Source of the DNA: a virus
Taxonomy: Duplodnaviria; Heunggongvirae; Uroviricota; Caudoviricetes
Length of the DNA stretch: 64,000 nt
Virus record (IMG/VR): IMGVR_UViG_2778260992_000001
Strand: one strand, 5' to 3'
A program made the position numbers and the translations under genes. Positions 1 through 64,000 of the stretch are shown here, piece by piece; within the stretch, counting starts at the first letter, position 1, and every line of letters starts with the position of its first letter. The notes below the pieces were generated by a model that was not told where the DNA came from, searched no databases, and was given only the letters and a program-made list of their open reading frames with translations.

Positions 1-23
1 TCGATCGTACACCTGCTGATGTT

Positions 24-413
24 ATGGCCTACACGTTGGATTTGGTCGGCCATACAAATGAAGAGCGGTGTATTGAGTTAGCCCTCGATATCGAAAAGTT
101 TTGCCACAAAACTGCCATTTCAAACTTTAACGCCATTGCTGGCTTACGCCCGGGAGTCGCTCTCTCAGAGCGAGATTACTTGCGATCACAACGAGCATCA
201 TTAGACCGTCTGTATGTTGCTCGTATTGATGCGTTGATGTGCGGGGAACTGACAAAAATTCACCTGCATCCGCAAAGGGGAGATCTGCAAACCTTCGTCG
301 TTTCCAACCGATATCGCACGGTTGAAGCAAGAGCCAGATCAGTGATGAGAATGCTAGATAACGCTGTAGAAAAGATAGAAAACCGGTTCTGTGGCCGAGT
401 GACCGTTCATTAG
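24..413 (+). CDS. hypothetical protein (frame is open to window start; may be 5' truncated)
   Basis: 129-aa ORF; no stop between position 3 and the ATG at 24; no recognisable motif. Confidence 0.4.
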   Translation: MAYTLDLVGHTNEERCIELALDIEKFCHKTAISNFNAIAGLRPGVALSERDYLRSQRASLDRLYVARIDALMCGELTKIHLHPQRGDLQTFVVSNRYRTVEARARSVMRMLDNAVEKIENRFCGRVTVH

Positions 414-474
414 AAATTGTTCGCCTCTTCTACATTGCGACAATAAAACTCTCAAAATGGGTTAAGGATAAAAA

Positions 475-894
475 ATGTTTAGTGAAATGTTGCTTGAAGA
501 TGAACTGGATCGGAAAACAACAGAGGCTTTGATTCGTGTGGCGGACGAACATTCTCGGTCGTTTATGAGCGATCGAGAGGCTCGTCTGGCTATTCGTGCC
601 ATATTCGAAACTGCGCAAGGGCTTGTTGGCGCACAAGTAGGTGAAGCCATTAACATCGCCATGTCTCAGTTCAGTGAAGGCAGTAAAAAGCCTCTGTTTC
701 CTATGCATTTGATGCTGGCTGGTGGCACGGTGCTTTATATCTCTGTTTGTCTGGATAGCAACCAAATCAATATTCTCAACACTGCGTCAGGTAAGTGGAA
801 AGATCCGATTGTCTGTGAAACCAGTGAAGAAACTTTGAAAAAAGCGGCTCAATTTGTACGTAGCGCACTACTTAAGGGCGCTAAGAAGTTGTAA
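475..894 (+). CDS. hypothetical protein
   Basis: 139-aa ORF with AAGGA-type RBS upstream; same strand as neighbours. Confidence 0.5.
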   Translation: MFSEMLLEDELDRKTTEALIRVADEHSRSFMSDREARLAIRAIFETAQGLVGAQVGEAINIAMSQFSEGSKKPLFPMHLMLAGGTVLYISVCLDSNQINILNTASGKWKDPIVCETSEETLKKAAQFVRSALLKGAKKL

Positions 895-903
895 GGAGTT
901 CTG

Positions 904-1461
904 ATGACAACGATTGTTGCAGGCATCGATATCGAGTCTACGGGACTGGATTTCCTTGCTGGTCATAAAATTATTGAAATCGCAATTACCCGCTATGAAC
1001 TGGAGACACAGAGACATATTGATAGTCTGGAGATGCGTTTTAACCCTCGCAGAAACATAGATCCGAAAGCTCAAGCCGTTCATGGCATTTCATTGGAACA
1101 GCTCGCAGCTGAACCTTTGTTGTCAAATCATGCCAGCGAAATTGGCGCTTATATGGGGGCATGTAGTGCGTGGATTGCTCATAACGGCGAAGCGTTTGAT
1201 ATACCATTTATTCGGCACGAGTTTTCAGGGTATGGAGTAAGACTGCCAGACGTTCCTGTTATAGATACTATGTTATCGGGATTGTGGGCCACAGAAGACG
1301 GTAAACGTCCCCGCCTTGAAGAGTTGGCCTTCTCTCTTGGCTTTATATACGATCATGCCAAAGCACATAGTGCCTTATATGACACAAACTTAATGATGCA
1401 ATGCTTCTTTAAGGCACGTAATAAGTACGGATTTTTTAAATTACCCTCTGAAATTGTGTAA
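904..1461 (+). CDS. DnaQ-like (DEDDh) 3'-5' exonuclease
   Basis: Exo I motif IDIESTGLD, Exo II HNGEAFDIPF, Exo III HSALYDT in translation. Confidence 0.65.
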   Translation: MTTIVAGIDIESTGLDFLAGHKIIEIAITRYELETQRHIDSLEMRFNPRRNIDPKAQAVHGISLEQLAAEPLLSNHASEIGAYMGACSAWIAHNGEAFDIPFIRHEFSGYGVRLPDVPVIDTMLSGLWATEDGKRPRLEELAFSLGFIYDHAKAHSALYDTNLMMQCFFKARNKYGFFKLPSEIV

Positions 1462-1465
1462 AGCA

Positions 1466-1505
1466 AAAGCCTACTTTAAAGAGAGTTTAAAGTAGGCTTT
1501 CTTTT
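1466..1505 (+). terminator. rho-independent terminator-like hairpin
   Basis: inverted repeat aaagcctactttaaa / tttaaagtaggcttt followed by cttttaaa. Confidence 0.5.
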
Positions 1506-1621
1506 AAAGAACAGTCGCCTTTCAATCATTTCCTGCCTGTATTTAATACTTTTCCGCCTGATAGGTTTAGTCAAAATATAGCCATCGAAACGCAAATGTA
1601 ACCAAACAGAAGGAGACTTAC

Positions 1622-2431
1622 ATGAGTTCGGTTGAAAATGTAATGACAAATGATGATCTGGACGAACTGACAGCTATGTTGCAATCACTTGATGAACCGG
1701 TAAAAAAAGCTGCACAGGTTGAGAATACTGATGATATTGACGATCTGCTTCTAGGCCTCGATGCTGGCGTAGCCATGAGTTCTGATGATGTTGCCGAAGA
1801 ACTGTTCAATGAAGAAAAAGCAGGTGATTTTAGCTCCGCTTTAAATGAGTTGGAGTTAGCGCATGAGCCTATAAACGTAATTAACGCTGAAAGTGGTGAA
1901 GCTGCCGAAAATGAGCCAGAACAGTTGGGGATCATTGAGGTTGAAGAGTGTGTTGAGGTTAATGATGAATTAAAAGTTCAACAGTCAAATGATAGCAATA
2001 CAAATAAAAAAGCTCGTGCTGCAAGAGGTCCTCGTTTTACTTTAAGTGATAAAGATGATTCGTTTTTCAATAAAGCAGGCTTAGAAAAAGATATTTTCTT
2101 AGACGCTTATGAAAACGCGCCTGTCAAAGCGAAGGATAAGATATTAAACCTTCTTAATTGGTTTAGCGGAGGTCCAGATATTAGTGTTTACACGGTAATT
2201 TCCATGAGACACCTTCTCACAGAAAAGAAGGCTACAAGTAATAGTATTAAGATTGCTTTAATGAGCAATCCAGAAAAACCGTATCCGCTTAACACTGCGT
2301 CAACTCAGGCTGGGCAAATGATGGCTGTATTTCCAGCTACAGGAATTGCCGTTAGAGACGGTGGAAATCTAACATTGAACGAAGAATCACCGATCGTTAA
2401 GAAGTTTGTCGCGGAGTACACTATTGGATGA
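1622..2431 (+). CDS. hypothetical protein with strongly acidic N-terminal half
   Basis: 269-aa ORF, RBS aggagac; N-terminal ~130 aa very D/E rich. Confidence 0.5.
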   Translation: MSSVENVMTNDDLDELTAMLQSLDEPVKKAAQVENTDDIDDLLLGLDAGVAMSSDDVAEELFNEEKAGDFSSALNELELAHEPINVINAESGEAAENEPEQLGIIEVEECVEVNDELKVQQSNDSNTNKKARAARGPRFTLSDKDDSFFNKAGLEKDIFLDAYENAPVKAKDKILNLLNWFSGGPDISVYTVISMRHLLTEKKATSNSIKIALMSNPEKPYPLNTASTQAGQMMAVFPATGIAVRDGGNLTLNEESPIVKKFVAEYTIG

Positions 2432-2507
2432 CGTTCCCCTACTGAAAATAAAGCCCATAGAGAGCTTTATAGTGCTGGGTAAGCTAACCCATACCCAGCA
2501 CCACAAA

Positions 2508-2554
2508 AACGCGCCAGAGAGCTTCTTGTTCGCATTTCTGGCGCGTTTTATTTG
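2508..2554 (+). terminator. rho-independent terminator-like hairpin
   Basis: acgcgccaga...tctggcgcgt stem followed by tttatttg. Confidence 0.5.
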
Positions 2555-2613
2555 ATTGCCATACATAAAATCAAATGCAAAAATAGGTAATCACTTACCT
2601 ATTGAGAAAGAAG

Positions 2614-3207
2614 ATGATTGCAGCCGAAAAAATCAAACAGCGAAAGCGCGACAACTCTCTTCGTGACCTCTGGAGAACACCTGATTGGCTGTTTTCTGCC
2701 ATTCAACGTTATCTTGGGGTGACATTTGATGTTGACGTTGCCTGCAACAAGGACAATGCAAAGCTGCCTAATTTCATAGGCGTTGAGCGTGATGCTTTGA
2801 AATCTGAATGGGGACAGCCAGGTACAATTGCCTTCCTCAATCCACCCTACTCCAAAATCTCCCCCTGGATTGATGCTGCTATACGTGAGCAGGCTCGCGG
2901 AGTTACAACAGTGATGCTAATTCCTCAATCCCTCGATACAAAGTGGTATGAGCGTGCAACAGAGTATGCGAATGAGACGATTATTCTGTCTGGTGGCCGC
3001 GTAGCGTTTGTCGAGCCTGACGTCAATTTGGGTCAGGTAGAAGTAAACATCAACCCCGGTGGCAGTATGCTCGTTGTTTTTCGAGGATTCTGTCAGGACG
3101 CTGGGCACTCTATAAGCAAGATCCCTTTGGACGTAATGAAAAGTCTGGGAGGGTATGATCCTGCGAATGTGGTCAGGAAAAAAAGACCATCAAAGAAGGC
3201 TGCTTAG
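2614..3207 (+). CDS. phage-type DNA N6-adenine methyltransferase (Dam family)
   Basis: translation contains WRTPDWLF, FDVDVAC, FLNPPYS motifs typical of small phage Dam MTases; ATG 2614 preferred over upstream TTG 2602. Confidence 0.7.
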   Translation: MIAAEKIKQRKRDNSLRDLWRTPDWLFSAIQRYLGVTFDVDVACNKDNAKLPNFIGVERDALKSEWGQPGTIAFLNPPYSKISPWIDAAIREQARGVTTVMLIPQSLDTKWYERATEYANETIILSGGRVAFVEPDVNLGQVEVNINPGGSMLVVFRGFCQDAGHSISKIPLDVMKSLGGYDPANVVRKKRPSKKAA

Positions 3208-3392
3208 TTTGTTCTGGCGAGTGTAATTAACCTGCTTCTGTATATAAATAACTACATATTAATTATTAATATACGGAAGCAGGCTGTTTTGTATCAGAGA
3301 CTCCCAGACCTGAACACCACTACAGAATCCACTAGAACCCCTTCTCAGACGCTTTAAAATCGATTTTATGAACCACTTTAAGGAAAACTAAC

Positions 3393-3623
3393 ATGTCATA
3401 CCCGACCAATGTTGTTGCGCTCGTAGAGAGCGATTTTCTGGCTAAGGCTCGTGAAATGATGAAAGATCGCGAGCAGGCTTTCAACTTGTACGAATGGGCA
3501 ATTAAGTGCTTGCATCTTGGGGAGCATCGCGAACTTGTTGAACAGCTTTTAGGTGAGTTGATCAACGAGGTGTTTGCCTTGAATGTTCAACTACATGGTC
3601 GAGAAAATAACCAATCGAAATGA
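3393..3623 (+). CDS. hypothetical small protein
   Basis: 76-aa ORF with RBS aaggaaa upstream. Confidence 0.4.
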   Translation: MSYPTNVVALVESDFLAKAREMMKDREQAFNLYEWAIKCLHLGEHRELVEQLLGELINEVFALNVQLHGRENNQSK

Positions 3624-4120
3624 TAGATAAGTACAAACTATTCATAAGATGGATTGTAAGTGCTAAGATCTGATAGTTTCCAGTCGTAGACTGGAGACTC
3701 GACCTGATGGGTGGGGGTAAGCGTCACTGGCGTCAGGTTTAAAAAAGCTCACTACCAGCGTAGAACCGGTGCCGTTTAGGTGTCGGGGAAGGGGGAACCA
3801 AAGTGAGCGGAGACAAGGGTCACTTTATGATTGTCGAGTCTGGGATGTTTCGAGAGGTTGAATCCAGTACTCCCCTTCATAAAGTGTGGGAAGATCTCGG
3901 TTCTGGGGTGCTGTCATCCATAACTTCCCAAGTCTAAGCTGGCAGTAGACTTAGACCATAGCTTTTCAGGTTATGAAACGACCAGGTTGGTGAGGAATTT
4001 TATACTCACCTCCCTGGGAGAGTATTACCTGAAAAGACAACCTCTCACTTCGTTCGAGGTGAACTTCACTCACTTCGTTCGTTCAGTTCAGGTTTATAAA
4101 AACCTGTACTGGGAAGTAAT
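3624..4120. other. ~500-bp ORF-free region; candidate structured non-coding RNA or regulatory region
   Basis: no ORF of 60 aa or more on any frame; several G-rich tracts and short direct repeats (cacttcgttcg x2). Confidence 0.3.
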
Positions 4121-4204
4121 TTGTTTATTTTAATAATTATTACACGCACGCGTGTGCGCACGCGCGAGGAAAAAATCGGCGCGGCGCTTGATTCAGGAGT
4201 TTAT

Positions 4205-4795
4205 ATGACGTCGAAGACACCAGCCCGGTCGCAAGCAAAAACTCGCAAAAAAGACAAAAACAAAAATTCTCCCCGCACCAATCCCACAACGCCTGTCGTA
4301 GAGTTCAATCCCCAGCTTAAAACCGTGAAAATCTTCAGTGATGGCTCTTGCCTTAAAAATCCGGGTGGCCCGGGCGGTTACGGTATAGTTCTCCAGTATC
4401 GTGGTGAGGAACGCGAGTTCTCAGATGGTTTTCATAGCACCACCAATAACCGCATGGAGATGATGGGGGCACTTATCGGGCTGGAGCGTTTGAAATATCC
4501 ATGCAACGTTATTTTGCACTCTGATAGCCAGTATCTGAAAAACGGCATGACACAGTGGATGAAATGGTGGAAACGCAATGGATGGATGACTTCTGACAAA
4601 AAACCGGTAAAGAATGTTGATCTGTGGAAGCGTCTGGATGAGGCCGCAAGTCGACATAATGTTCGCTGGAAGTGGGTTAAAGGTCACGCCGGGCATCGTG
4701 AAAATGAAATATGTGATCGACTCGCGAAGATCGCAGCTTTTTCCGCAGCAGATATGCCTCACAAGAAAGATATTGGTTTTGTTTATAACAAGTAG
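4205..4795 (+). CDS. rnhA: ribonuclease HI with basic N-terminal extension
   Basis: translation matches RNase HI along its length ([51 protein letters not shown]); RBS caggag before ATG 4205. Confidence 0.8.
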
Positions 4796-4943
4796 TAAGT
4801 AAGTGTTTACCTATCATTTTAAATCATGTATCTTATCGGCGTCAGGATGACAATGTGTCGGTAAGACACAGTTCCAGGATGGAACGAGAAAGGCGGCTGG
4901 CAATCGCCAGCCGCAACTCTTTCTGACACTGGATGGAGTCCAC

Positions 4944-5438
4944 ATGGCACGTCAAACCTATTTCACTTCTGCAACTAAACGTCCTCGTTCTTTACGTCAA
5001 ATTTTGGCCGAATTATTTAGCGGTCGTGTTATGTCACGTCTTGATGAACTAGAGACTACCGTTCGGTTGCTGAATGAACGTTTAGATAATCAAGCGTCAG
5101 TTGTTGCGAACGTGGGGGCGATTGTTGCCTCTGGTTCTTCACGCGAAGCGAAAAGTACACGGCCTTTAGTGAAGGAGAAAAACAACAAGGACAGTTCGAA
5201 TGGAAAATTTTCAAAGAAAGAGGCTGAAACCAATGGCCTACGTTCTCATTATAGTTTCACTGGCGACGGTAGCCGTTCCAGCCGGCCAGAGCCTTTTGAT
5301 GCCGGATTCATCCATCACCACACCTTCGTCGACGACAATTACCACCACTCCAGTGGAGCGTCCTGTCACTCTGGATGGGATGGCGGTGGATGCGATACCT
5401 CAAGTTCATCCAGTTACTCAGGATCATGCTGTGACTAA
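4944..5438 (+). CDS. hypothetical protein (C-terminal part low-complexity; overlaps alternative frame 5200..5451)
   Basis: 164-aa ORF; ambiguous overlap with another frame encoding a signal-peptide-like T/P-rich product. Confidence 0.3.
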   Translation: MARQTYFTSATKRPRSLRQILAELFSGRVMSRLDELETTVRLLNERLDNQASVVANVGAIVASGSSREAKSTRPLVKEKNNKDSSNGKFSKKEAETNGLRSHYSFTGDGSRSSRPEPFDAGFIHHHTFVDDNYHHSSGASCHSGWDGGGCDTSSSSSYSGSCCD

Positions 5439-5447
5439 GGCGGTTGT

Positions 5448-5636
5448 ATGAACTGGTTTTCAAATCACTTTGGAAAAATTTGGCTGGCAATTCTTGCCCT
5501 CATGGCCGCCGGTTGGGTATCGAACATTATAAAACTTGTTTGCTCTGGCGATCTCCAGTTTCAGGCTGGCATGACCTTGGCTCGTGTAGTTGGGATTTTT
5601 GTTTTTCCAGTTGGTTCGGTACTTGGTTATTTCTGA
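5448..5636 (+). CDS. hypothetical small membrane protein
   Basis: 62-aa ORF with two hydrophobic segments. Confidence 0.3.
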   Translation: MNWFSNHFGKIWLAILALMAAGWVSNIIKLVCSGDLQFQAGMTLARVVGIFVFPVGSVLGYF

Positions 5637-5690
5637 CGGCTGTTAGTGCATATGCATTGACCATCTCTGCGTAAGCAATTTATGTAATTA

Positions 5691-5708
5691 GAAAACAACT
5701 TGTTTTGA
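5691..5708. promoter_or_regulatory. palindromic operator-like site, class 1 (AAGAAAACAAnTTGTTTT)
   Basis: gaaaacaacttgttttg located ~25 bp upstream of ATG 5730. Confidence 0.5.
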
Positions 5709-5729
5709 CAAATAATAAAAGGAAAACAC

Positions 5730-6155
5730 ATGTTAGGTTTCTTCAAAAAGAAAACTCGTAAAGCTGTTATCGAAGTCAAAAAAATGGAGAACCGTGATGC
5801 GGTTGAGGCCACCGTGTGGGGCGCGTACATGATCTCCTATGCCGACGGCACATGTGACGCAAAAGAAATTGCCATTCTTGAGAAGACAATTGCAGCTCTG
5901 CCTGCGTTTTCTCCGTTTGCTGGTGAAATTGCCCAAATGAGCGCCAATATCCGTGCTCGTTACGAAGCGTCCCCTCGTTCTGCTAATGCACAGGCTATTC
6001 GTGAGCTGTCTGATATTGCGGGTACTCCAGAGGCGGTCGATGTTCTGTGTCTGTGCCTTGATATTGCCGATCAGGACGGCATTGGTGAACAAGAAGAGCA
6101 GGCACTGAAAAAGATCGCCCAGGCGCTTCAGTTGTCACTGGATGCTTATCTCTAA
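5730..6155 (+). CDS. hypothetical protein (possible TerB-like fold)
   Basis: 141-aa ORF; weak resemblance to TerB/DjlA-N helical domains only. Confidence 0.4.
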   Translation: MLGFFKKKTRKAVIEVKKMENRDAVEATVWGAYMISYADGTCDAKEIAILEKTIAALPAFSPFAGEIAQMSANIRARYEASPRSANAQAIRELSDIAGTPEAVDVLCLCLDIADQDGIGEQEEQALKKIAQALQLSLDAYL

Positions 6156-6313
6156 TGCTTGAGAGATTCCGGCTTGTGATCGTCATTGCTCTTCTGGTGA
6201 TGGCGGTGTTGGTGGATTTTACGGGAAAGATGATGTCTGTCATTTCTGATGGCGTCCTCATTGGTTTGGCGATCTACTTCGCTTATCCGTTAGTTCGTAA
6301 AGCAAAGTGCTAA
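6155..6313 (+). CDS. hypothetical small hydrophobic protein
   Basis: 52-aa ORF overlapping upstream stop (TAATG), largely hydrophobic; below the 60-aa track cutoff. Confidence 0.3.
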   Translation: MLERFRLVIVIALLVMAVLVDFTGKMMSVISDGVLIGLAIYFAYPLVRKAKC

Positions 6314-6315
6314 TG

Positions 6316-6342
6316 ACAAGGGCCAAATGGCCCTTGTGTTTC
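6316..6342 (+). terminator. terminator-like hairpin
   Basis: acaagggccaaatggcccttgt followed by gtttcg. Confidence 0.45.
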
Positions 6343-6417
6343 GTTGACCGAAATAGAGAGTTTGCACCTTTACGTTTAGCTTGCTCCCCTTTTATGCCAC
6401 ATCACAATAAAGCCAAT

Positions 6418-6435
6418 AAGAAAACAACTTGTTTA
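6418..6435. promoter_or_regulatory. palindromic operator-like site, class 1
   Basis: aagaaaacaacttgttta ~20 bp upstream of ATG 6453. Confidence 0.5.
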
Positions 6436-6452
6436 AGCATTAGGAAAAACAC

Positions 6453-7022
6453 ATGTGCAAGAAATGCAAAGCGATAGCTGATGAACAAAACGCCTTATTC
6501 GAAGAAATGGATGCTAATGAACTGGTCAAAATGTTAGCCATTCTTCGAGGAATAGAAGACGTTTCCATATTTGAGAGAGTGGTTACAGCACTTAATTTTG
6601 AGTCCACCTTTGAAGAGCCAACTCAGGTTGTAGCTTTAGCACATCATTTCGGTGTTCATTATCTTGCTGAAAAAGAGCGCGCTGATAAGTTGCAGGCGAC
6701 TTTGGATATGGTGAGCGAGACTCAACGAACTGATGACACTAACAAGAGTGAGGCGATTATTGCCAGCAAAGATCGTGAAATTGCTGGGCTTAAATCCTCT
6801 CTAACGATGTTGATGTCTGCGTTCAATCTTATGTCTTCTCAGGCGGGTTATAAAATGCCATCACTAAACAGCGATGATCCGATGGCCGTTCGTCAGCTTT
6901 TGGGAGCAATGGCCGACCAACTCGACGACACAAAGAGTCGGCTTGAAGACATGATGCGTGAGTTAAGCCATCGACATAACCTCGCAACACAGCCACACAA
7001 AGCCTTTCAAAGCTCTAATTGA
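6453..7022 (+). CDS. hypothetical protein
   Basis: 189-aa ORF downstream of class-1 palindrome. Confidence 0.5.
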   Translation: MCKKCKAIADEQNALFEEMDANELVKMLAILRGIEDVSIFERVVTALNFESTFEEPTQVVALAHHFGVHYLAEKERADKLQATLDMVSETQRTDDTNKSEAIIASKDREIAGLKSSLTMLMSAFNLMSSQAGYKMPSLNSDDPMAVRQLLGAMADQLDDTKSRLEDMMRELSHRHNLATQPHKAFQSSN

Positions 7023-7077
7023 TCTGATATGGCCGCATGATCGGCCATATTGTGTTGATAAAAAACAAGGATGAAAA

Positions 7078-7359
7078 ATGGCATACGGTACAGGGATTTA
7101 CAACAATAAAGGAATTAACGTTACTGGCTTCCTTACTCCTATTTTTTTTCTTGATCGATTTACTGCGTCATCAGGCTCTAAGACGTACTCCAATCCGCCA
7201 CCGGGTAAATCGCTACATGCCGTGTGGTCATTGATGCCTCTTAACAACGACAACTACATTAATTTACCTGTTCCAACAGTTACTATTAATGGAAATACGG
7301 TTAGTTGGTCAAATTTATATACGGGGCTTGGTTCTTACATATACACATACTGGGGATAA
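7078..7359 (+). CDS. hypothetical protein (N/Y/G/T-rich)
   Basis: 93-aa ORF in AT-rich segment. Confidence 0.35.
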   Translation: MAYGTGIYNNKGINVTGFLTPIFFLDRFTASSGSKTYSNPPPGKSLHAVWSLMPLNNDNYINLPVPTVTINGNTVSWSNLYTGLGSYIYTYWG

Positions 7360-7361
7360 TT

Positions 7362-7976
7362 ATGTTCGGGATGTCAATTACTCAATCAGATGGAAGTTTG
7401 TGGATGAGTCCAGAATTTACTCCGCAAAATCTGATTAATAAAGGGACAATGTCTACATCTAAAGGTTCTGTTTTTCAAACATCAATCCCATCAAACAAAT
7501 CATGCTTTTTCTTCATAAAAAGCAGTAATAAGGCGAACATGATGTTTATTCATGAGCATAGTAACGGATACAATGCTCTCAGATTGCATCAGGTAAATGG
7601 TAGCCCCGGAACAATAACAGTTTATGCTTTTTCTGATATGGTGTTACCACATTCTGGCTATGGCATTGCCATGTATAACAGCGCAGGCGCAATGGTGTAT
7701 CACGGTGAGATGATGCCCCTTGATGCGAAACTTATCACTATTTCGGACCCTCAATTTACCATAGATGTGGGGTATCCGTGTGCGGTAATGCCTGCTATGG
7801 TTGGGGTTTATAACTATAGACGAACCGATTACGACAGACCTGTCTATGTAACTATGACCGGTGCAACTGGAAACCAAGTATATAACGGTCAATGGTATTC
7901 CGGTAATGTCACATGGGATATTAAGAAGATTTATACAAACAAAATCCTGGTTATAAATACCTCAAAGTATGATTAG
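7362..7976 (+). CDS. hypothetical protein (N/Y/G/T-rich, probably beta-rich)
   Basis: ATG 7362 directly after upstream stop; 204 aa. Confidence 0.4.
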   Translation: MFGMSITQSDGSLWMSPEFTPQNLINKGTMSTSKGSVFQTSIPSNKSCFFFIKSSNKANMMFIHEHSNGYNALRLHQVNGSPGTITVYAFSDMVLPHSGYGIAMYNSAGAMVYHGEMMPLDAKLITISDPQFTIDVGYPCAVMPAMVGVYNYRRTDYDRPVYVTMTGATGNQVYNGQWYSGNVTWDIKKIYTNKILVINTSKYD

Positions 7977-8079
7977 CAAATACCTTTATTTAAAGGATTG
8001 CCTGTTAATTTCTATTTAGCACCTTTTCATTTTTGAAATAATTGCACCATTAAACAAATCTTTTCTTAATGGTGCAATT

Positions 8080-9765
8080 ATGAATACAGCCCTTTCCATC
8101 ATCGACGATGCCAACTCAAACACTGCTATCGATTATCGTCAGGAAATGAACGTCATCCACGAAATTGTGGCCGAGTGCGAGAAGGAGATCGCCTTCATGT
8201 ATCAGGTTCACGACTTCGTTTATGGAGACGAACGCCACAACATGATTAATCGCCTGCTGCAACTGAACCACCGACCAGATGAAGAACGCTCACGTTTGAA
8301 TCGAGCTTGGCTGGATAAAGTCGATCTGGAATGGGTGAAACAGAATATTTGGGCCGAGTACTGGAGGAAGGTCACGGATATGACTAACGTTCTGCTGATC
8401 ATGCCAGCTTCCCGTCGCGACGAGTGGCGTGAGCAGTTTATCGAGGGTAAGCAGGAAGTCATCAAAACTGACAGAACCGGCTATCAGATGAAGGTAAAAG
8501 AGTTCGTTGGTGTACCGGAGTTCAAAGCAGAAACGGTCATACCCACGATGCTTAATTTGCTGAATGACAGGCACAAATATCTCTCTGAGCGCGTGTATGG
8601 CTTGTTTAAGGCGCTGAGTCCTGCGCACAAGACAAATAAGACAAACGGTTTCAGCGAACGTCTGATAATCGCTGACTGCATTTCTGATTTCTGGCGGGAC
8701 AGCGTTAGCGTGAACTATCGCAAAGAGGACTACATCGACGATCTGCGTGTCTTGCTTCATTTCTTCGCGCACAAAGAATTTATTACCATCAACCGCACTG
8801 CTGAGGTGCTATCAGCTGCGTATAGGGCAAACGACTGCCAGACCGGTGACTGGATGAACGTCGATGGAAATCTGATGCGCGTGAAGATGTTCAAGAACGG
8901 CAACGTTCACTTTGAAATACATCCTGACGTGGCCTGGAAGTTGAATGAGGTGCTGGCTTACAGTATGCCTGCTGCAATCCCCGCGCCATGCCGAACTGCG
9001 CCAAAAACACGGGCACCAAAGCAGTTCGGTTTAATCCAGAAGACGATCTCCGTGCCGGTTCGCACTGCGCTTCGTGACGGGCGATTGAGCAAAGACAAAG
9101 GCGTATGGTACTTCTCTGATTCAGCTCTCCAGAAGTCGCAGGTGGAAGAGCTTGAGCGCACACTGAGCTTCATTGGCGGCGTGCAGGAGAAAAAGCACTG
9201 GCAGTTCCCGTATGAGATCGGCCATACGCTAAATACGATTGTGGCTACCGGATTAATACCGGATACAAAATCACACCAGTTCTACCCTACCCCACGCTTG
9301 ATTGCTGAGTACGTTGCCAGAGCCACTGAATTGAAGCCTGGTGAGAAGCTGCTGGAGCCTCAAGCCGGACGTGGGGATCTTCTGGCCTATATTAACGCCG
9401 ATCTGGAAGATGTTACCTGCATAGAAATCGCACCTCTCTTCGCTGATATCCTGCGTGGAAAAGGGTATACGAACACGATTTGCTGCGACTTCATAAAGTG
9501 GTCTGAGGACAACGCAGGTTATCAGTTCGACAAAATCGTTATGAACCCGCCGTACTCGCTTGGTCGTCATAGAGAGCACACGATGGCTGCGCTGGGGCAT
9601 CTGAAAGTCGGCGGGCGTCTTGTAGCAGTATTGCCGGGCACTGCGCCAATACTGGACTGGATGACGATGGATAATTACGTTTATGCCAGAGGGAAGTCGT
9701 TTACCAACGAGTTTGAAGATACCGGGATCACAGTCAGCGTATACGTTTTCAAACGCGTTAAATGA
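8080..9765 (+). CDS. putative DNA N6-adenine methyltransferase with large N-terminal domain of unknown function
   Basis: C-terminal region has SAM-binding-like EPQAGRGDL and catalytic NPPY (MNPPYS); N-terminal ~380 aa unassigned; perfect hairpin immediately upstream of ATG. Confidence 0.65.
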   Translation: MNTALSIIDDANSNTAIDYRQEMNVIHEIVAECEKEIAFMYQVHDFVYGDERHNMINRLLQLNHRPDEERSRLNRAWLDKVDLEWVKQNIWAEYWRKVTDMTNVLLIMPASRRDEWREQFIEGKQEVIKTDRTGYQMKVKEFVGVPEFKAETVIPTMLNLLNDRHKYLSERVYGLFKALSPAHKTNKTNGFSERLIIADCISDFWRDSVSVNYRKEDYIDDLRVLLHFFAHKEFITINRTAEVLSAAYRANDCQTGDWMNVDGNLMRVKMFKNGNVHFEIHPDVAWKLNEVLAYSMPAAIPAPCRTAPKTRAPKQFGLIQKTISVPVRTALRDGRLSKDKGVWYFSDSALQKSQVEELERTLSFIGGVQEKKHWQFPYEIGHTLNTIVATGLIPDTKSHQFYPTPRLIAEYVARATELKPGEKLLEPQAGRGDLLAYINADLEDVTCIEIAPLFADILRGKGYTNTICCDFIKWSEDNAGYQFDKIVMNPPYSLGRHREHTMAALGHLKVGGRLVAVLPGTAPILDWMTMDNYVYARGKSFTNEFEDTGITVSVYVFKRVK

Positions 9766-9766
9766 T

Positions 9767-9785
9767 AGGTAAATACTTACTTAAT
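9767..9785. promoter_or_regulatory. palindromic site, class 2 (TAGGTAAGTA..TACTTACCTA)
   Basis: taggtaaatacttacttaa between 8080..9765 and 9827..10531. Confidence 0.45.
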
Positions 9786-9826
9786 TTGTGTAAGAATGTA
9801 GTAACTAAACGAGAAGAGAAAAACAC

Positions 9827-10531
9827 ATGAGCAACCTCCAGTTAGAGCATTTTAACGTCACAGGCCGTTCTGATTTTCCTTTCAAGTTTACATTGAAAGG
9901 TTATGCAGAGGATGCGGTAGGCCAGATCATTATTGATAAAGGCATCGTTAAGTTTGAGGGGGATTTTGATGAATCCGCGAAAACATTCATAGACTTCGTT
10001 GCCAAACGTTGGAGCGAGCAATGGAAAAACCTGGAAAAGCGCGCCAATGAGTTTGATCGGTTCATGGATGCAATGGATACAGCAAAAGAGGCTCTTGATG
10101 CCGGGACTCCGTTAGATCTGGAGTCACTTTTCAACGGCGAAGTGGCCTCTGCGATGTTTGCCACCATGTTCGCGGGTGAGTTCGTCCGCAGCGGTGCCAA
10201 AAACTACCTTGAGCTGGATTACAACGTCCCTGCAATTGGCGATTTCGTCGTTACCATCCAACGCAAAGAAGGTAAGACGCCAGGTGAACGCGTCGCAGAG
10301 CTTGAGGCCGTTGTGGATCAGCGTAACGGAGAGTGTGACCGTTTGATCAACGAGCTTCATGCACTTCGGGAAGAAAGAATATGTGCGGGTAGCAAGACAC
10401 GTAATGCAGCGGATATCTACTTCCAGTTAGTTGAGGAATGCCAGATTCCACCAGGTGGCTCTCTTGTCGATTACGTCAGACATTTAATGGCGGAAGTTAA
10501 CTCCAGCCATAAAGATGGTGAGGTGCGCTGA
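9827..10531 (+). CDS. hypothetical protein
   Basis: 234-aa ORF, RBS gagaag. Confidence 0.5.
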   Translation: MSNLQLEHFNVTGRSDFPFKFTLKGYAEDAVGQIIIDKGIVKFEGDFDESAKTFIDFVAKRWSEQWKNLEKRANEFDRFMDAMDTAKEALDAGTPLDLESLFNGEVASAMFATMFAGEFVRSGAKNYLELDYNVPAIGDFVVTIQRKEGKTPGERVAELEAVVDQRNGECDRLINELHALREERICAGSKTRNAADIYFQLVEECQIPPGGSLVDYVRHLMAEVNSSHKDGEVR

Positions 10532-10911
10532 TGTTTGGCATTGACGCACAGCGTATAGCCGCTTTTGCAAAAAGCCCTCTTGATAATCCCTTGTCTCGTA
10601 GTGAGCAAATGGAGCTGGCAAGGCTTTTTCTTCACATTCAAAAACAGGCAGACATTTTCAATAACATGCCTAATCAACCTATTCTGGATGGTCACATCCA
10701 GATGGTCATTAACAGTCATGAGAAAGGCTGGGCTGCAATCGTCCCCTGCACAATTACATACAAGTTGGCGAAAGAGGTTCAAGAGTTTCGAAAAGCCAGT
10801 GTCGAATCGGAGTCTACCAAAGCCGCAATAAACACTCTTATTCGCATGGGGTTCACATGGACCGGTGGAGCCTACTGGCAAGCACCTCACCCCATTTTAT
10901 CCGGCAATTAG
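10531..10911 (+). CDS. hypothetical protein
   Basis: 126-aa ORF overlapping upstream stop (ATGA coupling). Confidence 0.45.
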   Translation: MFGIDAQRIAAFAKSPLDNPLSRSEQMELARLFLHIQKQADIFNNMPNQPILDGHIQMVINSHEKGWAAIVPCTITYKLAKEVQEFRKASVESESTKAAINTLIRMGFTWTGGAYWQAPHPILSGN

Positions 10912-10941
10912 ACGCTACAAATCCTTCGGCATGAATAAATA

Positions 10942-10962
10942 AAGGCCATAAGTTGTGGCCTT
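10942..10962 (+). terminator. terminator-like hairpin
   Basis: aaggccataagttgtggcctt followed by A/T-rich run. Confidence 0.45.
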
Positions 10963-11030
10963 AAATAAATTGTTTTCTACATTTTCTTATTTGTGAAAAT
11001 AACCACAACTAGAAAACAACGGAGTTAAGA

Positions 11031-11672
11031 ATGTCTAGTATTTCCGAAGCTCATATGTTCGCCGCTGGCGCTCATGGTGGCGTTGGTCAGAAAAGAAAAT
11101 ATACCGGCGAAGACTACATCAACCACCCGGTTGCTGTCCGAGAGATTGTTGCATTGCATGACGGAACCGTGGAGATGCAAATCGCGGCGCTTCTGCATGA
11201 TGTGGTCGAAGACACCCATGTAACCATAGAGATGGTTCGTGATCACTTCGGTGAGCGCGTAGCTGAAATGGTTCAGGCTCTGACCAACATTGCAAGGCCA
11301 GAAGACGGCAATCGAATACAGCGTTTCATCATCAATGTCCGGGAGCTGGAGCAAAATCTCGACATGCAGACGCGCATGATCAAGCTGGCTGACCTGCTCG
11401 ACAATACCTCTTCTATCGTGAGTCGCGATCCCGAGTTTTCAGCTGTCTACCTCGCAGAGAAAGAACTGATGCTGGACGTACTCTTTCACGGCAAAGAGAT
11501 TGGTGCCAATGCTGATGTTGTCGAGTACATGGAGAGGATAGGTATAGAACACCCGTTGCTATTAAGCGCAATGGCGAAAGTCACTGAAGGTATTGCGCTT
11601 CTGAAACCGGTACACATCAAACGTTATGAAAAACACAAATCGCTGATCTGGAGCGCGTGGGAGGCTGCATGA
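11031..11672 (+). CDS. HD-domain phosphohydrolase, RelA/SpoT-type (putative small alarmone (p)ppGpp hydrolase)
   Basis: HD signature LLHDVVEDT plus upstream H..H metal-binding context; 213 aa, no synthetase domain. Confidence 0.6.
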   Translation: MSSISEAHMFAAGAHGGVGQKRKYTGEDYINHPVAVREIVALHDGTVEMQIAALLHDVVEDTHVTIEMVRDHFGERVAEMVQALTNIARPEDGNRIQRFIINVRELEQNLDMQTRMIKLADLLDNTSSIVSRDPEFSAVYLAEKELMLDVLFHGKEIGANADVVEYMERIGIEHPLLLSAMAKVTEGIALLKPVHIKRYEKHKSLIWSAWEAA

Positions 11673-12211
11673 AGGTCGAAAAAATAGATGTTCTTTCCTT
11701 TGTGCTGACGGATCTGGAACGCCTCGATCCGGTTCGAGTGATGATTGAAAACTACGAACCTGGTAAGGGAAGAATCACCATCACCTGCTACGGAAAAGCG
11801 TGGACTGCGGCTTGGTTTGCTATGGGCGGTGATGATGTGCAGACGTTCATTAAGCGAGTTAGCAACGATTATCTAATCGACAATTTCGACCCTCAACTGC
11901 TAAGCACGGTCGACGATGACAACGATGCAAATCTGCTTTTCGTAAAGTCAGAAATCATAAAGTTACGAAGAGAGAGAGAAATAGACGCCGTACTGGCTCG
12001 CGAAATGTGGGACGAGGCGGAAAACGCCGATGACGTAAAAGAAAGCTGCTGTTGTTTCGGCGTCGGTAACAAACTGCTGAATCTCTTTGGTGATGATCCG
12101 TGGTATGCCGACTGGCCAACGGTACCAAACCCGAAATACCAGTATCTGGAACGCATTGTGAACGCGGTACGTGAAGGGCTGAAAGAGTTAGATAAGTTAG
12201 AGGCATCGTAA
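11669..12211 (+). CDS. hypothetical protein
   Basis: ATGA overlap with upstream gene, RBS ggaggctg. Confidence 0.5.
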   Translation: MKVEKIDVLSFVLTDLERLDPVRVMIENYEPGKGRITITCYGKAWTAAWFAMGGDDVQTFIKRVSNDYLIDNFDPQLLSTVDDDNDANLLFVKSEIIKLRREREIDAVLAREMWDEAENADDVKESCCCFGVGNKLLNLFGDDPWYADWPTVPNPKYQYLERIVNAVREGLKELDKLEAS

Positions 12212-12624
12212 TGAGAGAGAAAATCAAGAACCCGGTCGTCGTATTGTATAAACGGGAAACCAGCGATTCTTATGCGGTATCCATCACTGATGGAAGCCAG
12301 AACATGCACGATGGTCTGCTAATGGCCTCCGTATCTCCTGATGATTCTGACTACCCTTTCGCCACTTTCGCTATGGTTGGTTACTACATGGCTGCCGAAA
12401 TTGAGAAGTTGCGTGTTGAGCTGGAGACCGTTAAACAGCGGGAAAAGGATCTGTTTATGGAAAATGTTCGACTTAAGTCAGGTATAGCAGGTCTGATACA
12501 CCTCGGTATTCGATATGCGGATGTCGAAGTCATGAAAATAGCTGGAGATGCCCAGCTTTCTACTCCCTGTACTGACAGCATCATAAACAGTATTGCATCA
12601 GGCGTTTTCACCAAAGAGGGTTAG
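12211..12624 (+). CDS. hypothetical protein
   Basis: 137-aa ORF, translationally coupled. Confidence 0.45.
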   Translation: MREKIKNPVVVLYKRETSDSYAVSITDGSQNMHDGLLMASVSPDDSDYPFATFAMVGYYMAAEIEKLRVELETVKQREKDLFMENVRLKSGIAGLIHLGIRYADVEVMKIAGDAQLSTPCTDSIINSIASGVFTKEG

Positions 12625-12625
12625 C

Positions 12626-12814
12626 ATGATGAGAACAGTAGAAGTTCGCGCTGAAGATGTAATCCCAGGTGATGTGGTCATAACATCTAAAGGCAAACGA
12701 TGTGCGGTTAAATCTTTCTGGATGGAAGGTGACAAAGTGACTCTGTTCGGTACGGATGGTTCCGAAACGGATTATGACTACGACGAATTGCTTGTTGTTG
12801 AGAGAGCTGCCTAA
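12626..12814 (+). CDS. hypothetical small protein
   Basis: 62-aa ORF in operon context. Confidence 0.35.
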   Translation: MMRTVEVRAEDVIPGDVVITSKGKRCAVKSFWMEGDKVTLFGTDGSETDYDYDELLVVERAA

Positions 12815-13518
12815 TGACCACCTTTACCAAAGAACAGTTAATCTCCCATGCACGCGAAAGCGTTAGTTATCTGGAAAACTTGAAAGGACGTGTTAGCAAA
12901 GAAGGTGCGGACTGCAAAGTTGTTCTTGAGATGGTTGAACGAGATCTAGAACTGGCACGAATTGCACTGGCCTCGCTTGAGGCAAAACCAATAGGTGCAT
13001 TCCACATTGCAGAACAGCAAGTTGACGGCACAAGTGACTACCTCAAGGATGGAGAATGGCCTATTGATAATGGAATTATTGAGGTCTACGCCGCCCCACC
13101 CATTCCAGTAGTACCTGAAGAAAAACCAATGCCTAACCCTCTTAAAATGTACGCGGTCGATGCTGTTGCCGCTATTGCAGAGGTGAGAGGCTGGAACGCC
13201 TGTCGTGCCGCCATGCTTCAGAGTCAAGATAGTGGCATTAAGGATAGCTGGATAAGCTGTAGTGAGCGAATGCCTGTAATCGGCGAGCTAAATTGGAGAA
13301 CTGGTTTTCCTTTGCTGATTACGTGTGAGATCGGCGTTATACCAGCTTATTACGGCTTTGTGAGCGTTAATGGGGGTAAGCATTATGGTTTTATGGAAAG
13401 TTTTAAATACGGAGACGATCGCGGCGGCCATCCTCAAACTAATGAATATGGACTGATTAGCAACGTAACCCATTGGATGCCGCTACCAGAACCTCCGCAG
13501 GAGTCGCAGAGTGAATAA
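12814..13518 (+). CDS. hypothetical protein
   Basis: 234-aa ORF, ATGA-coupled. Confidence 0.5.
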   Translation: MTTFTKEQLISHARESVSYLENLKGRVSKEGADCKVVLEMVERDLELARIALASLEAKPIGAFHIAEQQVDGTSDYLKDGEWPIDNGIIEVYAAPPIPVVPEEKPMPNPLKMYAVDAVAAIAEVRGWNACRAAMLQSQDSGIKDSWISCSERMPVIGELNWRTGFPLLITCEIGVIPAYYGFVSVNGGKHYGFMESFKYGDDRGGHPQTNEYGLISNVTHWMPLPEPPQESQSE

Positions 13519-13717
13519 AGCAGAGTTATTTCAGAAAATATCGGCTCTCGCGACTGAATGTCACGCTATAGCATCTGAGCTTGATGTTGGCGGTGAACGA
13601 ACCGAGATGTTCGAAATATACAGTGTGCTGCGCAATCTCTGTCGGCGTGGCTACGCTACTCAGGTAGGGCGAATGACTAACCCACTACTTTCATTCTGTG
13701 ATGAGGATGACGAATGA
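13511..13717 (+). CDS. hypothetical small protein
   Basis: 68-aa ORF overlapping neighbours. Confidence 0.35.
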   Translation: MNKAELFQKISALATECHAIASELDVGGERTEMFEIYSVLRNLCRRGYATQVGRMTNPLLSFCDEDDE

Positions 13718-14097
13718 TGCATAAATCAGTAGCCGGTGAGCTTCAGAAGGAAGTCGATAATACCACTGATCTATTGGACGATATTTTAAGCATTCTCGCG
13801 CTGCTTGAGGCTGGCGATTGGTCAGAACATTGCACTAAAACAGAGCTAGGCGGTCGGCTTGAAAGAGAGATTACACGACTGATTAGCGATGCCCAAAATG
13901 ATTTGTCACCTGAGCATCTCCCCTGCGATGTAGTTCTTGTGCCAGGGATGAGGATACACGAAGGCGTCAGAACGAAAACATTATTAACCGCATTACAGAG
14001 AAGAGCCGAACTAAGCTCGCGGATAAAGTTGATGCCATCCAAAATATTTGATGTCGTCAAATTTACGCCATCGCAACATACTGAGAGAGATAAATGA
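13714..14097 (+). CDS. hypothetical protein
   Basis: 127-aa ORF, coupled. Confidence 0.45.
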   Translation: MMHKSVAGELQKEVDNTTDLLDDILSILALLEAGDWSEHCTKTELGGRLEREITRLISDAQNDLSPEHLPCDVVLVPGMRIHEGVRTKTLLTALQRRAELSSRIKLMPSKIFDVVKFTPSQHTERDK

Positions 14098-14720
14098 GCA
14101 CGGTAGCGAAAGATCTCACAGAAGATATTCTCAATGAAATTATTGCTGGTGCAAATACCTCGCTTGAGCAACTTCTTGCGTTAGCACTGAGAGCCGAACG
14201 TCGAGACAGAAATCGTTTTTATGAGCGATTACCAGGGAAGCGACCAGATAGATCGGATGAAGAAGGTTGCGATATAGACTACATGGAGCCTTCAGAGATT
14301 TATCAACTTGGTAAAGATGACGGCTGGAACGCTTATCACGATGCTGTGATGAAGTTGGATGAAAAAGTTAAACCTCTTTCTCGACCGGTAGATCACGGTT
14401 TCCGCGATAACTGCGAATGCTCTAGTTGCCAGACCACGGCCCGTATTTGTTCCGAATTGACAGATAAGTCCAGCCTAATCTACGAAGTTAATGTAGGCGG
14501 TAATACATGGGTCGAATGCACAAGAGCTGCATACGTAAGAGCAAAAGACAAGGGTGAATTAACCAGAGTTGTTACCCATCACCCAAATAATGAGCTTAAA
14601 GATCACCAGATTAGAGAACTGGTGAACGAGTTGCGGGATATTGCGGTTCAGTACCACGGAGCGCAGCAATTGCGGGAGAAAATTGCCAGAGCAGTGAACA
14701 ACTCAGTCCGTAAAAAATAA
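14094..14720 (+). CDS. hypothetical protein
   Basis: 208-aa ORF, last gene of operon before hairpin. Confidence 0.5.
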   Translation: MSTVAKDLTEDILNEIIAGANTSLEQLLALALRAERRDRNRFYERLPGKRPDRSDEEGCDIDYMEPSEIYQLGKDDGWNAYHDAVMKLDEKVKPLSRPVDHGFRDNCECSSCQTTARICSELTDKSSLIYEVNVGGNTWVECTRAAYVRAKDKGELTRVVTHHPNNELKDHQIRELVNELRDIAVQYHGAQQLREKIARAVNNSVRKK

Positions 14721-14737
14721 GCAATAGTACGATAAAG

Positions 14738-14762
14738 AGGCCCCATGCTCTTGATGGGGCCT
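14738..14762 (+). terminator. terminator-like hairpin
   Basis: aggccccatgctcttgatggggcct. Confidence 0.4.
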
Positions 14763-15160
14763 GTAGCAACTAGCGTTATGGACGCTGGTTTACGTACTCA
14801 ATGATCGCTTTGATAATCGCGAACATCGGCGGCACGATTTTGAACAGTAAGTTAACCATAACAGGCCTCACTTAGTTTTATCGCGCCTAGCTGCAAATAC
14901 CTTTGGGCTTGCCTTTGCAGTTGCAATATCTGTAGTCGCCAGATACTTACGGCACGATTTCGAGTTAAGGTAAGGTTTTAGAGTCACCAAAAACCTGGAC
15001 TTAAATCTTCTTTGAGAACAACGATGTTTGGTAAATGGTCATTATTACCTAGCATGACGGCTCAACGTTTCTTGATGAATCCAGTACATTCGGTTAATCT
15101 TAGCTCAGTCGCCAGATACTTATGGCTCAGGAACAGAGGCGCAAACTCTGTTTCCTTTTA
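14763..15160. repeat. ORF-poor region with duplicated ~20-bp modules
   Basis: agtcgccagatactta at ~14934 and ~15105; ggcacgattt at ~14826 and ~14952. Confidence 0.35.
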
Positions 15161-15162
15161 AA

Positions 15163-15190
15163 AAGCCCAGCCTAGTCAACTGGGCTTTTT
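15163..15190. terminator. bidirectional rho-independent terminator
   Basis: aaaaagcccagcctagtcaactgggcttttt (A-run, GC stem, T-run). Confidence 0.55.
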
Positions 15191-15485
15191 AATGTCCGTT
15201 TTTAACCAAATGTACCCACAATACCGCAACATCAGTGTCTTGCGAATTAAGATAGGATTTATAGAGACTATGTGCAAGTGCATAACTTTGTGGATAACTC
15301 GTAAAGGAAAAAGTGGTTTCCGCGGACATTAGTTCAGACAAGGAGTCTGGGAAAGTCAATGGGAAGTAAAAATTTGTTAAAAATAACGTTTGTTGGAATT
15401 GTATATATTTATGCCTTTCAATAGTTAGCATCTTATTAACATCTTTTTTAAGAGATAGAGTTCAAAAATATATAGCTTCAACATA

Positions 15486-15505
15486 TACTGTATGCATATA
15501 CAGTA
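15486..15505. promoter_or_regulatory. LexA (SOS) box
   Basis: tactgtatgcatatacagta fits CTGT-N8-ACAG, ~17 bp upstream of the UmuD'-like ATG. Confidence 0.7.
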
Positions 15506-15521
15506 TTAAGAGGCGAGTATT

Positions 15522-15911
15522 ATGGGCTTCCCTTCTCCTGCGGCGGATTATGCTGAGAGCCGTATTTCTCTTGATCAGCAGATAATTAGACATCCTTCAG
15601 CGACCTACTTCATGAGGGCAGCTGATAGTCATCATCGTGAGGGAATATTACAGGGTGCATTGCTGGTGGTCGATTCCTCACTTACCCCGGTTGATGGTTC
15701 TCTGCTTGTATGCGCTCTGGATGGGGAATATCGCGTAAAAAGATACCGGAAGTATCCACGTCAGCATCTGGAGGATTTAAGAACCGGTAAGAAGGAAGCA
15801 TTGCCAAAGGATGACGATGGATGCACGGGCAGCAATGCCGTGTTTGGTGTGATCACTCACATTATCAACGACGCAAGAAGTGGCGAGTTTGATGATTGTC
15901 CCGTGATGTAG
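15522..15911 (+). CDS. UmuD'-like (HumD-like) S24 peptidase-fold protein, pre-processed form
   Basis: begins MGFPSPAADY, i.e. at the position equivalent to the UmuD Cys-Gly cleavage site; contains conserved Ser (ADSHH) and a candidate Lys (RVKRYRK); no umuC downstream. Confidence 0.65.
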   Translation: MGFPSPAADYAESRISLDQQIIRHPSATYFMRAADSHHREGILQGALLVVDSSLTPVDGSLLVCALDGEYRVKRYRKYPRQHLEDLRTGKKEALPKDDDGCTGSNAVFGVITHIINDARSGEFDDCPVM

Positions 15912-15922
15912 GAGAACTGATT

Positions 15923-15948
15923 AGGCGGTGCAATGCACCGCCTTTTTA
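15923..15948. terminator. bidirectional terminator between UmuD'-like gene and apbC
   Basis: aggcggtgcaatgcaccgcct followed by ttttt. Confidence 0.5.
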
Positions 15949-17049
15949 TCACACTGCGCGGAATGCGATTTCGCCAGGTATTACTTCACCTTGCCAATAC
16001 ATTTGGGCAGCAACGCGATCTGCGAGGTCACGATAAATAGCCGTAAATTCGCTATCTGGACGACTAATAACGGTTGGTGTTCCGTTATCCAGATCTTCAC
16101 GAAGAGAGATATGAAGTGGCATTTGGCCTAACAACTGCGTGTTGTATTTCTCGGCCAGTTTCTGTGCGCCACCGGTGCCAAAAATTGGCTCGTGATGACC
16201 GCAGTTACTGCAAATATGCACACTCATGTTTTCAACGATACCCAGTACCGGCACTTCGACTTTTTCGAACATCACAATGCCTTTCTTCGCATCGATCAGC
16301 GCGATGTCTTGCGGCGTAGTTACCACAACCGCACCAGTTACAGGAATGTTCTGCGCCAGCGTCAACTGAATATCACCAGTGCCCGGCGGCATATCGAGAA
16401 CGAGATAGTCCAGATCAGGCCACAGTGTTTCCTGCAACATCTGCATCAGCGCCTTGCTGGCCATCGGTCCACGCCACACCATTGCATTGTCGTCGGTGAC
16501 CAGATAACCAATAGAGTTGGTTGCCAGGCCATGAGACATGATAGGTGCCATGTGAGTACCGTCAGGTGAGGTTGGACGTTGGTTTTCCGAGCCCAGCATG
16601 GTTGGAATTGATGGACCATAGATATCGGCATCCAAAATACCAACTTTCGCACCTTCAGCAGCCAACGCCAGTGCCAGGTTTACCGCCGTGGAGGATTTAC
16701 CCACGCCGCCCTTGCCTGAGCTGACGGCGATAATGTTCTTCACGCCATTAATGCCTGGTTGGTTTTTGACGCGCTTAAGCGTGGCAATGTTGTACGACAG
16801 CTTCCAGTCAATAGCCTTTGCGCCAGTGATACGGAGCAGATCACCACTACATTGCTCTTTCAGGTCTTCAAAAGGCTTATTCCACACGAAAGGCATGATT
16901 AGTTCGACATGCAGTGTGTCATCCATCAACGCAACATGGTGTAACGCTTTAAGCGTAGTCAGGTTGTGTTTCAGGGTTGGGTGCTGAAAATTAGCCAGCG
17001 TACCGGCTACCATTGCTCTCAGGGCATCCGGCGATTTGGACTCGCTCAT
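15949..17049 (-). CDS. apbC: iron-sulfur cluster carrier ATPase ApbC/Mrp
   Basis: 366-aa translation with Mrp/NBP35 P-loop SSGKGGVGKS and CxxC (CSNCGHH); recognised as enterobacterial Mrp from recall. Confidence 0.9.
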   Translation of the reverse strand: MSESKSPDALRAMVAGTLANFQHPTLKHNLTTLKALHHVALMDDTLHVELIMPFVWNKPFEDLKEQCSGDLLRITGAKAIDWKLSYNIATLKRVKNQPGINGVKNIIAVSSGKGGVGKSSTAVNLALALAAEGAKVGILDADIYGPSIPTMLGSENQRPTSPDGTHMAPIMSHGLATNSIGYLVTDDNAMVWRGPMASKALMQMLQETLWPDLDYLVLDMPPGTGDIQLTLAQNIPVTGAVVVTTPQDIALIDAKKGIVMFEKVEVPVLGIVENMSVHICSNCGHHEPIFGTGGAQKLAEKYNTQLLGQMPLHISLREDLDNGTPTVISRPDSEFTAIYRDLADRVAAQMYWQGEVIPGEIAFRAV

Positions 17050-17206
17050 CCCGTCTCCTTTATTTTAATTTGCGCAATTGTCGCCTTGTAGTGTACTCCA
17101 GCTACGACATTTAATCATTTATGAGAAATGCTGTTATCACATGGCAGACATAAGGCCATTTTGTTACTATCAAGCCCCTTTTCACTACAAAGAAGTAATG
17201 CCTACT

Positions 17207-19240
17207 ATGACCCAAGTCGCGAAGAAAATTCTGGTGACGTGCGCGCTGCCGTACGCTAACGGCTCAATCCACCTCGGCCATATGCTGGAGCACATCCAGG
17301 CTGATGTCTGGGTTCGTTACCAGCGAATGCGCGGCCACGAGGTTAATTTCATCTGTGCCGACGATGCCCACGGTACGCCGATCATGCTGAAAGCACAGCA
17401 GCTTGGTATCACACCGGAACAGATGATTGGCGAAATGAGTCAGGAACACCAGACTGATTTTGCAGGCTTTAACATCAGCTATGACAACTATCACTCGACG
17501 CACAGCGAAGAGAACCGTCAGTTGTCCGAGCTTATCTATACTCGCCTGAAAGAGAACGGTTTTATTAAAAACCGCACCATCTCTCAGCTGTACGATCCGG
17601 AAAAAGGCATGTTCCTGCCGGACCGTTTTGTGAAAGGCACCTGCCCGAAATGTAAAGCACCGGATCAATACGGCGATAACTGTGAAGTCTGCGGCGCTAC
17701 TTACAGCCCGACTGAACTGATCGAGCCGAAATCGGTAGTTTCTGGTGCTACGCCGGTAATGCGTGATTCCGAACACTTCTTCTTTGATCTGCCTTCTTTC
17801 AGCGAAATGTTGCAGGCATGGACCCGCAGCGGTGCGTTGCAGGAGCAGGTGGCAAACAAAATGCAGGAGTGGTTTGAATCTGGCCTGCAACAGTGGGATA
17901 TCTCCCGCGATGCGCCGTACTTCGGTTTTGAAATTCCGAACGCACCGGGCAAATATTTCTACGTCTGGCTGGACGCGCCGATTGGCTACATGGGTTCCTT
18001 CAAGAATCTGTGCGACAAACGCGGCGACACTACCAGCTTCGACGAATACTGGAAGAAAGACTCCACCGCCGAGCTGTACCACTTCATCGGTAAAGATATC
18101 GTTTACTTCCACAGCCTGTTCTGGCCTGCCATGCTGGAAGGCAGCAATTTCCGCAAGCCGACCAACCTGTTTGTTCATGGCTATGTGACGGTGAACGGTG
18201 CGAAGATGTCCAAGTCTCGCGGCACCTTTATTAAAGCCAGCACCTGGCTGAATCATTTTGACGCTGACAGCCTGCGTTACTACTACACTGCGAAACTCTC
18301 TTCGCGCATTGATGATATCGATCTCAACCTGGAGGATTTCGTTCAGCGCGTGAATGCCGATATCGTGAACAAAGTGGTTAACCTGGCCTCCCGTAATGCA
18401 GGCTTTATCAACAAGCGTTTTGACGGCGTGCTGGCAAGCGAACTGGCTGACCCGCAACTGTACAAAACCTTTACTGATGCTGCTGAAGTGATTGGTGAAG
18501 CATGGGAAAGCCGCGAATTTGGTAAAGCGATTCGTGAAATCATGGCGCTGGCTGATCTGGCTAACCGCTATGTCGATGAACAGGCTCCGTGGGTGGTGGC
18601 GAAGCAGGAAGGGCGCGATGCCGATCTGCAGGCGATTTGCTCTATGGGCATTAACCTGTTCCGCGTGCTGATGACGTACCTGAAACCGGTACTGCCGAAA
18701 CTGACTGAACGTGCAGAAGCATTCCTGAATACAGAACTGACCTGGGATGGTATCCAGCAACCGCTGCTGGGCCATAAAGTGAATCCGTTCAAGGCACTGT
18801 ATAACCGCATCGACATGAAGCAGGTTGAAGCACTGGTGGAAGCATCCAAAGAGGAAGTAAAAGCCGCTGCCGCGCCAGTAACTGGCCCACTGGCAGATGA
18901 TCCGATTCAGGAAACCATCACCTTTGACGACTTCGCCAAAGTTGACCTGCGCGTGGCTCTGATTGAAAACGCGGAGTTTGTCGAAGGTTCTGACAAACTG
19001 CTTCGCCTGACGCTGGATCTCGGTGGCGAAAAACGTAATGTCTTCTCCGGCATTCGTTCCGCTTATCCAGATCCACAGGCACTGATTGGTCGTCACACCA
19101 TTATGGTGGCCAACCTGGCTCCGCGTAAAATGCGCTTCGGTATCTCCGAAGGCATGGTGATGGCTGCTGGCCCCGGCGGGAAAGATATCTTCCTGTTAAG
19201 CCCGGATGCTGGTGCTAAACCAGGCCACCAGGTTAAGTAA
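17207..19240 (+). CDS. metG: methionyl-tRNA synthetase
   Basis: translation from [29 protein letters not shown] (HIGH) through KMSKS and C-terminal tRNA-binding domain; appears near-identical to E. coli MetG as recalled; divergent from apbC as in the host chromosome. Confidence 0.95.
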
Positions 19241-19323
19241 TTAAGCAACCATTCTTCACAATGCCCGGCAATACGCTGGGCATTTTCATTTAGACACAAT
19301 CCCTTCTGATTTACACATACCCT

Positions 19324-19338
19324 AAAACAATTTGTTTT
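19324..19338. promoter_or_regulatory. palindromic operator-like site, class 1
   Basis: aaaacaatttgtttt. Confidence 0.5.
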
Positions 19339-19371
19339 CTGCCTTTTGTTGATTGAGATAATAAACCACAT

Positions 19372-19390
19372 AAGAAAACAACTTGTTTTG
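19372..19390. promoter_or_regulatory. palindromic operator-like site, class 1
   Basis: aagaaaacaacttgttttg, 12 bp upstream of ATG 19402. Confidence 0.5.
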
Positions 19391-19401
19391 GAGTGGTTTA
19401 A

Positions 19402-19701
19402 ATGTTGAACATTACCCAAGCCTACCAGGTGGCATTGATCAGCTCATCTCATACATCAGAGGAAGATGCTCGCCGATTCATGATCGCAAGCAATGAGCTG
19501 GATTGGGTTTCACAAATTGAGTACGGTTGCATTGTCCACGCCGGGTTACAGGATGATGTCTGGAAAGACAACTTGCGTCGATATGGTATATCCGAGGGCG
19601 CGATTTCGAACATTCAGAAGGTACTTGATGTAGGCTTCGACTCTGTACATTTCGATTGTGGCGCACCGGTCGTTGAAGGGCTTGAGTGCTGGCAATGGTA
19701 A
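19402..19701 (+). CDS. hypothetical protein
   Basis: 99-aa ORF following class-1 palindromes. Confidence 0.45.
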   Translation: MLNITQAYQVALISSSHTSEEDARRFMIASNELDWVSQIEYGCIVHAGLQDDVWKDNLRRYGISEGAISNIQKVLDVGFDSVHFDCGAPVVEGLECWQW

Positions 19702-19737
19702 TCCGGCAATCGCTTCATACTAGATAACGGAGAATTT

Positions 19738-19923
19738 ATGCTTAAAGAAGACTCATATCTACTAAAGGCGCTTGAAATGCGTGGCGTTGAACCTACAGTG
19801 AAAAACGCCCACGATATCTACCTTCAGTTTTCACCGGAGCTGAAACGGCTCATAAATCAATACGGGGTTAATGACTCAAGTGTTAAAGCGATGATAGATG
19901 ATGAATTAGACCATCTCATCTAA
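19738..19923 (+). CDS. hypothetical small protein
   Basis: 61-aa ORF with RBS acggaga. Confidence 0.35.
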   Translation: MLKEDSYLLKALEMRGVEPTVKNAHDIYLQFSPELKRLINQYGVNDSSVKAMIDDELDHLI

Positions 19924-20075
19924 TCGTTATCCTATGATAATGGTTTCACTTTGAGATTGTCATTTTTCATAGCCAAAGCTGATGTTTGTGGAAGGTGGAT
20001 TGATAAACGGATGCGTATTTAGGTTATACAAGTGAGAAAATTGATAATATATAAAAGCGATTTTTATGTGATGGA

Positions 20076-20645
20076 ATGGATGTGATGGAAACCCAGAACC
20101 AACAAACAAAACCTCTGAATAACATTTATGCGTGGATTCTAGCGTTCATGCCTTTCTTCTTTGGAGTATTGCCGGAAGAGTATACCAATTACGCTATTAT
20201 AATTGGGGGTGTAACTACCATCGGTTTGTTAGTAGCTGACAGAATGGCTCTATCGGAGTCTGGCTGTGAACCACCTTCAATTCTATGGGGGGTATTCCTC
20301 CTGCCTGTCTATCTCTGGAAGCGCGCGACTATTACAAAAGGCAGCAGAGTGCCATTTATCATAATCGTTGCGTCGCTGGCTTGGATTATCTTCATCGGCA
20401 TCCCACACAAGGACGAGGTTGCTCTTGAAGAAGCAGCCTGCCCTCTCGTGACAACTATTCTGAAAGAGAATAACGGTTCGACTGCACCAAAATGTATGAA
20501 GGTGACAATAGAGGACAAGGTGACGGATAAGTTCTATAGAGCAACGGCTACACTAGACAATGGTAATGACATTAACATTACTCTGGAACTTACCGGTGAC
20601 AGGAACTTCTACGTCCGTGTTCCAAATGTTTATCTGAACAACTAA
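20076..20645 (+). CDS. hypothetical integral membrane protein
   Basis: 189 aa with 3-4 hydrophobic helices. Confidence 0.5.
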   Translation: MDVMETQNQQTKPLNNIYAWILAFMPFFFGVLPEEYTNYAIIIGGVTTIGLLVADRMALSESGCEPPSILWGVFLLPVYLWKRATITKGSRVPFIIIVASLAWIIFIGIPHKDEVALEEAACPLVTTILKENNGSTAPKCMKVTIEDKVTDKFYRATATLDNGNDINITLELTGDRNFYVRVPNVYLNN

Positions 20646-20759
20646 CGGTTGCAACTTATTGATAATGGCGGTCACAATTTGATTCTTTTCTATAAGAATC
20701 CGTTGATCGCCACTACTCCCCTTCCATACCTGCAATCATACCCTTAAATATCAATAGGT

Positions 20760-22170
20760 TATGGTTGTTTATACAAATAAGAAAACAACTAAATAACAGA
20801 TCAACGAAACGTCAACGCTTTCACCCGATTTGGTCTAAAAAATTGACGTTTTCACACATCACTTCTTATACCCGTAACTCTACGCAGCAGACAGCGCCAC
20901 AGCGTCCAATTTTCACCACAGACGACCCAACACACTACCAACAAAAACACACGCTCAAAATCGCTCCCGTTGCGTTACGCAACCATATAAACAACTTATT
21001 TTCAGGCATAACAAAACAACTAAATAACACACATGCCATTCCCAAAAACAACCAACCTCTTTATGGCAGGCTACCGAAAAGACCCACCTCTTCTCCCCAG
21101 GCTACCGGACAACCAACCTAACTTTCACAGGCAATCCGAAAACATTCATACGCGCGATACCCACGACACGCCATTACCCAAACAGCGAAGAAATACCAGA
21201 CTCACTGAAACCCCAACGAAGCCTGTTACCGCAAGGATTCTCTCAATCCCAAAAGACACGAAACAGAACAATCACGGGAAACGCCATTACCCAATACACG
21301 AATAACTACAAAAGCCTTTCAGGCACTCCAGACAAACAACTCAAACACAATAACGAAAGCAATCGCCCACCTGCCATTACTCCATACACGGAGAAGAACA
21401 ATCACCAAAACGACGAGAACACCCCATAGAAGAACCACCGCAAAACGAACGAAACCACATACACCGACAGAGAAAACAACACACCCAATTCACCAACAGA
21501 AATAGTCGCCGTATAGGACATTCTGGAAGGAGTGAGCATTAACGCCTATAGAGAGGTTGAGACAGATAAAACACAACATGTATAGCGAAGAAGCCAGGTA
21601 TGTATAAGTGGGGATGGAAGGAGGGGTGTCGCCTCCTTTTTCGTATTTATTCAACTCCTGATTTTATCCCCCGTAACACCCCTACGGTCAGCCTTCGGTC
21701 CATACAGGGGAAAGGCTGCATCCCGCTACAGAAACGGCTGGGTTGCCTTTGGGAACGGCTGGAGGTTTTCAGGGAAACGGTCGAGTTGCCTGTGTGGATT
21801 TCGGGAAAAGGCTCGATGCCGGTTCAGGAACGGTGGCGTACCGGTATAGCGAGAGGGAGAGTTGCGGCTACCCACCTGTAATGTGCGGGAAGAAGAGAGG
21901 CGCTCACGTAGGCGGACTTGCTTACCGCTGGATTCCCTCTGAATGCCCAGCTACAGCGTAATTGTGCCAGACAGCCAACGGGTCACAATCGATTTCAGTA
22001 GGTTTTTGGGGAGAGGATTACTCTGCCACCAGCCACTTTCGGCCACTAAATCAGAATAATGTAAAAAGTGTACTCGGTACTGAACCTGAAAACTCACTGC
22101 CAAAACCACATTCACCGGAACAAAATCCTTTTTCGCCTGTGCGTTATTGCGATAATAACACCATCAAGAA
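20760..22170. repeat. ORF-poor region: A+C-skewed tract with ~19-bp repeats followed by GGRAACGGC-type iterons
   Basis: top strand nearly G-free 20800-21560; repeats gccattacccaaacagcgaag / gccattacccaatacacgaat / gccattactccatacacggag; then gggaaaggctg, gaaacggctg, ggaacggctg, gggaaacggtcg, gggaaaaggctcg. Confidence 0.45.
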
Positions 22171-22185
22171 AACATGTTGTTTAAG
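22166..22185. promoter_or_regulatory. palindromic operator-like site, class 1 (variant spacing)
   Basis: aagaaaacatgttgtttaag. Confidence 0.45.
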
Positions 22186-22194
22186 GATTGCTTT

Positions 22195-22524
22195 ATGTTT
22201 ACAAATATCGACATCAACCAAATCAAGAAATTAACTCAAAAAGAGTTTGATCAGTTTTATGAGTTAGAAGGTTGGTCTTCCACTCTGATCAATTCAAGAT
22301 GGGTGCTGGAACTGATGACTCGTGATGACGCACCTGCTTTGATGATCAGCGACCTGGGTGAAGATGCTGACTTTATGGATATGAGCGAATTTTGTGTGGA
22401 CACATACAACCGCAGCCAGAAGTACTACTTCACATGCGATAGCGAAAATGACGTGATTTCTAAGGTCTATCTTCACCTCGTCCAGCATTGGGACGTTCAG
22501 GAGTTTCTTGAAGTATTCGAGTAA
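22195..22524 (+). CDS. hypothetical protein
   Basis: ATG 22195 preceded by RBS taaggat; 109 aa. Confidence 0.45.
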   Translation: MFTNIDINQIKKLTQKEFDQFYELEGWSSTLINSRWVLELMTRDDAPALMISDLGEDADFMDMSEFCVDTYNRSQKYYFTCDSENDVISKVYLHLVQHWDVQEFLEVFE

Positions 22525-22650
22525 CCCCAACCAAAGCCAGCATTGCTGGCTTAATTTCTCTATAGCCGCAGGGAAGAACCTGCATATAGCTCATGCACCT
22601 GATCAATATGCTTTGTAGCCGTTTTCTTACTGGTATTATTTACGCCATTG

Positions 22651-22667
22651 AGAAAACAAGTTGTTTA
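22651..22667. promoter_or_regulatory. palindromic operator-like site, class 1
   Basis: agaaaacaagttgttta. Confidence 0.5.
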
Positions 22668-22677
22668 CGGAGTTGTG

Positions 22678-22989
22678 ATGAAAAAATCATTGGTTCTTGG
22701 TCTGGACAAAGACCAGAAGAGAAAAGAGAAGCCTGCGCTGGTTGCTCAATTAACTTTGCTGGACATCGTTGCCAATGGAACCTCTATTCGTCTGTTCCGT
22801 GAAACAGCGGTGTCTTTCGATAAAAACACCTTTACTCGTTATGTAATGAATGTTCGTCGCCAGCGTGGAAAAGGCTGGGTGGCATTTCAAAGAATGTGGC
22901 CGGAACATCAGCTCGAACTGGCTTTGATGGAAGTTAACCGCGTGGCCCAGCAAGAGATTCAGAGAGCATCAGTGATGGCAATAGCCTGA
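22678..22989 (+). CDS. hypothetical protein
   Basis: ATG 22678 with RBS acggag; 103 aa. Confidence 0.45.
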   Translation: MKKSLVLGLDKDQKRKEKPALVAQLTLLDIVANGTSIRLFRETAVSFDKNTFTRYVMNVRRQRGKGWVAFQRMWPEHQLELALMEVNRVAQQEIQRASVMAIA

Positions 22990-23023
22990 TAATGTGCAAG
23001 TGGTAATTAGTCGACCGTACGAC

Positions 23024-23052
23024 AGCCCCGCCATCCTTACGGGGCTTTTTTG
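23024..23052 (+). terminator. rho-independent terminator
   Basis: agccccgccatccttacggggct + tttttt. Confidence 0.6.
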
Positions 23053-23115
23053 TATTGTAAGTACATACTTACGATCATAGAATATAAAAATAACCAAAAC
23101 ACTACGGAGAGTGAA

Positions 23116-23511
23116 ATGACCGTTAAACGCGAAAAACTGACAGTTGATGTTTACTATGCCTCTGAAACCGCCGAAGGTAAGAATGTGGCAAAAATCACCG
23201 TTGTTACGTACAACACCGAAACTGGTGCCGAAGTCCAGGCCAGTACGATCGTGCGTAAAGGTGATGCCTCCGGCGGCGAGTACGCGACTCAATACCAGTC
23301 CATTCTCGATGCAACTGACCCGCTGCTGCTGAAAATCGAGAACTACTTCCGCCAGGTTAATGAAGAGGTGTTTGAAACCATGATGAATATGGTTAACACC
23401 GTATTCGCCTCCAGCCTGAATACCAACACTACCTGGATTGGTCAGTACGGCCTGCGCATTACCTCTGGCATTCCTGCCGACACCTTAATCCCTGAAAGCG
23501 TATTCGCTTAA
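23116..23511 (+). CDS. hypothetical protein
   Basis: ATG 23116 with RBS ggagagtg; 131 aa. Confidence 0.5.
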   Translation: MTVKREKLTVDVYYASETAEGKNVAKITVVTYNTETGAEVQASTIVRKGDASGGEYATQYQSILDATDPLLLKIENYFRQVNEEVFETMMNMVNTVFASSLNTNTTWIGQYGLRITSGIPADTLIPESVFA

Positions 23512-23520
23512 TCCTCTTTA

Positions 23521-23547
23521 AATGGCGCGTAAACCGCGCCATTTTAT
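23521..23547 (+). terminator. rho-independent terminator
   Basis: aatggcgcgtaaaccgcgccatttt. Confidence 0.55.
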
Positions 23548-23555
23548 TATGCCCG

Positions 23556-23573
23556 ATAACAATTTGTTTTCTG
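23556..23573. promoter_or_regulatory. palindromic operator-like site, class 1
   Basis: ataacaatttgttttctg (flanks match the 19324 copy). Confidence 0.5.
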
Positions 23574-23628
23574 CCTTATCTGATTTGTGAAAATGATTTC
23601 ACTGAAGCAACTTAATAAGGAAACCATC

Positions 23629-24003
23629 ATGGGACTTGATATCTATATCGAGACGCAGCCTAAAAACGATCTGAATAACGAGGCATCCAGAAAGCAGGTT
23701 GCTTACTTCCGTAAGTTCAATGCGCTCGTTGGGTGGATGGAGCGCAACGTAGGTGAAGTCGAAAATTGTGAGCTTTTAGAATTAACGATGAATGACATTT
23801 GTTTTCTGAAGGCTCATTTGATGCACATAAACGAAAGTAATTGCGAAGAGTACTTGCCTACCCGGGAAGGTTTTTTCTTCGGCAGTCAGGAGTACGATGA
23901 AGGTTACTGGCATGATGTGGGGCAGTTGAAAGAGCTTGTGGAAGATCTGATTAAGAACCACGACTTTCACAATAACAGACTGACCTTCTGCGCCTGGTGG
24001 TAA
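23629..24003 (+). CDS. hypothetical protein
   Basis: ATG 23629 with RBS aaggaaacc; 124 aa. Confidence 0.45.
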   Translation: MGLDIYIETQPKNDLNNEASRKQVAYFRKFNALVGWMERNVGEVENCELLELTMNDICFLKAHLMHINESNCEEYLPTREGFFFGSQEYDEGYWHDVGQLKELVEDLIKNHDFHNNRLTFCAWW

Positions 24004-24005
24004 AT

Positions 24006-24149
24006 ATGGGCGATTTCAAGAAACGCCTGAAGGAAAGAGCCGAGATGGTCAGAAAGCAAAACGCCTCTTCTGTCATCAGATACGCAAGGCAGTTTAGTCG
24101 CAACAACAAATCAGTTGAGGAAAAGATCCTTAGCGTAATCGGGCGATAA
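24006..24149 (+). CDS. hypothetical small basic protein (47 aa)
   Basis: ATG 2 nt after upstream stop, followed by hairpin; below the track length cutoff. Confidence 0.25.
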   Translation: MGDFKKRLKERAEMVRKQNASSVIRYARQFSRNNKSVEEKILSVIGR

Positions 24150-24154
24150 TTATT

Positions 24155-24178
24155 AAGGCCACCAGCATTGGTGGTCTT
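24155..24178 (+). terminator. terminator-like hairpin (repeat copy 1)
   Basis: aaggccaccagcattggtggtctt; near-identical copy at 24626. Confidence 0.45.
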
Positions 24179-24302
24179 AAATGACTTTTAATAACCGAAG
24201 GTTAGTTTGAAACCTGGCTATCAACTTCCATAACCTTTCTTGTGTATTCAGCCTGTATTAACTTCTTTTATGCCTTATCTACACTGCGATAATTACACCA
24301 AC

Positions 24303-24320
24303 AAGAAAACAACATGTTTA
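24303..24320. promoter_or_regulatory. palindromic operator-like site, class 1
   Basis: aagaaaacaacatgttta with conserved upstream flank gataattacaccaac. Confidence 0.5.
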
Positions 24321-24332
24321 CGCAGTTAGGAT

Positions 24333-24620
24333 ATGCTCATGACTGATTTCACCATTACCCCTAAAGCACAAAATGTATTTCTTGAATCATGGCTGGACTT
24401 GCCGGAAACAGAACAGCAAGAAATGGATCATGTGGATTATGACGAGCAGGTAAGCACGCGATTCTTCCACTTTGAGGGATGCGTTTACGACATTGTCGAC
24501 TTCATGCGAGATGACCGCTTCCCTGAATGGCACGCAAGCTATCCACTAAACGCCTTTGCCATGCTGATGATCCGTGTGGATGATTCAGGGGATACCATCG
24601 ACATCGGTCTGCTCCACTAA
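24333..24620 (+). CDS. hypothetical protein
   Basis: 95-aa ORF, RBS aggat. Confidence 0.45.
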   Translation: MLMTDFTITPKAQNVFLESWLDLPETEQQEMDHVDYDEQVSTRFFHFEGCVYDIVDFMRDDRFPEWHASYPLNAFAMLMIRVDDSGDTIDIGLLH

Positions 24621-24625
24621 AGGCT

Positions 24626-24649
24626 AAGGCCACCAGCATTGGTGGCCTT
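24626..24649 (+). terminator. terminator-like hairpin (repeat copy 2)
   Basis: aaggccaccagcattggtggcctt. Confidence 0.45.
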
Positions 24650-24787
24650 AAATGACTATCTTGTTTCCCGCAGGCTAAAAACACCAACCTCTTACCTCCA
24701 GGCAACCGACAAACCCACCTGTTCCCGTCCGGCTACCGTAACTTTCCACTTTGACGCCTTATTCGTACAACGATAATTAACACCAAC

Positions 24788-24807
24788 AAGAAAACAATTT
24801 GTTATTT
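24788..24807. promoter_or_regulatory. palindromic operator-like site, class 1
   Basis: aagaaaacaatttgttattt with same upstream flank as the 24303 copy. Confidence 0.5.
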
Positions 24808-24824
24808 ACGATAAGGAATTAATC

Positions 24825-25307
24825 ATGAATTTTATCGCTACTGTAAACGCACCCGCACATGGCAATATCGCTGTAACGTTCTCTGACATTGAAAAACGAG
24901 TACTTGGTGCATGGCGCGACAATGAGACGGTAGAACTGTCAGCACAAGAAAAATGCATTATTGCACGCGACATCATTGGCAATCGTCGTTACTCGCGGGT
25001 ATTTGAAAAAGCGTATGTGGTAAATTCTGGATTCGGAACGTTCGTCTTTCCGGTGCGCTCCGGGCGATTCTGCCAGTCCAAGCTGATTGAGTTCGCTACG
25101 CAGATTTCTGTCTGGATTAAAACTCAATCGTCGTTCAAATTTTCCGACGATGAAGCAGTATCGCAGGGGATGCGGATCGCCAACAATGCAATTAAATGCA
25201 AAAACATTACGTATACCGCTGGCGTTGATACATGGAAACTGTTTTGCGCTAACTTTATGCTGAATGTATACGCAAGCAACCGCATCCACATCCTTGATGG
25301 CGTGTAA
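24825..25307 (+). CDS. hypothetical protein
   Basis: 160-aa ORF, RBS aaggaat. Confidence 0.5.
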   Translation: MNFIATVNAPAHGNIAVTFSDIEKRVLGAWRDNETVELSAQEKCIIARDIIGNRRYSRVFEKAYVVNSGFGTFVFPVRSGRFCQSKLIEFATQISVWIKTQSSFKFSDDEAVSQGMRIANNAIKCKNITYTAGVDTWKLFCANFMLNVYASNRIHILDGV

Positions 25308-25923
25308 CTGAGAAGAGGGCCAGAAACGGCCCTTTCTCTATAGCCACCAGCTGCCGCAGGGAAATTTTCAGAAACGGCGAGGAACGTATTCATGAGCCGA
25401 CGGGAAACGGCCAGGATTTTTTCGGGAAACGGCTGCATTCGCCTTTATGTAGAAAAAACATCGGGAAGCTGGTGGAATCCAACCAGCGGTTGTCGGACAG
25501 GTGAGCGGGGAAAATTATGATGACTTTCGTCACCTGAGACATCCAGATTTCTTTCGTAGCATAATCACATACGTGATTAAGTGGTGTGATTATGTGAAAA
25601 ATCACGCGCACATAATACGCGAGCGGATACAGAACAAAACAAAATGCCGATCCGCACCGACAAATAAACGCGGATCACATAGCAAGACTAAAAGCCAATG
25701 ATTAACCATACTCTATAGCGCAATATAACGCGTTTTAAGCGCGTTAATGTGTTAAGTAATGGGTATGTACTGGCAAGGATATAAAAGCGCGTCTATGGCG
25801 TTATTTTGGTGCTTATTTTTATGTTGTTGGAGTGAGTTAAAGACAATAAAAAACGCGCCATTGATGGCGCGTTATTGTGGAAGTATTGGAAACGAAAAAA
25901 GCGCCCATAGTGGGCGCTCGATT

Positions 25924-26154
25924 TTATTTATGTAAACTGATTTCAAATCCCATTTCTACAAACGCTTTCAGCATTAAAAATATATCAGCGTCGTTCACGT
26001 CTGCTTTTTTTCGCTCCTGGTCGCTCAATAAGTCAATTTTGCGCGTCGTTTCATCTATAAGCTCGACTGCGCGCCCAGCGTAACCAGCGATCCCAGCGAT
26101 GCGATTAACATAATATTCGTTATGGACGTTAACGCCAGCGATAAGAACAAACAT
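25924..26154 (-). CDS. hypothetical small protein
   Basis: 76-aa ORF in AT-rich minus-strand cassette; preceded and followed by gcgcccatagtgggcgc hairpins. Confidence 0.4.
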   Translation of the reverse strand: MFVLIAGVNVHNEYYVNRIAGIAGYAGRAVELIDETTRKIDLLSDQERKKADVNDADIFLMLKAFVEMGFEISLHK

Positions 26155-26174
26155 GATTAAGCTCCTTAAAAAAA

Positions 26175-26423
26175 TTAAATAGAATTTTGAAGTTTTCCAA
26201 TTAATGCGCTTAAACGTAAGTATTCACGTTTGCGCTTGCAATCTCGCTTGCTGTTAAGCAAATCAGAAAACGTAAAATTTAATTGGTCGCGTTGCGCGAT
26301 TAAATCATCGATTAATTCTAGTTTATAAGCGCGATACTTTGCGCGATATTCCGCGCGGATCTTGTCATAGCTGACCATTTTCAAAGCTCCTTTAAAGCGC
26401 CCATAGTGGGCGCTTGATTCCAT
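26175..26423 (-). CDS. hypothetical small basic protein
   Basis: 82-aa ORF, K/R-rich. Confidence 0.4.
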   Translation of the reverse strand: MESSAHYGRFKGALKMVSYDKIRAEYRAKYRAYKLELIDDLIAQRDQLNFTFSDLLNSKRDCKRKREYLRLSALIGKLQNSI

Positions 26424-26426
26424 TAA

Positions 26427-27077
26427 TTACGCTTTGAAAGCATCAGCTAAATAATTGTAGAAATCATTTTTAATGAAGCGATATTGCTGAGTACCAGCTT
26501 TCGCGCTCCCAGCTCCTTTGACTTTTTCAACAAGTCCAAGACGTTCGCAAAGATTGATCAACTGGTTGGCTTGAGTATAACCAGCGTCCAATTTAATTTC
26601 ACACGCTTTTTTAGCTTCATTCATTAAATCGAAAACAGCGCCATTAGTGAACGTGTCGATCTCGTCGTTAATCATATCGATTAAAGCGAATACACGAGAT
26701 CCAGACATATCAGCGATGGAATAAACGCATTTACCAGATTTAATTGATTTAACCAGATAAACCAGTTTTTCCAGAGAATAACTATTAGTCATTGCATCAC
26801 GGAAAAATACTTCTGGCGCTTGTTTGCTTGCTTTAATCGCATAGTAGAAAACAGAGCATAATTTTTCGTCTTCTACTGCGTTTACGACGTTGTTGATGAA
26901 GTAAGCAAGTTTAGTGGTCGCAGCTTGCATATTTGCTTTGTCTGCTTTAGTGTGCGTACCATTTTTATAATGTTCGTTATATGTTTGAGTTGCCAGATCT
27001 GCTTTTTCGCGCAGTTCATCGGATACAATGGAAGCAGCTTCAATGATGGATTTTTTAGAAATGATAATGTTAGCCAT
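26427..27077 (-). CDS. hypothetical protein
   Basis: 216-aa ORF, RBS aaggaaaaatt on minus strand. Confidence 0.5.
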   Translation of the reverse strand: MANIIISKKSIIEAASIVSDELREKADLATQTYNEHYKNGTHTKADKANMQAATTKLAYFINNVVNAVEDEKLCSVFYYAIKASKQAPEVFFRDAMTNSYSLEKLVYLVKSIKSGKCVYSIADMSGSRVFALIDMINDEIDTFTNGAVFDLMNEAKKACEIKLDAGYTQANQLINLCERLGLVEKVKGAGSAKAGTQQYRFIKNDFYNYLADAFKA

Positions 27078-27360
27078 GATAATTTTTCCTTATGTAAATT
27101 TAAAATTTATTGTCGTTAGCGTCTTCGCTTTCGACGAGTTCAATTATCGATATGCGAAAAAAGATTGCAAGTGTTTTTTTTAAATTTTTTGCAGGGATGA
27201 AAGTCCTAGAAATAAAAGCGAGATCGTCGAAGGTGTTCCCTAAATAAATAATCGATTGCGGCTTTAGACCTTATATATATTTAGGTTATTTGATTTGTAG
27301 ATATAAAGAAGTGATGTGAAAAATAATAACCGGACTTAGCCGGTTATTAACCTTATAGAT

Positions 27361-27669
27361 TTATTGAACAGAATCTACAGCCTTACGATTGGTGTCAAAT
27401 AGCGCATCAACGAACTGTGCCGATGACTCGCTAGATTCGCAATCCAACATTGCCCGTTCTTCATTTGCCACTTTCTTACACAGTTCTACATTCTCACCTA
27501 TCGCTTTTCCTGCTTTTACGGCTGCCGAAAATTGATACATGCAAACTGATACATTCTGAGACGTTGAGCACACGTCATTCATCAGCGACTGAATGACAGG
27601 CTTATAGTCCATTGCATTTGCCGCAACTGAGCAAAGTAAAAATAATGGTGGTAACAATATCGATTTCAT
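27361..27669 (-). CDS. hypothetical secreted Cys-containing protein
   Basis: N-terminal signal-peptide-like MKSILLPPLFLLCSVAANA; 102 aa with 5 further Cys. Confidence 0.5.
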   Translation of the reverse strand: MKSILLPPLFLLCSVAANAMDYKPVIQSLMNDVCSTSQNVSVCMYQFSAAVKAGKAIGENVELCKKVANEERAMLDCESSESSAQFVDALFDTNRKAVDSVQ

Positions 27670-27672
27670 AAC

Positions 27673-28197
27673 TCAAAAAGGCAAAATTCGTTCAACCCAA
27701 TCGAACAAAACAACTATTTTTCTACCGTTCTCGACACGTAGTGTAACCTGACAAGCATCTGCGCCTGCTGACACCCCCTCAATTTCACGGCCATCCGCCA
27801 TGTACACCCTTATAGATTTGTTTGCTTTGTAGGCTTGGTTGCAAATTGCAAAAAAATCGCGGCGTGATGGCCGATTATCGACATAATCAGGGTGAACTGT
27901 TAGTCGACCTTTGAAATCGTGAGCGATACTGTCAACCACACCTGATTCAATTGTACTAATGCGTTCAAGTGGGAGCCTTATACGATTTTCTTTGTCAAAA
28001 GGGGCTGGGCAAAGGTCAACTTTGTTACGAGATGGCATGAGGCCATAAACGTACATGCAAAACGCCTGGCCATCTTCGAGAGTGACCCTTACAGGAATTT
28101 GTTCTCTGCGCCAGAACATCAGTAGTTTTTCAACGTTAGTGTAATCTCGCGGCCAGAGTTCAGCTTGGATACCGTAGGTAATATCTTTGGTTGTCAT
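27673..28197 (-). CDS. hypothetical protein
   Basis: start placed at internal Met (MTTKDITYG) so as not to overlap upstream lipoprotein gene; 174 aa. Confidence 0.4.
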   Translation of the reverse strand: MTTKDITYGIQAELWPRDYTNVEKLLMFWRREQIPVRVTLEDGQAFCMYVYGLMPSRNKVDLCPAPFDKENRIRLPLERISTIESGVVDSIAHDFKGRLTVHPDYVDNRPSRRDFFAICNQAYKANKSIRVYMADGREIEGVSAGADACQVTLRVENGRKIVVLFDWVERILPF

Positions 28198-28201
28198 GTC
28201 A

Positions 28202-28624
28202 TCACAGAGTTGTTGGCAGAATGTCGATGTCACCAGAATTGCTGGTGAACACCCTGAACGCTTTTGTGTCTCCATTCTTCAGAGTCGTTTCTCGCTCTTG
28301 ACGAGCGGGGTTTAGAGCACATAAACCTGCACCTTCAAGAGATGCACCCACAATTAATTCTCCGGCATTTAAATGAAAAGTCGCTTTTTCGCCTGTAGCC
28401 AGTTTTGCGACAGTTTCGCCATTGATGAAAATGGAAGCATCACATCCAGCTCCTACAAAACCTGTGTCTCTCATTACCACCAACGTAGCTGGCGCTGCGC
28501 TTTGATACTTGAACACTTTGGCCTGCGGTGCTGGTTTGGCGTCATGGATTGATATTGGACGTGATTGGCACGCGGTAAGCATCAACACTGGTAACGTTAG
28601 TAGAGGGAGAAGCGAGTATTTCAT
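28202..28624 (-). CDS. putative lipoprotein
   Basis: MKYSLLPLLTLPVLMLTAC: signal peptide with lipobox L-T-A-C. Confidence 0.55.
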   Translation of the reverse strand: MKYSLLPLLTLPVLMLTACQSRPISIHDAKPAPQAKVFKYQSAAPATLVVMRDTGFVGAGCDASIFINGETVAKLATGEKATFHLNAGELIVGASLEGAGLCALNPARQERETTLKNGDTKAFRVFTSNSGDIDILPTTL

Positions 28625-28692
28625 GTTAGTTTTAGAACAGAAAGTGAACAGTATGGGAGACTTCATCTTTGTCTCCCTAATTGATAGCGTGA

Positions 28693-28971
28693 TTATTTTA
28701 ATCTGCTTAATAGCGTTTCAAGATCTTCCTTTGTCATATTAGAGTTCTCATAGATACGCATGATTTTCTCACGAGTCTTAGCGGAAGCCCCGACAGAAGA
28801 TATAACCTTGTCAAAGTCGGCCATTGTCAATTGTTCCAGAATGGTATTTATGACTTCAGCCTTAGACATTTTGATATTTTTTTCTTTTAGTTTCACTTGA
28901 AACTTTCCAAGTTTGTCATTGGCCTTATCAGACAATGCTACCTGACAGTAAGTTGTTTTCTTTTCACTCAT
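28693..28971 (-). CDS. hypothetical protein
   Basis: 92-aa ORF directly downstream of helicase gene on minus strand. Confidence 0.45.
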   Translation of the reverse strand: MSEKKTTYCQVALSDKANDKLGKFQVKLKEKNIKMSKAEVINTILEQLTMADFDKVISSVGASAKTREKIMRIYENSNMTKEDLETLLSRLK

Positions 28972-28973
28972 AA

Positions 28974-30533
28974 CTAATCTCGTTTCAGAACTCCAAAATC
29001 GAATGCTCCATCAATAGGCAATACACCTTCTGCAAAGCCAGGTGTGGTGTCGATGATGTGTTTTCGCTCATAAGAGTGAGACAACAGGTATTTGTTGCTA
29101 ATGTCAATGAAATCAGTGATAAAACACACGTTTGCCTGATTTTTTTTGGCTCGTAAGCCACGACCGACACGCTGTCTCATTTCAACTTCTGCTTTCCCAC
29201 CACCAGCAAGAATGACCGCACCAACGCTTGGCACATCAACACCAACATCCAGAATAGTCGAGCCTATTAAAACATCTATTTCACCAGACGCTAAACTATT
29301 CAGCTTTGCTTGCCTTGTCGTCTGGTTAGATTCCCCATAGATGAAATCAACTTTAAGACCTGACTCCTTCATCATCTCCATCAGGATTTGCCCGTGGCGT
29401 TTAAGACGAACCAGAGTCATGCAGTTGAGTGAATGTTGCTTATAAAGCAATGCCTCGCGCACTATGGCCTCGTTACGTCCCAAATTATACACGATCCCCA
29501 ACTGATAAGCCTTTTGGTAGGCGGTGCTCATACCAACTCTAAAATTAAGGTGTTTGTTGGCAAGTTCCGCCTTGATTCTGACCTCGTCTGGCTTGTAAGC
29601 AACTTTATGATAAAGGAAGTACGGTTTTGCCAGAATGCCTCGATCAATCAGGTACTTTTCTGTGACTTTAATTTCAATTCGACCGGCCACAGCCATCAGA
29701 CGCATGTTGGCTTCTGTAGAATCCTTCATGAACGGCGTGGCCGTAAGCGCCAGACGATAGTCTGCGTTCACACATAATCTGGCAATGTCATAGAAATTAG
29801 AGCCTGAAGACTCATGCGCTTCTTCCAGAATAAGCAGAGACACACTTGAAAGGAAGCGTTTCACTAGCTCCCGACGTTTGAGGTGGTAGCTCTTTTTATC
29901 TGGTGTTGCATCGCGTGGTGGTTCTTCAAGGAAACTTGCCAGAGTTTGAACTGTAGCGACGTTGATATGTCGTGATACCTGGAACTCACCCGAGCCAATG
30001 ACTCCAACCTTTTGGTCTTTTAACCACGGTTCGCCATTTTCGGCGCGGTAGTCGATGGATCTCTGGAAGTTTTCGGCCATTTGAAACATCAGAACAGAGC
30101 GGGTTGTTAAAAATAATGTCATTCGACCGATACGTGCAGCTGCTTTGCAGGCAACGTTAGATTTCCCGCCACCAGTAGCGATCTGCGCAATCATCATTCC
30201 CTCTCGAACCAGTGTTTCCACAGTCTGATCCTGATATGCATAATCAGGATTGTATGGGAATGGGTTAACCGCCGGATTTGGTTTACCAAGCGCCGGGGCT
30301 TTGTCTTTGCGGATATGAACACATTTGATGCCCGCCTTGTTCAAGTTCGCCGCTACAGGCTTGGCAAAGCCAGCAGGGAACGAGTTTTTACTCCAGTTGA
30401 ACATCGTGCTTGTGCCCTTCCAGTCGCCAGTCTCGACTTCGTAGCTCAACATTTGCTGCACCAGTTGCTTTACCTTGTCATCTGCGCCAGAAATAAGCGC
30501 ATTTACTGCGTTAGATACAATCCGAACAGTCAT
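28974..30533 (-). CDS. superfamily-2 DExH-type helicase
   Basis: motif I ATGGGKS, motif II LILEEAHE, motif III LTATP, C-terminal RecA-like domain with QRVGRGLR (motif VI). Confidence 0.7.
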   Translation of the reverse strand: MTVRIVSNAVNALISGADDKVKQLVQQMLSYEVETGDWKGTSTMFNWSKNSFPAGFAKPVAANLNKAGIKCVHIRKDKAPALGKPNPAVNPFPYNPDYAYQDQTVETLVREGMMIAQIATGGGKSNVACKAAARIGRMTLFLTTRSVLMFQMAENFQRSIDYRAENGEPWLKDQKVGVIGSGEFQVSRHINVATVQTLASFLEEPPRDATPDKKSYHLKRRELVKRFLSSVSLLILEEAHESSGSNFYDIARLCVNADYRLALTATPFMKDSTEANMRLMAVAGRIEIKVTEKYLIDRGILAKPYFLYHKVAYKPDEVRIKAELANKHLNFRVGMSTAYQKAYQLGIVYNLGRNEAIVREALLYKQHSLNCMTLVRLKRHGQILMEMMKESGLKVDFIYGESNQTTRQAKLNSLASGEIDVLIGSTILDVGVDVPSVGAVILAGGGKAEVEMRQRVGRGLRAKKNQANVCFITDFIDISNKYLLSHSYERKHIIDTTPGFAEGVLPIDGAFDFGVLKRD

Positions 30534-30579
30534 AAACCTCTTTCCTTAGTGCCTTTTGTATGTTATTTGGCTATTATAA

Positions 30580-30598
30580 TAAGTAAGTGATTACTTAG
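30580..30598. promoter_or_regulatory. palindromic site, class 2
   Basis: taagtaagtgattacttag immediately upstream of first ParB-like gene. Confidence 0.45.
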
Positions 30599-30615
30599 TG
30601 GATTGTAGCAATAAA

Positions 30616-31296
30616 ATGGATGTAAAAATCACGATTTTGCAGGTTGATGTTGCCAACCTTCGCCCGAATACCTGGAACACCAATTCGGTTGGTGCGCAGA
30701 ATTTTGAAAAACTGAAAGGTTCTATCGAAAAATTGGGCTTTTTTAAGCCAATTTTGGCTCGTGAACTTGAAGATGGATTTTTTGAAATCCTCGGCGGTGA
30801 ACATCGCTGGCGTGCTGCTATTGAGCAAGGAATTTCAACGGTTCCGGTGCTTTCTGTGGGCAAAATTAGCGATGTCGTAGCTAAACAGATGTCACTGGTG
30901 GACAACGAGCGATACGGTGAAGACGACCAAATCGCATTGCAACGCTTCATTGAAGAAATTCAGTCAGAACTTGACTATCAACTGTTTGAAATCGCTCCGT
31001 ATGACGACGAAATCTCGATGGTTTTAGCAAAAGAGGCGGCAATCGACCTTGAAGCACTGGAGGCGTTGTCTCGTGGTAGTGATGAGCCTGTCGATACCGA
31101 CAAACGAGAGAAAACCGAACGTGTGGGTGCGGAACATCAGACCATGCGCTTCAAAGTAACTTTCGATGCGTCAGATCGTGTTGCAGAAACCATAAAAAAC
31201 ATCATCAAAGAGCAGGCTATTAACACCGGTAATGAAATGGAGAACGCTGGTGAGGCTCTGGTGTGGCTGGTCGACTACTACAAGGAGCGTATGTAA
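30616..31296 (+). CDS. ParB N-terminal-domain (ParB/Srx nuclease-like) protein 1
   Basis: LGGEHRWRAAIEQGISTVPV ParB-N signature; start ATG 30616 (alternative GTG 30598). Confidence 0.6.
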   Translation: MDVKITILQVDVANLRPNTWNTNSVGAQNFEKLKGSIEKLGFFKPILARELEDGFFEILGGEHRWRAAIEQGISTVPVLSVGKISDVVAKQMSLVDNERYGEDDQIALQRFIEEIQSELDYQLFEIAPYDDEISMVLAKEAAIDLEALEALSRGSDEPVDTDKREKTERVGAEHQTMRFKVTFDASDRVAETIKNIIKEQAINTGNEMENAGEALVWLVDYYKERM

Positions 31297-31964
31297 TGAC
31301 CAAAAAGTTTGAAATCGTATATCGCGACCCGGCAGATCTTATTCCCTATGAGATGAATGCCAAAAAGCATGATGAACAGCAGATCAGAGATCTGGCCGCA
31401 GCCATTAAAAAGCGCGGATTTGACCAGCCAATTACGGTCGATAAGAACGACGTAATTATTACTGGCCACGGCCGCCGTGAGGCTGCAATTTTTGCTGGAC
31501 TTGAGCGCGTACCGGTTATTGTTCGCGATGATCTCAGTGATGACGAGGTTCGTGCGAAGCGCCTTGAAGATAACCGACTTGCCAGCATTGATTACGATGC
31601 AATTAAGCTACAGAAAGAGCTTGAGTCGCTTGTTCTGGACGATATCGAGGTTTTCGGCTTTGAAGAGCGTGAGTTGAATGTTCTCGTTGGCAGTATGACA
31701 GAAGAAATGGACACCGACTCGCTAGTTATCGATCTTGGCGAAGAAACTAAACGACAGAAGGATGAACACACCGAGATCAGTCGTGAAGTTGCAGCGGAAG
31801 AAGTACGTGTTGTCGACGTATTGGGCTTTAAAACGCTCCCTGCTGGCTCTGCCATTGTTGTTGGTGATTTGCTTGCCCATATGGAAGAAATGACGGGAGA
31901 AAGCGGGGTAGACGCATTTGTGGCATATGCGGAGAAGATCTCTTCCGGGGAGATGGCTGCATGA
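31296..31964 (+). CDS. ParB N-terminal-domain (ParB/Srx nuclease-like) protein 2
   Basis: ITGHGRREAAIFAGLERVPVIV ParB-N signature; TAATG coupling, RBS aaggag. Confidence 0.6.
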   Translation: MTKKFEIVYRDPADLIPYEMNAKKHDEQQIRDLAAAIKKRGFDQPITVDKNDVIITGHGRREAAIFAGLERVPVIVRDDLSDDEVRAKRLEDNRLASIDYDAIKLQKELESLVLDDIEVFGFEERELNVLVGSMTEEMDTDSLVIDLGEETKRQKDEHTEISREVAAEEVRVVDVLGFKTLPAGSAIVVGDLLAHMEEMTGESGVDAFVAYAEKISSGEMAA

Positions 31965-32626
31965 GCAAATACATCATCAACGTATCGTTTCAGACACGCG
32001 TAAATAAAACCACGCGCACGTTGGAAATCGCTGAGTCGTTCGGGCTTGGCCTGGACGAAAAAGAGTGGACGCTTTACGACAATCTGGAGCTGGAAGTGAA
32101 GCAGGGCGATGTGGTGTACATCACCGGCCAATCCGGTTCCGGCAAATCCGTTGTGCTGCGCGAGTTGCAACGACAGATGAAGGATGAAGGGCTGTCTGTA
32201 GCCTCCATCGATGATTTTACCTTCGATAATGAGGTTAACGTCATCGATCAGTTGGGCAAAACGACCAGTGATGCGCTTGGGTTGTTATCTATGGCTGGTC
32301 TGAACGATGCATATCTGTTTGTTCGCAAGCCTTCTGAAATGTCAGACGGCCAGAAATATCGTCTCAAGATTGCCAAACTGATTGAGTCAGGCGCTAAAGT
32401 ATGGGCTGCTGACGAGTTCGGCGCTGTTCTCGACCGTGTAACCGCTCAGGTTGTGGCGTCTAACCTCCAGCGTGCCGCTCGAAAGGTTGGTGCGACGGTA
32501 ATGGTGGCGACGACTCACGAAGACCTGAAGAACGCGCTGCGCCCTGATATGCAGATCACCAAGCACTACAAAGAACGCGTGAAGGTGGAATATCACAATG
32601 GTAGTCATGATGAGGTCCATTCATGA
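31961..32626 (+). CDS. stand-alone ABC-type ATPase (nucleotide-binding-domain only)
   Basis: Walker A GQSGSGKS, ABC signature-like MSDGQKYRL, Walker B VWAADEF, H-loop TTHED; 221 aa, no membrane domain. Confidence 0.6.
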   Translation: MSKYIINVSFQTRVNKTTRTLEIAESFGLGLDEKEWTLYDNLELEVKQGDVVYITGQSGSGKSVVLRELQRQMKDEGLSVASIDDFTFDNEVNVIDQLGKTTSDALGLLSMAGLNDAYLFVRKPSEMSDGQKYRLKIAKLIESGAKVWAADEFGAVLDRVTAQVVASNLQRAARKVGATVMVATTHEDLKNALRPDMQITKHYKERVKVEYHNGSHDEVHS

Positions 32627-33513
32627 CGGACATCATCATTAAACGCTACCGCCCTGAAGAGTTTCCGCGTCATCTGGACTTTCTGGAGCGAATGACTGTT
32701 ACAAAGGGAACTGTAGAGGACTGGCACGCTCTTAAGTCGCTTCACTACAAAACAGACGGCAAACCTTTCGCGCCAACTTACTATCGCTGCGAACTTGATG
32801 ACCGTCTGGTGGGCGTCGTGGTTATGGCTTACCCGAAACTACTGTTGGCACCTCGCCACCGCATGTTTCCTAAGTTGAAACCAACCACTAATACCACCGT
32901 GGCTAACCAGTACTGGGGTCGGTACGTGAATAACAACTTTGCGGTGATCAGTCGCTCAGTTGTGGATACTCAGTATCGTGGCGTAGGCGTCTCTTATAGA
33001 ATGATTAACCTGGTTAGCAGGATGCATGACCGGCCAATCATTGAGATCCAGTCCTCGATGAGCAAATACAATCCCTTCGCCATGAAAGCAGGGTTTAAGT
33101 TCATCCGCCCTGAGCGACCGAAGAGCTATGAAAGTGCACTGCGTGTGTTCCAGCGCCATTTCCGCTCCGACCCGGGTGATAACGAGGCGATCGTCAAAGA
33201 GTTGTTCGCTATGAGCGAGTCTCGTCGTCGCCGTGCGCTGCGCGATTTGGTGGCGGACTACCATAAGAACAGTTCCCTGGCAAAAGCTGGGCGGAATCGT
33301 GGCACGACGATTCAGGACATTGCCGACAGTCTGGTGGACGAGGCCAGCATTGTGAAGCTGCTCAAGGACATTCACAACCTGAGCTTTACGTCTCCGTTGT
33401 ATGGTGTGTACCGAAACCCTGACTTTGGCCGTCGACTGCCTGACACGCTGCCACTGCTGGCATTCGACAAACAACCTTTGGATAAACCGTTAGAAATTGC
33501 TTTACCGGCATAA
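32623..33513 (+). CDS. hypothetical protein (possible GNAT acetyltransferase-like fold)
   Basis: ATGA-coupled; YRGVGVSYRMI resembles GNAT motif A; otherwise unassigned. Confidence 0.4.
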   Translation: MTDIIIKRYRPEEFPRHLDFLERMTVTKGTVEDWHALKSLHYKTDGKPFAPTYYRCELDDRLVGVVVMAYPKLLLAPRHRMFPKLKPTTNTTVANQYWGRYVNNNFAVISRSVVDTQYRGVGVSYRMINLVSRMHDRPIIEIQSSMSKYNPFAMKAGFKFIRPERPKSYESALRVFQRHFRSDPGDNEAIVKELFAMSESRRRRALRDLVADYHKNSSLAKAGRNRGTTIQDIADSLVDEASIVKLLKDIHNLSFTSPLYGVYRNPDFGRRLPDTLPLLAFDKQPLDKPLEIALPA

Positions 33514-33522
33514 GGATTTGCC

Positions 33523-33789
33523 ATGACGTTAACCGATAAACAAAAGGACATCATCAAAACGCTCAATCTCGGTTATGAGCGAGGTCATCTACTTGACCTG
33601 GACGAATTGCTTGAAGTTTTGCCGTACAAGACAACCAAGCAAAGTATCCAGTTCTCAATTCGCGCTCTGATAAAAAAGGGGCTGGTGGAGAAAGGGCATA
33701 CGCGCCAACGCAGTGACAATCGCTATCACCGCCGGACTCTTGGGTTAACCACTTTAGGTCGAGCCAAAGCGAAGTTACTGGTGATGTAA
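33523..33789 (+). CDS. hypothetical small DNA-binding (winged-helix-like) protein
   Basis: 88 aa, basic C-terminus. Confidence 0.4.
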   Translation: MTLTDKQKDIIKTLNLGYERGHLLDLDELLEVLPYKTTKQSIQFSIRALIKKGLVEKGHTRQRSDNRYHRRTLGLTTLGRAKAKLLVM

Positions 33790-33903
33790 TCGGTCTGGGA
33801 GCTTATTTAAAGACCTGCATCTGTATATATAAATAATAAGTAACTTATTAAATATATACGGAAGCAGGCTTCGTAAGACATGCCAGACCTAATTAAACAC
33901 CCC

Positions 33904-33947
33904 AGAAAACAAGTTGGTTAGCAGATGCAGTAAACAAGTTGTTTTAG
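33904..33947. promoter_or_regulatory. two class-1 palindromic sites in tandem upstream of small terminase gene
   Basis: gaaaacaagttggtt and taaacaagttgtttta. Confidence 0.5.
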
Positions 33948-33984
33948 AGCGCATGGACGCGCTCTGTGTGTTTTAGAGGGATCT

Positions 33985-34617
33985 ATGACGGTCGAAAAAG
34001 ACGAGGTAAAAACTCGCCTGACACCAGCGGAGTGGGCCGAAGCTGAAGCCAAATGGACGTCAGGCGAATATACACTCTCAAAGCTGGAGGAAGAGTACGG
34101 CATTCGTCGTGAAACACTCTCCAGACATTTCAAAAAGCGAGGATTAGAGAAAGGCGCGGACTCTGTTGGGAAGATGGTTCGTGAGTCTCTTAAATCTGAC
34201 GCAGAGCTTCGCGCTAAAGCCCGTGCGGAAAAGATAGAAGAACGTCGTACACGTTATGACGGCTGGGCGTATGCGTTGGGGCAGATGGTGATGGTCGAAG
34301 TCACTACGGCCAAACGTGAGGGTAAGCCTTTAGGGGCGATTGAGGATTCTCTCAAGAGCTTACAGAGAGCCAGTAATACCCTTGCAAAATGCTTTGAAGT
34401 TTCGTCCAAAGCATTGGGCATGGATCATGCGGAAAATGACGAGGAAGAAATTCCGAACCTGGTATTTGGTGAGCTTACGCCTTCCCAGGTGGCGAAATTA
34501 CGTCAGGAAGACGACGAGCCTGAAATCATCGATGACGAATTGCTTGAGACGTTGGAAGAAGAAGCTCTAAGCGAATTTGATGCGACAGATGATGGAAGTG
34601 AAGGGGAGGACGAATAA
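33985..34617 (+). CDS. putative terminase small subunit
   Basis: position immediately upstream of and coupled to large terminase; N-terminal HTH-like region, acidic C-terminus. Confidence 0.55.
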   Translation: MTVEKDEVKTRLTPAEWAEAEAKWTSGEYTLSKLEEEYGIRRETLSRHFKKRGLEKGADSVGKMVRESLKSDAELRAKARAEKIEERRTRYDGWAYALGQMVMVEVTTAKREGKPLGAIEDSLKSLQRASNTLAKCFEVSSKALGMDHAENDEEEIPNLVFGELTPSQVAKLRQEDDEPEIIDDELLETLEEEALSEFDATDDGSEGEDE

Positions 34618-35873
34618 TGGCAATCCCGTCCTCGCTCAGTCTTGTGCAACTGCATTCTGGACAGATGAAAGTCTTCCAGTCTCCGCATCGATTTAAAGTT
34701 GTTTGTGCTGGTCGACGCTGGGGAAAATCCCGGTTGTCGATCTCCACTATTATTCGTGCGGCGGCAAAGGAAAAAAAGCAAAGGGTCTGGTATGTCGCTC
34801 CTACATACCAGATGGCTCGCCAGATTTTGTGGGACGATCTACAGGAAGTTCTGCCTCGTAAGTGGGTTAGGAAAAAGAACGACACCACGATGACAATCGT
34901 GTTGAAGAACGGTTCGGAGATCGCCCTCAAAGGTGCTGATAAGCCTGACACTCTGCGCGGCGTAGCGTTGCATTTTGTAGTGCTTGATGAATTTCAGGAT
35001 ATGAAGGCTGACACCTGGTACAAGGTGTTACGACCTACTCTTTCATCGACACGCGGCGGTGCACTGATCATTGGTACGCCAAAAGGCTTCTCGGAATTTC
35101 ACAAACTGTGGACTATAGGCCAGAACGTAGAGCTGCAAAGAAAGGGACAGTGGAAGAGCTGGCAGTTTGTAACTGCCGATTCTCCGTTTGTACCTACGGC
35201 GGAAATTGAAGCTGCTAAGAACGATATGGACCCGAAATCGTTCGCTCAGGAGTACCTGGCGAGCTTTGAGAACATGTCCGGGCGCGTTTACTACCCGTTC
35301 GATCGTAACGTGCATGTAAAACCGCTTCAGTTCAACCCTCGGTTGCCTATATGGGTAGGGCAGGACTTCAACATTGACCCGATGTCTTCAGTAATTTTGC
35401 AACCTCAGCCAAATGGTGAGCTATGGGCAATTGATGAATTGGTGCTCTTTTCCTCTAACACGGCAGAGGTTTGTGATGAGCTTGAGAGACGCTTCTGGCG
35501 CTGGAAATCACAGATAACGGTATTTCCAGATCCGGCAGGTGCTTATCGCCAACATGCTCGCGGGGAGTCTGACGTCGACATATTCAAAGAGAAGGGATTC
35601 TTACGTGTCGATTATTCGAAAAAGCACCCGCCAATTGCGGATCGTGTTAATGCTGTTAACCGAATGCTGATGACCGCATCTGGAGATATCCGGCTGTATA
35701 TCGATCCGAAGTGCAAGCATTTGATTGATTCACTGGAAAAAGTCATCTACAAGCCTGGAACACGAGATATGGATAAGACAGGTGGCATTGAGCATAGTGC
35801 AGACGCATTGGGCTATCCAGTACATCGTAGGTATCCAGTCAAAAACCGTGTTATTCTTGGTGGTTCTCGATAG
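34617..35873 (+). CDS. terminase large subunit
   Basis: Walker A CAGRRWGKS, Walker B HFVVLDEF, followed by nuclease-like C-terminal half. Confidence 0.8.
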   Translation: MAIPSSLSLVQLHSGQMKVFQSPHRFKVVCAGRRWGKSRLSISTIIRAAAKEKKQRVWYVAPTYQMARQILWDDLQEVLPRKWVRKKNDTTMTIVLKNGSEIALKGADKPDTLRGVALHFVVLDEFQDMKADTWYKVLRPTLSSTRGGALIIGTPKGFSEFHKLWTIGQNVELQRKGQWKSWQFVTADSPFVPTAEIEAAKNDMDPKSFAQEYLASFENMSGRVYYPFDRNVHVKPLQFNPRLPIWVGQDFNIDPMSSVILQPQPNGELWAIDELVLFSSNTAEVCDELERRFWRWKSQITVFPDPAGAYRQHARGESDVDIFKEKGFLRVDYSKKHPPIADRVNAVNRMLMTASGDIRLYIDPKCKHLIDSLEKVIYKPGTRDMDKTGGIEHSADALGYPVHRRYPVKNRVILGGSR

Positions 35874-35890
35874 GTAAGTAATTATCTAAG
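35871..35890. promoter_or_regulatory. palindromic site, class 2
   Basis: taggtaagtaattatctaag between terminase and portal genes. Confidence 0.4.
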
Positions 35891-35899
35891 GTTATTCAA

Positions 35900-37474
35900 A
35901 TGGAATTGAACGACAAACAAATTAAGGATCTGGTGGCGCGACGCCACCCGGAATACGAAAAGAAAAAAGAACATTGGGACTTCCTCGCCAGCACTTACGC
36001 TGGCGGGCGTGGTTGGTTTACAGACAATATCTTTCGTTACTTTAAAGAGGGAGATCAGGAGTTTAAGGAGCGAGTTGAGCGTGCTTATCGCTTCAACCAC
36101 ACTCGTGAGGTGGTAAACCTCATCAACAAATATCTCTTTAAAGAAGACATTCATAGAAATATCGAAGAGGCACCAGAGCAGATCCGCAATTTCTGGAAAC
36201 GTGCGACCCGCCAGAATGCCTCTATTGACTCATTTATGGCCGCTATTGATTTGCAGTCGTCTATTTACGGTCGCATATGGGTTGTTGTCGATAGCACGAT
36301 GAGTGGTGATGTTGAGTCAGTAGCTGACGAGAAAAAGAAAGATGCTCGCGCCTACGCCTACTGGATTTCACCTCAGCAAATGCTGGATGTGGCATGGGAC
36401 GACGACGGGAATATGTTGTGGGCGTTAATTGTGGAAGTCGCTCGTGATGACGCAGATCCTTTTACTTCTACAGGTCAGGAATACCAACGTTATCGTCTGT
36501 GGACACAAAACGAGTGGTATCTGTTCCGTGAGGAAGTGAAGAAGGGCGCTGGTGGAGCAGGTCGCCGTCAGGCAAAAGTTATTTTAGAGGATAGCGGTGC
36601 GCATAATCTCGGCGTAGTTCCTGTGTTTCCTGTTGATTGTATTGGAGAAAGTGAATCACCGTATTTCAGCCCATCGTTGATCGATGATATCGCTTATCTT
36701 GATCGTGCGGTTGCAAACTATCTGTCAAACCTTGATGCCATTATTCAGGATCAGACATTTAGCCAGTTGGCTATACCGGTACAGTCGCTTTTACCTGGTG
36801 ATGAAAACCACACTAAAGTGCTTGAAATGGGCACAAAGCGAGTCTTCACCTACGATTCTGAAGGTGGAAACCAGCCGTTTTATCTGTCACCAGACCCGAA
36901 ACAAGCTCAGATGATCATCACTACGATTAAGACGGTGATTAACGAAATCTACCATTCAGTTGGTGTAGCTGGTGAGCGAACGAAGCAGGACAACGCACAG
37001 GGAATCGATAACTCATCTGGTGCCGCAAAAATGTATGACTTCCAGCGTGTAAATAGCTTGCTTGTCACAAAAGCAGAGCGTCTGGAAAGGGCTGAACGCC
37101 AAATCATGCTACTGGTTGCGAAATGGATGGGGGTAGATCTGGACGAAGACCACTCTTTAATTGCGTATCCAGAAAGTTTCGATATTCGTGGCCTTACTGA
37201 TGAATTTTCTGTTGCCGAGAAACTGTCGTTACTTCAGGCACCGGACTCTGTACGTCGTCACCAGATGGAAATGCTGATTGAGAAGATTTTCCCGAACATC
37301 ACTGAGGCGATGAAGAAGGAATTTGATAAAGATCTCTTGAATTTTCCGCCAAAAAATGATCTAAATACCCTTGAAAATAAGTCAGTACTTACTTATGATC
37401 AAGGCACAGCCCAAGAAAGCGGGCAAGATCAACCCCGAGGGAATGGGGACTCATCTACTCAAGAGAACGAGTGA
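35900..37474 (+). CDS. portal protein
   Basis: 524 aa; position after large terminase, size and composition consistent with portal. Confidence 0.65.
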   Translation: MELNDKQIKDLVARRHPEYEKKKEHWDFLASTYAGGRGWFTDNIFRYFKEGDQEFKERVERAYRFNHTREVVNLINKYLFKEDIHRNIEEAPEQIRNFWKRATRQNASIDSFMAAIDLQSSIYGRIWVVVDSTMSGDVESVADEKKKDARAYAYWISPQQMLDVAWDDDGNMLWALIVEVARDDADPFTSTGQEYQRYRLWTQNEWYLFREEVKKGAGGAGRRQAKVILEDSGAHNLGVVPVFPVDCIGESESPYFSPSLIDDIAYLDRAVANYLSNLDAIIQDQTFSQLAIPVQSLLPGDENHTKVLEMGTKRVFTYDSEGGNQPFYLSPDPKQAQMIITTIKTVINEIYHSVGVAGERTKQDNAQGIDNSSGAAKMYDFQRVNSLLVTKAERLERAERQIMLLVAKWMGVDLDEDHSLIAYPESFDIRGLTDEFSVAEKLSLLQAPDSVRRHQMEMLIEKIFPNITEAMKKEFDKDLLNFPPKNDLNTLENKSVLTYDQGTAQESGQDQPRGNGDSSTQENE

Positions 37475-37495
37475 TAAGTAACAAAGGGAATTTTT

Positions 37496-38383
37496 ATGAA
37501 ACTGTGGCAAATGCTTTTGGCCCGTCGTGGTCTGATGGATGTTGCTGAAGCGCATGAGCGTGGAGGCGCTGGCGGTGTAGCTGCTGATAATGAGCAGAGT
37601 ACACAAAATCCTGACAAACAGGGTGAACAAAAAGAGCAGCCGAAGGGTGATGACGAATACGCTGGCATGACTCATGAAGAGTTACTGGCCGAACTTCGTA
37701 AAACCAAGAAAGCTGGTGCTGAACTGCTGAAAGAGAACATGAAGCGCAAAGAGAAAGAGCGCACATTGGCCGATCAGCTTGCTCAGTACGGTGATATCGA
37801 CCCGGCGCGTGCTCGCCAGCTTTTAGAAGCTGAACAGGCCGCAGAAAATGCACGTCGTGAGGCGGAGCAAGCTGAACTGGAGCGTCGTGGTGAGTTCGAT
37901 GCTGTTAAAAAACAGATGATCGAAGCACACCAGGCAGAGCTGGCACAGCGTGACGAACGTTATGCAGCACTGGAAAGTGAAAACGCATCACTGAAATCTC
38001 AATTAGTCGAGATGACCGTGGGCGCTTCCTTCAGTAACTCTCTCTTCCTACGTGACAAAGTTCTGATGACTCCGGCAAAAGCCCGCGTGATCTACGGTTC
38101 TCATTTTGAAGTGGGTGAAGACGGTAGCGTAGTGGGTTATGACAAACCGGCAGGTCATAAAGAACGAGCTGTTCTGGTTGACGGTGAAGGTAAGCCGTTG
38201 CCGTTTGAATCCGCGATTGAACGCATTGTGCGGGCAGATCCGGAAGCTGACGCATTGATGCGTAGCGAAGCCAAGCAGGGTGTAGGCTCACATTCCAAAT
38301 CGACCTACACAATATCCCAACCGAAGAACAAGTCGACTATGGATAAGTTGGCCTCCGGTCTGGGGAAAATTGGACTTAAGTAA
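37496..38383 (+). CDS. putative scaffolding protein
   Basis: 295 aa, charged coiled-coil-rich, between portal and major capsid genes. Confidence 0.55.
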   Translation: MKLWQMLLARRGLMDVAEAHERGGAGGVAADNEQSTQNPDKQGEQKEQPKGDDEYAGMTHEELLAELRKTKKAGAELLKENMKRKEKERTLADQLAQYGDIDPARARQLLEAEQAAENARREAEQAELERRGEFDAVKKQMIEAHQAELAQRDERYAALESENASLKSQLVEMTVGASFSNSLFLRDKVLMTPAKARVIYGSHFEVGEDGSVVGYDKPAGHKERAVLVDGEGKPLPFESAIERIVRADPEADALMRSEAKQGVGSHSKSTYTISQPKNKSTMDKLASGLGKIGLK

Positions 38384-38408
38384 CATCTAAATCAAAGGGA
38401 ATTGATAG

Positions 38409-39284
38409 ATGCCATTACTGCGTGAAGAAGCTGAAAAGCTGTCTAACAACGAACTTGAACAGGGTGTGATCGAAACTATCATCGATCGCGATGACCTGTT
38501 TGCCATCTTGCCTTTTATGAAAATTAATTCAAAGGCATATCTGTACAACCGTGAAAAAACGCTGAGTGAAGCTACCTTCATCGACGTTAACGACACCATC
38601 CCTGAAGGTGCAGCAACCTTCGAAGAATGCGTTGCGAAACTGCGTATTCTGGCTGGTGACGTAGACGTTGATAAATTCCTGGCAACCACTATGGCCGACA
38701 CCAATAACCAGTTGGCTATTCAGGTTCGTCAGAAAGTTAAAGGTCTGGCTCGTGCGTTCCGCCGCAACCTGATTTTGGGTGACTCCAGCTCCAACAACAA
38801 AGCGTTCGACGGTATTCCACGCCTGATGCATGAAGATCAGAAGATCGACATCGCAGGTGCATCTATGACTTTCTCCATGTTCGACGAACTGGTCGATGCG
38901 GTGAAAGATCTTGGTGCTGACTGCATCATGATGCGTTCAGAGCACCTGCGTGCTTACCGTGCGCTGCTGCGTACAGTAAACGTAGGCCCGTCTGAAATCA
39001 TGATGGAGAACTTCGGTCGTCCGATGCTGTGTCATAACGGCGTTCCGTTCATTATCAACGACTTCATCCCGACCGATTCTGGCAAAGCAAGCATCTACTG
39101 CCTGCATCTGTCAGAAGAGAACGGCGTTACTGGTCTGTATGGCGGCGACAACGCAGGTATCGTTGTTGAAAACATTGGTACTGTACAGAACAAAGACGCA
39201 GTACGTACCCGTGTGAAGTGGTACTGCTCTCTGGCGAATAAGCACGATAAGGCTATCGCTGCACTGACCAATGTAAAAATTTAA
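38409..39284 (+). CDS. major capsid protein
   Basis: 291 aa, position, strong RBS and codon usage, strong terminator downstream. Confidence 0.65.
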   Translation: MPLLREEAEKLSNNELEQGVIETIIDRDDLFAILPFMKINSKAYLYNREKTLSEATFIDVNDTIPEGAATFEECVAKLRILAGDVDVDKFLATTMADTNNQLAIQVRQKVKGLARAFRRNLILGDSSSNNKAFDGIPRLMHEDQKIDIAGASMTFSMFDELVDAVKDLGADCIMMRSEHLRAYRALLRTVNVGPSEIMMENFGRPMLCHNGVPFIINDFIPTDSGKASIYCLHLSEENGVTGLYGGDNAGIVVENIGTVQNKDAVRTRVKWYCSLANKHDKAIAALTNVKI

Positions 39285-39317
39285 TCAGTGTAGTAGATAA
39301 GCAGTTATCTATGTTAA

Positions 39318-39345
39318 AGGGTGGGCTATACGCCCACCCTTTTTG
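39318..39345 (+). terminator. rho-independent terminator after major capsid gene
   Basis: agggtgggctatacgcccaccct + tttt. Confidence 0.6.
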
Positions 39346-39357
39346 TAGGAGCGAGAA

Positions 39358-40278
39358 ATGCCAGAACAAAAGATGAAGATTACGGAAGAGGCATTTTCGG
39401 ATTTTACGGGGCATATGTGCCGTGCCGGATTTACCAATTCTATCTCCGATGAACCTTTAACCGAGCGGCAACAAAGTCAGCTATCTGCTTGTTTGCAGGC
39501 GGTTCCCTTCTCCCAATCCGTAAACATAACTCCGGCTTCACCATCAGTTTTGGTTGGGAAAACTGTTCAACTTAGTGCAGGTATTAGTATGGGTAAGAGT
39601 GCCAGTTCATTCACCTGGAAGTCAGCCAATGATCAAATTGCAACCGTTAACGGCACTGGATTAGTAACTGGCGTAGCCCCAGGCAAAGTAAAAATTACTG
39701 CAACTGATCAGGAAACCCAGCTTTCCGCTTCAGTGGAAGTCACCGTAAATCCGGTAGCCGTTCAATCCGTAACGGTAACGCCAGACTCAACCTCTGTTGA
39801 GAAAGGAAAATCAGTCAGTCTGAAAGCGAATGTTCAGCCGTCAAATGCGACGAATAAGGCTGTTACCTGGTCTTCCAAAAATGAAGATAAGGCAACGGTA
39901 GACCAGAGCGGGAACGTAACTGGTGTAGAAGTTGGCACTGCGACGATTGAGATCGTTTCCCAAGATGGCAGCAAAAAGGCAACTGCAACGGTGGAAGTAA
40001 CTGCGCCTGTTGTGGCTGTTACTGGTGTCGAAATCGACCCAAATAGCACAACCGTTGAGGCAAACAAAACTGTTCAGCTGATCGCAAATGTCGAGCCGGT
40101 AGGAGCCACAAATAAAACCGTTACTTGGGAATCCAAAAATACCGAGTTTGCAACGGTGGACAGCGAAACCGGTGTTGTAACTGGTGTTGCGGCTGGCACT
40201 GCCACAATCGAGGTTACTACACAAGATGGTAGCCACAAAGCGACAGCGACCGTAGAGGTCACTGCCGCACAGGAATAA
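39358..40278 (+). CDS. Ig-like (Big_2-type) domain protein, probable head decoration/accessory protein
   Basis: three tandem Ig-like repeats each ending ATVDQ/ATVDS..GxVTGVxxGTATIE. Confidence 0.6.
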   Translation: MPEQKMKITEEAFSDFTGHMCRAGFTNSISDEPLTERQQSQLSACLQAVPFSQSVNITPASPSVLVGKTVQLSAGISMGKSASSFTWKSANDQIATVNGTGLVTGVAPGKVKITATDQETQLSASVEVTVNPVAVQSVTVTPDSTSVEKGKSVSLKANVQPSNATNKAVTWSSKNEDKATVDQSGNVTGVEVGTATIEIVSQDGSKKATATVEVTAPVVAVTGVEIDPNSTTVEANKTVQLIANVEPVGATNKTVTWESKNTEFATVDSETGVVTGVAAGTATIEVTTQDGSHKATATVEVTAAQE

Positions 40279-40285
40279 CCGATAT

Positions 40286-40307
40286 TGGGCGGCGAAAGCC
40301 GCCCAAG
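40286..40307 (+). terminator. hairpin (possible terminator/attenuator)
   Basis: ttgggcggcgaaagccgcccaa, no clear T-run. Confidence 0.35.
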
Positions 40308-40322
40308 TGGAGAGAAAGCGTT

Positions 40323-40757
40323 ATGAAACCAGCAAAAATTGTTTTATTAGAACCGCAATTTTCCGGTTATTCGGGAATGCTGTGCGGCGTTCAGTTCGAG
40401 AACGGGGTATCCGTAGCGGAGTTGCCTTTTATCGATCAGCAGAGAATTTGTGCATCAATGCGAGCGTCAACAGTAGAGGGAAAAAATGTTTCCCCATCTG
40501 CCGCATACAGTGATCGTGGTGAATTGGCCGCAGACCTGATTACAGAGCCAGTAGCGCCTGACATTGTGCCAATGAAACGTGGGACACCAGATGAACCGGC
40601 CAAACAGATCCAGACTTTCACACGAGAAGAGCTGGAGTCCATTGCAGACAACGAAGGTATTGCCGGTCTACGAGTTATTGGTAATCAGGTTGGTGTTAAA
40701 GCGAAAGGAATTGTCGAGATGATTGAAGGCATCCTGAAAGCACAAGGCGGTGAGTAA
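40323..40757 (+). CDS. hypothetical protein (head-tail region)
   Basis: 144-aa ORF. Confidence 0.4.
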   Translation: MKPAKIVLLEPQFSGYSGMLCGVQFENGVSVAELPFIDQQRICASMRASTVEGKNVSPSAAYSDRGELAADLITEPVAPDIVPMKRGTPDEPAKQIQTFTREELESIADNEGIAGLRVIGNQVGVKAKGIVEMIEGILKAQGGE

Positions 40758-41590
40758 TGGCGCAGATCGACTCGTATCGTAGCGGTGAAGCTGTTTCTCT
40801 TTCATTTGCCTTCAACGTGCTGGATATCGAATCTGCCACCTACACAGTAAAGGACAGCACCGGGGCTATTCTCGTTGATGGCGAGCCGCTAGAAATTACC
40901 AGCGGGCAAATGTCGATTCCGGTTGTCGTGTCGGCTGAATATAACCTGCTCTCTGAGAAAGAACGCGATCTGCGGTACGTCATTGTGAAGGCTGTTGCAT
41001 CGGGTCTGACGCATGAAGGGCGGCAAATGTATGTTCTGCTGAATAGTTTTGAACTGTCGATACCAGAACAGTCGTTTGCAACTGTCGCTGATGCTCAAAT
41101 GCAGGCGATCGATATGCTGAATGGGGACACTTTGCTGTCGGATGGTGAAGGCTTAATGCGCAAGCGTCTCATTGAGGCTACCAGACGAATTAAAACTTTA
41201 CCGTTCTCAATCCGCAAAATTCTACGTATCGACTTTGACCGATACGATCGCCCTCAAAATATGCTGAATGTGTATGACATTCCGTGGGGAGCAGACGGAG
41301 CGTACCGGCATGATTTAGTCGATTGGGAAAAGATGACGCAGGAGAAGTTTGAAGAGTTCCCTGACTACTTCAAAGAAGCGTTGATGCTTGCCGTTGTCAA
41401 CGAAGCGTGTGAGATCGCAAATGGCAATGATGTTGCCGCAGCACGAGAAGATGGCATTTTGTCAGAGTCCATCGGTGAAACAACCAACATGTACCGTACC
41501 GGTAAAGCTGCAAACGTGCATGTGGCTCGCAGTACCTGGCGCTTGCTGGTCAGTTACATTAACAACCGTATGATTGTTCGCCGTGCGTAA
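40757..41590 (+). CDS. hypothetical protein (head-tail region)
   Basis: 277-aa ORF, ATGA-coupled. Confidence 0.45.
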   Translation: MAQIDSYRSGEAVSLSFAFNVLDIESATYTVKDSTGAILVDGEPLEITSGQMSIPVVVSAEYNLLSEKERDLRYVIVKAVASGLTHEGRQMYVLLNSFELSIPEQSFATVADAQMQAIDMLNGDTLLSDGEGLMRKRLIEATRRIKTLPFSIRKILRIDFDRYDRPQNMLNVYDIPWGADGAYRHDLVDWEKMTQEKFEEFPDYFKEALMLAVVNEACEIANGNDVAAAREDGILSESIGETTNMYRTGKAANVHVARSTWRLLVSYINNRMIVRRA

Positions 41591-41669
41591 CGCTAGTCGC
41601 ATTATTTACTTTTGGTCGAAATGGTTTTTGGCCAGTAATGAGAGCGACCGACAACAACAGGGAGAGAGC

Positions 41670-42014
41670 ATGAATATTTCATGGCAAACAGAAATTGCGA
41701 TCTACCGCTTTGGCGCAAAGAACGTTTACGGCGAGGCGCAATTGCAATTCGTCAGGAAGACGAATGTCGGCGTGGTTAAGTTCGAACAGAGTAATGAGAA
41801 ATCGTCAGTTCGTGCTGATAGCTCTGGTAGCCGTGGTAAGGCGAGTCTGGAGTTGTTTGATGCTGTGTTAGTTGTCCCTTTAGAAGCGGCTGTACAACTT
41901 GATGATGTGCTGATCCTTGAAGGTCAAAAATTAAAGGTGTCCAGTGTTCATCGCCGCTGGGGGCTACGAGGAAGACCTGGGCATCTTGAAGTGGGGGCGA
42001 ATATATGGGTCTGA
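41670..42014 (+). CDS. hypothetical protein (possible head-tail adaptor)
   Basis: ATG 41670 after RBS ggagagag; 114 aa. Confidence 0.4.
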   Translation: MNISWQTEIAIYRFGAKNVYGEAQLQFVRKTNVGVVKFEQSNEKSSVRADSSGSRGKASLELFDAVLVVPLEAAVQLDDVLILEGQKLKVSSVHRRWGLRGRPGHLEVGANIWV

Positions 42015-42478
42015 AATACGATGCGCATCAGTTCAAACGTGCGGGGAATAGACTCAACAACAGCCAGAAAGCATTTAAGCGATATCTTATTCGGGACATG
42101 GAAAAGCTGGCGCGTTTGGTTGAGCGTCTCAGCCGTGCAATGGCTCCGCTGGAAACCGGATCTCTGGAGACAGCTATCTTTGCCAGGGTGATTAAAGAAG
42201 GTTATTCAGGGCTGCGCATTGAGCTTTCTGTGTCTGGAGCAAAACCACGTCAGGGGCATCCGGGCGTAGAAGTCGGTGACTATGCTAAGTACATGGAGCT
42301 GGGTAAATATCGACTCGGTTATCTTTCTCGAATGAAGAACGTGACAAACCCACCAATTGCCGGTGTTAAACCTCGTGTTGGGCCACACTTTCTGGAAAGA
42401 GCGGTGGAAATTAGCGAGAAGCAGTTCTCAGAAGCGATTCTTGAGGCTGCCAGAAAAGCCGGTTTTACGAGAGGTTAA
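42005..42478 (+). CDS. hypothetical protein (possible head closure/neck protein)
   Basis: 157-aa ORF overlapping upstream gene. Confidence 0.4.
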   Translation: MGLKYDAHQFKRAGNRLNNSQKAFKRYLIRDMEKLARLVERLSRAMAPLETGSLETAIFARVIKEGYSGLRIELSVSGAKPRQGHPGVEVGDYAKYMELGKYRLGYLSRMKNVTNPPIAGVKPRVGPHFLERAVEISEKQFSEAILEAARKAGFTRG

Positions 42479-42479
42479 T

Positions 42480-42863
42480 GTGTTTATCGAAGCGTTTGCA
42501 AGTTTGATGCAGAAGGCAAAGATTGGCACGGTCGGGACTGACATTTTCTGTCACTACTTGCCTGCCAATGTGAAATCTGGCGTCCTGCTTATTAACCCAA
42601 ATACCGGCATCAGCATCGATCATGAGCTACAGGGCTTTTATCACGAATCATTCACAATCATTGTGCGTGGTTCGTCAATTACTACGACGGTTGAGAAAGC
42701 CAATAAAATCATTGAGATGTTTCCAGTAGAGGAAACGGAATCTGGTGGTGTTTATTTTCGACTTGTACGACCGATGGCGATGCCAATCATTTATCCCAAA
42801 AATGATGGGGCATTAATAGAAGCAGGCATTCCTGTTGAATTTGCTGGCTATTTATTGAATTAA
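42480..42863 (+). CDS. hypothetical protein (possible tail completion/terminator protein)
   Basis: GTG start after RBS agaggt; position before major tail gene. Confidence 0.35.
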   Translation: MFIEAFASLMQKAKIGTVGTDIFCHYLPANVKSGVLLINPNTGISIDHELQGFYHESFTIIVRGSSITTTVEKANKIIEMFPVEETESGGVYFRLVRPMAMPIIYPKNDGALIEAGIPVEFAGYLLN

Positions 42864-42869
42864 GTTAAT

Positions 42870-42889
42870 TGGTAAGTATATACTTACCA
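42870..42889. promoter_or_regulatory. palindromic site, class 2 (perfect)
   Basis: tggtaagtatatacttacca upstream of major tail gene. Confidence 0.5.
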
Positions 42890-42937
42890 TTAGCGCAATG
42901 AATGCGTAGAATTAACGGAAAAAGGAGTTTTCCATCA

Positions 42938-43684
42938 ATGTCTAATACCCATGTAAAAAACATCAAACTTGGTGCCTGTAAGGTGTCGTTTGGTGGTGTG
43001 GATTTGGGTTACACCAAAGGTGGTGTTCAGGTTGAAGTAGCCACTGAAACGCTGAAAGTCACCGTCGATCAGTTGGGGCAGACCGTAATTTCCGAATTAG
43101 TTCAGGGGCGCAACATTACCATCACCGCGCCTCTGGCTGAGTCTGTACTCCAAAACATGGTTGACCTGATGCCCGGTTCTACTCTGAGCGAAGATGACAA
43201 CTCTGTCACGATCACATCTGCACAGGGCGTCAACCTGATCGATGTGGCGAAGGAGCTGGTTCTGACTCCGCAGGACACCACCGACTATGTGTTGACCATT
43301 CCGAAAGCGGCAACCGCGGGCAACTTCACTATGACCTACCAGTCTGATGATGTTCGTGTGTTCTCTGTTCAGTTCAGCGCATACCCGGATGATGAAGGCG
43401 TTCTGGGCAAAATGAGCGGTCCCAAACCGGTAAAAACTGTGTCGATCACACCGGAATCTCCAACCGTAAAAGCTGGAGAAACTGTGCAACTGACAGCCGA
43501 AATCACTCCAGCTGATGCCGCAGACAAAACCGGTGTTTGGGAATCTGAAGACCAGGAAAAGGCCACGGTAGATCAAACGGGTCTTGTGCGTGGTGTGGCG
43601 CAGGGTACTGCAAACATCTCCTTCACCAGCAATAGCGGTGCTAAGAAGGCAACTAAGTCAGTAACGATTAACTCCGCAGATTAA
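42938..43684 (+). CDS. major tail protein with C-terminal Ig-like domain
   Basis: RBS aaaggag; C-terminal ~80 aa Big_2-like (ATVDQTGLVRGVAQGTANISF); position before chaperone/tape-measure genes. Confidence 0.65.
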   Translation: MSNTHVKNIKLGACKVSFGGVDLGYTKGGVQVEVATETLKVTVDQLGQTVISELVQGRNITITAPLAESVLQNMVDLMPGSTLSEDDNSVTITSAQGVNLIDVAKELVLTPQDTTDYVLTIPKAATAGNFTMTYQSDDVRVFSVQFSAYPDDEGVLGKMSGPKPVKTVSITPESPTVKAGETVQLTAEITPADAADKTGVWESEDQEKATVDQTGLVRGVAQGTANISFTSNSGAKKATKSVTINSAD

Positions 43685-43697
43685 TCAGTAATTAAGC

Positions 43698-43724
43698 AGA
43701 GGCTCAGGATGAGCCTCTCTTTTA
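43698..43724 (+). terminator. terminator/attenuator hairpin after major tail gene
   Basis: agaggctcaggatgagcctct + cttttaaaa. Confidence 0.5.
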
Positions 43725-43739
43725 AAAGGATTTTAACCA

Positions 43740-44057
43740 ATGACCAAATTACTCGATCTCGATTCCATTCTGCCTCCGAAGAAAAGTATCAAATTTGGCG
43801 GTCAGGAATATCCCATCGTTGAAATGACGGTTGGTTTGTTCGTTTCCATCAAGCAGATGGAAGGCAAAGATCTCATGAACATGTCCCCTGTTGAGCAAGT
43901 GACAGCTTATGCAGATCTGGTTCGTAAGGTTATCCCTTCAGTACCTGACGAAGTTCTTGAAAAACTGACTGTTCCGCAACTCCAGCAGATCTTCACCTTC
44001 GCTATGGAAGTGATTGATGAAGAAAACGAAAAAGCGGCTGGCGAAGGGGCAAAGTAA
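43740..44057 (+). CDS. tail assembly chaperone (lambda G-like)
   Basis: 105-aa ORF immediately upstream of tape measure gene. Confidence 0.6.
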   Translation: MTKLLDLDSILPPKKSIKFGGQEYPIVEMTVGLFVSIKQMEGKDLMNMSPVEQVTAYADLVRKVIPSVPDEVLEKLTVPQLQQIFTFAMEVIDEENEKAAGEGAK

Positions 44058-44407
44058 TTTCCCGCGATGAATCCGGGACAAGGACCGTTTCAATAGATCT
44101 CGGATTCTATTTCAGTCGTGTAGTTGCTCACTACGCTGTGTCGCCATTAGAGCTATTGAACATCCCTCTCACGATGTTCTGGATGCTCAGTCGCAATATA
44201 GACCGTCTGCGTGCGGAAGAGGATGTCCGCAACTTACAAGTCGCTCGTGCGTCCCAGGCGGATGGCGAGGCTGTGAAGGCGTTCATGGAGGGTTTGCAAC
44301 TCAGGATTGGAAGACCAGTCGTAACAGATAAAGTCTACGATCCAAGCCAGGATAAGGCAGACCCTGACGCCAAAGAGCAACTGATGCAAATATTTGGCAG
44401 AGGATGA
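43740..44407 (+). CDS. putative tail assembly chaperone -1 frameshift product (lambda GT-like)
   Basis: the -1 frame is open from 44021 to stop at 44405-44407; candidate slippery run gaaaaag at 44028-44034. Confidence 0.4.
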
Positions 44408-44414
44408 CAAGGGA

Positions 44415-47400
44415 ATGTCACAAAACGTAGAGTTTATCCTGTCGCTGGAAGACAAACAGTTTACAGCGTCAATCGATCGTGCGGGGAAACTGCTTACTCG
44501 ATTTGGTGAGCAGGTAACAAAGCCTGCTCAAAAAATCCAAACCTTTGAACGCTCTTTGGGTTCGGTCGCCCGTATCATTGGCGTTCTGGAAAGCAAGCTC
44601 GATTCTACGGCAGATAAACTACAGGATGTAGCTGCCGGTTTTGAGCTTGCTTCAGATGCTACGCGTAAAATGCGTGGCAACATCACCAGCCTCAATTCTG
44701 GTCTTAAAGCCCTGATTGAGCGCGTCGATACGACAACTTCTTCAGTAGATAAACTCACCGCGTCATTACGTAAAGTGCAATCAGAGCTAAATGATTTCTC
44801 TGATTGGGCGACCTATGCAAGCAAAAGCGCAAGCCGCTTTGGTACTGAGGTCAAAGAAGCCTCTGCGTCCGTGAGTGGCATGAATACGCGCCTTAATACC
44901 ACGACGAAGCGACTCAGTAATTGGGGTGTCACAACGAGTCAGGCTGCCGAGGGACTGAAAAAGGTTCGTGAGCAGATGGACGAAGTTATTGGACGTCAGC
45001 AACTGATTAGCAAGCCGGTACGCGTTCGTACATCTGGAAGTGGCGATGGTGGTAGCGGGCAGCGTAGCGGCGCTTCTGGTCACAGCGGTAAAAATAACGA
45101 AGGAGGTATGTTCTCTGGCCTTCGTGGCAACATTTTCCTGCTTGGCGAGATCGGAGATGCTGCCAGAACGGTTACTGACATCATGTTTGGGTGGCAGAAG
45201 CCTATTGTTGAAGCTGCGGCCGAAATGGAACGTATGCGGGTGATGCTTCGAGGGTTGAATAAGGAGAAGTCCAACCCTGGCCAGGCTGCCGCTGATGATA
45301 TGAAGTACATCGTAGACATGGCTCAAAATGCGCCGTTCGCGATGCAGGCGTTAACAGATTCCTTCGTGAAGTTTCGTTCTGCTGGCTTAGATCCAACCGA
45401 TGGTTCTCTGAAGGCGCTGGTGGACTCCGTTGCTCGTTTTGGTGGTGATAGTGAGCTGTTGAAACGTGCGGCTGTGGCCGTTCAGCAGATGTCCGGTAAG
45501 GGCGTCGTGTCAATGGAAGAGCTACGTCAGCAATTAGGTGAAGCCGTTCCTAACGCGATGCAGGCAATGGCAGACGCCGCAGGCATCACTATGGGGGAAC
45601 TGACTAAAGCCGTTGCCAGCGGTACGGTTGAGGCAAAGCAGGCGTTGTCTCTGATGTTTGTTGGTCTGCGTGCGGAGAACGAGAACGCAGCGAAAGACAT
45701 GATGCAAACCTACACAGGTGCGCTGGCGCAACTTCAGACGTCATTCACGTTATTTGCTGATCGAGTTGGTCAGGCTGGATATCTGGATTCTCTATCAAAG
45801 GGGATGAAAGAACTGGCTTCAATCATGAATAGCGCCGAAGGGATTTCGTTTGCCAATTCTTTAGGTTCGGGGTTAACGACGGCAATCGATGGGTTGCGTC
45901 AGCTTGCTCAATGGTTAGCAAAGAACCAAGAGCTGGTAATTAATCTCGGTAAGGTCGTGGCCGCGATGGTTGCGTTCAAACTGATGCGAGCAGGGATCAT
46001 GGGAGTAGTTGGCGCAGGCAGCCAGATGGTTAGCACCTTTGCCACGATGGCGACCGCCATACAGACTCCATTTAACCTCGGCGCTACAGCAGTAACTCGA
46101 TTCAATCGTGCGGCACGTATGGGGTTGGCTCCGATCCCCTCTCTTATTTTCGCCATTCGTGGGGCGATTACGGGGCTTAAAGGTGCTTTTGCAGGATTAA
46201 CGGCGTTCATTGCAGCAAACCCTATAGGGGCAGCATTTACAGTTGCCACTGTAGCTGTTGCTGGCCTAATCACGTACATGACCATGCTCCGCAGCGAAAC
46301 TTCAAAGGTCGTTGACGAGATTAGGAAAATACCAGAAGCGATGACAGCGGCCAAACGTGCACAAATGGCCGACCGCGCAGAAAAGCTCGAAAAGCAGATT
46401 CTTGCTGATCAACGAGCATTAAAAACTGGTGAGGGTGTTAATTACGTATCTAACTCTGCCGGTGTTATTACTCACAAAGAGTCGAAGGCTGACATTGAAG
46501 CACGCCTGAAAAAAAATCAGGAAGAGTATCAAAAGATAACCGGCACGATAGCTCTTGGTGACGGCGCTGTAGCAAAGCGTTTGGCTAAAGAGGCTGCCGA
46601 ATCTCAGATTGAGAAAATTCGAGCGGAAAACCAGATTTTCGCGGCAACATTCGTGAAAGCCCGGCAGGAGGCTCTGGAGAAGATCCAGAAAATCAATGAT
46701 GACAGTTCACTTTCAGATGATGAAAAGAACAAGCTATTGGCACCGTTACGTGAAACGGTAAACAAAAGCTATCTGGAGCCTGCGCAAAAACTGGTTGATT
46801 CACTTTCTTCTCGTAAGAATGCGACCGAGAAGCAAATCGCGACTCTTAATGATCAGCTTGAAAAAGCCAAAAAGGATGGAAATACCGAGCAGATCCAGAA
46901 ACTTCAAGGCAGTATTCGTGGTTATCAGGAGCATTTGGAAACCGTTGCTCAGGAACTGACTCAGGCAGAGTTCGAGAGAGATAACGCGGCCAAAACTGGT
47001 AAGGGCGTGATGTCAAACCAGGGGACTGTTCTTGGGTTAGGTACAACTGATAAAGCTGCTCAGAAGGCGCTGGCGCAATATATGCGAAACCAGATGGATT
47101 CTGCGACTTATCAGCGTACTTTGCCTGACGGCACTCCGATGATGGACTTCGAAGGTAAGCCTATTATTGGGCCTAAACAACTCAAGACGCAGCTTAATTT
47201 GCAGAAAGCATCCAGTGCCAGCTCTCTGGAGAAAATGAGCGATGAAGAGCGTGCCGCAGCCATTGCTGCACTGACTAAAGCTCGTGAACAGGATGCCGCA
47301 GCTGCCGAGAAAGCCGCCCAACGATCAGCTAACGCCTCGCAGCGTGCGGCCAAGAAGGAGCAGGCAGCGCAACAGAAACTGGCAGCCGGATACCAGAAGG

Positions 47401-48986
47401 CTCTGGATAAAGCCGATCAGCTTATGGGGCAAATGGGTGAAAGCTCTAAGGCTACGGTATCGTTTGATCAGTCTCTTCGCGATACAACGAAATCGCTGAC
47501 AGATTTGGCTAATGCGGTTCCTAACGAGTTCATCACTCAAGAGATGATCGACAAGGCGAAAAAACGTCTTGAAGACCTCAAAAATGCGACACCTGAATAT
47601 CGCGAGATGTTTAATCGCCGCAATGTTGAGCAGATGATCTCCACTTGGGCACCGGAGGCGGATTCCATTATTAGTGCTGGCTATACGCCGTCTCGCGAAG
47701 AGAAAGTTGCTGATTTCGAAGACACCTACAACCGCAATCTCAAAGCGTTGATAGAACTTCGTGATAAGGCGTCTGATCCTAAAGTTGTGGCGCTTTATAC
47801 AAAGAAAATCAATCAACTGATTGCTGCTGGCAATACCGCGCTTATTAAAGAGACGGGGACTGCGACGCAGAAGTTGGCACTGGAATACGAAAACTTGGCA
47901 GAGCAGATCGAAAGCACCTGGACTGATTTGTTTAGTGGCTTAACTGATGTCCTGACTGATTTCGTTATTAACGGGAAGATGAGCTTCTCCAGCCTATCTC
48001 AGTCCATTTTGAAAGATATCACCAATATGGTCGTGAAGTCGCAAATCACGCTGCCTCTAATGAACATGTTGGGGATGGGAACCACCGCAGCTGGTAGTTC
48101 ACAGAGTGGCAATTTGCTCACTGGAGTTGCTTCTGCCGTTGCCAATCAAGGTGTACGAATGGGCAACACTGTTAATGGCGACAAGTCGGTAGGAGAAGCC
48201 ACGAAGGAGACGTCCAGTTCGGTAACTGGATTGGGGCAAACAACACAGCAGACCACCAGCGCAATTGGCACAGCAACAAATGCGATTGGTAGCTGGGTAT
48301 CGGGGCTATTTGATAGCACCGAAGCCAAAGATGCTGAGACAAAAGCAGTGAAGGACTCCATCTTCTCGATGCAGAACCTCAGCTCTGTTACCGGCGCTCT
48401 GTCTGCCGCGTTTGCAATGCTTGGAGCTAATGCTTCCGGCTCTGGTAATAAGTGGTTGAATTTCGGCGCGACAGTTGCATCTGGTTTGGTTTCAGTATGG
48501 GCTGGTGGTGGATTTGATGGATTGATGTCCGGTTCTTCTGGCTCAACTTCCGGGTTCAACAATCTGACCAGTTCTGCTGCCGATGGCACGAATGGTATTC
48601 CTGCAATTCCGAAGTTTGCAAATGGTGGCATATTCGGAAAAGACGGCGTGATCCCGCTCCGGGCATACCAGAAAGGCGGTATCGCCAACTCACCTCAATT
48701 GGCGTTGTTTGGGGAAGGCGATATGAATGAGGCGTATGTTCCATTGCCTGATGGTCGAACAATCCCTGTAACGCTCAGTACCGATGGTATGAGTGGAGGA
48801 GGAAATGTTCTTTCTCCGGTATCAATTGAGATCAACGTCCATAGTGACGGTAGCACAACTGAATCCGGCGATACAGAAAGCATATGGAACAATGCCGCTC
48901 AACGGATGAAAGCAATCGCGCTTGAGACTATCGCTCAAGAGAAACGCCCTGGCGGATCACTCAACCCAAACACTCAACGTAACTAA
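44415..48986 (+). CDS. tail tape measure protein
   Basis: ~1520 aa, coiled-coil-rich with Gly-rich hydrophobic segment; ATG 44415 preferred over TTG 44394. Confidence 0.85.
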   Translation: MSQNVEFILSLEDKQFTASIDRAGKLLTRFGEQVTKPAQKIQTFERSLGSVARIIGVLESKLDSTADKLQDVAAGFELASDATRKMRGNITSLNSGLKALIERVDTTTSSVDKLTASLRKVQSELNDFSDWATYASKSASRFGTEVKEASASVSGMNTRLNTTTKRLSNWGVTTSQAAEGLKKVREQMDEVIGRQQLISKPVRVRTSGSGDGGSGQRSGASGHSGKNNEGGMFSGLRGNIFLLGEIGDAARTVTDIMFGWQKPIVEAAAEMERMRVMLRGLNKEKSNPGQAAADDMKYIVDMAQNAPFAMQALTDSFVKFRSAGLDPTDGSLKALVDSVARFGGDSELLKRAAVAVQQMSGKGVVSMEELRQQLGEAVPNAMQAMADAAGITMGELTKAVASGTVEAKQALSLMFVGLRAENENAAKDMMQTYTGALAQLQTSFTLFADRVGQAGYLDSLSKGMKELASIMNSAEGISFANSLGSGLTTAIDGLRQLAQWLAKNQELVINLGKVVAAMVAFKLMRAGIMGVVGAGSQMVSTFATMATAIQTPFNLGATAVTRFNRAARMGLAPIPSLIFAIRGAITGLKGAFAGLTAFIAANPIGAAFTVATVAVAGLITYMTMLRSETSKVVDEIRKIPEAMTAAKRAQMADRAEKLEKQILADQRALKTGEGVNYVSNSAGVITHKESKADIEARLKKNQEEYQKITGTIALGDGAVAKRLAKEAAESQIEKIRAENQIFAATFVKARQEALEKIQKINDDSSLSDDEKNKLLAPLRETVNKSYLEPAQKLVDSLSSRKNATEKQIATLNDQLEKAKKDGNTEQIQKLQGSIRGYQEHLETVAQELTQAEFERDNAAKTGKGVMSNQGTVLGLGTTDKAAQKALAQYMRNQMDSATYQRTLPDGTPMMDFEGKPIIGPKQLKTQLNLQKASSASSLEKMSDEERAAAIAALTKAREQDAAAAEKAAQRSANASQRAAKKEQAAQQKLAAGYQKALDKADQLMGQMGESSKATVSFDQSLRDTTKSLTDLANAVPNEFITQEMIDKAKKRLEDLKNATPEYREMFNRRNVEQMISTWAPEADSIISAGYTPSREEKVADFEDTYNRNLKALIELRDKASDPKVVALYTKKINQLIAAGNTALIKETGTATQKLALEYENLAEQIESTWTDLFSGLTDVLTDFVINGKMSFSSLSQSILKDITNMVVKSQITLPLMNMLGMGTTAAGSSQSGNLLTGVASAVANQGVRMGNTVNGDKSVGEATKETSSSVTGLGQTTQQTTSAIGTATNAIGSWVSGLFDSTEAKDAETKAVKDSIFSMQNLSSVTGALSAAFAMLGANASGSGNKWLNFGATVASGLVSVWAGGGFDGLMSGSSGSTSGFNNLTSSAADGTNGIPAIPKFANGGIFGKDGVIPLRAYQKGGIANSPQLALFGEGDMNEAYVPLPDGRTIPVTLSTDGMSGGGNVLSPVSIEINVHSDGSTTESGDTESIWNNAAQRMKAIALETIAQEKRPGGSLNPNTQRN

Positions 48987-49028
48987 CTATCGACTGCCCC
49001 GACGGGGGCAGTCTCACAAGGATGTGAG

Positions 49029-49364
49029 ATGGAAAGACAAACGTTTAATTGGTATCCAGATTACGAATCTGAAAAAAGCGTAAAACCGAATGTAACGGTA
49101 CTTAATTTTGGTGATGACTACGAGCAGCGACAGGCTCAAGGTCTTAATCGTATTAAAGAAGAATGGTCGTTAACCTTTACAAGATCATACAACGAAATTA
49201 ATGCAATCGATGACTTCCTGACTGAGCGATCAGGCGTTGAATCGTTCTATTGGGTTAATCCAAGAGGCAAGCAGATTGTAGTTGTATGTGACAGTCATAC
49301 GGTCAAGCGATATCAGGGGTACTGTGTCTTAACTGCTACATTCAGACAAGTATTTGAGGCTTAA
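49029..49364 (+). CDS. minor tail protein (lambda M-like)
   Basis: 111 aa immediately after tape measure, before L/K/I/J homologues. Confidence 0.65.
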   Translation: MERQTFNWYPDYESEKSVKPNVTVLNFGDDYEQRQAQGLNRIKEEWSLTFTRSYNEINAIDDFLTERSGVESFYWVNPRGKQIVVVCDSHTVKRYQGYCVLTATFRQVFEA

Positions 49365-49446
49365 GTATCTGGATAAGTAAGTACTAATTTACTATCATTG
49401 TGGCGCTGACAGGATGTTAGCGCCTACTTATTTCAAGGATGAAACA

Positions 49447-50145
49447 ATGGGAATTAAAGCTGATATTCAGAGCTTATCTCCCTCTGCACTCATTGAGTTG
49501 TTCGTACTGGATATGTCGAACACAACTTCAGGGGGGAAGCTATTCTTCCACGCCGGAACAAACGAACTGATGCAACCGGTCGTCTGGCAAGGAGTGACAT
49601 ACGAGCCGTGGCCAATCAAAGCATCAGGTTTTGACAAAACGGGCCAGGGAACGTTGCCACGTCCAAAAATTCAGGTATCGAACTTTGCCGGAACCGTCTC
49701 TGCGGAAGTTCAGGCGAACGACGATCTTGTTGGCTGCCGCATTATTCGCAAGATGACGCTGGCTCGCTTCCTCGATGCCGTTAATTTTAAAGACGGCAAC
49801 CCAACAGCAGATCCAAACCAACATTTCCCGGATGAAATGTGGTTTATCGAACAGAAAACTCTCGAAACTCATCAGGTTGTCGAGTTTGAATTGTCCAGTG
49901 TGTTCGATTTGATGGGGGTGCAACTGCCGTATCGTCAGATCATTAAAAACACCTGCCCGTGGAAATACCGAGGGCCAGAATGCGGCTATACCGGTCCATA
50001 TTTCGACAAAAATAACCAGCAGACGTCTATGTCTGGTGCTGATTACTGCACAAAACGTTATGACGCCTGTAATGCGCGTCGGAATTATTTTGCCAACGGA
50101 GTGATCCATTTTGGCGGGTTTATTGGAGCTACGCGATATGGGTAA
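49447..50145 (+). CDS. minor tail protein L
   Basis: clear similarity to lambda gpL as recalled (WQGVTYEPWPIKASGFD, ARFLDAVNF, C-terminal Cys cluster). Confidence 0.85.
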   Translation: MGIKADIQSLSPSALIELFVLDMSNTTSGGKLFFHAGTNELMQPVVWQGVTYEPWPIKASGFDKTGQGTLPRPKIQVSNFAGTVSAEVQANDDLVGCRIIRKMTLARFLDAVNFKDGNPTADPNQHFPDEMWFIEQKTLETHQVVEFELSSVFDLMGVQLPYRQIIKNTCPWKYRGPECGYTGPYFDKNNQQTSMSGADYCTKRYDACNARRNYFANGVIHFGGFIGATRYG

Positions 50146-50935
50146 TAAAGCAATCCCTGAGCTTGGCTCTGATGTTATGCAGCAAATCTATCTCTGCGCC
50201 ATAAATCGCTACCCTAATGAAGCGTGTGGCTTTCTGGTGAGAACTAATGGCGACAAATATCGCTTTATGGAAGCGCGAAATGTTTCGGAGAACCCGCAGA
50301 ACACTTTTGTAATGCACGTTGACGACATTATGGCGGCAGAGGATGCAGGTGACGTAATCGCAATCTGGCATTCACATACTGATGAATCAGCAGAAGCATC
50401 TGATGCCGATCGTGCAGGCTGTGAAGCGACGGAAGTTCCGTGGATGATTCTGGCTATTCGCAAGAATGTTGAGGGAGATGCCCCTTTCCATTTTAGCGAG
50501 ATGAATGTGATCACACCTGATGGTTTCGAAATGCCATACCTGGGTAGACCGTATGTATTTGGCGTATTCGATTGCTGGATGTTGTGTCGGGACTATTTGA
50601 AGCGTGAGTTTAACGTCGAGCTTAACCCGAACGCACACCTGCATATTCCATCGTGGTACACCGGCGATAACGACATTCTCGACCAGAACTACCGAAACGA
50701 GGGATTGGTACGGCTTGCGCCTGGAACAGAGCCTCAACGTGGGGACGTCTTCTTTATTCAATACGGGAAAATGCCAGATCACTGCGCGGTTTATATCGGC
50801 GATGGAATGATTCTTCATCACCAGATCGACCGTCTTAGTTGTCGTGCTTATTACGGCGGAATGTATCAGAAACATACGACGCATCACTTGCGTCACAGAG
50901 ACTTGCTCAAGGGAGATGAGACGTGTCTGAGTTAG
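50138..50935 (+). CDS. tail assembly protein K (MPN/JAB + NlpC/P60-like domains)
   Basis: EACGF, HSH metal motif and C-terminal DC...H as in lambda gpK. Confidence 0.85.
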   Translation: MGNKAIPELGSDVMQQIYLCAINRYPNEACGFLVRTNGDKYRFMEARNVSENPQNTFVMHVDDIMAAEDAGDVIAIWHSHTDESAEASDADRAGCEATEVPWMILAIRKNVEGDAPFHFSEMNVITPDGFEMPYLGRPYVFGVFDCWMLCRDYLKREFNVELNPNAHLHIPSWYTGDNDILDQNYRNEGLVRLAPGTEPQRGDVFFIQYGKMPDHCAVYIGDGMILHHQIDRLSCRAYYGGMYQKHTTHHLRHRDLLKGDETCLS

Positions 50936-51516
50936 TTCATGTGCAGCTTGGCGGCCCTATGGCCAAACATTTTGGCCGCCACTGGCATCTAAAGGTGCGC
51001 AATGCAAAACAGGCTCTGGATTTAATTGAGGCCAACAAGCCTGGGTTTAAAGCATGGATGAAGCGCAATATCAAAACCTATGACCGTTACCACATCCAGA
51101 TCACCAATAAACAGGGCCACAAGTGGTCTGTTGACGAAAGTGAATATCAGATGATGGGGCAGTCTGACAACATTGCCAAAATCCGCATTACACCTGTTCC
51201 GCGAGGAAGCGGTGGATCTGCTTTTGGGTGGTTTCAGACGGTAGTAGGGGCCGCTTTGTTGGTTGTATCGGCGGTAGTGATGCCTGCTTTAGCACCTCTC
51301 GGTTTGTCACTGATGATGGGCGGCATATCACAAATCATATCGCCGCAAGCCACTAACGAAAGTGTGAGACAGGCAGATAACTCGAACTCTTATTATTTCG
51401 ACGGCCCTCAAAATACAGAAAACCAGGGCAACCCAGTACAACTTATCTATGGCGAGGAAATTCTGGTTGGCTCACAGGTTGTGAGTTCTTCAATCACGAT
51501 TGACCAGCTAATGTAA
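50923..51516 (+). CDS. tail assembly protein I
   Basis: hydrophobic Gly/Ala segment and C-terminal LIYGEEILVGSQVVS as in lambda gpI; GTG start. Confidence 0.7.
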   Translation: MSELVHVQLGGPMAKHFGRHWHLKVRNAKQALDLIEANKPGFKAWMKRNIKTYDRYHIQITNKQGHKWSVDESEYQMMGQSDNIAKIRITPVPRGSGGSAFGWFQTVVGAALLVVSAVVMPALAPLGLSLMMGGISQIISPQATNESVRQADNSNSYYFDGPQNTENQGNPVQLIYGEEILVGSQVVSSSITIDQLM

Positions 51517-51533
51517 ACAAGGATTTTTTGAAC

Positions 51534-54500
51534 ATGGAACAGTTCAAGAAGAAAAAGCTACCGCTGTTTATTGCCGGTGCGGGTGGTAAAAAAAGCAGCA
51601 AAAGCTCCAGCCGTACACCGGTTGAAGCCGACGATACCGTAAATTCTCGTGCAATGGCCGCTATCCTCGATCTTCTTGGGGAAGGGGTAATTGGCGGCTT
51701 AGTAAATGGCGCAAGATCTATTTTTATCGACGATCTGCCGATTGTAAATGAAGACGGTTCCTCCAACTTCAGCGGAATCACATGGGATTTTCGCGACGGT
51801 TCACAAGACCAGACTCCAATGTCTGGCTTTGATTTCGTTGAAACGCCTAAATCCGTCAATATCCAGTTAAAAAAAACACATTATGTAACGGTTTCAATCG
51901 ATAACGATGAAGCTGATCGGGTTCGTGTCATCATGAAGTTTCCTTCTTTGCGAAGCATAGATAAAAAAACTGGTGACACGAACGGTACGACTGTTGAGTA
52001 CAAGTTCCAGATAGCAAATGGCGACTCAACATTTGTAGATGTGGTCGCTGAAGGTGAAAAAAGCGTTGGCATTAAGCTAACAGCAAAGAAGACCGGCGTT
52101 TATTACCGTAGCTATGAGCTGAAGCTGCCTAAGCCTGGACGAGCATACAAGGTTCGTGTGGTCCGTATTACCGATGATAACAGTAGCCAGTATCTCTATA
52201 ACGATACATGGGTGGATTCAATCGGGGAAATTGTCGATACACCGATGAACTATCCAAACTCTGTTTTGGTTGGATTGAAGGTAAACTCTGAGCAATTCGG
52301 CAGCACCATGCCATCTCGCTCTTATCTGGTGCGTGGCCTAAAAATTCGAGTACCTTCAAACTATAACGAGTCCAGTAACACTTACGCTGGGGTATGGGAT
52401 GGCACTTTTAAGCTGTTGTCTTCTTCGAACCCCGCGTGGATTCTCTTTGATTTGCTGACCAATGCTCGATATGGCCTTGGTCAGTATGTGTCGGAATCTA
52501 TGATTGACCTTGGCCAGTTGTACCAGATTGGTCGATATTGTGACGAAGAGGTCGATGATGGCTTTGGTGGCAAAGAGAAACGCTTTGCAATCAATACGCA
52601 GATCACCAGTCGACAGGACGCATACCGGCTAATTCAGGATATTGCCGGAGCATTCCGCGGCATGGTGTTTTGGGCTGGTGGGATGGTTAACATCATGCAG
52701 GATAGCCCATCAGATCCGGTAATGATGTTTACCAACTCTAACGTCAAAGATGGATTGTTTACCTATAAAGGTTCTGCGCGTAAAGATCGCCCATCCGTTG
52801 CGCTCGTAACCTACAACAACAAGGAGGACGGTTATAAGCAAAACATCGAGTACGTCGAAGATCAGGACGCAATGCGCCGTTATGGTGAGCGTAAAACAGA
52901 AGTCGTAGCATTTGGCTGTACAAGCCGAGGGCAGGCTCACCGAGTTGGTTTGTGGCTTTTATATACCTCCAGAATGGAGTCGGATGTAATTACATTTACT
53001 GCCGGCTTAGACGCGTCATTTCTGATGCCTGGTGAAACCGTTCTGATTCAGAACAAATATCGCGCAGGCAAACGTAACTCAGGTCGAATTGTGGCGTTTA
53101 CCAAAAACAGCGTCACACTCGATGCGCCTGTGTCGTTAGCCAAAGGCGGCTGCTTTATTCGAATACTGAATCAGGAAGGCAAAATCGTTGAACGCGATGT
53201 TCTTGAAACTGGCGAAAATATAACAAAAGTTACGTTTTCAAAAGCCCTGTCTTCGGCTGAAACGCCTGTTTTGAACGGCGTCTGGACTATTACAGAACCA
53301 GACCTCGAACCTATGCGCGTTCGCATCGTTAACATCGCGCAGGGGGAAACGCCGGGTAGCTTTGACATCACCGCTGTTGAGAACAATCCGTCTAAATATG
53401 AGGCAATCGACAATGGTGCAACGCTGATCCCGCAGAATACGACGGTATTGGACCCAACTTACTCCAAGCCATCTAATCTGCAAATCACTGAAGGGACTTA
53501 TCTCTCAAGCCCGGGCAACCTGTCAGTAAAACTGACTGCAACATGGGAAGGGAAATCTCCAGAGTATTGGATCAGTTGGCGACGTTCTGATGAAAACAAT
53601 GTATCGAACTGGCAATCGGCGCGTGTAACCGAAGAGCAATACGAAATCGTTAATGTCGCGGAGAATGGACGCTACGACTTCCAGCTGTATGCGGTTTCAT
53701 TCAACGGTAAAAAAACAGAGATTATCAGTACCGTTTATCAGGTGTTGGGCACAATGACACCGCCGGATTCCCCAACGTCATTAACGGCCGTTGGAGACTA
53801 TCGTAATGTGATACTGAATTGGGTTAATCCAGATTCGGTAGACCTTGATCACATTAATGTTTACGCATCCCAGACCAACAATCTGGATACGGCGAAACTG
53901 ATCGCAGAGTCTGCAAGCACCACCTTTACACATGCTGGTCTTGGGGATAGCGAAACGTGGTATTACTGGGTTCGAGCATCGAACAAGCGAGGTATGTTAA
54001 GTCCTCCGAACTCAAACTTGGGTACAGAGGCGACAACTCGCGATGTACTGTCGTTCCTGACTGGCAAAATTACATCTTCCGAGCTTGGTCAGGCTCTGCT
54101 TGAGGACATCAACAGCAAAGCCTCTCAAGAAGCAGTTGACGAGTTAAATGAGCATATCAACCAGAGCGTCGAATCTTTGGAGGGGGCGGTAAACGACGTT
54201 AAGGAAGATATAGCTGAATTAGATAAGCAGTTCAGCGATAACCTCGCGGATTTTGAAATAAAATTCAACGAGCGTAGCGATGCTTTGGAGAACGCACAAA
54301 CCGAGCTTAAAGGTGAGGTTTCGGCAACGATCGACAAGGTCAATGAAGCGTTTGAAAAAATTGATGCTACTGATGCTGCAATTGTTGAAATCGAAAACAC
54401 CGTATCTGAACACGATAAAGCTCTCGCTAATACAGTCGAGGCAATAAAGGCTGCAAGAGATGAAGCGGCGGCTCTTATTGCTAAGGAAAGCGAGGCTCGT

Positions 54501-56261
54501 GTTGAAGGCGATGCTGCAAACGCTAAACAACTGGAAGTGTTGCAGTCAACGGTAGAGGAAAGCTCCGCTGCCGTTGAAGAAATGAAAAAGACGGTTGCAG
54601 AGGTCGATCGTGCCAGTGCAGAACTGACTACGAACATTGAGGCGTTAGCCAAAACAAATATTGACCTGGCTCTTCGTCAAGATGAAGACCAGCACAAGCA
54701 GATGGTCAATAACGCGAAGATCGCAACAACACAGAAAACCTTTGCTGATGATATGTCTGCAATGGCCACGAAGGTTGAGGAAATTCGCGTAGAAATTGGC
54801 GAAGACATTAAGGCCAGTATTCTGGAAGAGTCCACCGCTCGTGCCGATGGCGATGAAGCGTTGGCAAAGCGTGTCACTCAGCTGCAATCTAAGTTTGAAG
54901 GAGATATCAGCGCGGCGATTAGTACAGAGCAGGAGGCTCGTACATCTGCCGATGAAGCTCTGACGACACAGATCACTCAGCTTGAGTCGAAAGTAAGCAA
55001 CGATATCGTCGCAGCTATTAAGGAAGAGCAAGAAGCCCGAGCAACGGAAGATTCGGCTCTGGCAAGCCAGATCACCCAACTTCAGGCAAAGGTTGATGAT
55101 GATATTTCTGCTGCAATACGTAGTGAGCAGGAGGCCCGAGCAAGCGGGGACTCTGCGTTAGCCAAACAAATAAACCAGCTTCAGTCAAAGGTTGACGGTG
55201 ATATATCCGCTGCCATCACTCAGGAGCAGGAGGCCAGAGCAAGTGCTGACCAGGCGCTCTCACGAGAAATTAACAGCCTGCGAGCACAAACCGGAACTGA
55301 TATTGCCGCAGCGGTTGCTGTAGAGACAAAAGCAAGGACTGATGCCGATAGTGCATTGTCTACCCAGATTACGTCTCTTACAGCAAAAGCTAATGATCTC
55401 GAGGCGTCTCTTGCCAGAGAAACAACGGCTCGTGCAGATGGTGATACCGCTTTAACAAAAGAGGTTTCAAGTTTAAAAGCACAGACAGCGAAAGATATTA
55501 GTGCGGCCGTTGCAGTTGAAACGCAGGCTCGAACTGATGCTGACTCGGCGTTGTCGTCTCAGATCACCAAGCTGACCTCTCAATACAAAGAGGATATTAA
55601 AGCGGCTGTAGCAACCGAAACGAAAACGCGTACAGAGCAAGATGCGGCATTGGCGACTCAAATCACAAACTTAGAGTCTCAAACAGCAGCCAACATTTCT
55701 GCGGCGGTCACAACTGAAACGACAGCGAGAACGCAGGCAGATAATGCTCTGAGTGGGCGAATCGATACTCTGAAAGCAGAGGTGGATGGAAATACCGCGA
55801 CAATTCAACAGCAGGCAACAGCTATTGCTGATACCAACAAAAAAGTGTCAACCGCGTGGACGTTGAAAATGGAGACTTCAACGAGCGGAGGGCAGAAGTA
55901 TGTTGCCGGTATTGCGCTTGGTATTGACACCACTGGGCTATCTCAGTTTTTGGTTCAGGCGGACAGGTTTGGTTTGGTCAACTCTGTCAACGGGAAGATC
56001 ACCACGCCATTTGTTATCGAAAACAGTATTGCCTATATGAATGGTGCTTATATCAAGGATGGCACAATCACCAATGCAAAGGTAGGCGATCTGCAATCTA
56101 CCAATTTTGTTAGCGGTAGATCTGGATGGCGATTCGGTAAAAATGGAACGCTTGAAATAAACGGTAATAGCGGCGGCAATGGGCGATTGGTCATTAATGG
56201 TCAGCGGATTGACGTTTATGACGATAACAACGTCCTACGAGTAAGAATTGGCCGTCTGTGA
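51534..56261 (+). CDS. host specificity protein J (central tail fibre/tip protein) with internal coiled-coil tandem repeats
   Basis: N-terminal two-thirds collinear with lambda J as recalled (NSEQFGS, YCDEEVDDGFGG, FGCTSRGQAHRVGLWLL); ~30-aa repeats in the C-terminal part. Confidence 0.9.
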   Translation: MEQFKKKKLPLFIAGAGGKKSSKSSSRTPVEADDTVNSRAMAAILDLLGEGVIGGLVNGARSIFIDDLPIVNEDGSSNFSGITWDFRDGSQDQTPMSGFDFVETPKSVNIQLKKTHYVTVSIDNDEADRVRVIMKFPSLRSIDKKTGDTNGTTVEYKFQIANGDSTFVDVVAEGEKSVGIKLTAKKTGVYYRSYELKLPKPGRAYKVRVVRITDDNSSQYLYNDTWVDSIGEIVDTPMNYPNSVLVGLKVNSEQFGSTMPSRSYLVRGLKIRVPSNYNESSNTYAGVWDGTFKLLSSSNPAWILFDLLTNARYGLGQYVSESMIDLGQLYQIGRYCDEEVDDGFGGKEKRFAINTQITSRQDAYRLIQDIAGAFRGMVFWAGGMVNIMQDSPSDPVMMFTNSNVKDGLFTYKGSARKDRPSVALVTYNNKEDGYKQNIEYVEDQDAMRRYGERKTEVVAFGCTSRGQAHRVGLWLLYTSRMESDVITFTAGLDASFLMPGETVLIQNKYRAGKRNSGRIVAFTKNSVTLDAPVSLAKGGCFIRILNQEGKIVERDVLETGENITKVTFSKALSSAETPVLNGVWTITEPDLEPMRVRIVNIAQGETPGSFDITAVENNPSKYEAIDNGATLIPQNTTVLDPTYSKPSNLQITEGTYLSSPGNLSVKLTATWEGKSPEYWISWRRSDENNVSNWQSARVTEEQYEIVNVAENGRYDFQLYAVSFNGKKTEIISTVYQVLGTMTPPDSPTSLTAVGDYRNVILNWVNPDSVDLDHINVYASQTNNLDTAKLIAESASTTFTHAGLGDSETWYYWVRASNKRGMLSPPNSNLGTEATTRDVLSFLTGKITSSELGQALLEDINSKASQEAVDELNEHINQSVESLEGAVNDVKEDIAELDKQFSDNLADFEIKFNERSDALENAQTELKGEVSATIDKVNEAFEKIDATDAAIVEIENTVSEHDKALANTVEAIKAARDEAAALIAKESEARVEGDAANAKQLEVLQSTVEESSAAVEEMKKTVAEVDRASAELTTNIEALAKTNIDLALRQDEDQHKQMVNNAKIATTQKTFADDMSAMATKVEEIRVEIGEDIKASILEESTARADGDEALAKRVTQLQSKFEGDISAAISTEQEARTSADEALTTQITQLESKVSNDIVAAIKEEQEARATEDSALASQITQLQAKVDDDISAAIRSEQEARASGDSALAKQINQLQSKVDGDISAAITQEQEARASADQALSREINSLRAQTGTDIAAAVAVETKARTDADSALSTQITSLTAKANDLEASLARETTARADGDTALTKEVSSLKAQTAKDISAAVAVETQARTDADSALSSQITKLTSQYKEDIKAAVATETKTRTEQDAALATQITNLESQTAANISAAVTTETTARTQADNALSGRIDTLKAEVDGNTATIQQQATAIADTNKKVSTAWTLKMETSTSGGQKYVAGIALGIDTTGLSQFLVQADRFGLVNSVNGKITTPFVIENSIAYMNGAYIKDGTITNAKVGDLQSTNFVSGRSGWRFGKNGTLEINGNSGGNGRLVINGQRIDVYDDNNVLRVRIGRL

Positions 56262-56292
56262 TGGTGGAAAAAAAATTTTATATCGGTAAGAA

Positions 56293-56310
56293 TAGGTAAG
56301 TACTTACTTA
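56293..56310. promoter_or_regulatory. palindromic site, class 2
   Basis: taggtaagtacttactta between J and tail fibre genes. Confidence 0.45.
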
Positions 56311-56354
56311 ATGGCGGGCAAGGATAGCCCGCCAAATCAAGGAGCATATTCAAC

Positions 56355-59300
56355 ATGTGGTACAGGGAAGGTACTATCACATTTACACAGGGTAGCAATA
56401 CTCTGGTTGGGGCAGGGACAGCCTGGAACGTAACAGCTAATGGTGTGTTGCCTGGGATGATCGTCATTGGCCCCGACAACAAGCTGTATGAGATCAAGCG
56501 CGTAACCAGTGATACGAACATTGTTCTCTCAGAACCTTATACCGGCGAAACTCAGTCTGAAGTTCCGTGCCGAATCATTACGACCTATGAAGGCGACTTA
56601 ACACAGTTTAGCGCGCGCTTTACTGCACTAATGTCGCGTATGTCGGCTGATTCAAAGTCCATGCGCAGTTGGTTGACTGCTCTGGATGAGGTGACAATCG
56701 AGCGTGAAGACGGTACAGAAGTGACCGTTAAGCCGCTAATGCAGATCGTCAACGAGCACAACGAAAACGTTGAGTGGTATAAAAATAACACTGACGCGAT
56801 TGATGCTGCTGGCGACAAAGCTCGTGAGGCGGCGGCCAGTGCTGCCGCAGCAGCAGAAAGCGCCAATACCGCTGGAGAAAAAGCCTCTCAAGCGTCTCAA
56901 AGTGCATCCGCTGCGGCATCCTCACAAAGTGCTGCAAGTGCGAGCGCAACTGCTGCGAAAAAATCTGAAACGAACGCACAAGCCGCAAAAGAAGCGGCAG
57001 CAGAATCAGCATCTGTAGCGTCGGCCAAAGCATCGGAGGCAGCAACATCTGCGTCCAGTGCCTCTGCATCTAAGGATGCAGCCAAAGCATCAGAGACTAA
57101 CGCTTCATCGAGCGCAAACGCGGCAGCATCATCGGCAACAGAAGCTGCAAATTCGTCTAAGGCAGCAAAAACGTCAGAGGCAAACGCAAAAGCATCTGAA
57201 ACGGCAGCCGAACAGAGTGCATCGTCTGCAAACAGTTCGAAATCTGCGGCAGAAGCGTCAGCAAGCGCAGCCTCAGCAAGTGCGGATAGTGCTTCATCAA
57301 GTGCAACAGCGGCAGGAAAATCTGCGGATAGCGCATTGTCATCAGCGACAACAGCTACCACAAAAGCGACAGAGGCGACGAGTCAGGCTACAGCTGCTAA
57401 AAATTCAGCATCTGCAGCAAAAACCTCTGAAACAAATGCAAAGACTTCAGAAGACAATGCTGCTTCCTCTAAGGCGGCAGCTGCTGAATCTGCAAGTTCT
57501 GCGTCTGCATCAGCCTCCTCAGCATCCGCTTCAAAAGATGAGGCTACCAAGCAGGCATCAGAAGCGAAGGGCAGTGCTTCAACGGCATCCACGAAAGCAA
57601 CAGAGGCGGCAGGCAGTGCGACGGCTGCATCTCAGAGCAAAACTGCTGCTGAATCCGCTGCGACCCGTGCGGAAGCTGCTGCTGATCGTGCTGAAGAGAT
57701 TGCCGGTGCGGTTGCGATGGAAGACGCAAGCCTTACAACTAAAGGTGTTGTGAAACTTAGCAGTGCTGTCGATAGCACCAGTGAATCGCTGGCCGCAACG
57801 CCAAAAGCAGTTAAAGCAGCCAATGACAATGCGAATAGCAGGGTGCCATCTAACCGAAAAATTAACGGAAAAGCACTGACTGCGGATATAACATTAACGC
57901 CGAAAGATATTGGTACTTTAAATTCAGTAACGATGTCTTTCTCTGGCGGGGCTGGGTGGTTCAAACTGGCTACGGTTACCATGCCACAAGCGAGTTCCAT
58001 CGTTTACATCACATTGATTGGTGGTGCTGGATATAATGTTAACTCCCCTATGCAGGCTGGTATATCTGAACTTGTTCTTCGTGCGGGAAATGGAAATCCA
58101 AAAGGTCTTACTGGTGCGTTATGGCGAAGGACATCGGTTGGATTTACTAATTTTGCATGGGTGAATACATCCGGCGATACATATGATATTTATGTTGAGA
58201 TTGGCAATTATGCGACGAGTGTAAATGTCCACTGGGATTGTACTGCAAATGCGTCAGTTTCTATTTATACATCGCCAACATATTCAGCGAGTAAGCCTGC
58301 CAGCGTTACCGATGGTGTTGTTTATACGATGTATAGCTCACATCAGAAACCTACGCCATCAGATATTGGAGCACTGCCAACAACCGGAGGAACAGTTTCT
58401 GGTCCGTTGTCTGTTACAGGCGGATTAACTGGTTCATTGAATGGTAATGCAAGTACAGCAACGAAATTACAGACGACAAGAACTATCGGTGGAGTTGGTT
58501 TCGACGGTTCTGCCAATATTAATCTTCCAGGTGTAAACACTACGGGTAATCAGAACACCACTGGTAATGCCGCAACTGCTACAAAACTACAGACGGCAAG
58601 AACTATCGGCGGCGTGAGCTTTGATGGTACTGCAAATATTAATTTGCCAGGTGTTAATACGACTGGTAATCAGAATACAACAGGTAATGCGGCTACTGCT
58701 ACGAAGTTGCAGACTGCGCGTACTATTAATGGGGTGTCGTTTGACGGTTCGGCAAATATTTCCTTGTCACCAGCAAATATAGGTTGCCCGGCATCTCCTA
58801 CTGGTTGGTTAACTACAGGAAGTAATGGCGGAGCAATAACAACAGCCCAGTTAGTGACGTTATTGCAAAATAATGGAGCCTTTAACACAAAGGCATGGAT
58901 TGCTCGATGTGCGTGGGCCTATGCCAATAGCGCAACCATACCAAATAGTGAAACTGGTTGTGGCGTTATTCCATTGGCAGGAGCTGTTATAGAAGTATTT
59001 AATAACGGTAGTAGTTCAAATAATTATACGATCCGCATAACAACGGCCACAACGACAAGTGTTTCCGGTGCTCTCACTAATGCGGAGTTTATCTATGTAT
59101 TTAATGGCACAGATTATTCTCCAGGATGGCGAAGAGTATATAACACGAAAAACAAACCAACTGCATCTGACGTTGGTGCATTACCTCTTACCGGTGGTAC
59201 ATTATCTGGAGGTTTGACATCTTCTGGTGAGATCGTTTCAAAATATGCAAATGGTTTCCGCATTGCTTACGGTAGCTTTGGGTTCTTTATCCGTAATGAC

Positions 59301-60383
59301 GGCGGCAGCACATATTTCATGCTAACAGCATCAGGAGATACGTTAGGTTCATGGAACGGCTTGCGACCGATTACAATTAATAATACTAGCGGTGTTGTGT
59401 CTATTGGTAATGGACTAAATGTTACTGGTGGCGTAAATGGTAGTTTGAACGGTAATGCTTCAACAGCTACGAAGTTGCAAACAGCGAGAAACATCAATGG
59501 TGTTAAGTTTGATGGCTCAGGCGATATCAACATTAATACATTGGTATCTCGTGGCCGAGTTACGGCGTTAAGCGGCTCTACTCAAGGCACTGCTGGCATT
59601 CAAATGTACGAGGCGTACAACAATAGCTATCCGACCACGTATGGCAACGTATTGCACATGAAAGGTGCGAGTGCTGCTGGCGAGGGTGAGTTGCTTATTG
59701 GCTGGAGTGGTACGAGCGGTGCACATGCGCCGGTTTTCATTCGCTCCCGAAGAGATACCACTGATGCAGCATGGTCAGCGTGGGCACAGGTATATACCGC
59801 TAAGGATTCAATCCCTGGTGTGAATACAACCGGTAATCAGAACACTACTGGTAATGCTGCCACCGCCACAAAATTGCAGACAGCAAGGAAAATTGCTGGT
59901 GTGGCGTTTGATGGCTCTGCCGATATTACTTTGACTGCGGCTAACCTTAATGCCTATACGAAAACAGAGGTAACAAACCTTCTAAGTTCCTATGTGAAGA
60001 GCAGTTCTCTTCCAAGCATGACTGTGCGAACTTCCTCTGTTTCAGGTGGGGATATGGGCATGAGTTTGTCCGCATTCATTAGCCACCTTAAATCAAATGG
60101 GGCGTTTAGCAAAAGTTATTGGATTGGCTTTGGCGATGCTATGGGATTCAATGCTGGCAGTATCAACAATATAACGGGATTTGGTGCTGTAGAATTAGCA
60201 GAATCCATAATCGAAGTTTTTAATCTACCTAATGGTGATTATACAATTCGTTTAACGACGTCACACAAAGCTGACTACGGTGGGATTACAAACGCAATCC
60301 TCGTTTATCACTACCGCAGTAATAGAAACCCGGCAGGTCAATGGCTTAAATTTGCCGGTACTCTTGGGGCTACAAACAACTGA
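56355..60383 (+). CDS. side tail fibre protein
   Basis: Ala/Ser-rich SETNAK-type low-complexity region, conserved AATPKAVK fibre motif, repeated GNAATATKLQTARTIGGV modules. Confidence 0.85.
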   Translation: MWYREGTITFTQGSNTLVGAGTAWNVTANGVLPGMIVIGPDNKLYEIKRVTSDTNIVLSEPYTGETQSEVPCRIITTYEGDLTQFSARFTALMSRMSADSKSMRSWLTALDEVTIEREDGTEVTVKPLMQIVNEHNENVEWYKNNTDAIDAAGDKAREAAASAAAAAESANTAGEKASQASQSASAAASSQSAASASATAAKKSETNAQAAKEAAAESASVASAKASEAATSASSASASKDAAKASETNASSSANAAASSATEAANSSKAAKTSEANAKASETAAEQSASSANSSKSAAEASASAASASADSASSSATAAGKSADSALSSATTATTKATEATSQATAAKNSASAAKTSETNAKTSEDNAASSKAAAAESASSASASASSASASKDEATKQASEAKGSASTASTKATEAAGSATAASQSKTAAESAATRAEAAADRAEEIAGAVAMEDASLTTKGVVKLSSAVDSTSESLAATPKAVKAANDNANSRVPSNRKINGKALTADITLTPKDIGTLNSVTMSFSGGAGWFKLATVTMPQASSIVYITLIGGAGYNVNSPMQAGISELVLRAGNGNPKGLTGALWRRTSVGFTNFAWVNTSGDTYDIYVEIGNYATSVNVHWDCTANASVSIYTSPTYSASKPASVTDGVVYTMYSSHQKPTPSDIGALPTTGGTVSGPLSVTGGLTGSLNGNASTATKLQTTRTIGGVGFDGSANINLPGVNTTGNQNTTGNAATATKLQTARTIGGVSFDGTANINLPGVNTTGNQNTTGNAATATKLQTARTINGVSFDGSANISLSPANIGCPASPTGWLTTGSNGGAITTAQLVTLLQNNGAFNTKAWIARCAWAYANSATIPNSETGCGVIPLAGAVIEVFNNGSSSNNYTIRITTATTTSVSGALTNAEFIYVFNGTDYSPGWRRVYNTKNKPTASDVGALPLTGGTLSGGLTSSGEIVSKYANGFRIAYGSFGFFIRNDGGSTYFMLTASGDTLGSWNGLRPITINNTSGVVSIGNGLNVTGGVNGSLNGNASTATKLQTARNINGVKFDGSGDININTLVSRGRVTALSGSTQGTAGIQMYEAYNNSYPTTYGNVLHMKGASAAGEGELLIGWSGTSGAHAPVFIRSRRDTTDAAWSAWAQVYTAKDSIPGVNTTGNQNTTGNAATATKLQTARKIAGVAFDGSADITLTAANLNAYTKTEVTNLLSSYVKSSSLPSMTVRTSSVSGGDMGMSLSAFISHLKSNGAFSKSYWIGFGDAMGFNAGSINNITGFGAVELAESIIEVFNLPNGDYTIRLTTSHKADYGGITNAILVYHYRSNRNPAGQWLKFAGTLGATNN

Positions 60384-60501
60384 TTTAGGGATTATTTATA
60401 TGGCTGTGTGGTTTAAAAATGCGATTTCACAGCCGCAATCATAGGGATATATTAGTGAGTTACTAGATGCGAATATGAACAACCGTTAAACGGTATATGT
60501 A

Positions 60502-60524
60502 TAGGTAGGTAAGTATATACCTAC
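60502..60524. promoter_or_regulatory. palindromic site, class 2
   Basis: taggtaggtaagtatatacctac upstream of lysis cassette. Confidence 0.45.
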
Positions 60525-60586
60525 AATTAAAAGGAGAAGTGTGATATAAATCCGCCATCCCGATTTGACTTTTCACGGAGGAAAAC

Positions 60587-60910
60587 ATGTCGAACGAGAT
60601 GGCGGGCGTTACAACAGAGCAAGTTGAGCGTATTGCCGCGATCGTTGCTCGGGAGGTTGTTGGCAAATTAGGCAAAGAGCTACGTGAAGAAATTGGCCAG
60701 GAGGTCAATGATCAGCTGAAAACCTACTTTGGTGATATGACCCCGGCGCAACATAGTATTCAACACTCCAACCTGGACAAGCTCCTTAACCGGTTAGATT
60801 CCATCTCCAGTGGGTTCTTTGGCGGCATTGTTTCTAAAATAACGTCGTTCATTATTACTGCACTGCTTTTGGGGTTAGCCGCGTATGGCGTAAAAAATGG
60901 ACTGCAATAA
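60587..60910 (+). CDS. hypothetical membrane protein, possible holin
   Basis: 107 aa with one C-terminal hydrophobic helix; first gene of lysis cassette. Confidence 0.35.
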   Translation: MSNEMAGVTTEQVERIAAIVAREVVGKLGKELREEIGQEVNDQLKTYFGDMTPAQHSIQHSNLDKLLNRLDSISSGFFGGIVSKITSFIITALLLGLAAYGVKNGLQ

Positions 60911-60923
60911 CAGGAGATCAAGG

Positions 60924-61616
60924 ATGAAGACTCCGAGAGGCATTCGTAATAATAACCCCGGTAATCTTGATAAAGGATCACCGTGGCAAGGTCTGGTTGC
61001 GAATCCAGATGAACCGCGCTTTTGCACGTTTAAAGACCCTGTTTGGGGGATTCGTGCGTTGGCGGTGACTCTAATTACCTACCACGACAAACGTCGCGCA
61101 AAAGACGGCTCAAGTATCGATACCATTCGTGAAGTTATTGAACGTTGGGCACCGCCGAATGAAAACAACACTGACGCCTACATTAATGAGGTGTCTAAAG
61201 CCGTTGGTGTAACCGCAGACATGATCATCGATCTGCATGATTACGACATTCTTCGACCTTTGGTTGAGGCAATCATTCGCCATGAGAATGGGCGAGGTCC
61301 GCTAAAAACGCTGAACACCTGGTATGCGGCAGAAGTTATTGAGGAAGGTCTGCGTCGAGCTGGCGTCGTTAAGCCGGTGAAAACCGTGAAGGCTGTTCCT
61401 GTAACTAAAGAAACAGCAGGCGCAACTGTCACAGCAGGTATTGGTCTGGCGCAGCTGGCCGATGTTATGCCGCAGGTTTCCGCTGCTATGGATAAAGCAC
61501 AAGGTCATATCTCTAGCGGGGATACAGTACGCATCATCTTCGGTATTGCCACTATTGTTGTGGCTGGATTTATCGCCTGGTCGCAGGTAAGAAGACACCA
61601 GAAAGGGATGGTCTAA
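60924..61616 (+). CDS. putative endolysin (cell-wall hydrolase) with C-terminal membrane anchor
   Basis: position between holin-like gene and spanins; C-terminal hydrophobic segment; catalytic family not assigned. Confidence 0.4.
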   Translation: MKTPRGIRNNNPGNLDKGSPWQGLVANPDEPRFCTFKDPVWGIRALAVTLITYHDKRRAKDGSSIDTIREVIERWAPPNENNTDAYINEVSKAVGVTADMIIDLHDYDILRPLVEAIIRHENGRGPLKTLNTWYAAEVIEEGLRRAGVVKPVKTVKAVPVTKETAGATVTAGIGLAQLADVMPQVSAAMDKAQGHISSGDTVRIIFGIATIVVAGFIAWSQVRRHQKGMV

Positions 61617-61617
61617 T

Positions 61618-61869
61618 ATGCTAGGCAGCCTGATGACAAAGCTAAAAGTTGCTTTGATTACGCTGGCTGCCGTTCTTTTCGTTCTGGTCGGCGCTTACAC
61701 GATGGGCGGAAATGCGGCGCGACGAGCAATGGAAGAGAAGGCAAAACAGGAAGACAGGAAACGACTTCAAAGCACAGTGGACGTCAAAAATGAAACACTT
61801 GATGAGTTACGGAGCAAGGATGCTTCTACTGTTCATCATGAGTTGCACAATAAGTGGTTGCGTGATTAA
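61618..61869 (+). CDS. i-spanin (Rz-like)
   Basis: N-terminal TM helix then charged coiled-coil region; contains overlapping +1 frame lipoprotein gene. Confidence 0.6.
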   Translation: MLGSLMTKLKVALITLAAVLFVLVGAYTMGGNAARRAMEEKAKQEDRKRLQSTVDVKNETLDELRSKDASTVHHELHNKWLRD

Positions 61870-62020
61870 GCCTCAACCCGATGGGGTGCTTTTCTGCGAT
61901 GCGGCTACACCGCTATACATCAGCCGTGATGATCTCATGACCGAAGAGACTGAAAGAGAGGTGCTTTTTCACAATATGATTGGGGAGCGATTGTGTGGAT
62001 GGGGCAGAAAAGTGCCATAA
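61790..62020 (+). CDS. o-spanin (Rz1-like lipoprotein), overlapping Rz in +1 frame
   Basis: signal peptide with lipobox ISGC, Pro-rich mature start; begins inside Rz and extends beyond it. Confidence 0.55.
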   Translation: MKHLMSYGARMLLLFIMSCTISGCVIKPQPDGVLFCDAATPLYISRDDLMTEETEREVLFHNMIGERLCGWGRKVP

Positions 62021-62194
62021 CAAAAGTGGCGTTTTCTAACATAAAATTTGCATATTATTAGAGCACAAGGTAGATTTGATGCATGGATGTCAAGTAAATC
62101 ATACCTTGTTTTAATAAATCGACGCATACTCGTAGCCTCTAAACCGACAAGGTCGCCGCTATGACATAAAGTTATTACCGGCTAAGGTGGAAAC

Positions 62195-62593
62195 ATGCAT
62201 ACTGCACTTAACGCATCTCGTTCTATTCAGACGATAAGAGACTGTACCAAGATGATCGCATCGGTTCCGTTGCGGTATTGGGATGACTCGCTCCAAATTC
62301 GTGAAATGAACAAACCAGGTATGCTTAAGGATCAGCGTTTCATCGTTAACCTTAAAAGTGACGTTGAAGAAGGCAAGTTTACCATCAAATTGTTTGCAGA
62401 AATGATGGTGCTCAACAATCGGTTACGTTTCCTTGTTAAGCCAGAAAAACAGTTTCCCGATGTTGTGCGTTGTGAACCGGATGCTTTCTATGAGATTGAA
62501 AGCAAAATAGCTAAATTTATCAAAGATAAATACCGCGTAGATGTTAAAATAGCGAAACTGGATTCACCTACGGATATGCGGCTAGCGAACTAA
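62195..62593 (+). CDS. hypothetical protein
   Basis: 132-aa ORF, RBS aaggtgga. Confidence 0.45.
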   Translation: MHTALNASRSIQTIRDCTKMIASVPLRYWDDSLQIREMNKPGMLKDQRFIVNLKSDVEEGKFTIKLFAEMMVLNNRLRFLVKPEKQFPDVVRCEPDAFYEIESKIAKFIKDKYRVDVKIAKLDSPTDMRLAN

Positions 62594-63370
62594 ATGTCAC
62601 CATCATTCATAGCAGAGTATTCAAAAGTACTGTCTGATTTCCCTGAATGTGAAACAAGAGAAAAAATCAGAGTTGGCTACATGGTTAACTCTGATTTTTC
62701 TGTTTTACGACTCACAGAATGGTCCTTGACCGGTTCTAATTATGATTACTGTTTGACAGTGTCATTTGTAGGCGACCCTGATGCAGATTGGCTTCAAGAA
62801 CATGCAATGGATCTTGACGAGCAGGGGTATTCAGAAGCAGAGATAGTTCATAGTGTTCGTGAGTTAGTTGGTGATGAGCAAGAAGATGATGACGGCATTC
62901 AGATCGCCAGGTTCGTCTACAAACGATTCCAGTTTCGCTCACAAAAAGGCTCTCATCTTGGGGTCCAGATTAAAGGGGCATTTGTAACCCCTTCAAAGGA
63001 ACAAAAGGGACTTGCTAGAAGAGTTTACAATTTCCTTCTCAATTGGCATGACCATGTGGTATGTGATGACCATCAGACGGTTTACGGTGCCAGAATTTGG
63101 GCGGTCGGTATGCTTCTGGTCGGGCGTGTCCAAATCTATGACAATTTAAACAAAGAATTTATAGATGTCCTTGTTGAAGGTGGTATTGGGCAGAATGGCG
63201 TCAAACCGTGGGACGCGCTGCTATTGAGCAGCGAGGCCCAGTTACGTCACTGGAACCCTATGGCCGTCAGCATAGACCCATCTAGTCAGATTCTCGCCAT
63301 CATCTCCAAAGAAGACCGTCACATTGAAGTGGGCGTTACAACTTTTGACGCCAGGTCTACCAACCATTAA
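62594..63370 (+). CDS. hypothetical protein
   Basis: 258-aa ORF; terminator downstream. Confidence 0.5.
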   Translation: MSPSFIAEYSKVLSDFPECETREKIRVGYMVNSDFSVLRLTEWSLTGSNYDYCLTVSFVGDPDADWLQEHAMDLDEQGYSEAEIVHSVRELVGDEQEDDDGIQIARFVYKRFQFRSQKGSHLGVQIKGAFVTPSKEQKGLARRVYNFLLNWHDHVVCDDHQTVYGARIWAVGMLLVGRVQIYDNLNKEFIDVLVEGGIGQNGVKPWDALLLSSEAQLRHWNPMAVSIDPSSQILAIISKEDRHIEVGVTTFDARSTNH

Positions 63371-63375
63371 TTCCT

Positions 63376-63398
63376 AAACCCGCTTCGGCGGGTTTTTG
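63376..63398 (+). terminator. rho-independent terminator
   Basis: aaacccgcttcggcgggttt + ttg. Confidence 0.6.
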
Positions 63399-63473
63399 AT
63401 GTTTCAGTTTCTTTATCAACCTACTAATTAACCTTTACACCGCAGCCGTAGGCATTTAGGCTATATCACATAT

Positions 63474-64000: not shown

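Follow-up and report, generated by a model that had tools for sequence, protein, structure and literature searches.

Positions 25924 to 28971 of the window (by which we mean the whole stretch of DNA analyzed, 64,000 nt) make up, by gene order and family matches, the far end of a leftward gene block that is conserved in phage-plasmids of the SSU5/pHCM2/pMT1 type, and profile matching identifies the 174-aa protein encoded there as a full-length member of the FljA family. We found that the entire window is SSU5-like phage-plasmid DNA, 98.2% identical to Escherichia phage CMS-2020a and ~80% identical to SSU5. The reading that we somewhat favor is that the FljA-like protein is an orphan homologue of the flagellin repressor that represses the translation of an mRNA, with fliC as the default target, and that it would, together with the two exported proteins encoded on either side of it, alter the surface of the lysogen.

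The same module was present in 84 of 5,426 complete E. coli genomes, every copy being carried on a plasmid of ~110 kb. The helicase, 92-aa, FljA-like, and 216-aa genes kept their order in all 13 relatives examined, SSU5, Yersinia pestis pFra/pMT1, and Klebsiella plasmids among them, and the succession of parB and these four genes on non-mobilizable plasmids of ~105 to 115 kb is that of the SSU5-like backbone. In full, the order here begins with the helicase gene, divergent from parB at 30598, and continues with the 92-aa gene, a variable slot, the FljA-like gene, a second variable slot, and a terminator; a promoter, the 216-aa gene, the 67/76-aa genes, and further terminators follow. In the window, one variable slot is taken up by a lipoprotein gene and the other by the gene of a predicted periplasmic protein of 83 residues with four cysteines. 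By this comparison, the backbone consists of four genes or units (92-aa, 174-aa FljA-like, 216-aa, and 67/76-aa), and the lipoprotein and 102-aa secreted protein genes are accessory. All seven of the minus-strand genes that had been predicted were found as open reading frames at or near their predicted positions, and each matched a PHROG family (E values of 1e-39 to 1e-139). The predicted end of the minus-strand cassette at 28971 was not upheld, as the block continues through the helicase gene to 30533.

SSU5 (SSU5_119-124), Salmonella Typhi pHCM2, and Y. pestis pMT1/pFra share with the window the order parB, helicase, 92-aa, lipoprotein, FljA-like, 216-aa, and small gene, with 93% identity for the helicase and 81 to 83% for FljA. 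The lineage of the window differs from these backbones in carrying both the 67-aa and the 76-aa genes, and it differs from SSU5 and pFra, but not from pHCM2, in having the gene for the 102-aa periplasmic protein.

Table 1. Features of the leftward gene block and its surroundings (positions in the window)
Feature	Coordinates	Strand	GC (%)	Evidence and remarks
Second of two tandem terminator-like hairpins 3' of the 76-aa gene	25852..25873	-		9-bp stem, 6 G-C pairs, then T-run
34-nt repeat, copy A	25898..25931	-		Direct repeat D1 (88% identity with copy B); also detected by terminator scan
76-aa protein	25924..26154	-		phrog_1585, E 5.5e-39; in 7/13 related loci
67-aa protein	26175..26378	-	37.7	phrog_6145, E 1.2e-46; alignment covers residues 16-82 of an 82-aa ORF
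34-nt repeat, copy B, with hairpin	26394..26427	-		Repeats D1, I2; between 216-aa stop and 67-aa start
216-aa backbone protein	26427..27077	-	37.6	phrog_1513, E 3.6e-139
AT-rich intergenic region	27078..27360	-	30.7	Promoter-like sites for the 216-aa unit; terminator-like hairpin 27349-27324
102-aa precursor, predicted small periplasmic protein, accessory	27361..27669	-	41.7	phrog_9536; alignment A6
174-aa FljA-family protein, backbone gene	27673..28197	-	44.8	PF03614; two tandem Sm/Hfq-like domains (model)
140-aa lipoprotein precursor (predicted), accessory, moron-type family	28202..28624	-	47.3	phrog_890; alternative start 28666 giving 154 aa
Predicted internal sigma-70-like promoter	28692..28721	-		TTGAAA-18-AATAAT, 10/12 matches; top-scoring promoter-like site in the scan
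92-aa backbone protein	28693..28971	-	35.5	phrog_1466, E 5.3e-46; in 13/13 relatives
SF2 (DEAD/ResIII) helicase	28974..30533	-		Pfam ResIII, DEAD, Helicase_C; synteny; outside the region, same block

The 174-aa protein matched Pfam family PF03614 (FljA / Flag1_repress) with a score of 282.4 bits (cut-off, 24; E = 1.5e-84), over residues 5 to 171 and profile positions 1 to 170 of 170. It was also 39% identical over 172 aa, its full length (E = 9e-41), to a protein (P0112) whose gene lies on a chromosomal contig (L019), directly 3' of the end of a flagellin gene (...QANQVTQNVLSLLR, stop). The original prediction of seven genes of unknown function therefore falls for this full-length FljA-family regulator; the 216-aa protein, for its part, had no match in Pfam or PDB searches. 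The FljA-like protein is cytoplasmic and not envelope-targeted. Its structure, modeled as a monomer, was predicted with confidence to comprise two tandem Hfq/Sm-like domains, with the N-terminal helix and the five-stranded, strongly bent antiparallel sheet of the Sm/Hfq-like fold. Hfq/LSm proteins have one such domain per chain, whereas the FljA-like protein has two; its sequence similarity to Hfq was not significant, its two halves had no detectable sequence similarity to each other, and a sequence search of the PDB found no solved structure of the FljA family.

Salmonella enterica FljA is the repressor of phase-1 flagellin and is encoded in the fljBA operon. The 174-aa protein belongs over its full length to the Pfam family of FljA and FljA(z66), PF03614, and is of like size (~174 to 179 aa); FljA(z66), from the S. 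Typhi linear plasmid pBSSB1, is plasmid-borne, as is the gene described here. Unlike fljA of the Salmonella fljBA operon, however, the FljA-like gene does not lie 3' of a flagellin gene, belongs to a phage-plasmid backbone, and is conserved in non-flagellated hosts too. The gene upstream of it is the lipoprotein gene or, in relatives, another non-flagellin gene, and a tblastn search with flagellin N and C termini found nothing in the window at E <= 10. Existing public labels for such proteins are "putative repressor of phase 1 flagellin" in SSU5 and "flagellar synthesis: repressor of fliC" for a protein named from S. Typhi.

Plasmid-borne FljA(z66) blocks fliC translation, and transfer of the plasmid turns motile E. 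coli non-motile (PMC2652032). The same paper, with reference to Bonifield & Hughes 2003 and Yamamoto & Kutsukake 2006, describes FljA as blocking the translation of fliC mRNA by binding to its leader (PMC2652032). Homology suggests that the FljA-like protein binds RNA in the cytoplasm: it would attach to the leader of a target mRNA and block translation there, through an RNA-binding surface made up of the two modeled Sm/Hfq-like domains. In our analysis, the likeliest function of the 174-aa protein would be to repress the translation of an mRNA. Where the host has flagella, as E. coli does, the fliC mRNA would be the default target, with lower flagellin synthesis and motility as the outcome; combined with the lipoprotein and the periplasmic protein, and given expression in the lysogen, this effect would alter the cell surface and so amount to lysogenic conversion. 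The FljA-like gene is separated by only 4 nt (stop to start) from the lipoprotein gene and by 3 nt from the 102-aa gene, and both are therefore probably cotranslated with it. Host fliC would be the obvious target, but the gene is also conserved in non-flagellated hosts. Our literature search found no experiment, transcript, or RNA-binding data for any phage-plasmid copy of FljA.

The distribution of the gene bears directly on the question of its target. It was present in 831 PLSDB plasmids, 341 of them from Klebsiella and 62 from Yersinia (among the matches listed, Y. pestis, e.g., pFra/pMT1), compared with 815 plasmids, of the same genus spread, that had the 216-aa backbone gene. Classically, K. 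pneumoniae and Y. pestis lack flagella, yet the gene is intact there, which means that selection in these hosts cannot be acting on fliC as the target. The gene evolves under purifying selection, with dN/dS values of 0.08 to 0.17 against the SSU5, pFra, and Klebsiella copies. Its core status, together with its intact sequence and purifying selection both in non-flagellated Klebsiella and on Y. pestis pFra, argues for an intrinsic regulator of the phage-plasmid, a tandem-Sm RNA-binding repressor of an mRNA for maintenance, lysogeny, or lytic growth, with flagellin repression absent or incidental, or for a protein whose target is some host mRNA besides fliC. We regard this explanation as quite possible without being probable. 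Plasmid traffic between flagellated and non-flagellated hosts may suffice to keep the gene, and fliC repression is the only function ever shown for the FljA family (PMC2652032).

The position and allelic variation of the gene point the same way as its distribution. Its place near the helicase and partition genes is fixed, with no linked flagellin gene, and a second, deeply diverged FljA clade, almost confined to Klebsiella (30 to 38% identity), occupies the same syntenic position. In addition, FljA alleles have been replaced within otherwise near-identical backbones, as in phage immunity regions: plasmid pCP53-113k and the window are 99% identical in the helicase and 98.6% in the 216-aa protein but only 68% in FljA. 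Such strong divergence on near-identical backbones in the same host species is not expected if one conserved fliC leader is the target. Against an intrinsic regulator, we found no candidate target, a comparison of the window with the E. coli fliC leader yielding only chance 12-mers (E = 0.28), and the intergenic region 3' of the FljA-like gene (27078 to 27360) did not covary with the FljA allele, its level of similarity matching that of the 216-aa block rather than that of the FljA block.

The smaller genes lack any recognizable domain (76-, 67-, and 92-aa ORFs), and the 67-aa and 76-aa genes alternate with, and replace, one another in relatives, as might be seen if they were decaying or hitchhiking ORFs without function and the FljA homologue were a relic of a fljBA locus captured long ago. 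We consider this highly improbable: dN/dS values of 0.03 to 0.17 for the FljA, 216-aa, 92-aa, and lipoprotein genes, where estimable, contradict decay, intact full-length copies of the block genes occur in hundreds of plasmids from at least seven genera, and the FljA-like fold was predicted with confidence. The 216-aa protein had only 24 representative clusters among 1.84 billion proteins. For the 67-aa gene, a longer reading of 82 aa (start at 26423) is less likely; a hairpin falls inside it, and 67 aa is the length of both the PHROG profile and the homologues. With GGAG 8 nt 5' of the ATG at 26378, that codon is most likely the true start. A soluble protein of this size is hardly a transporter, and its PHROG label, "MIT family metal ion transporter," is thus implausible.

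As had been predicted, the GC content of the region is visibly low. It is 40.1%, compared with a mean of about 46.6% for the window (standard deviation of 2.3 across 3-kb windows); no other 3-kb stretch of the window is lower, and only 0.1% of 3-kb windows are equally low. The deficit lies in the 216-aa, 67-aa, and 92-aa genes and the intergenic region (Table 1); the FljA-like and lipoprotein genes are near the average, and neither they nor the 102-aa gene clearly deviate from it. We found the same pattern in SSU5, pFra, and Klebsiella plasmids, where local GC is about 49 to 50% and the counterpart of the intergenic region is again ~31% GC, which argues that low GC is an old trait of the family and not a sign of recent acquisition. 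The notion of a single imported AT-rich cassette thus fails, as the low GC resides in backbone genes and four of the seven genes are core, in an order conserved in 13/13 relatives.

The repeated hairpins (AGCGCCCAYWRTGGGCGCT) that had been thought to bracket the cassette are present; the 34-nt repeat pair that contains them, however, encloses only the 67/76-aa gene pair. Hairpins followed by T-runs were enriched (16 versus 5.4 +/- 2.4 in shuffles), and the terminator hairpin of copy A (25899 to 25919) lies directly 3' of the 76-aa gene. The terminator-like hairpin in the AT-rich intergenic region would end the upstream unit and divide the region into two transcription units. The predicted promoter within the block sits at a boundary of the segment divergent from pCP53-113k (similarity break at 28723); it is not conserved in SSU5 or pFra and is therefore a prediction only. 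Signals of the kind that morons carry would be this nonconserved promoter-like site 5' of the lipoprotein gene and the terminator-like hairpin 3' of the 102-aa gene.

As the original prediction held, the 102-aa protein has a predicted signal peptide; this has an AxA site and would be cut after A19 to leave 83 aa. The protein has five cysteines rather than six, a nonconserved one in the signal peptide and four invariant ones in the mature protein. Among Klebsiella, Salmonella, and E. coli homologues, the function of the signal peptide is kept and its sequence is not. The gene was found in 259 PLSDB plasmids and in 0/13 relatives, and comparison with SSU5, pFra, Cyrano, and pCP53-113k showed it to be a clean indel of ~311 bp between the FljA stop codon and the terminator.

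The predicted lipoprotein was borne out. Its signal peptide and lipobox (MKYSLLPLLTLPVLMLTAC) contain LTAC, in agreement with the pattern [LVI][ASTVI][GAS]C, and have no Asp at +2; the lipobox Cys19, the predicted site of acylation, is invariant in alignments A4 and A9 (17 + 8 homologues, unrelated phages included), as are two further cysteines. A weak match to DUF2846 was seen in 13/17 members of the family. The gene was present in 421 PLSDB plasmids, versus 831 with the neighboring FljA gene, and in 7/13 relatives. Homologues 28 to 46% identical to it, with the lipobox Cys, the two invariant Cys, and accessory status in temperate phages in common, include mEp390 gp17 (lambdoid), CharmingMan, Fostie, Pseudomonas vB_Pae_CF53a-type proteins, and Vibrio H20 (H20_0031). 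In HK97-like coliphages, in Pseudomonas siphophages, and on a linear Klebsiella plasmid, members of the family are found between tail genes K and I (e.g., in mEp390, CharmingMan, and vB_Pae_CF53a), and in Vibrio phage H20 directly after the cI repressor gene, whereas in the window the gene lies between the 92-aa and FljA-like genes. The same gene thus occupies unrelated positions in unrelated phages, and because temperate phages of unrelated kinds repeatedly have it as an insertion, the term "moron" fits the lipoprotein gene. Applied to the region as a whole, the term holds in part: the lipoprotein and 102-aa genes are accessory, present or absent with clean boundaries, but the 92-aa, FljA, and 216-aa genes are universal.

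Superinfection-exclusion lipoproteins (such as Llp and Cor) and genes expressed in lysogeny occur at tail-tip and post-cI sites of this kind. A further reading, which we judge unlikely, is that the region is an AT-rich moron cassette gained by horizontal transfer, in which the lipoprotein and the secreted Cys protein would exclude superinfecting phages by blocking a phage receptor or DNA entry. The two genes vary in presence among relatives, both products are predicted to be exported and have invariant cysteines, and lipoprotein homologues are inserted in the tail-tip cluster, just 5' of the I and J-type genes, or after cI in Vibrio H20. On the other hand, four of the seven genes are core, the low GC is in backbone genes and the envelope genes have average GC, and the structure model of the lipoprotein was unusable (pLDDT of 49.5). 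The likeness to Llp of T5 and Cor of phi80, N15, and T1 is conceptual only, all being small phage-encoded lipoproteins; the homologues of the window lipoprotein in other phages adjoin tail-tip and receptor-binding genes, as the llp and cor genes do, but its mature form is ~121 aa, versus ~60 for Llp and Cor, and no sequence or profile similarity to them was detected, nor any sequence match to Bor or TraT. The proposed role in superinfection exclusion also found no match to a known exclusion or defense family in Pfam, NCBIfam, PHROGs, or PADLOC; in PADLOC, Pfam, and NCBIfam, none of the seven proteins had a significant exclusion or defense match, and the helicase neighbor alone gave generic SF2 matches.

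In a tree of the family, the phage-plasmid FljA copies formed clades apart from the flagellin-linked proteins, and under midpoint rooting, their two clades bracketed the flagellin-linked clade. The two deep clades, only 32 to 45% identical to each other, this bracketing, and the core status of the gene in ~830 plasmids (341 from Klebsiella) are hints toward a phage-plasmid origin of FljA. It is conceivable, if rather doubtful, that the FljA family is at root a phage-plasmid gene, encoding a tandem-Hfq-like, RNA-binding translational repressor of a phage-plasmid or host mRNA in any host, flagellated or not, and that the flagellar FljA of Salmonella and E. coli is an offshoot that was domesticated when it was taken up along with an invertase of phage type.

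Phage-plasmids of the SSU5 kind are commonly found in clinical Enterobacteriaceae, and S. Typhi pHCM2 and Y. pestis pMT1/pFra are among those with the FljA-like gene. The tandem Sm/Hfq-like fold predicted here may provide a structural basis for the RNA-level action of the FljA family. If the FljA homologue silences flagellin, host motility, the H antigen, immune recognition of flagellin, and sensitivity to flagellum-dependent phages would change together. If it does not, its strict conservation in non-flagellated hosts would suggest that phage-plasmid biology involves an as yet undescribed regulator acting at the RNA level and that a component of flagellar phase variation known from textbooks may have come from phages.

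The seven minus-strand genes between 25924 and 28971 had been flagged in the original prediction as an AT-rich moron or superinfection-exclusion cassette; the observation was partly confirmed and its interpretation partly supported. All seven open reading frames (ORFs) are present, each with a strong match to a PHROG family, and their coordinates are collected in the table with those of neighboring features. Compared over its whole length, the stretch from 25700 to 29000 shares 98.2% identity with Escherichia phage CMS-2020a; identity to Salmonella phage SSU5 is ~80%. At an identity of at least 99%, about 80 plasmids (84 in PLSDB), each roughly 110 kb in size, carry the segment 27080-28980, and at a query coverage of at least 80%, it was found in 84 of 5,426 complete E. 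coli genomes, with no chromosomal copies. These identities, together with carriage on ~110-kb plasmids, indicate that the window is a phage-plasmid of the SSU5/pHCM2/pMT1 type. The region is an ordinary conserved stretch of this well-known phage-plasmid family; it includes an orphan regulator of the FljA family and two envelope genes that are accessory.

Features of the minus-strand block and related sites
Feature	Strand	Coordinates	GC (%)
12-mer resembling fliC Shine-Dalgarno region		19924-19935	
Gap without convincing ORF (616 bp)		25308-25923	
Further hairpin-plus-T-run sites (at least five)	−	25677-25605, 25534-25519	
34-nt direct repeat, two copies		25898-25931, 26394-26427	
76-aa gene	−	25924-26154	
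67-aa gene	−	26175-26378	37.7
216-aa gene	−	26427-27077	37.6
Intergenic region (283 bp)		27078-27360	30.7
Terminator-like hairpin after 102-aa gene		27349-27324	
102-aa gene	−	27361-27669	
FljA-like gene (174 aa)	−	27673-28197	44.8
Lipoprotein gene	−	28202-28624	47.3
92-aa gene	−	28693-28971	35.5
Helicase gene	−	28974-30533	
Segment divergent in pCP53-113k		28723-27675	

Some SSU5-like phage-plasmid segments carry Gram-positive labels: two metagenome-assembled loci, L008 (“Bacillota bacterium”) and L009 (“Candidatus Fimivivens”), in which helicase identity is 82 to 93%, and the record P0079 (“Gemella morbillorum”). These labels most likely reflect binning or contamination rather than true hosts. 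In E. coli CP125919, an SSU5-like segment lies within a chromosome-sized contig of 5.2 Mb, with its genes split into many short ORFs and a FljA-like protein 52% identical to ours; this may be an error-rich assembly or a decaying integrated copy.

We compared gene order in 13 loci, including SSU5, phage Cyrano, Yersinia pestis plasmid pFra, three kinds of Klebsiella plasmid, Kluyvera, Buttiauxella, and E. coli plasmid pCP53-113k. In all 13, the helicase gene, divergent from parB, is followed by the 92-aa gene, zero to three variable genes, the FljA-like gene, an optional small gene, the 216-aa gene, and a 67-aa or 76-aa gene. The minus-strand block thus starts at the helicase gene (30533), and 28971 is not its boundary. 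Wherever contig extent permits, the helicase, 92-aa, FljA-like, and 216-aa genes were found in every locus, whereas the lipoprotein gene was present in 7 of the 13 and the 102-aa gene in none. Plasmid counts in PLSDB were 831 for FljA, 815 for the 216-aa protein, 421 for the lipoprotein, and 259 for the 102-aa protein. Presence or absence of the 102-aa gene is a clean indel: alignments to relatives without the gene skip from 27675, at the FljA stop codon, to 27363. In a frequently found Klebsiella lineage (plasmid loci L012 and L020), an opposite-strand gene of ~145 aa fills the lipoprotein slot between the 92-aa and FljA-like genes, and the slot after FljA holds a different 99-aa gene in L012 and a homologue of the 102-aa gene in L020. 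Given these changing occupants, both slots flanking FljA are points of cargo-gene exchange.

The GC profile bore out the lower-GC character of the region (40.1%, against a window mean of 46.6% with a standard deviation of 2.3 in 3-kb windows); no other 3-kb stretch of the window is as low in GC. However, the low GC could not be sustained as a mark of imported envelope genes. It is carried by the 216-aa, 67-aa, and 92-aa genes and by the intergenic region upstream of the 216-aa gene, whereas the FljA-like and lipoprotein genes are average for the window. The same pattern was seen in SSU5, pFra, and one Klebsiella plasmid, where local GC is 49 to 50%, the 216-aa gene is ~40%, the intergenic region is ~31%, and FljA and the lipoprotein gene are 51 to 54%. 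Because of this shared pattern, low GC is an ancient trait of backbone genes and is uninformative on whether the envelope genes were recently imported. The intergenic region keeps its ~31% GC in SSU5, pFra, and pCP53-113k regardless of the GC of the element.

The two envelope proteins largely had the predicted features. The lipoprotein has the lipobox LTAC, the Cys of which is invariant across homologues, as are two further Cys residues. In E. coli, lipoproteins with a residue other than Asp at position +2 are sorted to the outer membrane; since this residue is never Asp in the homologue alignments, an outer membrane location is suggested. A weak, subthreshold resemblance to DUF2846 was seen in 13 of 17 family members, and the structure model of the lipoprotein was unusable (pLDDT 49.5). 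The 102-aa protein starts with a signal peptide whose cleavage motif is AxA; signal peptides of the same character, though of differing sequence, are found in the Klebsiella, pHCM2, and other E. coli copies. The protein has five Cys residues rather than the six reported, four of them invariant in the mature part and the fifth, in the signal peptide, not conserved. This protein was found in SSU5-like plasmids only.

In the HK97-like phages mEp390 and CharmingMan, a member of the lipoprotein family is encoded between two tail genes, the K-type (C40-peptidase) and the I-type; Pseudomonas aeruginosa siphophages and a linear Klebsiella plasmid of 54 kb have it at the same position; in Fostie, there is a similar family match, by sequence only. 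In Vibrio phage H20, it sits directly downstream of the cI repressor gene in the same orientation. Because the family recurs in unrelated temperate elements, the moron reading holds for the lipoprotein gene alone, which behaves as a moron; the helicase, 92-aa, FljA-like, and 216-aa genes belong to the conserved order. Superinfection exclusion was not borne out by searches of Pfam, NCBIfam, and PADLOC, in which none of the seven proteins matched a known exclusion or defense family. A role for the envelope proteins in exclusion or surface modification is plausible but speculative.

The genes had all been described as of unknown function. This description does not hold for the 174-aa protein, which gave an end-to-end match to PF03614 (“Repressor of phase-1 flagellin,” FljA), scoring 282 bits where the cutoff is 24 (E = 1.5e-84). 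A scan of genome contigs for a canonical FljA returned phage-plasmid loci only, and we therefore used as a stand-in P0112, a family member whose gene, on a chromosomal contig, directly follows the 3′ terminus of a flagellin gene, with neighbors encoding Pfam domains of accD, folC, dedD, cvpA, and purF. The two proteins are 39% identical (E = 9e-41). Another FljA homologue, P0074, from a 5.2-Mb E. coli contig, was rejected as a flagellin-locus member; its neighbors are fragmented phage-plasmid genes. There is no flagellin gene in the window, and the upstream neighbor of the FljA-like gene, 4 nt away, is the lipoprotein gene.

FljA prevents translation of fliC mRNA, as stated in PMC2652032 (citing Bonifield & Hughes 2003 and Yamamoto & Kutsukake 2006), and motile E. 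coli became nonmotile on receiving a plasmid carrying fljA(z66) (PMC2652032). The RNA-binding fold predicted for the 174-aa protein would fit this published action. BLASTP of its two halves against each other detected no significant internal repeat, so its tandem Sm/Hfq-like architecture is a feature of the structure model only; a BFVD fold search with that model returned nothing but single-domain Sm-like proteins and spurious long matches. We conclude with fairly high confidence that the 174-aa protein is an RNA-binding translational repressor.

The identity of its target is less clear. The FljA-like gene is under purifying selection, with a dN/dS of 0.08 to 0.17 against the SSU5, pFra, and Klebsiella copies. 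Its spread matches that of the backbone, with PLSDB plasmids from Klebsiella (341), Escherichia (229), Enterobacter (92), Yersinia (62), and Salmonella (60), and K. pneumoniae and Y. pestis are classically nonflagellated. A second clade, 30 to 38% identical and nearly confined to Klebsiella, occupies the same syntenic position. A neighbor-joining tree separated flagellin-linked, main phage-plasmid, and second phage-plasmid clades; the window protein shares 39% identity with the flagellin-linked clade and 32 to 45% with the second phage-plasmid clade, identity between those two clades is 26 to 30%, and midpoint rooting grouped the flagellin-linked clade with the main phage-plasmid clade. Relative to the window, pCP53-113k has a 99% identical helicase and a 98.6% identical 216-aa protein, but its FljA is only 68% and its lipoprotein 60% identical, within a divergent segment of ~70% DNA identity that begins where the 92-aa gene ends and includes FljA. 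Alleles have thus been swapped between near-identical backbones. In pCP53-113k, this segment also contains two additional genes.

Host spread, purifying selection, the second clade, and allele replacement all make a fliC target uncertain, as does our search for a possible internal FljA target: of sequences resembling the fliC leader of E. coli K-12, the window gave only chance-level 12-mers (E = 0.28). One 12-mer resembling the fliC Shine-Dalgarno region was rejected as a target because it precedes an ORF of merely 20 codons. We tentatively favor host fliC as the target, while a phage-plasmid mRNA or another host mRNA is only slightly less likely.

For the 216-aa protein, neither Pfam, NCBIfam, PADLOC, a PDB profile search, nor the representative search suggested a function, and it has no Pfam or PDB relative; an exhaustive representative search found 24 clusters among 1.84 billion proteins. 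The 92-aa, 76-aa, and 67-aa proteins gave no significant domain match. By eye and without profile support, the N-terminal half of the 92-aa protein, whose gene adjoins the partition genes, has a ribbon-helix-helix-like pattern (short strand, helix, helix). For the 82-aa ORF, the most probable start is 26378, which yields the 67-aa protein. Its family (phrog_6145; SSU5_119) is labeled “MIT family metal ion transporter (CorA)” in PHROG, which we rejected because such a function is implausible in a soluble protein of 67 residues; the label seems to be an annotation error propagated from the SSU5 record.

The hairpins are repeated as predicted but bracket just the 67-aa/76-aa gene pair, which is flanked by a direct repeat whose two copies are 88% identical and include a terminator hairpin. 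Relatives have one or the other of these genes, whereas the window has both. Because the repeat flanks the pair and relatives carry a single gene, recombination at the repeat hairpin is suggested to have added one of them. Sites with a hairpin and T run number 16, more than the 5.4 ± 2.4 of shuffled sequence; terminator-like hairpins lie after the 102-aa gene (one) and after the 76-aa gene (two in tandem). A predicted internal promoter upstream of the lipoprotein gene is not conserved, and relatives have a hairpin there. Beyond the 76-aa gene, which converges with a plus-strand 160-aa gene, lies a noncoding gap with further hairpins; relatives have one of similar size at this position, conserved in parts only, and it could hold a small RNA or cis-acting site. 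An Rfam scan of 24000-31500 gave subthreshold chance hits only.

The FljA homology is not new, since the SSU5 copy is already annotated as “putative repressor of phase 1 flagellin” and an S. Typhi protein record is labeled “flagellar synthesis: repressor of fliC.” Our full-text literature search found no paper discussing or testing FljA homologues in phage-plasmids. New here are the core status of FljA across about 830 plasmids, those of nonflagellated hosts included, the purifying selection on the gene, its allelic mosaicism, the predicted tandem Sm/Hfq-like model, and the moron nature of the lipoprotein family. The regulator resides in very common clinical plasmids, and its function may differ from the textbook one.

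Follow-up and report, generated by a model that had tools for sequence, protein, structure and literature searches.

Phage ParB homologues without a DNA-binding domain have been reported to activate a DNA thymine dioxygenase on dsDNA, and terminases are among the commonest neighbours of these ParB-activated pathways (PMC13229309). Fusions of ParB domains to methyltransferases and to acetyltransferases also exist (PMC12704722). Additionally, nicking and NTPase activity have been reported for the ParB/Srx domains of phage proteins (PMC5512222). Mom of phage Mu is a GNAT-fold DNA adenine methylcarbamoylase, and TmcA/NAT10 couples an ATPase to a GNAT domain and forms N4-acetylcytidine in RNA. In HK97-like phages, an HNH endonuclease has a role in cos cleavage. 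Finally, COG2401-type proteins (prototype MK0520) are uncharacterised; the name, already used by JGI and by the Cyrano annotators, implies no function, and no paper discussing COG2401 was found in the literature.

Here, we analysed a 64,000-nt stretch of DNA (the window), which is an SSU5/Cyrano-type phage-plasmid (98.5% identity); the Cyrano genome encodes MetRS and tRNA genes. Positions 30616-33789 form a single, translationally coupled operon for ParB1, ParB2, an ABC ATPase, a GNAT-fold protein, and a small winged-helix (wHTH) protein. Every gene described in the initial annotation was found, and the translational coupling that it had proposed is read straight from the overlapping stop and start codons: TAATG at ParB1/ParB2 and ATGA at both ParB2/ABC and ABC/GNAT. 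The GNAT and wHTH genes are spaced by 9 nt, and a Shine-Dalgarno-like purine run is present at every junction. The cassette gene order is the same in 28 loci of gamma- and alpha-proteobacterial genomes, 26 of them drawn from a one-genome-per-species collection, at a protein identity of only 33–64%; the arrangement is thus not a matter of chance. No publication describing a ParB-ABC-GNAT cassette was found.

The cassette resembles the 5mYOX/ParB and ParB-methyltransferase systems in having short ParB proteins with an NTP-binding domain and no recognisable DNA-binding domain, placed beside or fused to an enzyme, in a phage genome and frequently near the terminase (PMC13229309; PMC12704722). In contrast, the partner here is an ABC ATPase plus GNAT rather than a dioxygenase or methylase, there are two paralogous ParB proteins, and DNA modification is only predicted. 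Mom shares no sequence similarity with the GNAT-fold protein of the window and, unlike the present unit, works without an ATPase or ParB partner. TmcA/NAT10 follows a common logic, in which an NTPase and a GNAT domain acylate a base in a structured nucleic acid; however, its ATPase is a RecD-like helicase domain rather than an ABC domain, its substrate is tRNA or rRNA, and homology to the unit is at the superfamily level only. The HNH accessory of HK97-like terminases is a positional analogue, since the cassette likewise fills the slot just ahead of terS/terL, where the genome map ends. The folds are unrelated, and ParB1 and ParB2 have no known nuclease activity, although nicking has been reported within the ParB/Srx family (PMC5512222).

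ParB1 (30616..31296, plus strand, 226 aa; phrog_723) contains a ParB/Srx N-terminal NTP-binding domain (Pfam ParB_N, E 3e-13). Its start is ATG 30616 in the Cyrano annotation and GTG 30598 in that of SSU5. The CTPase domains of Spo0J, ParB, and Noc align with ParB1, whose GGEHRWRA corresponds to GERRxRA, and G60, G61, H63, R64, D96, N97, R99, Y100, and G101 are invariant across its family. ParB2 (31296..31964, plus strand, 222 aa; phrog_930) is a diverged paralogue, 33% identical to ParB1, with a second ParB_N domain (E 1.5e-8) that retains a GHGRR motif; the tandem ParB N-terminal proteins noted earlier are real. It starts at ATG 31296 and not at the upstream GTG 31263. The nearest relatives of ParB2 are the ParB domains of ParB-methyltransferase fusions; it matches the N-terminal region of the phrog_498 DNA methyltransferase (E 5e-32) and, in PADLOC, that of MTase_II.

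Public records annotate both proteins as partition proteins, and with a ParB N-terminal domain in each and a low-copy plasmid prophage as the element, they might act as centromere-binding proteins in plasmid partition or copy control. We consider this extremely improbable. A domain search gave no HTH_ParB match in either protein, and ParA, with the deviant Walker A GGTKGGPGKST, begins near 63527, as annotated initially, and continues past the window end; it thus lies about 30 kb away with downstream genes of its own, and none is adjacent to the cassette. Moreover, other phages encode the ParB domain in a single polypeptide with ABC~GNAT, and the cassette occurs in the integrated prophage 315.4, in actinophages, and in phage LE4, which is lytic according to the title of PMC6078989. 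This distribution rules out a partition role for the family as a whole and agrees with the earlier view that this is not a standard partition cassette.

The third gene (31961..32626, plus strand) encodes a soluble ABC-type ATPase of 221 aa with one nucleotide-binding domain (ABC_tran, E 6e-13), in which Walker A, the signature, Walker B, and the H-loop are all kept and which carries the family-specific N-terminal motif R-T-x-x-I-A-E-S-F-G-L-G. The fourth (32623..33513, plus strand) encodes a GNAT-fold acyltransferase-like protein of 296 aa, with a GNAT core at residues ~20-165 followed by a helical C-terminal domain. It shows the GNAT fold and motif A, which confirms the acetyltransferase fold previously regarded as possible. 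No sequence match was found among solved structures, and its fold-level likeness to Mom is no better than that to dozens of other GNATs. Strong purifying selection acts on all nucleotide-binding motifs of the unit and on its acyl-CoA loop motif, and the ABC ATPase is as conserved as TerL.

The two genes are a split version of the widespread, fused COG2401-type protein, whose C-terminal half corresponds to the GNAT-fold protein. The two halves are colinear with the window proteins, and 96% of a fused COG2401 query is covered by two adjacent pieces. Furthermore, both share the N-terminal AE[AS]FGLG, H-Y-[KR], R/Q-G-x-G, and E...M...NPF motifs. They differ in that the window has two overlapping genes, and relatives carry small variable genes between the halves. 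Among the 148 best remote homologues scanned, 87 have the family-specific ABC domain ahead of a GNAT-like domain. An N-terminal ParB-like domain is added in P0221, P0197, P0222, and P0228, giving ParB~ABC~GNAT fusions; AlphaFold2 models the triple fusion as a confident ABC~GNAT body (pLDDT above 90) with a ParB part that consists of the N-domain only, on a disordered linker. Similarly, P0204 (1260 aa, at least 24 contigs) fuses a family-B DNA polymerase to ABC and GNAT within a replication module. P0165 carries an intein within the ABC domain. In L117 and Enterococcus phage 9184, these parts are encoded by separate genes side by side. In some phages, the unit is therefore found beside the replicative DNA polymerase, or fused to it, instead of beside the terminase. 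Collectively, the ParB~ABC~GNAT and PolB~ABC~GNAT fusions indicate that the three parts act as one. The core of the cassette is thus a three-part enzyme unit of ParB-fold NTP-binding protein(s), a soluble ABC ATPase, and a GNAT-fold acyltransferase, present as four coupled genes here and as one or two polypeptides in other phages. The cassette genes co-occur rather than vary independently, in keeping with the module first proposed. In the largest clade of viral contigs, no ParB profile was matched near the unit, which indicates that ParB is not obligatory, and Streptococcus and Oenococcus phages have the ABC protein without a recognisable GNAT partner.

Most database records, including PHROGs and GenBank, name the ABC protein as the ATP-binding subunit of an ordinary transporter, and its sequence and fold are indeed closest to transporter nucleotide-binding domains. 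However, neither the operon nor any of the 28 syntenic loci contains a gene for a membrane permease or substrate-binding protein, and the domain is fused to GNAT, ParB, or PolB and not to transmembrane domains. Context and domain architecture leave this reading a negligible chance and rule it out; the ABC ATPase is no transporter subunit, and the "ABC transporter" label is routinely wrong.

Downstream of the cassette, a TerS-like protein (33985-34617, plus strand; phrog_867) and the terminase large subunit TerL (34617-35873, plus strand; Pfam Terminase_6N and Terminase_6C, PHROGs, and the Cyrano annotation) are followed by the portal gene of the same packaging module. The initial annotation placed the cassette upstream of the terminase, which is borne out but was an understatement: a TerL of this type is located within 500 nt of the unit at 51 of 80 viral loci, usually in the same operon and often only 8 nt apart, these loci not being independent, as most belong to one broad clade at 55-60% identity. 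Terminase_6N also accounts for 34 of the 79 genes immediately upstream of the unit. Pfam NAT10_TcmA_helicase matches in these neighbourhoods are cross-hits of TerL ATPase domains. In Gordonia phage Sisko, Leptospira phage LE4, Streptococcus prophage 315.4, and the L119 and SSU5 types, ParB followed by ABC~GNAT immediately precedes the terminase genes; in phage Jace, it stands five genes ahead of TerS. At or near the terminase, the unit is found in phages of Proteobacteria, Actinobacteria, Firmicutes, and Spirochaetes, lytic ones included, and this distribution rules out roles in plasmid partition and membrane transport. Far from being limited to the SSU5/Cyrano-type element, the cassette is ancient and widespread.

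The main rival to a DNA-marking role is a terminase accessory without DNA modification, which would add a third component to the packaging machinery, in the slot that HNH endonucleases take in HK97-like cos phages. In this reading, the pac/cos region would be nicked, marked, or loaded by the ParB/Srx domains, and concatemer DNA or the terminase would be held or remodelled by the ABC dimer. The GNAT domain would have TerS, TerL, portal, or a host nucleoid protein as its acetylation target, or would be structural or acyl-CoA-sensing only. The terminase adjacency, the use of the pre-terminase slot in at least five unrelated lineages of cultured phages, the TerL-like conservation of the ABC protein, and the presence of the unit in every lineage member all speak for this role, as do the nicking and NTPase activities of phage ParB/Srx domains (PMC5512222) and a conserved AT-rich palindrome before terS. 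Against it, the unit also occurs within purely replicative modules well away from any terminase, either PolB-fused, beside DnaB and DHH, or beside a primase, and neither an ABC ATPase nor a GNAT is known from any terminase system. The cassette is not a described packaging component, in line with the earlier remark that it does not fit a standard packaging cassette. We regard such an accessory as possible, though somewhat less likely than a DNA mark.

The palindrome lies in the structured 195-nt gap between the cassette and terS (33790..33984). It spans 55 nt and is centred near 33842, with arms at 33814-33830 and 33852-33868 and inner arms at 33826-33841 and 33843-33858, and two direct-repeat pairs follow (33903/33928 and 33940/33969). 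The deposited GenBank genomes of SSU5 and Cyrano both open within the palindrome, 62 nt past the wHTH stop (~33851), and alpha-proteobacterial relatives have AT-rich palindromes with AAGTAA/TTACTT-like half sites at the same place. The gap is a candidate pac/cos site, terminator, or late operator. At the other end of the operon, the divergent intergenic region (30534..30615) contains the perfect palindromic motif AAGTAAGTGATTACTT at 30581-30596, a candidate operator or phage-specific promoter element; its motif family has 9 distinct sites in the window versus about 2 in shuffles, and no sigma-70-like promoter was found in this region.

Two genes that had been counted in the module are restricted to the SSU5-type lineage. 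The last gene of the operon (33523..33789, plus strand) encodes the putative wHTH DNA-binding protein (88 aa; phrog_900, of unknown function), found at the same position in 18 of 29 related loci. Its HTH matches are faint (LexA_DNA_bind, E 0.07; Sta1/Lrs14, E 0.003; CARF-associated wHTH), so a DNA-binding fold is likely but unproven. This protein and the palindrome-rich gap are probably lineage-specific regulator or recognition elements. The divergently transcribed SF2 helicase (28974..30533, minus strand; Pfam ResIII, DEAD, Helicase_C; phrog_16 DNA helicase, E 2e-93) is UvsW/XPB/Rad25-like, with XPBII, Rad25, and T4 UvsW as PDB sequence matches, and is one of the recombination/replication genes. 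It adjoins the cassette in all 28 SSU5-type loci with an available upstream flank (L111 is truncated there) and is not beside the cassette in Sisko, LE4, 315.4, Jace, or the L119 type. Nonlabens phage P12024S has a helicase close to the unit, but a non-orthologous one. The SF2 helicase thus probably does not belong to the core of the cassette.

Genes for further group-transfer enzymes accompany the unit in several lineages. A Formyl_trans_N gene follows the unit in Sisko and in the Mu-like phage phiE255, where both are placed after the tail-fibre genes, the position of Mom in Mu. Jace has an aspartate decarboxylase gene after the unit, Oenococcus and Streptococcus phages have an adenine methylase or ParB-methylase gene ahead of the ABC gene, and the 315.4 cassette includes an ASCH-domain gene; the SSU5-type operon has no extra modification enzymes alongside. 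The recurring formyltransferase, aspartate decarboxylase, and methylase neighbours would be unexpected for a structural packaging factor. A further rival is a host-takeover or anti-defence effector, whose ATPase-GNAT pair would act on a target other than DNA, in the manner of GNAT toxins and of polyamine or antibiotic acetyltransferases. It would acetylate a small molecule, an aminoacyl-tRNA, or a protein of the host, serving late phage development or blocking an immune pathway, and ParB would have a regulatory role only. The formyltransferases might just as well reflect chemistry at amino groups of tRNA or protein. The ribosome-acting soluble proteins ABCE1 and ABC-F are among the many ABC proteins whose nucleotide-binding domains have a fold similar to that of the ABC protein here, and the MetRS and tRNA genes of Cyrano would suit such a role. 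Nevertheless, the ParB and DNA polymerase fusions and the terminase adjacency all indicate DNA, PADLOC matched no known defence system, and anti-defence genes are normally variable and early, whereas the unit is invariant in its lineage and lies among late genes. An effector of this kind is unlikely.

The initial suggestion of a novel nucleic-acid-targeting or packaging-accessory system is partly supported; we tentatively favour its first half and give the second, as above, less weight. The unit may be an acyltransferase, driven by ATP and assisted by ParB, that places a mark on phage DNA ahead of packaging, a reading predicted, with less than even confidence, from sequence and gene context. 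A protective DNA mark is usually an accessory trait, and the presence of the unit throughout the lineage and its TerL-like conservation are explained no less well by a core packaging role than by a DNA mark. As a marking enzyme, the unit would act on phage DNA that has just been replicated, as replication gives way to packaging. The ParB proteins would serve as NTP-gated clamps or activators that keep the enzyme on dsDNA, ATP-driven dimerisation of the ABC domain would engage or open the substrate, and the GNAT domain would move an acyl group from acyl-CoA to an amino group, most likely of a DNA base and less likely of a DNA-bound protein. The marked DNA would then be the product packaged by the neighbouring terminase, and the formyltransferase, aspartate decarboxylase, adenine methylase, and ASCH neighbours of the family are pointers to a chemical modification pathway.

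The flagged stretch (28974-33789) aligns over all 4816 bases with Escherichia phage Cyrano at 98.5% identity, and further nucleotide matches lie in other E. coli phage-plasmids, Salmonella phage SSU5 (83%) and Klebsiella relatives (80%). These matches identify the window as a segment of an SSU5-type phage-plasmid. In its annotated relatives, replication and recombination are served by genes of their own (DnaB-like helicase, primase, Pol III alpha, RecA, UvsY, gp32-like SSB and SbcCD), and nucleotide metabolism genes (RNR, ThyX and DHFR), a Dam methylase, toxin-antitoxin pairs and ParA are also present. The Cyrano record (loci L123 and L124) adds genes that fall outside or partly inside the window: methionyl-tRNA synthetase and three tRNAs; a KacT-type GNAT toxin paired with an antitoxin; HicAB; a RelE/ParE toxin immediately behind ParA; CobT/cobalamin synthase genes; and a protein with an ASCH domain.

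Every gene listed for this stretch in the initial annotation was recovered. The SF2 helicase (28974-30533, minus strand) matches Pfam ResIII, DEAD and Helicase_C, and its nearest solved structures are XPB/Rad25 and T4 UvsW. On the plus strand follow ParB1 (30616-31296; Pfam ParB_N), for which the SSU5 annotators chose an alternative GTG start at 30598, and ParB2 (31296-31964; Pfam ParB_N), whose first-listed GTG at 31263 represents an upstream extension. Next come an ABC ATPase with a nucleotide-binding domain (31961-32626), a 296-aa GNAT-fold protein (32623-33513) and an 88-aa wHTH protein (33523-33789). After a 195-nt gap, genes for a TerS-like protein (phrog_867), TerL (Terminase_6N/6C) and the portal complete the series. 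The proposed translational coupling is borne out by the junctions, which read TAATG, ATGA and ATGA, with a 9-nt gap at the fourth; a purine-rich stretch lies ahead of each. Just past DHFR, Cyrano also encodes a second small "ABC transporter ATP-binding protein" (CYRAN_75, 214 aa), for which the offset predicts window positions 93-737; ORFs 24-413 and 475-894 stand there in place of a counterpart. No paralogue of the cassette ABC protein was found anywhere in the window by tblastn.

Conservation within the SSU5-type lineage was assessed by tblastn mapping of three metagenomic or genomic contexts at ~45% identity and 26 loci from a one-genome-per-species collection. All 28 loci that span the whole region retain the order helicase (minus strand), ParB1, ParB2, ABC, GNAT, usually wHTH, TerS, TerL and portal, while the ABC-GNAT gap varies from 0 to 900 nt and sometimes holds small unrelated genes. 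Their hosts are Gamma- and Alphaproteobacteria, and the cultured members include Pseudomonas phage nickie, Rhizobium phage RHEph10 and Stenotrophomonas phage ANB28. Identities to the window proteins are 52-64% for ABC, 54-65% for TerL, 45-57% for the portal, 37-49% for GNAT, 39-58% for the helicase, 34-46% for ParB1, 32-48% for ParB2 and 24-35% for TerS. The ABC values are close to those of TerL, and thus the ABC ATPase is as constrained as the terminase. This TerL-like conservation, together with the universal presence of the cassette in the lineage, speaks for the main rival explanation, in which the cassette assists the terminase and leaves the DNA unmodified; we regard that role as possible but rather unlikely. 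Near the helicase, the relatives also encode a PF04447 dATP/dGTP pyrophosphohydrolase (L005, which with L006 represents a marine relative) and dCMP deaminases (L003 and L004), the latter locus with an anaerobic ribonucleotide reductase; these nucleotide-pool genes in L003-L006 hint at altered nucleotide metabolism in some members.

Constant order inside one lineage could be whole-genome synteny, and the search was therefore extended outside it. Scanned with the SSU5-type alignment, IMG/VR at first yielded near-identical loci only. We compared 1.84 billion representative proteins with a profile of the GNAT-like family, which gave 891 matches at E < 1e-3. The full-length remote homologues are mostly 430-560 aa long with the GNAT-like part at the C-terminus, and an ABC domain precedes this part in 87 of the 148 best matches scanned with Pfam and a family-specific ABC profile. 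Therefore, the two window genes correspond to a split COG2401-type protein, a name that stands for "ABC ATPase fused to predicted acetyltransferase". The ABC and GNAT halves are colinear and share the family-specific motifs, and a fused query covers two adjacent E. coli phage-plasmid genes to 96%; in the window, each half has its own gene, and the two genes overlap.

Beyond this ABC~GNAT form (the tilde marks domains fused in one polypeptide), four homologues of 666-699 aa (P0221, P0197, P0222 and P0228) add an N-terminal ParB-like domain. The AlphaFold2 model of such a triple fusion shows a confident ABC~GNAT body with pLDDT above 90 and the ParB N-domain on a disordered linker. Furthermore, a 1260-aa protein (P0204; loci L113-L115), found on at least 24 metagenomic contigs, joins a family-B DNA polymerase to ABC and GNAT, and is surrounded by a phage replication module with RecA, Prim-Pol, 5'-3' exonuclease, RNA ligase and an SbcC-like ATPase. 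In a sister phage (L117), PolB, a 224-aa gene and ABC~GNAT are separate neighbours; similarly, in Enterococcus phage 9184, PolB and ABC are accompanied by a GNAT-like gene that wrongly bears the label "DNA polymerase". Collectively, these fusions show that ParB, ABC and GNAT function as a single unit whose target is connected with DNA; protein, tRNA or a small molecule as the target appears improbable. ParB proteins that lack a recognisable DNA-binding domain are coupled to or fused with an ABC~GNAT partner, and we provisionally rated the cassette as one of the ParB-assisted, DNA-directed enzymes. The genes do not vary independently, as seen in the 28 syntenic loci and in the fusions beyond the lineage. 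The helicase, which had been counted as part of the module, is probably not a core part of it, being a neighbour limited to the SSU5-type lineage; Nonlabens phage P12024S also has a helicase close to its ABC~GNAT unit, but that helicase and the one of the window are not orthologues. The wHTH protein is likewise a neighbour specific to this lineage. Among the homologues, P0165 carries an intein with a LAGLIDADG homing endonuclease inside its ABC domain. Three others of 880-908 aa (P0193, P0201 and P0236; locus L116) have an extra N-terminal P-loop domain with a weak match to the Pox_A32 packaging ATPase (E 0.017) and, between this domain and ABC~GNAT, a segment that by eye resembles PD-(D/E)xK.

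The GNAT-like protein gives a weak Pfam match only (E = 0.037) and no match to PDB sequences. Its alignment of 38 homologues (A1) describes a strongly constrained family with 37 invariant columns. Motif A of the acetyltransferase fold (Q/R-x-x-G-x-G/A) is present as R119-[GSA]-x-G122-x-[SGA], in which R119 and G122 are invariant in the 38 sequences; homologues from cultured phages have the form QGxG[ILV][GA]. AlphaFold2 on the same alignment yielded a model with pLDDT 86.7 and pTM 0.78. Based on this model and motif A, the GNAT alpha/beta fold, originally proposed as a possible acetyltransferase, is confirmed, and catalysis is putative. No homology to Mom beyond the generic GNAT fold was found. 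A link to cytidine acetylation through Pfam NAT10_TcmA_helicase matches in neighbouring genes was rejected, as these matches are cross-hits of TerL ATPase domains; the Terminase_6N-type domains of L171, L186 and L189 give such cross-hits down to E 5e-7.

The nucleotide-binding domain of the ABC ATPase contains Walker A, signature, Walker B and H-loop. A transmembrane permease partner was found neither in the operon nor in the syntenic loci. Because the permease is absent throughout and the fusion partners (GNAT, ParB and PolB) are soluble DNA-related domains, a role as transporter subunit was rejected. PADLOC matched no gene set of a catalogued defence or anti-defence system, and the reading of the cassette as a catalogued defence system was rejected on this result. 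The matches were generic and confined to single domains, namely PbeA for the helicase, mad3/mad8 for ABC and the N-terminal region of MTase_II for ParB, with nothing for the GNAT-like protein.

ParB1 and ParB2 both have the NTP-binding (CTPase-fold) N-terminal domain of ParB, and their GxxRxxA-type motifs (GGEHRWRA in ParB1 and GHGRREA in ParB2) are conserved across their families. They are paralogues with 33% identity over 116 residues. Neither protein matches HTH_ParB or any other HTH at E <= 0.1, and in the triple-fusion homologue the ParB part is modelled as the N-domain only. A homologue search with ParB1 returned only proteins at least 85% identical. ParA lies elsewhere, as had been stated; its gene starts near 63527, encodes the deviant Walker A GGTKGGPGKST and runs past the window end. 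With the central HTH and a cognate adjacent ParA both missing (ParA is ~30 kb distant), the ParABS partition reading was rejected. Lytic and integrated phages also have the cassette, which excludes partition for the family as a whole, and the earlier view that this is not a partition cassette holds.

To place the unit in its genomic contexts, IMG/VR was rescanned with the fused ABC~GNAT family as the query, which gave 80 loci (L125-L204). The immediate upstream gene encodes a Terminase_6N protein in 34 of 79, and a TerL found with the SSU5-type profile lies 0-500 nt away in 51 of 80, a count that overstates independence because many of these loci fall in one broad clade. Typically the late operon closes with TerS-TerL-ABC~GNAT, including an 8-nt gap, and heterogeneous genes follow. 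In 25 of the 80 loci the contig stops no more than 100 nt from the ABC~GNAT gene, in 12 of them exactly at the stop codon; these ends were rejected as true genome termini, as they probably reflect mostly provirus trimming at gene boundaries and the last position of the gene in the late operon.

The terminase link also occurs in clearly separate lineages. The L119 type has ParB~ABC~GNAT, a small gene, TerL, a PF04860 portal and Mu-F. Gordonia phage Sisko encodes a ParB-like protein (gp1), ABC~GNAT (gp2), a formyltransferase-fold protein (gp3) and terminase (gp4), and Leptospira phage LE4 a ParB-like protein (gp14) and ABC~GNAT (gp15) followed by three small genes, TerL and portal. Streptococcus prophage 315.4 presents ParB_N, ABC, a hypothetical gene, ASCH, another hypothetical gene, TerL and portal; phage Jace has ParB, ABC~GNAT and aspartate decarboxylase, with TerS five genes on; and in Oenococcus phage Vinitor-27 an adenine methylase and ABC lie near the end of the deposited circular record. 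When the neighbourhood check proposed at the outset was run, ABC~GNAT, in several lineages together with ParB, was seen to recur in other phages, adjoining terminase or replication genes. Operon coupling to TerL is a further point for the terminase accessory explanation, whereas the purely replicative contexts elsewhere weigh against it: SPbeta-like phages have DnaB-DHH-ABC~GNAT, and Nonlabens phage P12024S has primase-ABC~GNAT. The enzymes encoded next to the unit count against it as well. These group-transfer neighbours comprise a formyltransferase in two unrelated lineages, aspartate decarboxylase and methylases. In Mu-like phage phiE255, ABC~GNAT and a formyltransferase follow the tail-fibre genes, which is the slot of mom in Mu.

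Several candidate cis elements accompany the cassette. In the gap between wHTH and terS (33790-33984), an AT-rich palindrome of 55 nt has its centre near 33842 and is accompanied by two direct-repeat pairs (CAGAAAACAAGTTGGTT / CAGTAAACAAGTTGTTT and two copies of TGTTTTAGAG). The GenBank records of SSU5 and Cyrano were both opened inside this palindrome, and distant relatives in GC-rich alphaproteobacteria have AT-rich palindromes with AAGTAA/TTACTT-like half sites in the same place. This region is a candidate pac/cos site or late operator. In addition, the helicase-ParB1 gap contains a perfect AAGTAAGTGATTACTT (site 30581). Half sites AAGTAA/TTACTT spaced 0-8 nt apart occur at nine distinct window sites (4114, 4797, 9767, 30581, 37379, 39686, 40110, 49375 and 56294, the last being AGGTAAGTACTTACTT) versus ~2 in shuffled sequence, the majority just upstream of ORF starts. 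The motif may be a phage-specific operator or promoter element. Promoter and terminator scans across the region stayed at background level.

With its ParB-fold partner, an ATPase welded to GNAT, adjacency to polymerase and terminase, and group-transfer neighbours, the cassette is tentatively read as an NTP-driven acyltransferase that acts on phage DNA between replication and packaging, a role we consider plausible though still short of probable. That it constitutes a so far unrecognised DNA-acylation machine across many phage groups, placing an acyl mark on bases, is more doubtful. In such a machine, the ParB-fold NTP switch and the ABC ATPase would direct GNAT onto phage dsDNA, at the replication fork or else shortly ahead of packaging. 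GNAT would then put an acyl mark on the DNA, for example N4-acetylcytosine or N6-acyl-adenine, and in lineages with extra genes the mark might be elaborated further by formyltransferase or with amino-acid-derived groups. For the acyltransferase reading, three precedents, namely ParB with thymine dioxygenase, ParB fusions and Mom/TmcA, lend support to each step. Mom, which modifies DNA, has the GNAT fold, and in TmcA an ATPase works together with GNAT to acetylate cytidine. Phage ParB homologues that lack a DNA-binding domain stimulate a thymine dioxygenase, and do so specifically on dsDNA; the commonest neighbours of thymine dioxygenase pathways include ParBs (27%) and terminases (19%) (PMC13229309). 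Moreover, ParB-methyltransferase fusions are over-represented in prophages, and one ParB-acetyltransferase fusion binds GTP (PMC12704722).

The domain superfamilies and the COG name of the fused protein are already known; literature searches found no paper on COG2401, the ParB-ABC-GNAT cassette, its terminase or polymerase linkage, or any function. The unit is conserved like terminase, systematically misannotated as a transporter and without an assigned function, and it ranges over phages of Proteobacteria, Actinobacteria, Firmicutes, Spirochaetes and Bacteroidota as well as many metagenomic viruses. SSU5 on Salmonella, Cyrano and related E. coli phage-plasmids, and the Gordonia and Streptococcus phages offer tractable systems. 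If DNA acylation is true, "ABC transporter" annotations would conceal a novel enzymatic class of DNA base modification in phages of at least four bacterial phyla. A DNA-modifying cassette would bring new chemistry (ABC ATPase-driven, ParB-guided acylation) to phage epigenetics and anti-restriction, and would be a second case in which ParB-fold proteins serve enzymes that modify DNA. As a terminase cofactor, the unit would instead add a new and widespread part to the machinery that packages DNA. The finding bears on SSU5-like phage-plasmids and their biology, pHCM2/pMT1-type elements and resistance gene carriers among them.

What the first reader, a model, noticed from the sequence alone, without database searches (positions are those of the whole stretch)
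44021..44407. Candidate programmed -1 frameshift joining the G-like chaperone to a T-like extension
The -1 frame is open from 44021 (inside the last codons of the chaperone gene) to a stop at 44405-44407, which overlaps the tape-measure start. A lysine-codon run gaaaaag sits at 44028-44034. This mirrors the conserved lambda G/GT arrangement and predicts a ~230-aa fusion protein.
Basis: partly seen in the sequence, partly recalled or inferred. Interest (0 to 1): 0.5.

Follow-up and report, generated by a model that had tools for sequence, protein, structure and literature searches.

The report
Tail chaperone frameshift, slip site relocated

Summary
The ORF geometry is real. A 105-aa gene (43740-44057) lies between the major tail protein and tape-measure genes. 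The -1 frame is open from 44021 to the TGA at 44405-44407.

The downstream ORF has no conserved start codon and no Shine-Dalgarno sequence. Even so, the 28 codons before its first possible start evolve as coding sequence (variable sites 10/2/22 by codon position; dN/dS 0.11-0.34).

In SSU5 and most relatives a -1-frame TGA lies downstream of it, and four lineages lack it. What is invariant across 34 distinct junction variants is G[C/T]A AAG TA[A/G], at 44049-44057 in the window. That is the shift-prone tetranucleotide A_AAG directly against the stop codon.

Distant family members (29-48% identity) carry canonical G_GGA_AAG/A/C heptamers at the equivalent place. One of them also abuts TAA.

The predicted fusion is 222 aa with junction ...GEGAK|VISRDESG. 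A downstream RNA helix (44069-79 with 44097-107) shows covariation, but its spacing from the slip site is atypical.

The G part has a tail-assembly-chaperone-like predicted fold. The T part has no named relatives.

Verdict: an unannotated member of the well-known G/GT frameshift class with a minimal slip site. Interest is modest.

The parts
43740..44057 (+). G-like tail assembly chaperone gene (105 aa; stop TAA 44055-44057)
   Evidence: ORF. It lies between the Big_2 major tail protein (42902-43684) and the tape-measure gene, in the same order as in SSU5, Cyrano and others. It matches phrog_893 at 4.5e-49, function unknown, and has no Pfam hit. The family has 253 cluster representatives, and 3 of 102 members weakly match Phage_TAC_7. 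The AF2 model (pLDDT 84) matches several predicted structures annotated 'tail assembly chaperone' (best E 6.7e-5, TM up to 0.69).
44048..44054 (+). Proposed slip site G_GCA_AAG. The effective motif is the tetranucleotide A_AAG (44051-44054): Lys-tRNA re-pairs from AAG (44052-54) to AAA (44051-53).
   Evidence: G[C/T]A AAG is invariant in 27 distinct junction variants from 96 loci and in 34 distinct 85-nt junctions that include 38-48%-identity relatives. The base 5' of it varies (G/A/C/T). The site is positionally homologous to the canonical G_GGA_AAG TAA in L105. In E. coli, A_AAG is by far the most shift-prone tetramer (PMC4066793; PMC5009743).
44055..44057 (+). Zero-frame stop codon TAA directly 3' of the slip codon; a possible 'shifty stop' stimulator
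   Evidence: The stop (TAA or TAG) is always adjacent to AAG in every SSU5-superfamily variant, with 0 nt between them. Family members with canonical heptamers have 0-15 nt between. A stimulatory role is inferred, not shown.
44054..44407 (+). T-like extension read in the -1 frame after the slip (117 codons, GTA 44054 to GGA 44402-04, stop TGA 44405-07)
   Evidence: Frame check. It matches phrog_1131 at 4.4e-40, function unknown. tblastn homology in relatives begins at its first residue. The 28 codons before the first possible start (GTG 44138) vary 10/2/22 at codon positions 1/2/3 and have dN/dS 0.11-0.34. There is no SD before GTG 44138. The first -1-frame start codon lies at +23 to +113 nt in different lineages. 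The conserved IDLGFYFSRV motif lies upstream of the annotated starts.
44028..44034 (+).
   Evidence: It is separated from the T part by a -1-frame TGA in SSU5 and 16 other variants, and it is absent in four lineages.
44069..44107 (+). Conserved RNA stem-loop: 5' arm 44069-44079 pairs with 3' arm 44097-44107. A possible basal extension pairs 44063-68 with 44115-20.
   Evidence: RNAalifold consensus. Across 22 diverse sequences 92.6% of cells pair, against 24-66% when the 3' partner is slid. Three pairs have changes on both sides. Pair 44072-44104 occurs as UA 13, AU 3, GC 3, UG 2. The extension is 82% paired with no covariation. The single-sequence fold is -17.9 kcal/mol with z = -1.27. The core helix starts 14 nt after AAG, or 8 nt if the extension forms.
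44060..44078 (+). Alternative local hairpin (44060-64 with 44074-78, plus 44066-67 with 44072-73), mutually exclusive with the longer helix
   Evidence: MFE of short windows, with z about 0. It is 77% paired in 22 sequences with no meaningful covariation. It starts 5 nt after AAG, the canonical spacing.
44415..48986 (+). Tape measure protein gene (probable start ATG 44415)
   Evidence: ORF. The start position matches the annotations of SSU5, Cyrano and others. Relatives carry Pfam TMP_3 and Tape_meas_lam_C. An SD is present before ATG 44415 and none before TTG 44394.
42902..43684 (+). Major tail protein with C-terminal Big_2 Ig-like domain (upstream neighbour)
   Evidence: Pfam Big_2 at 9.2e-26 and phrog_1280.

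Best explanation
Genes 43740-44057 and 44054-44407 form the tail assembly chaperone pair of an SSU5-like siphovirus phage-plasmid.

Most ribosomes terminate at TAA 44055 and release the 105-aa G-like protein. A minority slip back one nucleotide at G_GCA_AAG (44048-44054). The single enterobacterial Lys-tRNA leaves AAG (44052-54) and re-pairs with AAA (44051-53). The next codon read is then GTA (44054-56) instead of the stop. Translation continues in the -1 frame to TGA 44405-07 and gives a 222-aa G-T fusion with the junction ...A-A-G-E-G-A-K | V-I-S-R-D-E-S-G....

Shown here:
- the frame geometry;
- the absence of a conserved start or SD for the T part;
- purifying selection on the start-less stretch;
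- invariance of A_AAG plus stop;
- canonical heptamers at the same place in distant relatives.

Inferred:
- that the slip is ribosomal and occurs at this tetranucleotide;
- that the adjacent stop codon (slow termination with Lys-tRNA in the P site) and/or the downstream stem-loop raise its frequency to the few-percent range needed;
- that, as in lambda, the G part binds the tape measure protein and the T part recruits the major tail protein.
For: Identity of the element and gene order:
- The window is 91-99% identical to SSU5, Cyrano and CMS-2020a.
- The gene order is major tail protein, G, T, tape measure.

Frames:
- The -1 frame is open 44021-44407. The +1 frame is closed after 18 codons.

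No own start for the T part:
- The first -1-frame start codon falls at six different positions among lineages.
- Gene callers give 74-116-aa products, or no product at all in L009.
- There is no SD before GTG 44138.

The start-less stretch is translated:
- Variable sites fall 10/2/22 by codon position and 13 columns vary only synonymously.
- dN/dS is 0.11-0.34.
- tblastn matches start at residue 1.
- The conserved IDLGFYF motif and the first helix of the AF2 model lie upstream of the annotated starts.

Slip site:
- The overlap shared by all relatives is only 13 nt.
- Within it, A_AAG plus TA[A/G] is invariant.
- Distant members have G_GGA_AAG (Rhizobium phages; L105, where it abuts TAA), G_GGA_AAA (L104, L106) and G_GGA_AAC (L107).
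- The same 'A_AAG + TAA' arrangement, as C_CCA_AAG TAA, precedes a start-less -1 ORF encoding the Ig domain of the major tail protein in L009-L011.

Literature:
- A_AAG is the most efficient -1 tetramer in E. coli, reaching up to 5.6% with a strong stimulator (PMC4066793).
- NNA_AAG sites are used by IS1222 and occur in B. subtilis cdd. Lambda needs a G:GT ratio of about 30:1 (PMC5009743).

Protein fold:
- The G model resembles predicted structures annotated as tail assembly chaperones.
Against: - There is no direct evidence of the fusion protein. No database entry holds a clean G-T fusion.
- The site is not a canonical heptamer. P-site re-pairing (GCA to GGC) is poor and the 5' base is not conserved.
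- Tetramers without a stimulator are barely above background in reporter assays (PMC4066793), so a stimulator is required.
- None of the candidate stimulators is proven. The covarying helix begins 14 nt after AAG, further than the usual 5-9 nt. The well-spaced local hairpin and the basal extension show no covariation. Single-sequence folding z-scores are unremarkable.
- Neither half matches a named chaperone family by sequence. The T model is of moderate quality and has no named structural neighbours.
- Invariance of AAAGTAR could partly reflect dual coding constraint (K-stop in the G frame, K-V-I in the T frame).
Confidence: 0.75

Rival explanations
1. The frameshift occurs where the first reader proposed, at the lysine run GAA AAA G (44028-44034). 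This would give a fusion with the junction ...ENEK|SGWRRGKVISR....
For: In the window and its closest relatives the -1 frame is open from 44021, so a slip there would reach the T part. Five consecutive A residues allow Lys-tRNA to re-pair AAA to AAA. One metagenome-derived protein (P0003) reads through exactly there.
Against: In SSU5 and 16 other junction variants a synonymous GGC to GGT change puts a TGA in the -1 frame downstream of the run, yet the T part stays intact and conserved. The run is absent in four lineages. The run is not an X_XXY_YYZ heptamer in the zero frame. P0003 changes frame a second time and looks like an assembly with homopolymer errors.
Confidence: 0.05
2. There is no frameshift. 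The downstream ORF is an independent small gene translated from an internal start such as GTG 44138, as the database records annotate it.
For: All deposited records annotate it this way. The L006 clade has an ATG only 23 nt after the G stop, which would include the conserved motif.
Against: No start codon position is conserved, with six different first-start positions among lineages, and there is no SD before GTG 44138. The 28 codons upstream of it are under purifying selection in the -1 frame and contain the most conserved motif of the family. Distant relatives carry canonical -1 heptamers in the overlap.
Confidence: 0.07
3. The T part is made as a separate protein by termination-reinitiation (translational coupling) at a non-canonical codon overlapping the G stop, for example ATT 44057. 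It would not be a fusion.
For: The T frame begins to be conserved exactly at the G stop codon. Tight stop-start overlaps are common in phage operons (general knowledge).
Against: The codons at the junction (GTA, then ATT, ATA, GTT, GAA, ACA...) are not start codons and are not conserved. Relatives with heptamers 3-15 nt upstream of the stop fit frameshifting rather than reinitiation.
Confidence: 0.05

Closest known systems
Phage lambda G/GT tail assembly chaperones and their conserved -1 frameshift in tailed phages (Levin et al. 1993; Xu, Hendrix and Duda 2004, as cited in PMC5009743)
   Same: Both have two overlapping ORFs between the major tail protein and tape-measure genes. The second ORF is in the -1 frame without its own start. 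[quoted passage not shown] Distant members of this same protein family use lambda's own heptamer G_GGA_AAG. The G part has a chaperone-like predicted fold.
   Different: There is no detectable sequence similarity to lambda gpG or gpT families. The slip site is reduced to the tetranucleotide A_AAG, is not a heptamer, and sits on the last sense codon directly against the stop. None of this is annotated in the public records.
Single-tRNA -1 frameshifting on NNA_AAG motifs: IS1222 transposase (G_CGA_AAG) and B. subtilis cdd (A_CGA_AAG) (PMC5009743; Licznar et al. 2003)
   Same: The A_AAG tetranucleotide has a non-repairing 5' codon. The mechanism depends on the Lys-tRNA that reads AAG weakly. Low-level frameshifting is expected.
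   Different: The 5' codon here is GCA or GTA rather than CGA. The zero-frame stop is immediately adjacent. No conserved upstream SD-like element is present: GAAGGGG in the window is GAAGAAG or GAAGACG in relatives.
P2 gpE/E+E' and Mu gp41 chaperones (Pfam Phage_TAC_7)
   Same: These are also small chaperones with a -1 frameshift extension. Three of 102 members of the G-like family weakly match this Pfam model (best E 1.3e-4).
   Different: The window protein itself does not match, and those phages are myoviruses.
Ig-like domains appended to phage structural proteins by programmed frameshift
   Same: In relatives L009-L011 the major tail protein ends C_CCA_AAG TAA, and a -1 ORF adds the Big_2 domain. 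This is the same slip-plus-stop arrangement as at G/T.
   Different: In the window the Big_2 domain is fused in frame (42902-43684), so this second frameshift is not present here.

Membership tests
Lambda-type G/GT tail assembly chaperone frameshift | Two consecutive ORFs located between the major tail protein gene and the tape measure gene | tested here: met
Lambda-type G/GT tail assembly chaperone frameshift | The second ORF overlaps the 3' end of the first in a shifted frame and lacks its own conserved start codon and RBS | tested here: met
   The -1 frame is open from 44021. The shared overlap is 13 nt. First-start positions vary, and there is no SD before GTG 44138.
Lambda-type G/GT tail assembly chaperone frameshift | The start-less part of the second ORF is under protein-coding constraint | tested here: met
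   Codon-position variability is 10/2/22 and dN/dS is 0.11-0.34.
Lambda-type G/GT tail assembly chaperone frameshift | Canonical X_XXY_YYZ slippery heptamer in the overlap | tested here: not met
   The window has G_GCA_AAG, where only the A_AAG tetramer can re-pair. Canonical G_GGA_AAN heptamers occur in distant family members.
Lambda-type G/GT tail assembly chaperone frameshift | Sequence homology to a named chaperone family (Pfam Phage_TAC_* or lambda gpT) | tested here: not met
   The window's G, T and fusion products have no Pfam hit. Both PHROG families are of unknown function. Only 3 of 102 relatives weakly hit Phage_TAC_7.
Lambda-type G/GT tail assembly chaperone frameshift | Chaperone-like fold of the G part | tested here: met
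   The AF2 model has pLDDT 84. BFVD matches annotated 'tail assembly chaperone' appear at ranks 1, 5, 7, 8, 15 and others, with E down to 6.7e-5 and TM 0.5-0.69. Foldseek found no significant PDB match.
Lambda-type G/GT tail assembly chaperone frameshift | T part recognisable as a T-like domain | tested here: inconclusive
   The AF2 model has pLDDT 68. The only significant structural hit is an unnamed homologue.
Lambda-type G/GT tail assembly chaperone frameshift | Two products (G and G-T) are made at a fixed ratio and both are needed for tail assembly | not testable with these tools
   This requires protein expression, mass spectrometry and genetics.
Tetranucleotide (single-tRNA) -1 frameshift sites of the NNA_AAG type | A_AAG in the zero frame, such that Lys-tRNA can re-pair AAG to AAA | tested here: met
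   The motif is at 44051-44054 and is invariant in all SSU5-superfamily variants.
Tetranucleotide (single-tRNA) -1 frameshift sites of the NNA_AAG type | A stimulatory element (downstream structure, upstream SD-like sequence or adjacent stop) | tested here: inconclusive
   The stop is always adjacent. The covarying helix has atypical spacing, and the well-spaced structures lack covariation. No conserved SD-like element is present. Rfam gives no match.
Tetranucleotide (single-tRNA) -1 frameshift sites of the NNA_AAG type | Measured frameshifting above background | not testable with these tools
   This requires a reporter assay.

The most novel reading that the evidence does not exclude
In the SSU5 superfamily the classical heptamer has been replaced by a minimal cassette: the A_AAG tetranucleotide on the last sense codon, an obligatorily adjacent stop codon, and a conserved downstream stem-loop. 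In this reading, slow termination with Lys-tRNA in the P site substitutes for P-site tRNA re-pairing. The same 'A_AAG + stop' cassette is used modularly, for G/T in all members and for adding the Ig domain to the major tail protein in some. That would make it a distinct termination-coupled class of -1 frameshift signal in phage structural genes.
Probability: 0.3. Interest if true: 0.5.

Novelty: new member of a known kind. Interest (0 to 1): 0.35.

Why it matters
SSU5-like (pHCM2-type) phage-plasmids are widespread in Escherichia, Salmonella, Klebsiella, Yersinia and related bacteria. In every public record examined here, this pair is annotated as two unrelated hypothetical proteins with inconsistent starts (74-116 aa). 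Recognising the frameshift gives both genes a function and fixes the annotation. It also assigns two PHROG families of unknown function (893 and 1131) to the tail assembly chaperone role.

Mechanistically, it offers a natural series within one protein family, running from canonical G_GGA_AAG heptamers to a bare A_AAG against a stop codon. Such a series could be used to test how much an adjacent stop codon and a downstream helix can compensate for the loss of P-site re-pairing.

Tried and rejected
- The +1 frame closes after 18 codons.
- Transcriptional slippage is unlikely because the conserved site has only three A residues. This is inference.
- An upstream SD-like stimulator (GAAGGGG, 44043-49) is not conserved and lies too close to the slip site.
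- Pfam on the G, T and fusion products gave nothing.
- A PDB sequence-profile search gave only chance-level hits. Foldseek against the PDB gave nothing significant.
- Rfam gave no match.
- No internal promoter or terminator lies between G and T.
- The search for related loci with the 102-sequence G alignment failed because the alignment was too diverse. A first scan with the T alignment returned only close relatives.
- The Licznar et al. 2003 paper, which holds efficiencies for GCA_AAG and GUA_AAG, is not in the library.
- No paper linking SSU5 to a chaperone frameshift was found.
- A search for an annotated G-T fusion protein found only error-laden or chimeric entries.

Full report
**What the window is.** The 751 bases around the finding are 98.7% identical to Escherichia phages CMS-2020a and Cyrano. 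They are 91% identical to Salmonella phage SSU5 and 88% identical to several Klebsiella phage-plasmids. The local gene order is:
- neck and tail-completion genes;
- a major tail protein with a C-terminal Big_2 Ig-like domain (42902-43684; Pfam Big_2 at 9.2e-26);
- a 105-aa ORF (43740-44057);
- a short ORF;
- a 1500-aa-class tape measure protein.

This is the position where tailed phages carry their tail assembly chaperone pair.

**Checking the observation.**
- The -1 frame relative to the 105-aa gene has stops at 44015-17 and 44018-20. It then stays open from 44021 to TGA 44405-07, a run of 128 codons.
- From local base composition, the chance of such a run is about 1.3e-3.
- The string gaaaaag is at 44028-34, read as GAA AAA G in the zero frame.
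- So the geometry is as described, with two corrections. The tape-measure gene most likely starts at ATG 44415, as annotated in relatives, where GAGG/AAGG lies upstream. TTG 44394 has no SD. The T stop therefore lies 7 nt before the tape-measure start and does not overlap it. The fusion would be 222 aa.

**Is the downstream ORF translated by frameshifting?** Public records annotate two separate hypothetical proteins. Several results argue that this is wrong.
- The start assigned to the second ORF differs between records and gene callers. Called products range from 74 to 116 aa, and one locus (L009) has no call at all.
- Across 27 distinct junction variants from 96 loci, the first ATG, GTG or TTG in the -1 frame lies at +23, +80, +98, +101, +110 or +113 nt after the G stop.
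- GTG 44138 in the window has no Shine-Dalgarno-like sequence.
- The 28 codons between the G stop and GTG 44138 nevertheless behave as coding sequence in the -1 frame. Variable sites fall 10/2/22 at codon positions 1/2/3, close to the 38/22/73 of the annotated part. dN/dS against divergent relatives is 0.11-0.34.
- tblastn matches in other genomes begin at the very first codon after the G stop.
- The most conserved motif of the family, IDLGFYFSRV, lies upstream of the annotated starts, both here and in Rhizobium phages whose T part is only 35% identical.
- The +1 frame closes after 18 codons. No promoter or terminator lies between the two ORFs.

- In SSU5 itself and in 16 other junction variants, a synonymous GGC to GGT change in the G frame creates a TGA in the -1 frame at the position of window 44041-43. 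That stop lies downstream of gaaaaag.
- In four lineages (L008, L009, L011, L019) the lysine run is absent.
- All of these keep an intact, conserved T part.
- The overlap shared by all is therefore only the last 13 nt of the G gene. Within it the invariant sequence is G[C/T]A AAG TA[A/G], at window 44049-44057.
- The only re-pairing possible there is Lys-tRNA moving from AAG (44052-54) to AAA (44051-53), the tetranucleotide A_AAG. After that, GTA (44054-56) is read instead of the stop.
- The base 5' of the hexamer varies (G, A, C or T), so re-pairing of the P-site tRNA is not conserved.

**Support from distant relatives.** An exhaustive search found 253 cluster representatives of the G-like family. 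I fetched DNA for members at 29-48% identity. Every one has a start-less -1 ORF carrying the IDFGFYF motif. Their slip sites are:

| Locus | Site at the end of the G gene |
|---|---|
| L102 | GCA AAG TAA |
| L103 | GCA AAG TAG |
| L105 | G_GGA_AAG TAA (lambda's heptamer, also abutting the stop) |
| L104, L106 | G_GGA_AAA |
| L107 | G_GGA_AAC |
| Rhizobium phages B1VFA and RHph_X66 | G_GGA_AAG |

The window's G_GCA_AAG TAA is thus positionally homologous to a canonical heptamer that has lost its first triplet.

A second example of the same arrangement turned up by chance. In L009-L011 the major tail protein gene ends C_CCA_AAG TAA, and a start-less -1 ORF supplies its Big_2 domain. [quoted passage not shown]

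**Is A_AAG enough?**
- In E. coli reporter assays A_AAG is by far the best tetramer. Tetramers were barely above background without a stimulator and reached 0.26-5.6% with a strong pseudoknot (PMC4066793).
- NNA_AAG sites are used by IS1222 and occur in B. subtilis cdd. Their efficiency depends on the tRNA that decodes the 5' codon (PMC5009743).
- Lambda needs only about one GT per 30 G (same review), so a few percent would suffice.
- Some stimulator is therefore expected. There are three candidates.
  - (a) The stop codon, which is always adjacent in this group. That it acts as a 'shifty stop' is inference.
  - (b) A stem-loop pairing 44069-79 with 44097-107. It pairs in 92.6% of cells across 22 diverse sequences, against 24-66% when the partner is slid. 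Three pairs have changes on both sides. At pair 44072-44104 the third base of a Gly codon tracks the first base of a variable codon 32 nt upstream (UA 13, AU 3, GC 3, UG 2), which I estimate as about three independent events. However, it starts 14 nt after AAG, further than the usual 5-9 nt.
  - (c) A basal extension (44063-68 with 44115-20) would reduce the spacer to 8 nt. A local hairpin (44060-78), which excludes the long helix, starts 5 nt after AAG. Neither shows covariation.
- Single-sequence folding energies are unremarkable, with z between 0 and -1.5.
- Rfam has no match.
- The SD-like GAAGGGG just upstream is not conserved.

**Identity of the proteins.**
- Neither half matches Pfam. 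Both fall in PHROGs of unknown function, 893 and 1131.
- Three of 102 G-family members weakly match Phage_TAC_7.
- An AlphaFold model of G (pLDDT 84; a beta-hairpin followed by helices) has no significant PDB neighbour by Foldseek. In the viral predicted-structure library its best matches are repeatedly annotated 'tail assembly chaperone' (E down to 6.7e-5, TM up to 0.69).
- The T model is weaker (pLDDT 68) and finds only an unnamed homologue. Its first strands and first helix are encoded upstream of any annotated start.
- No database entry contains a clean fusion. P0003 reads through at the A-run but shifts frame again and looks like an assembly error.
- No paper in the library links SSU5 to this frameshift.

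**Conclusion.** The finding is a real, unannotated instance of the conserved G/GT tail-chaperone frameshift. The slip site moves from 44028-34 to 44051-54, next to the stop codon. I put the overall mechanism at about 0.75. The rivals each rate well below 0.1:
- independent initiation of the downstream ORF;
- reinitiation at the G stop.

It belongs to a well-known class, so interest is modest. The minimal 'A_AAG + stop' site, its second use in the major tail gene of relatives, and the covarying downstream helix are the parts worth an experiment.

Noticed in passing
L009 2158-2448, L010 2160-2450, L011 2159-2449 (homologous to window about 43400-43684): In these relatives the major tail protein gene ends ...GCC CCA AAG TAA, a canonical C_CCA_AAG heptamer against the stop. 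A start-less -1 ORF of 96 codons encodes the Big_2 Ig-like domain. This is probably a second programmed -1 frameshift in the same tail module. In the window the Big_2 domain is fused in frame. In Photorhabdus (L008) it is absent.
   Followed up: partly
window 43694-43723: A strong GC-rich hairpin (core stem 43698-43706 with 43710-43718, extended by 43694-96 with 43719-21) is followed by a short T run (UCUUUU ending at 43723), between the major tail protein stop and the G gene. It folds at -15.9 kcal/mol with z = -2.46. It looks like an intrinsic terminator or attenuator that would lower expression of the chaperone and tape-measure genes relative to the tail tube gene. The consensus scan did not call it because the run has only four T residues.
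   Followed up: partly
window 44394-44417: The longest-ORF start of the tape measure gene (TTG 44394) has no SD. ATG 44415 has GAGG/AAGG upstream and matches the start annotated in SSU5, Cyrano and others.
   Followed up: yes
window 42902-42940: The longest-ORF start of the major tail protein (ATG 42902, 260 aa) is probably too far upstream. Relatives annotate 245-248 aa, and the PHROG match begins at residue 13, which would be ATG 42938 (MSNTHVKN...).
   Followed up: no
window 44060-44107: Two mutually exclusive RNA conformations share nucleotides 44069-44078. One is a local hairpin close to the slip site. The other is the longer covarying helix. Whether this reflects a switch is unknown.
   Followed up: partly
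proteins P0003, P0013, P0011, P0179, P0181 (database entries homologous to window 43740-44450): Several public protein entries for this locus are chimeric read-throughs with multiple frame changes. They are most likely homopolymer or indel errors in metagenome or draft assemblies. P0003 shifts exactly in the A-run at the position of window 44028-34.
   Followed up: no
L018 (Yersinia pestis NCTC5923 contig, 108 kb), L015/L016 (Kluyvera), L019/L020 (Photorhabdus asymbiotica): The same chaperone pair, with the AAAGTAA junction, occurs on contigs of about 100 kb in Yersinia pestis, Kluyvera and Photorhabdus. This shows how widely the phage-plasmid tail module is spread.
   Followed up: no
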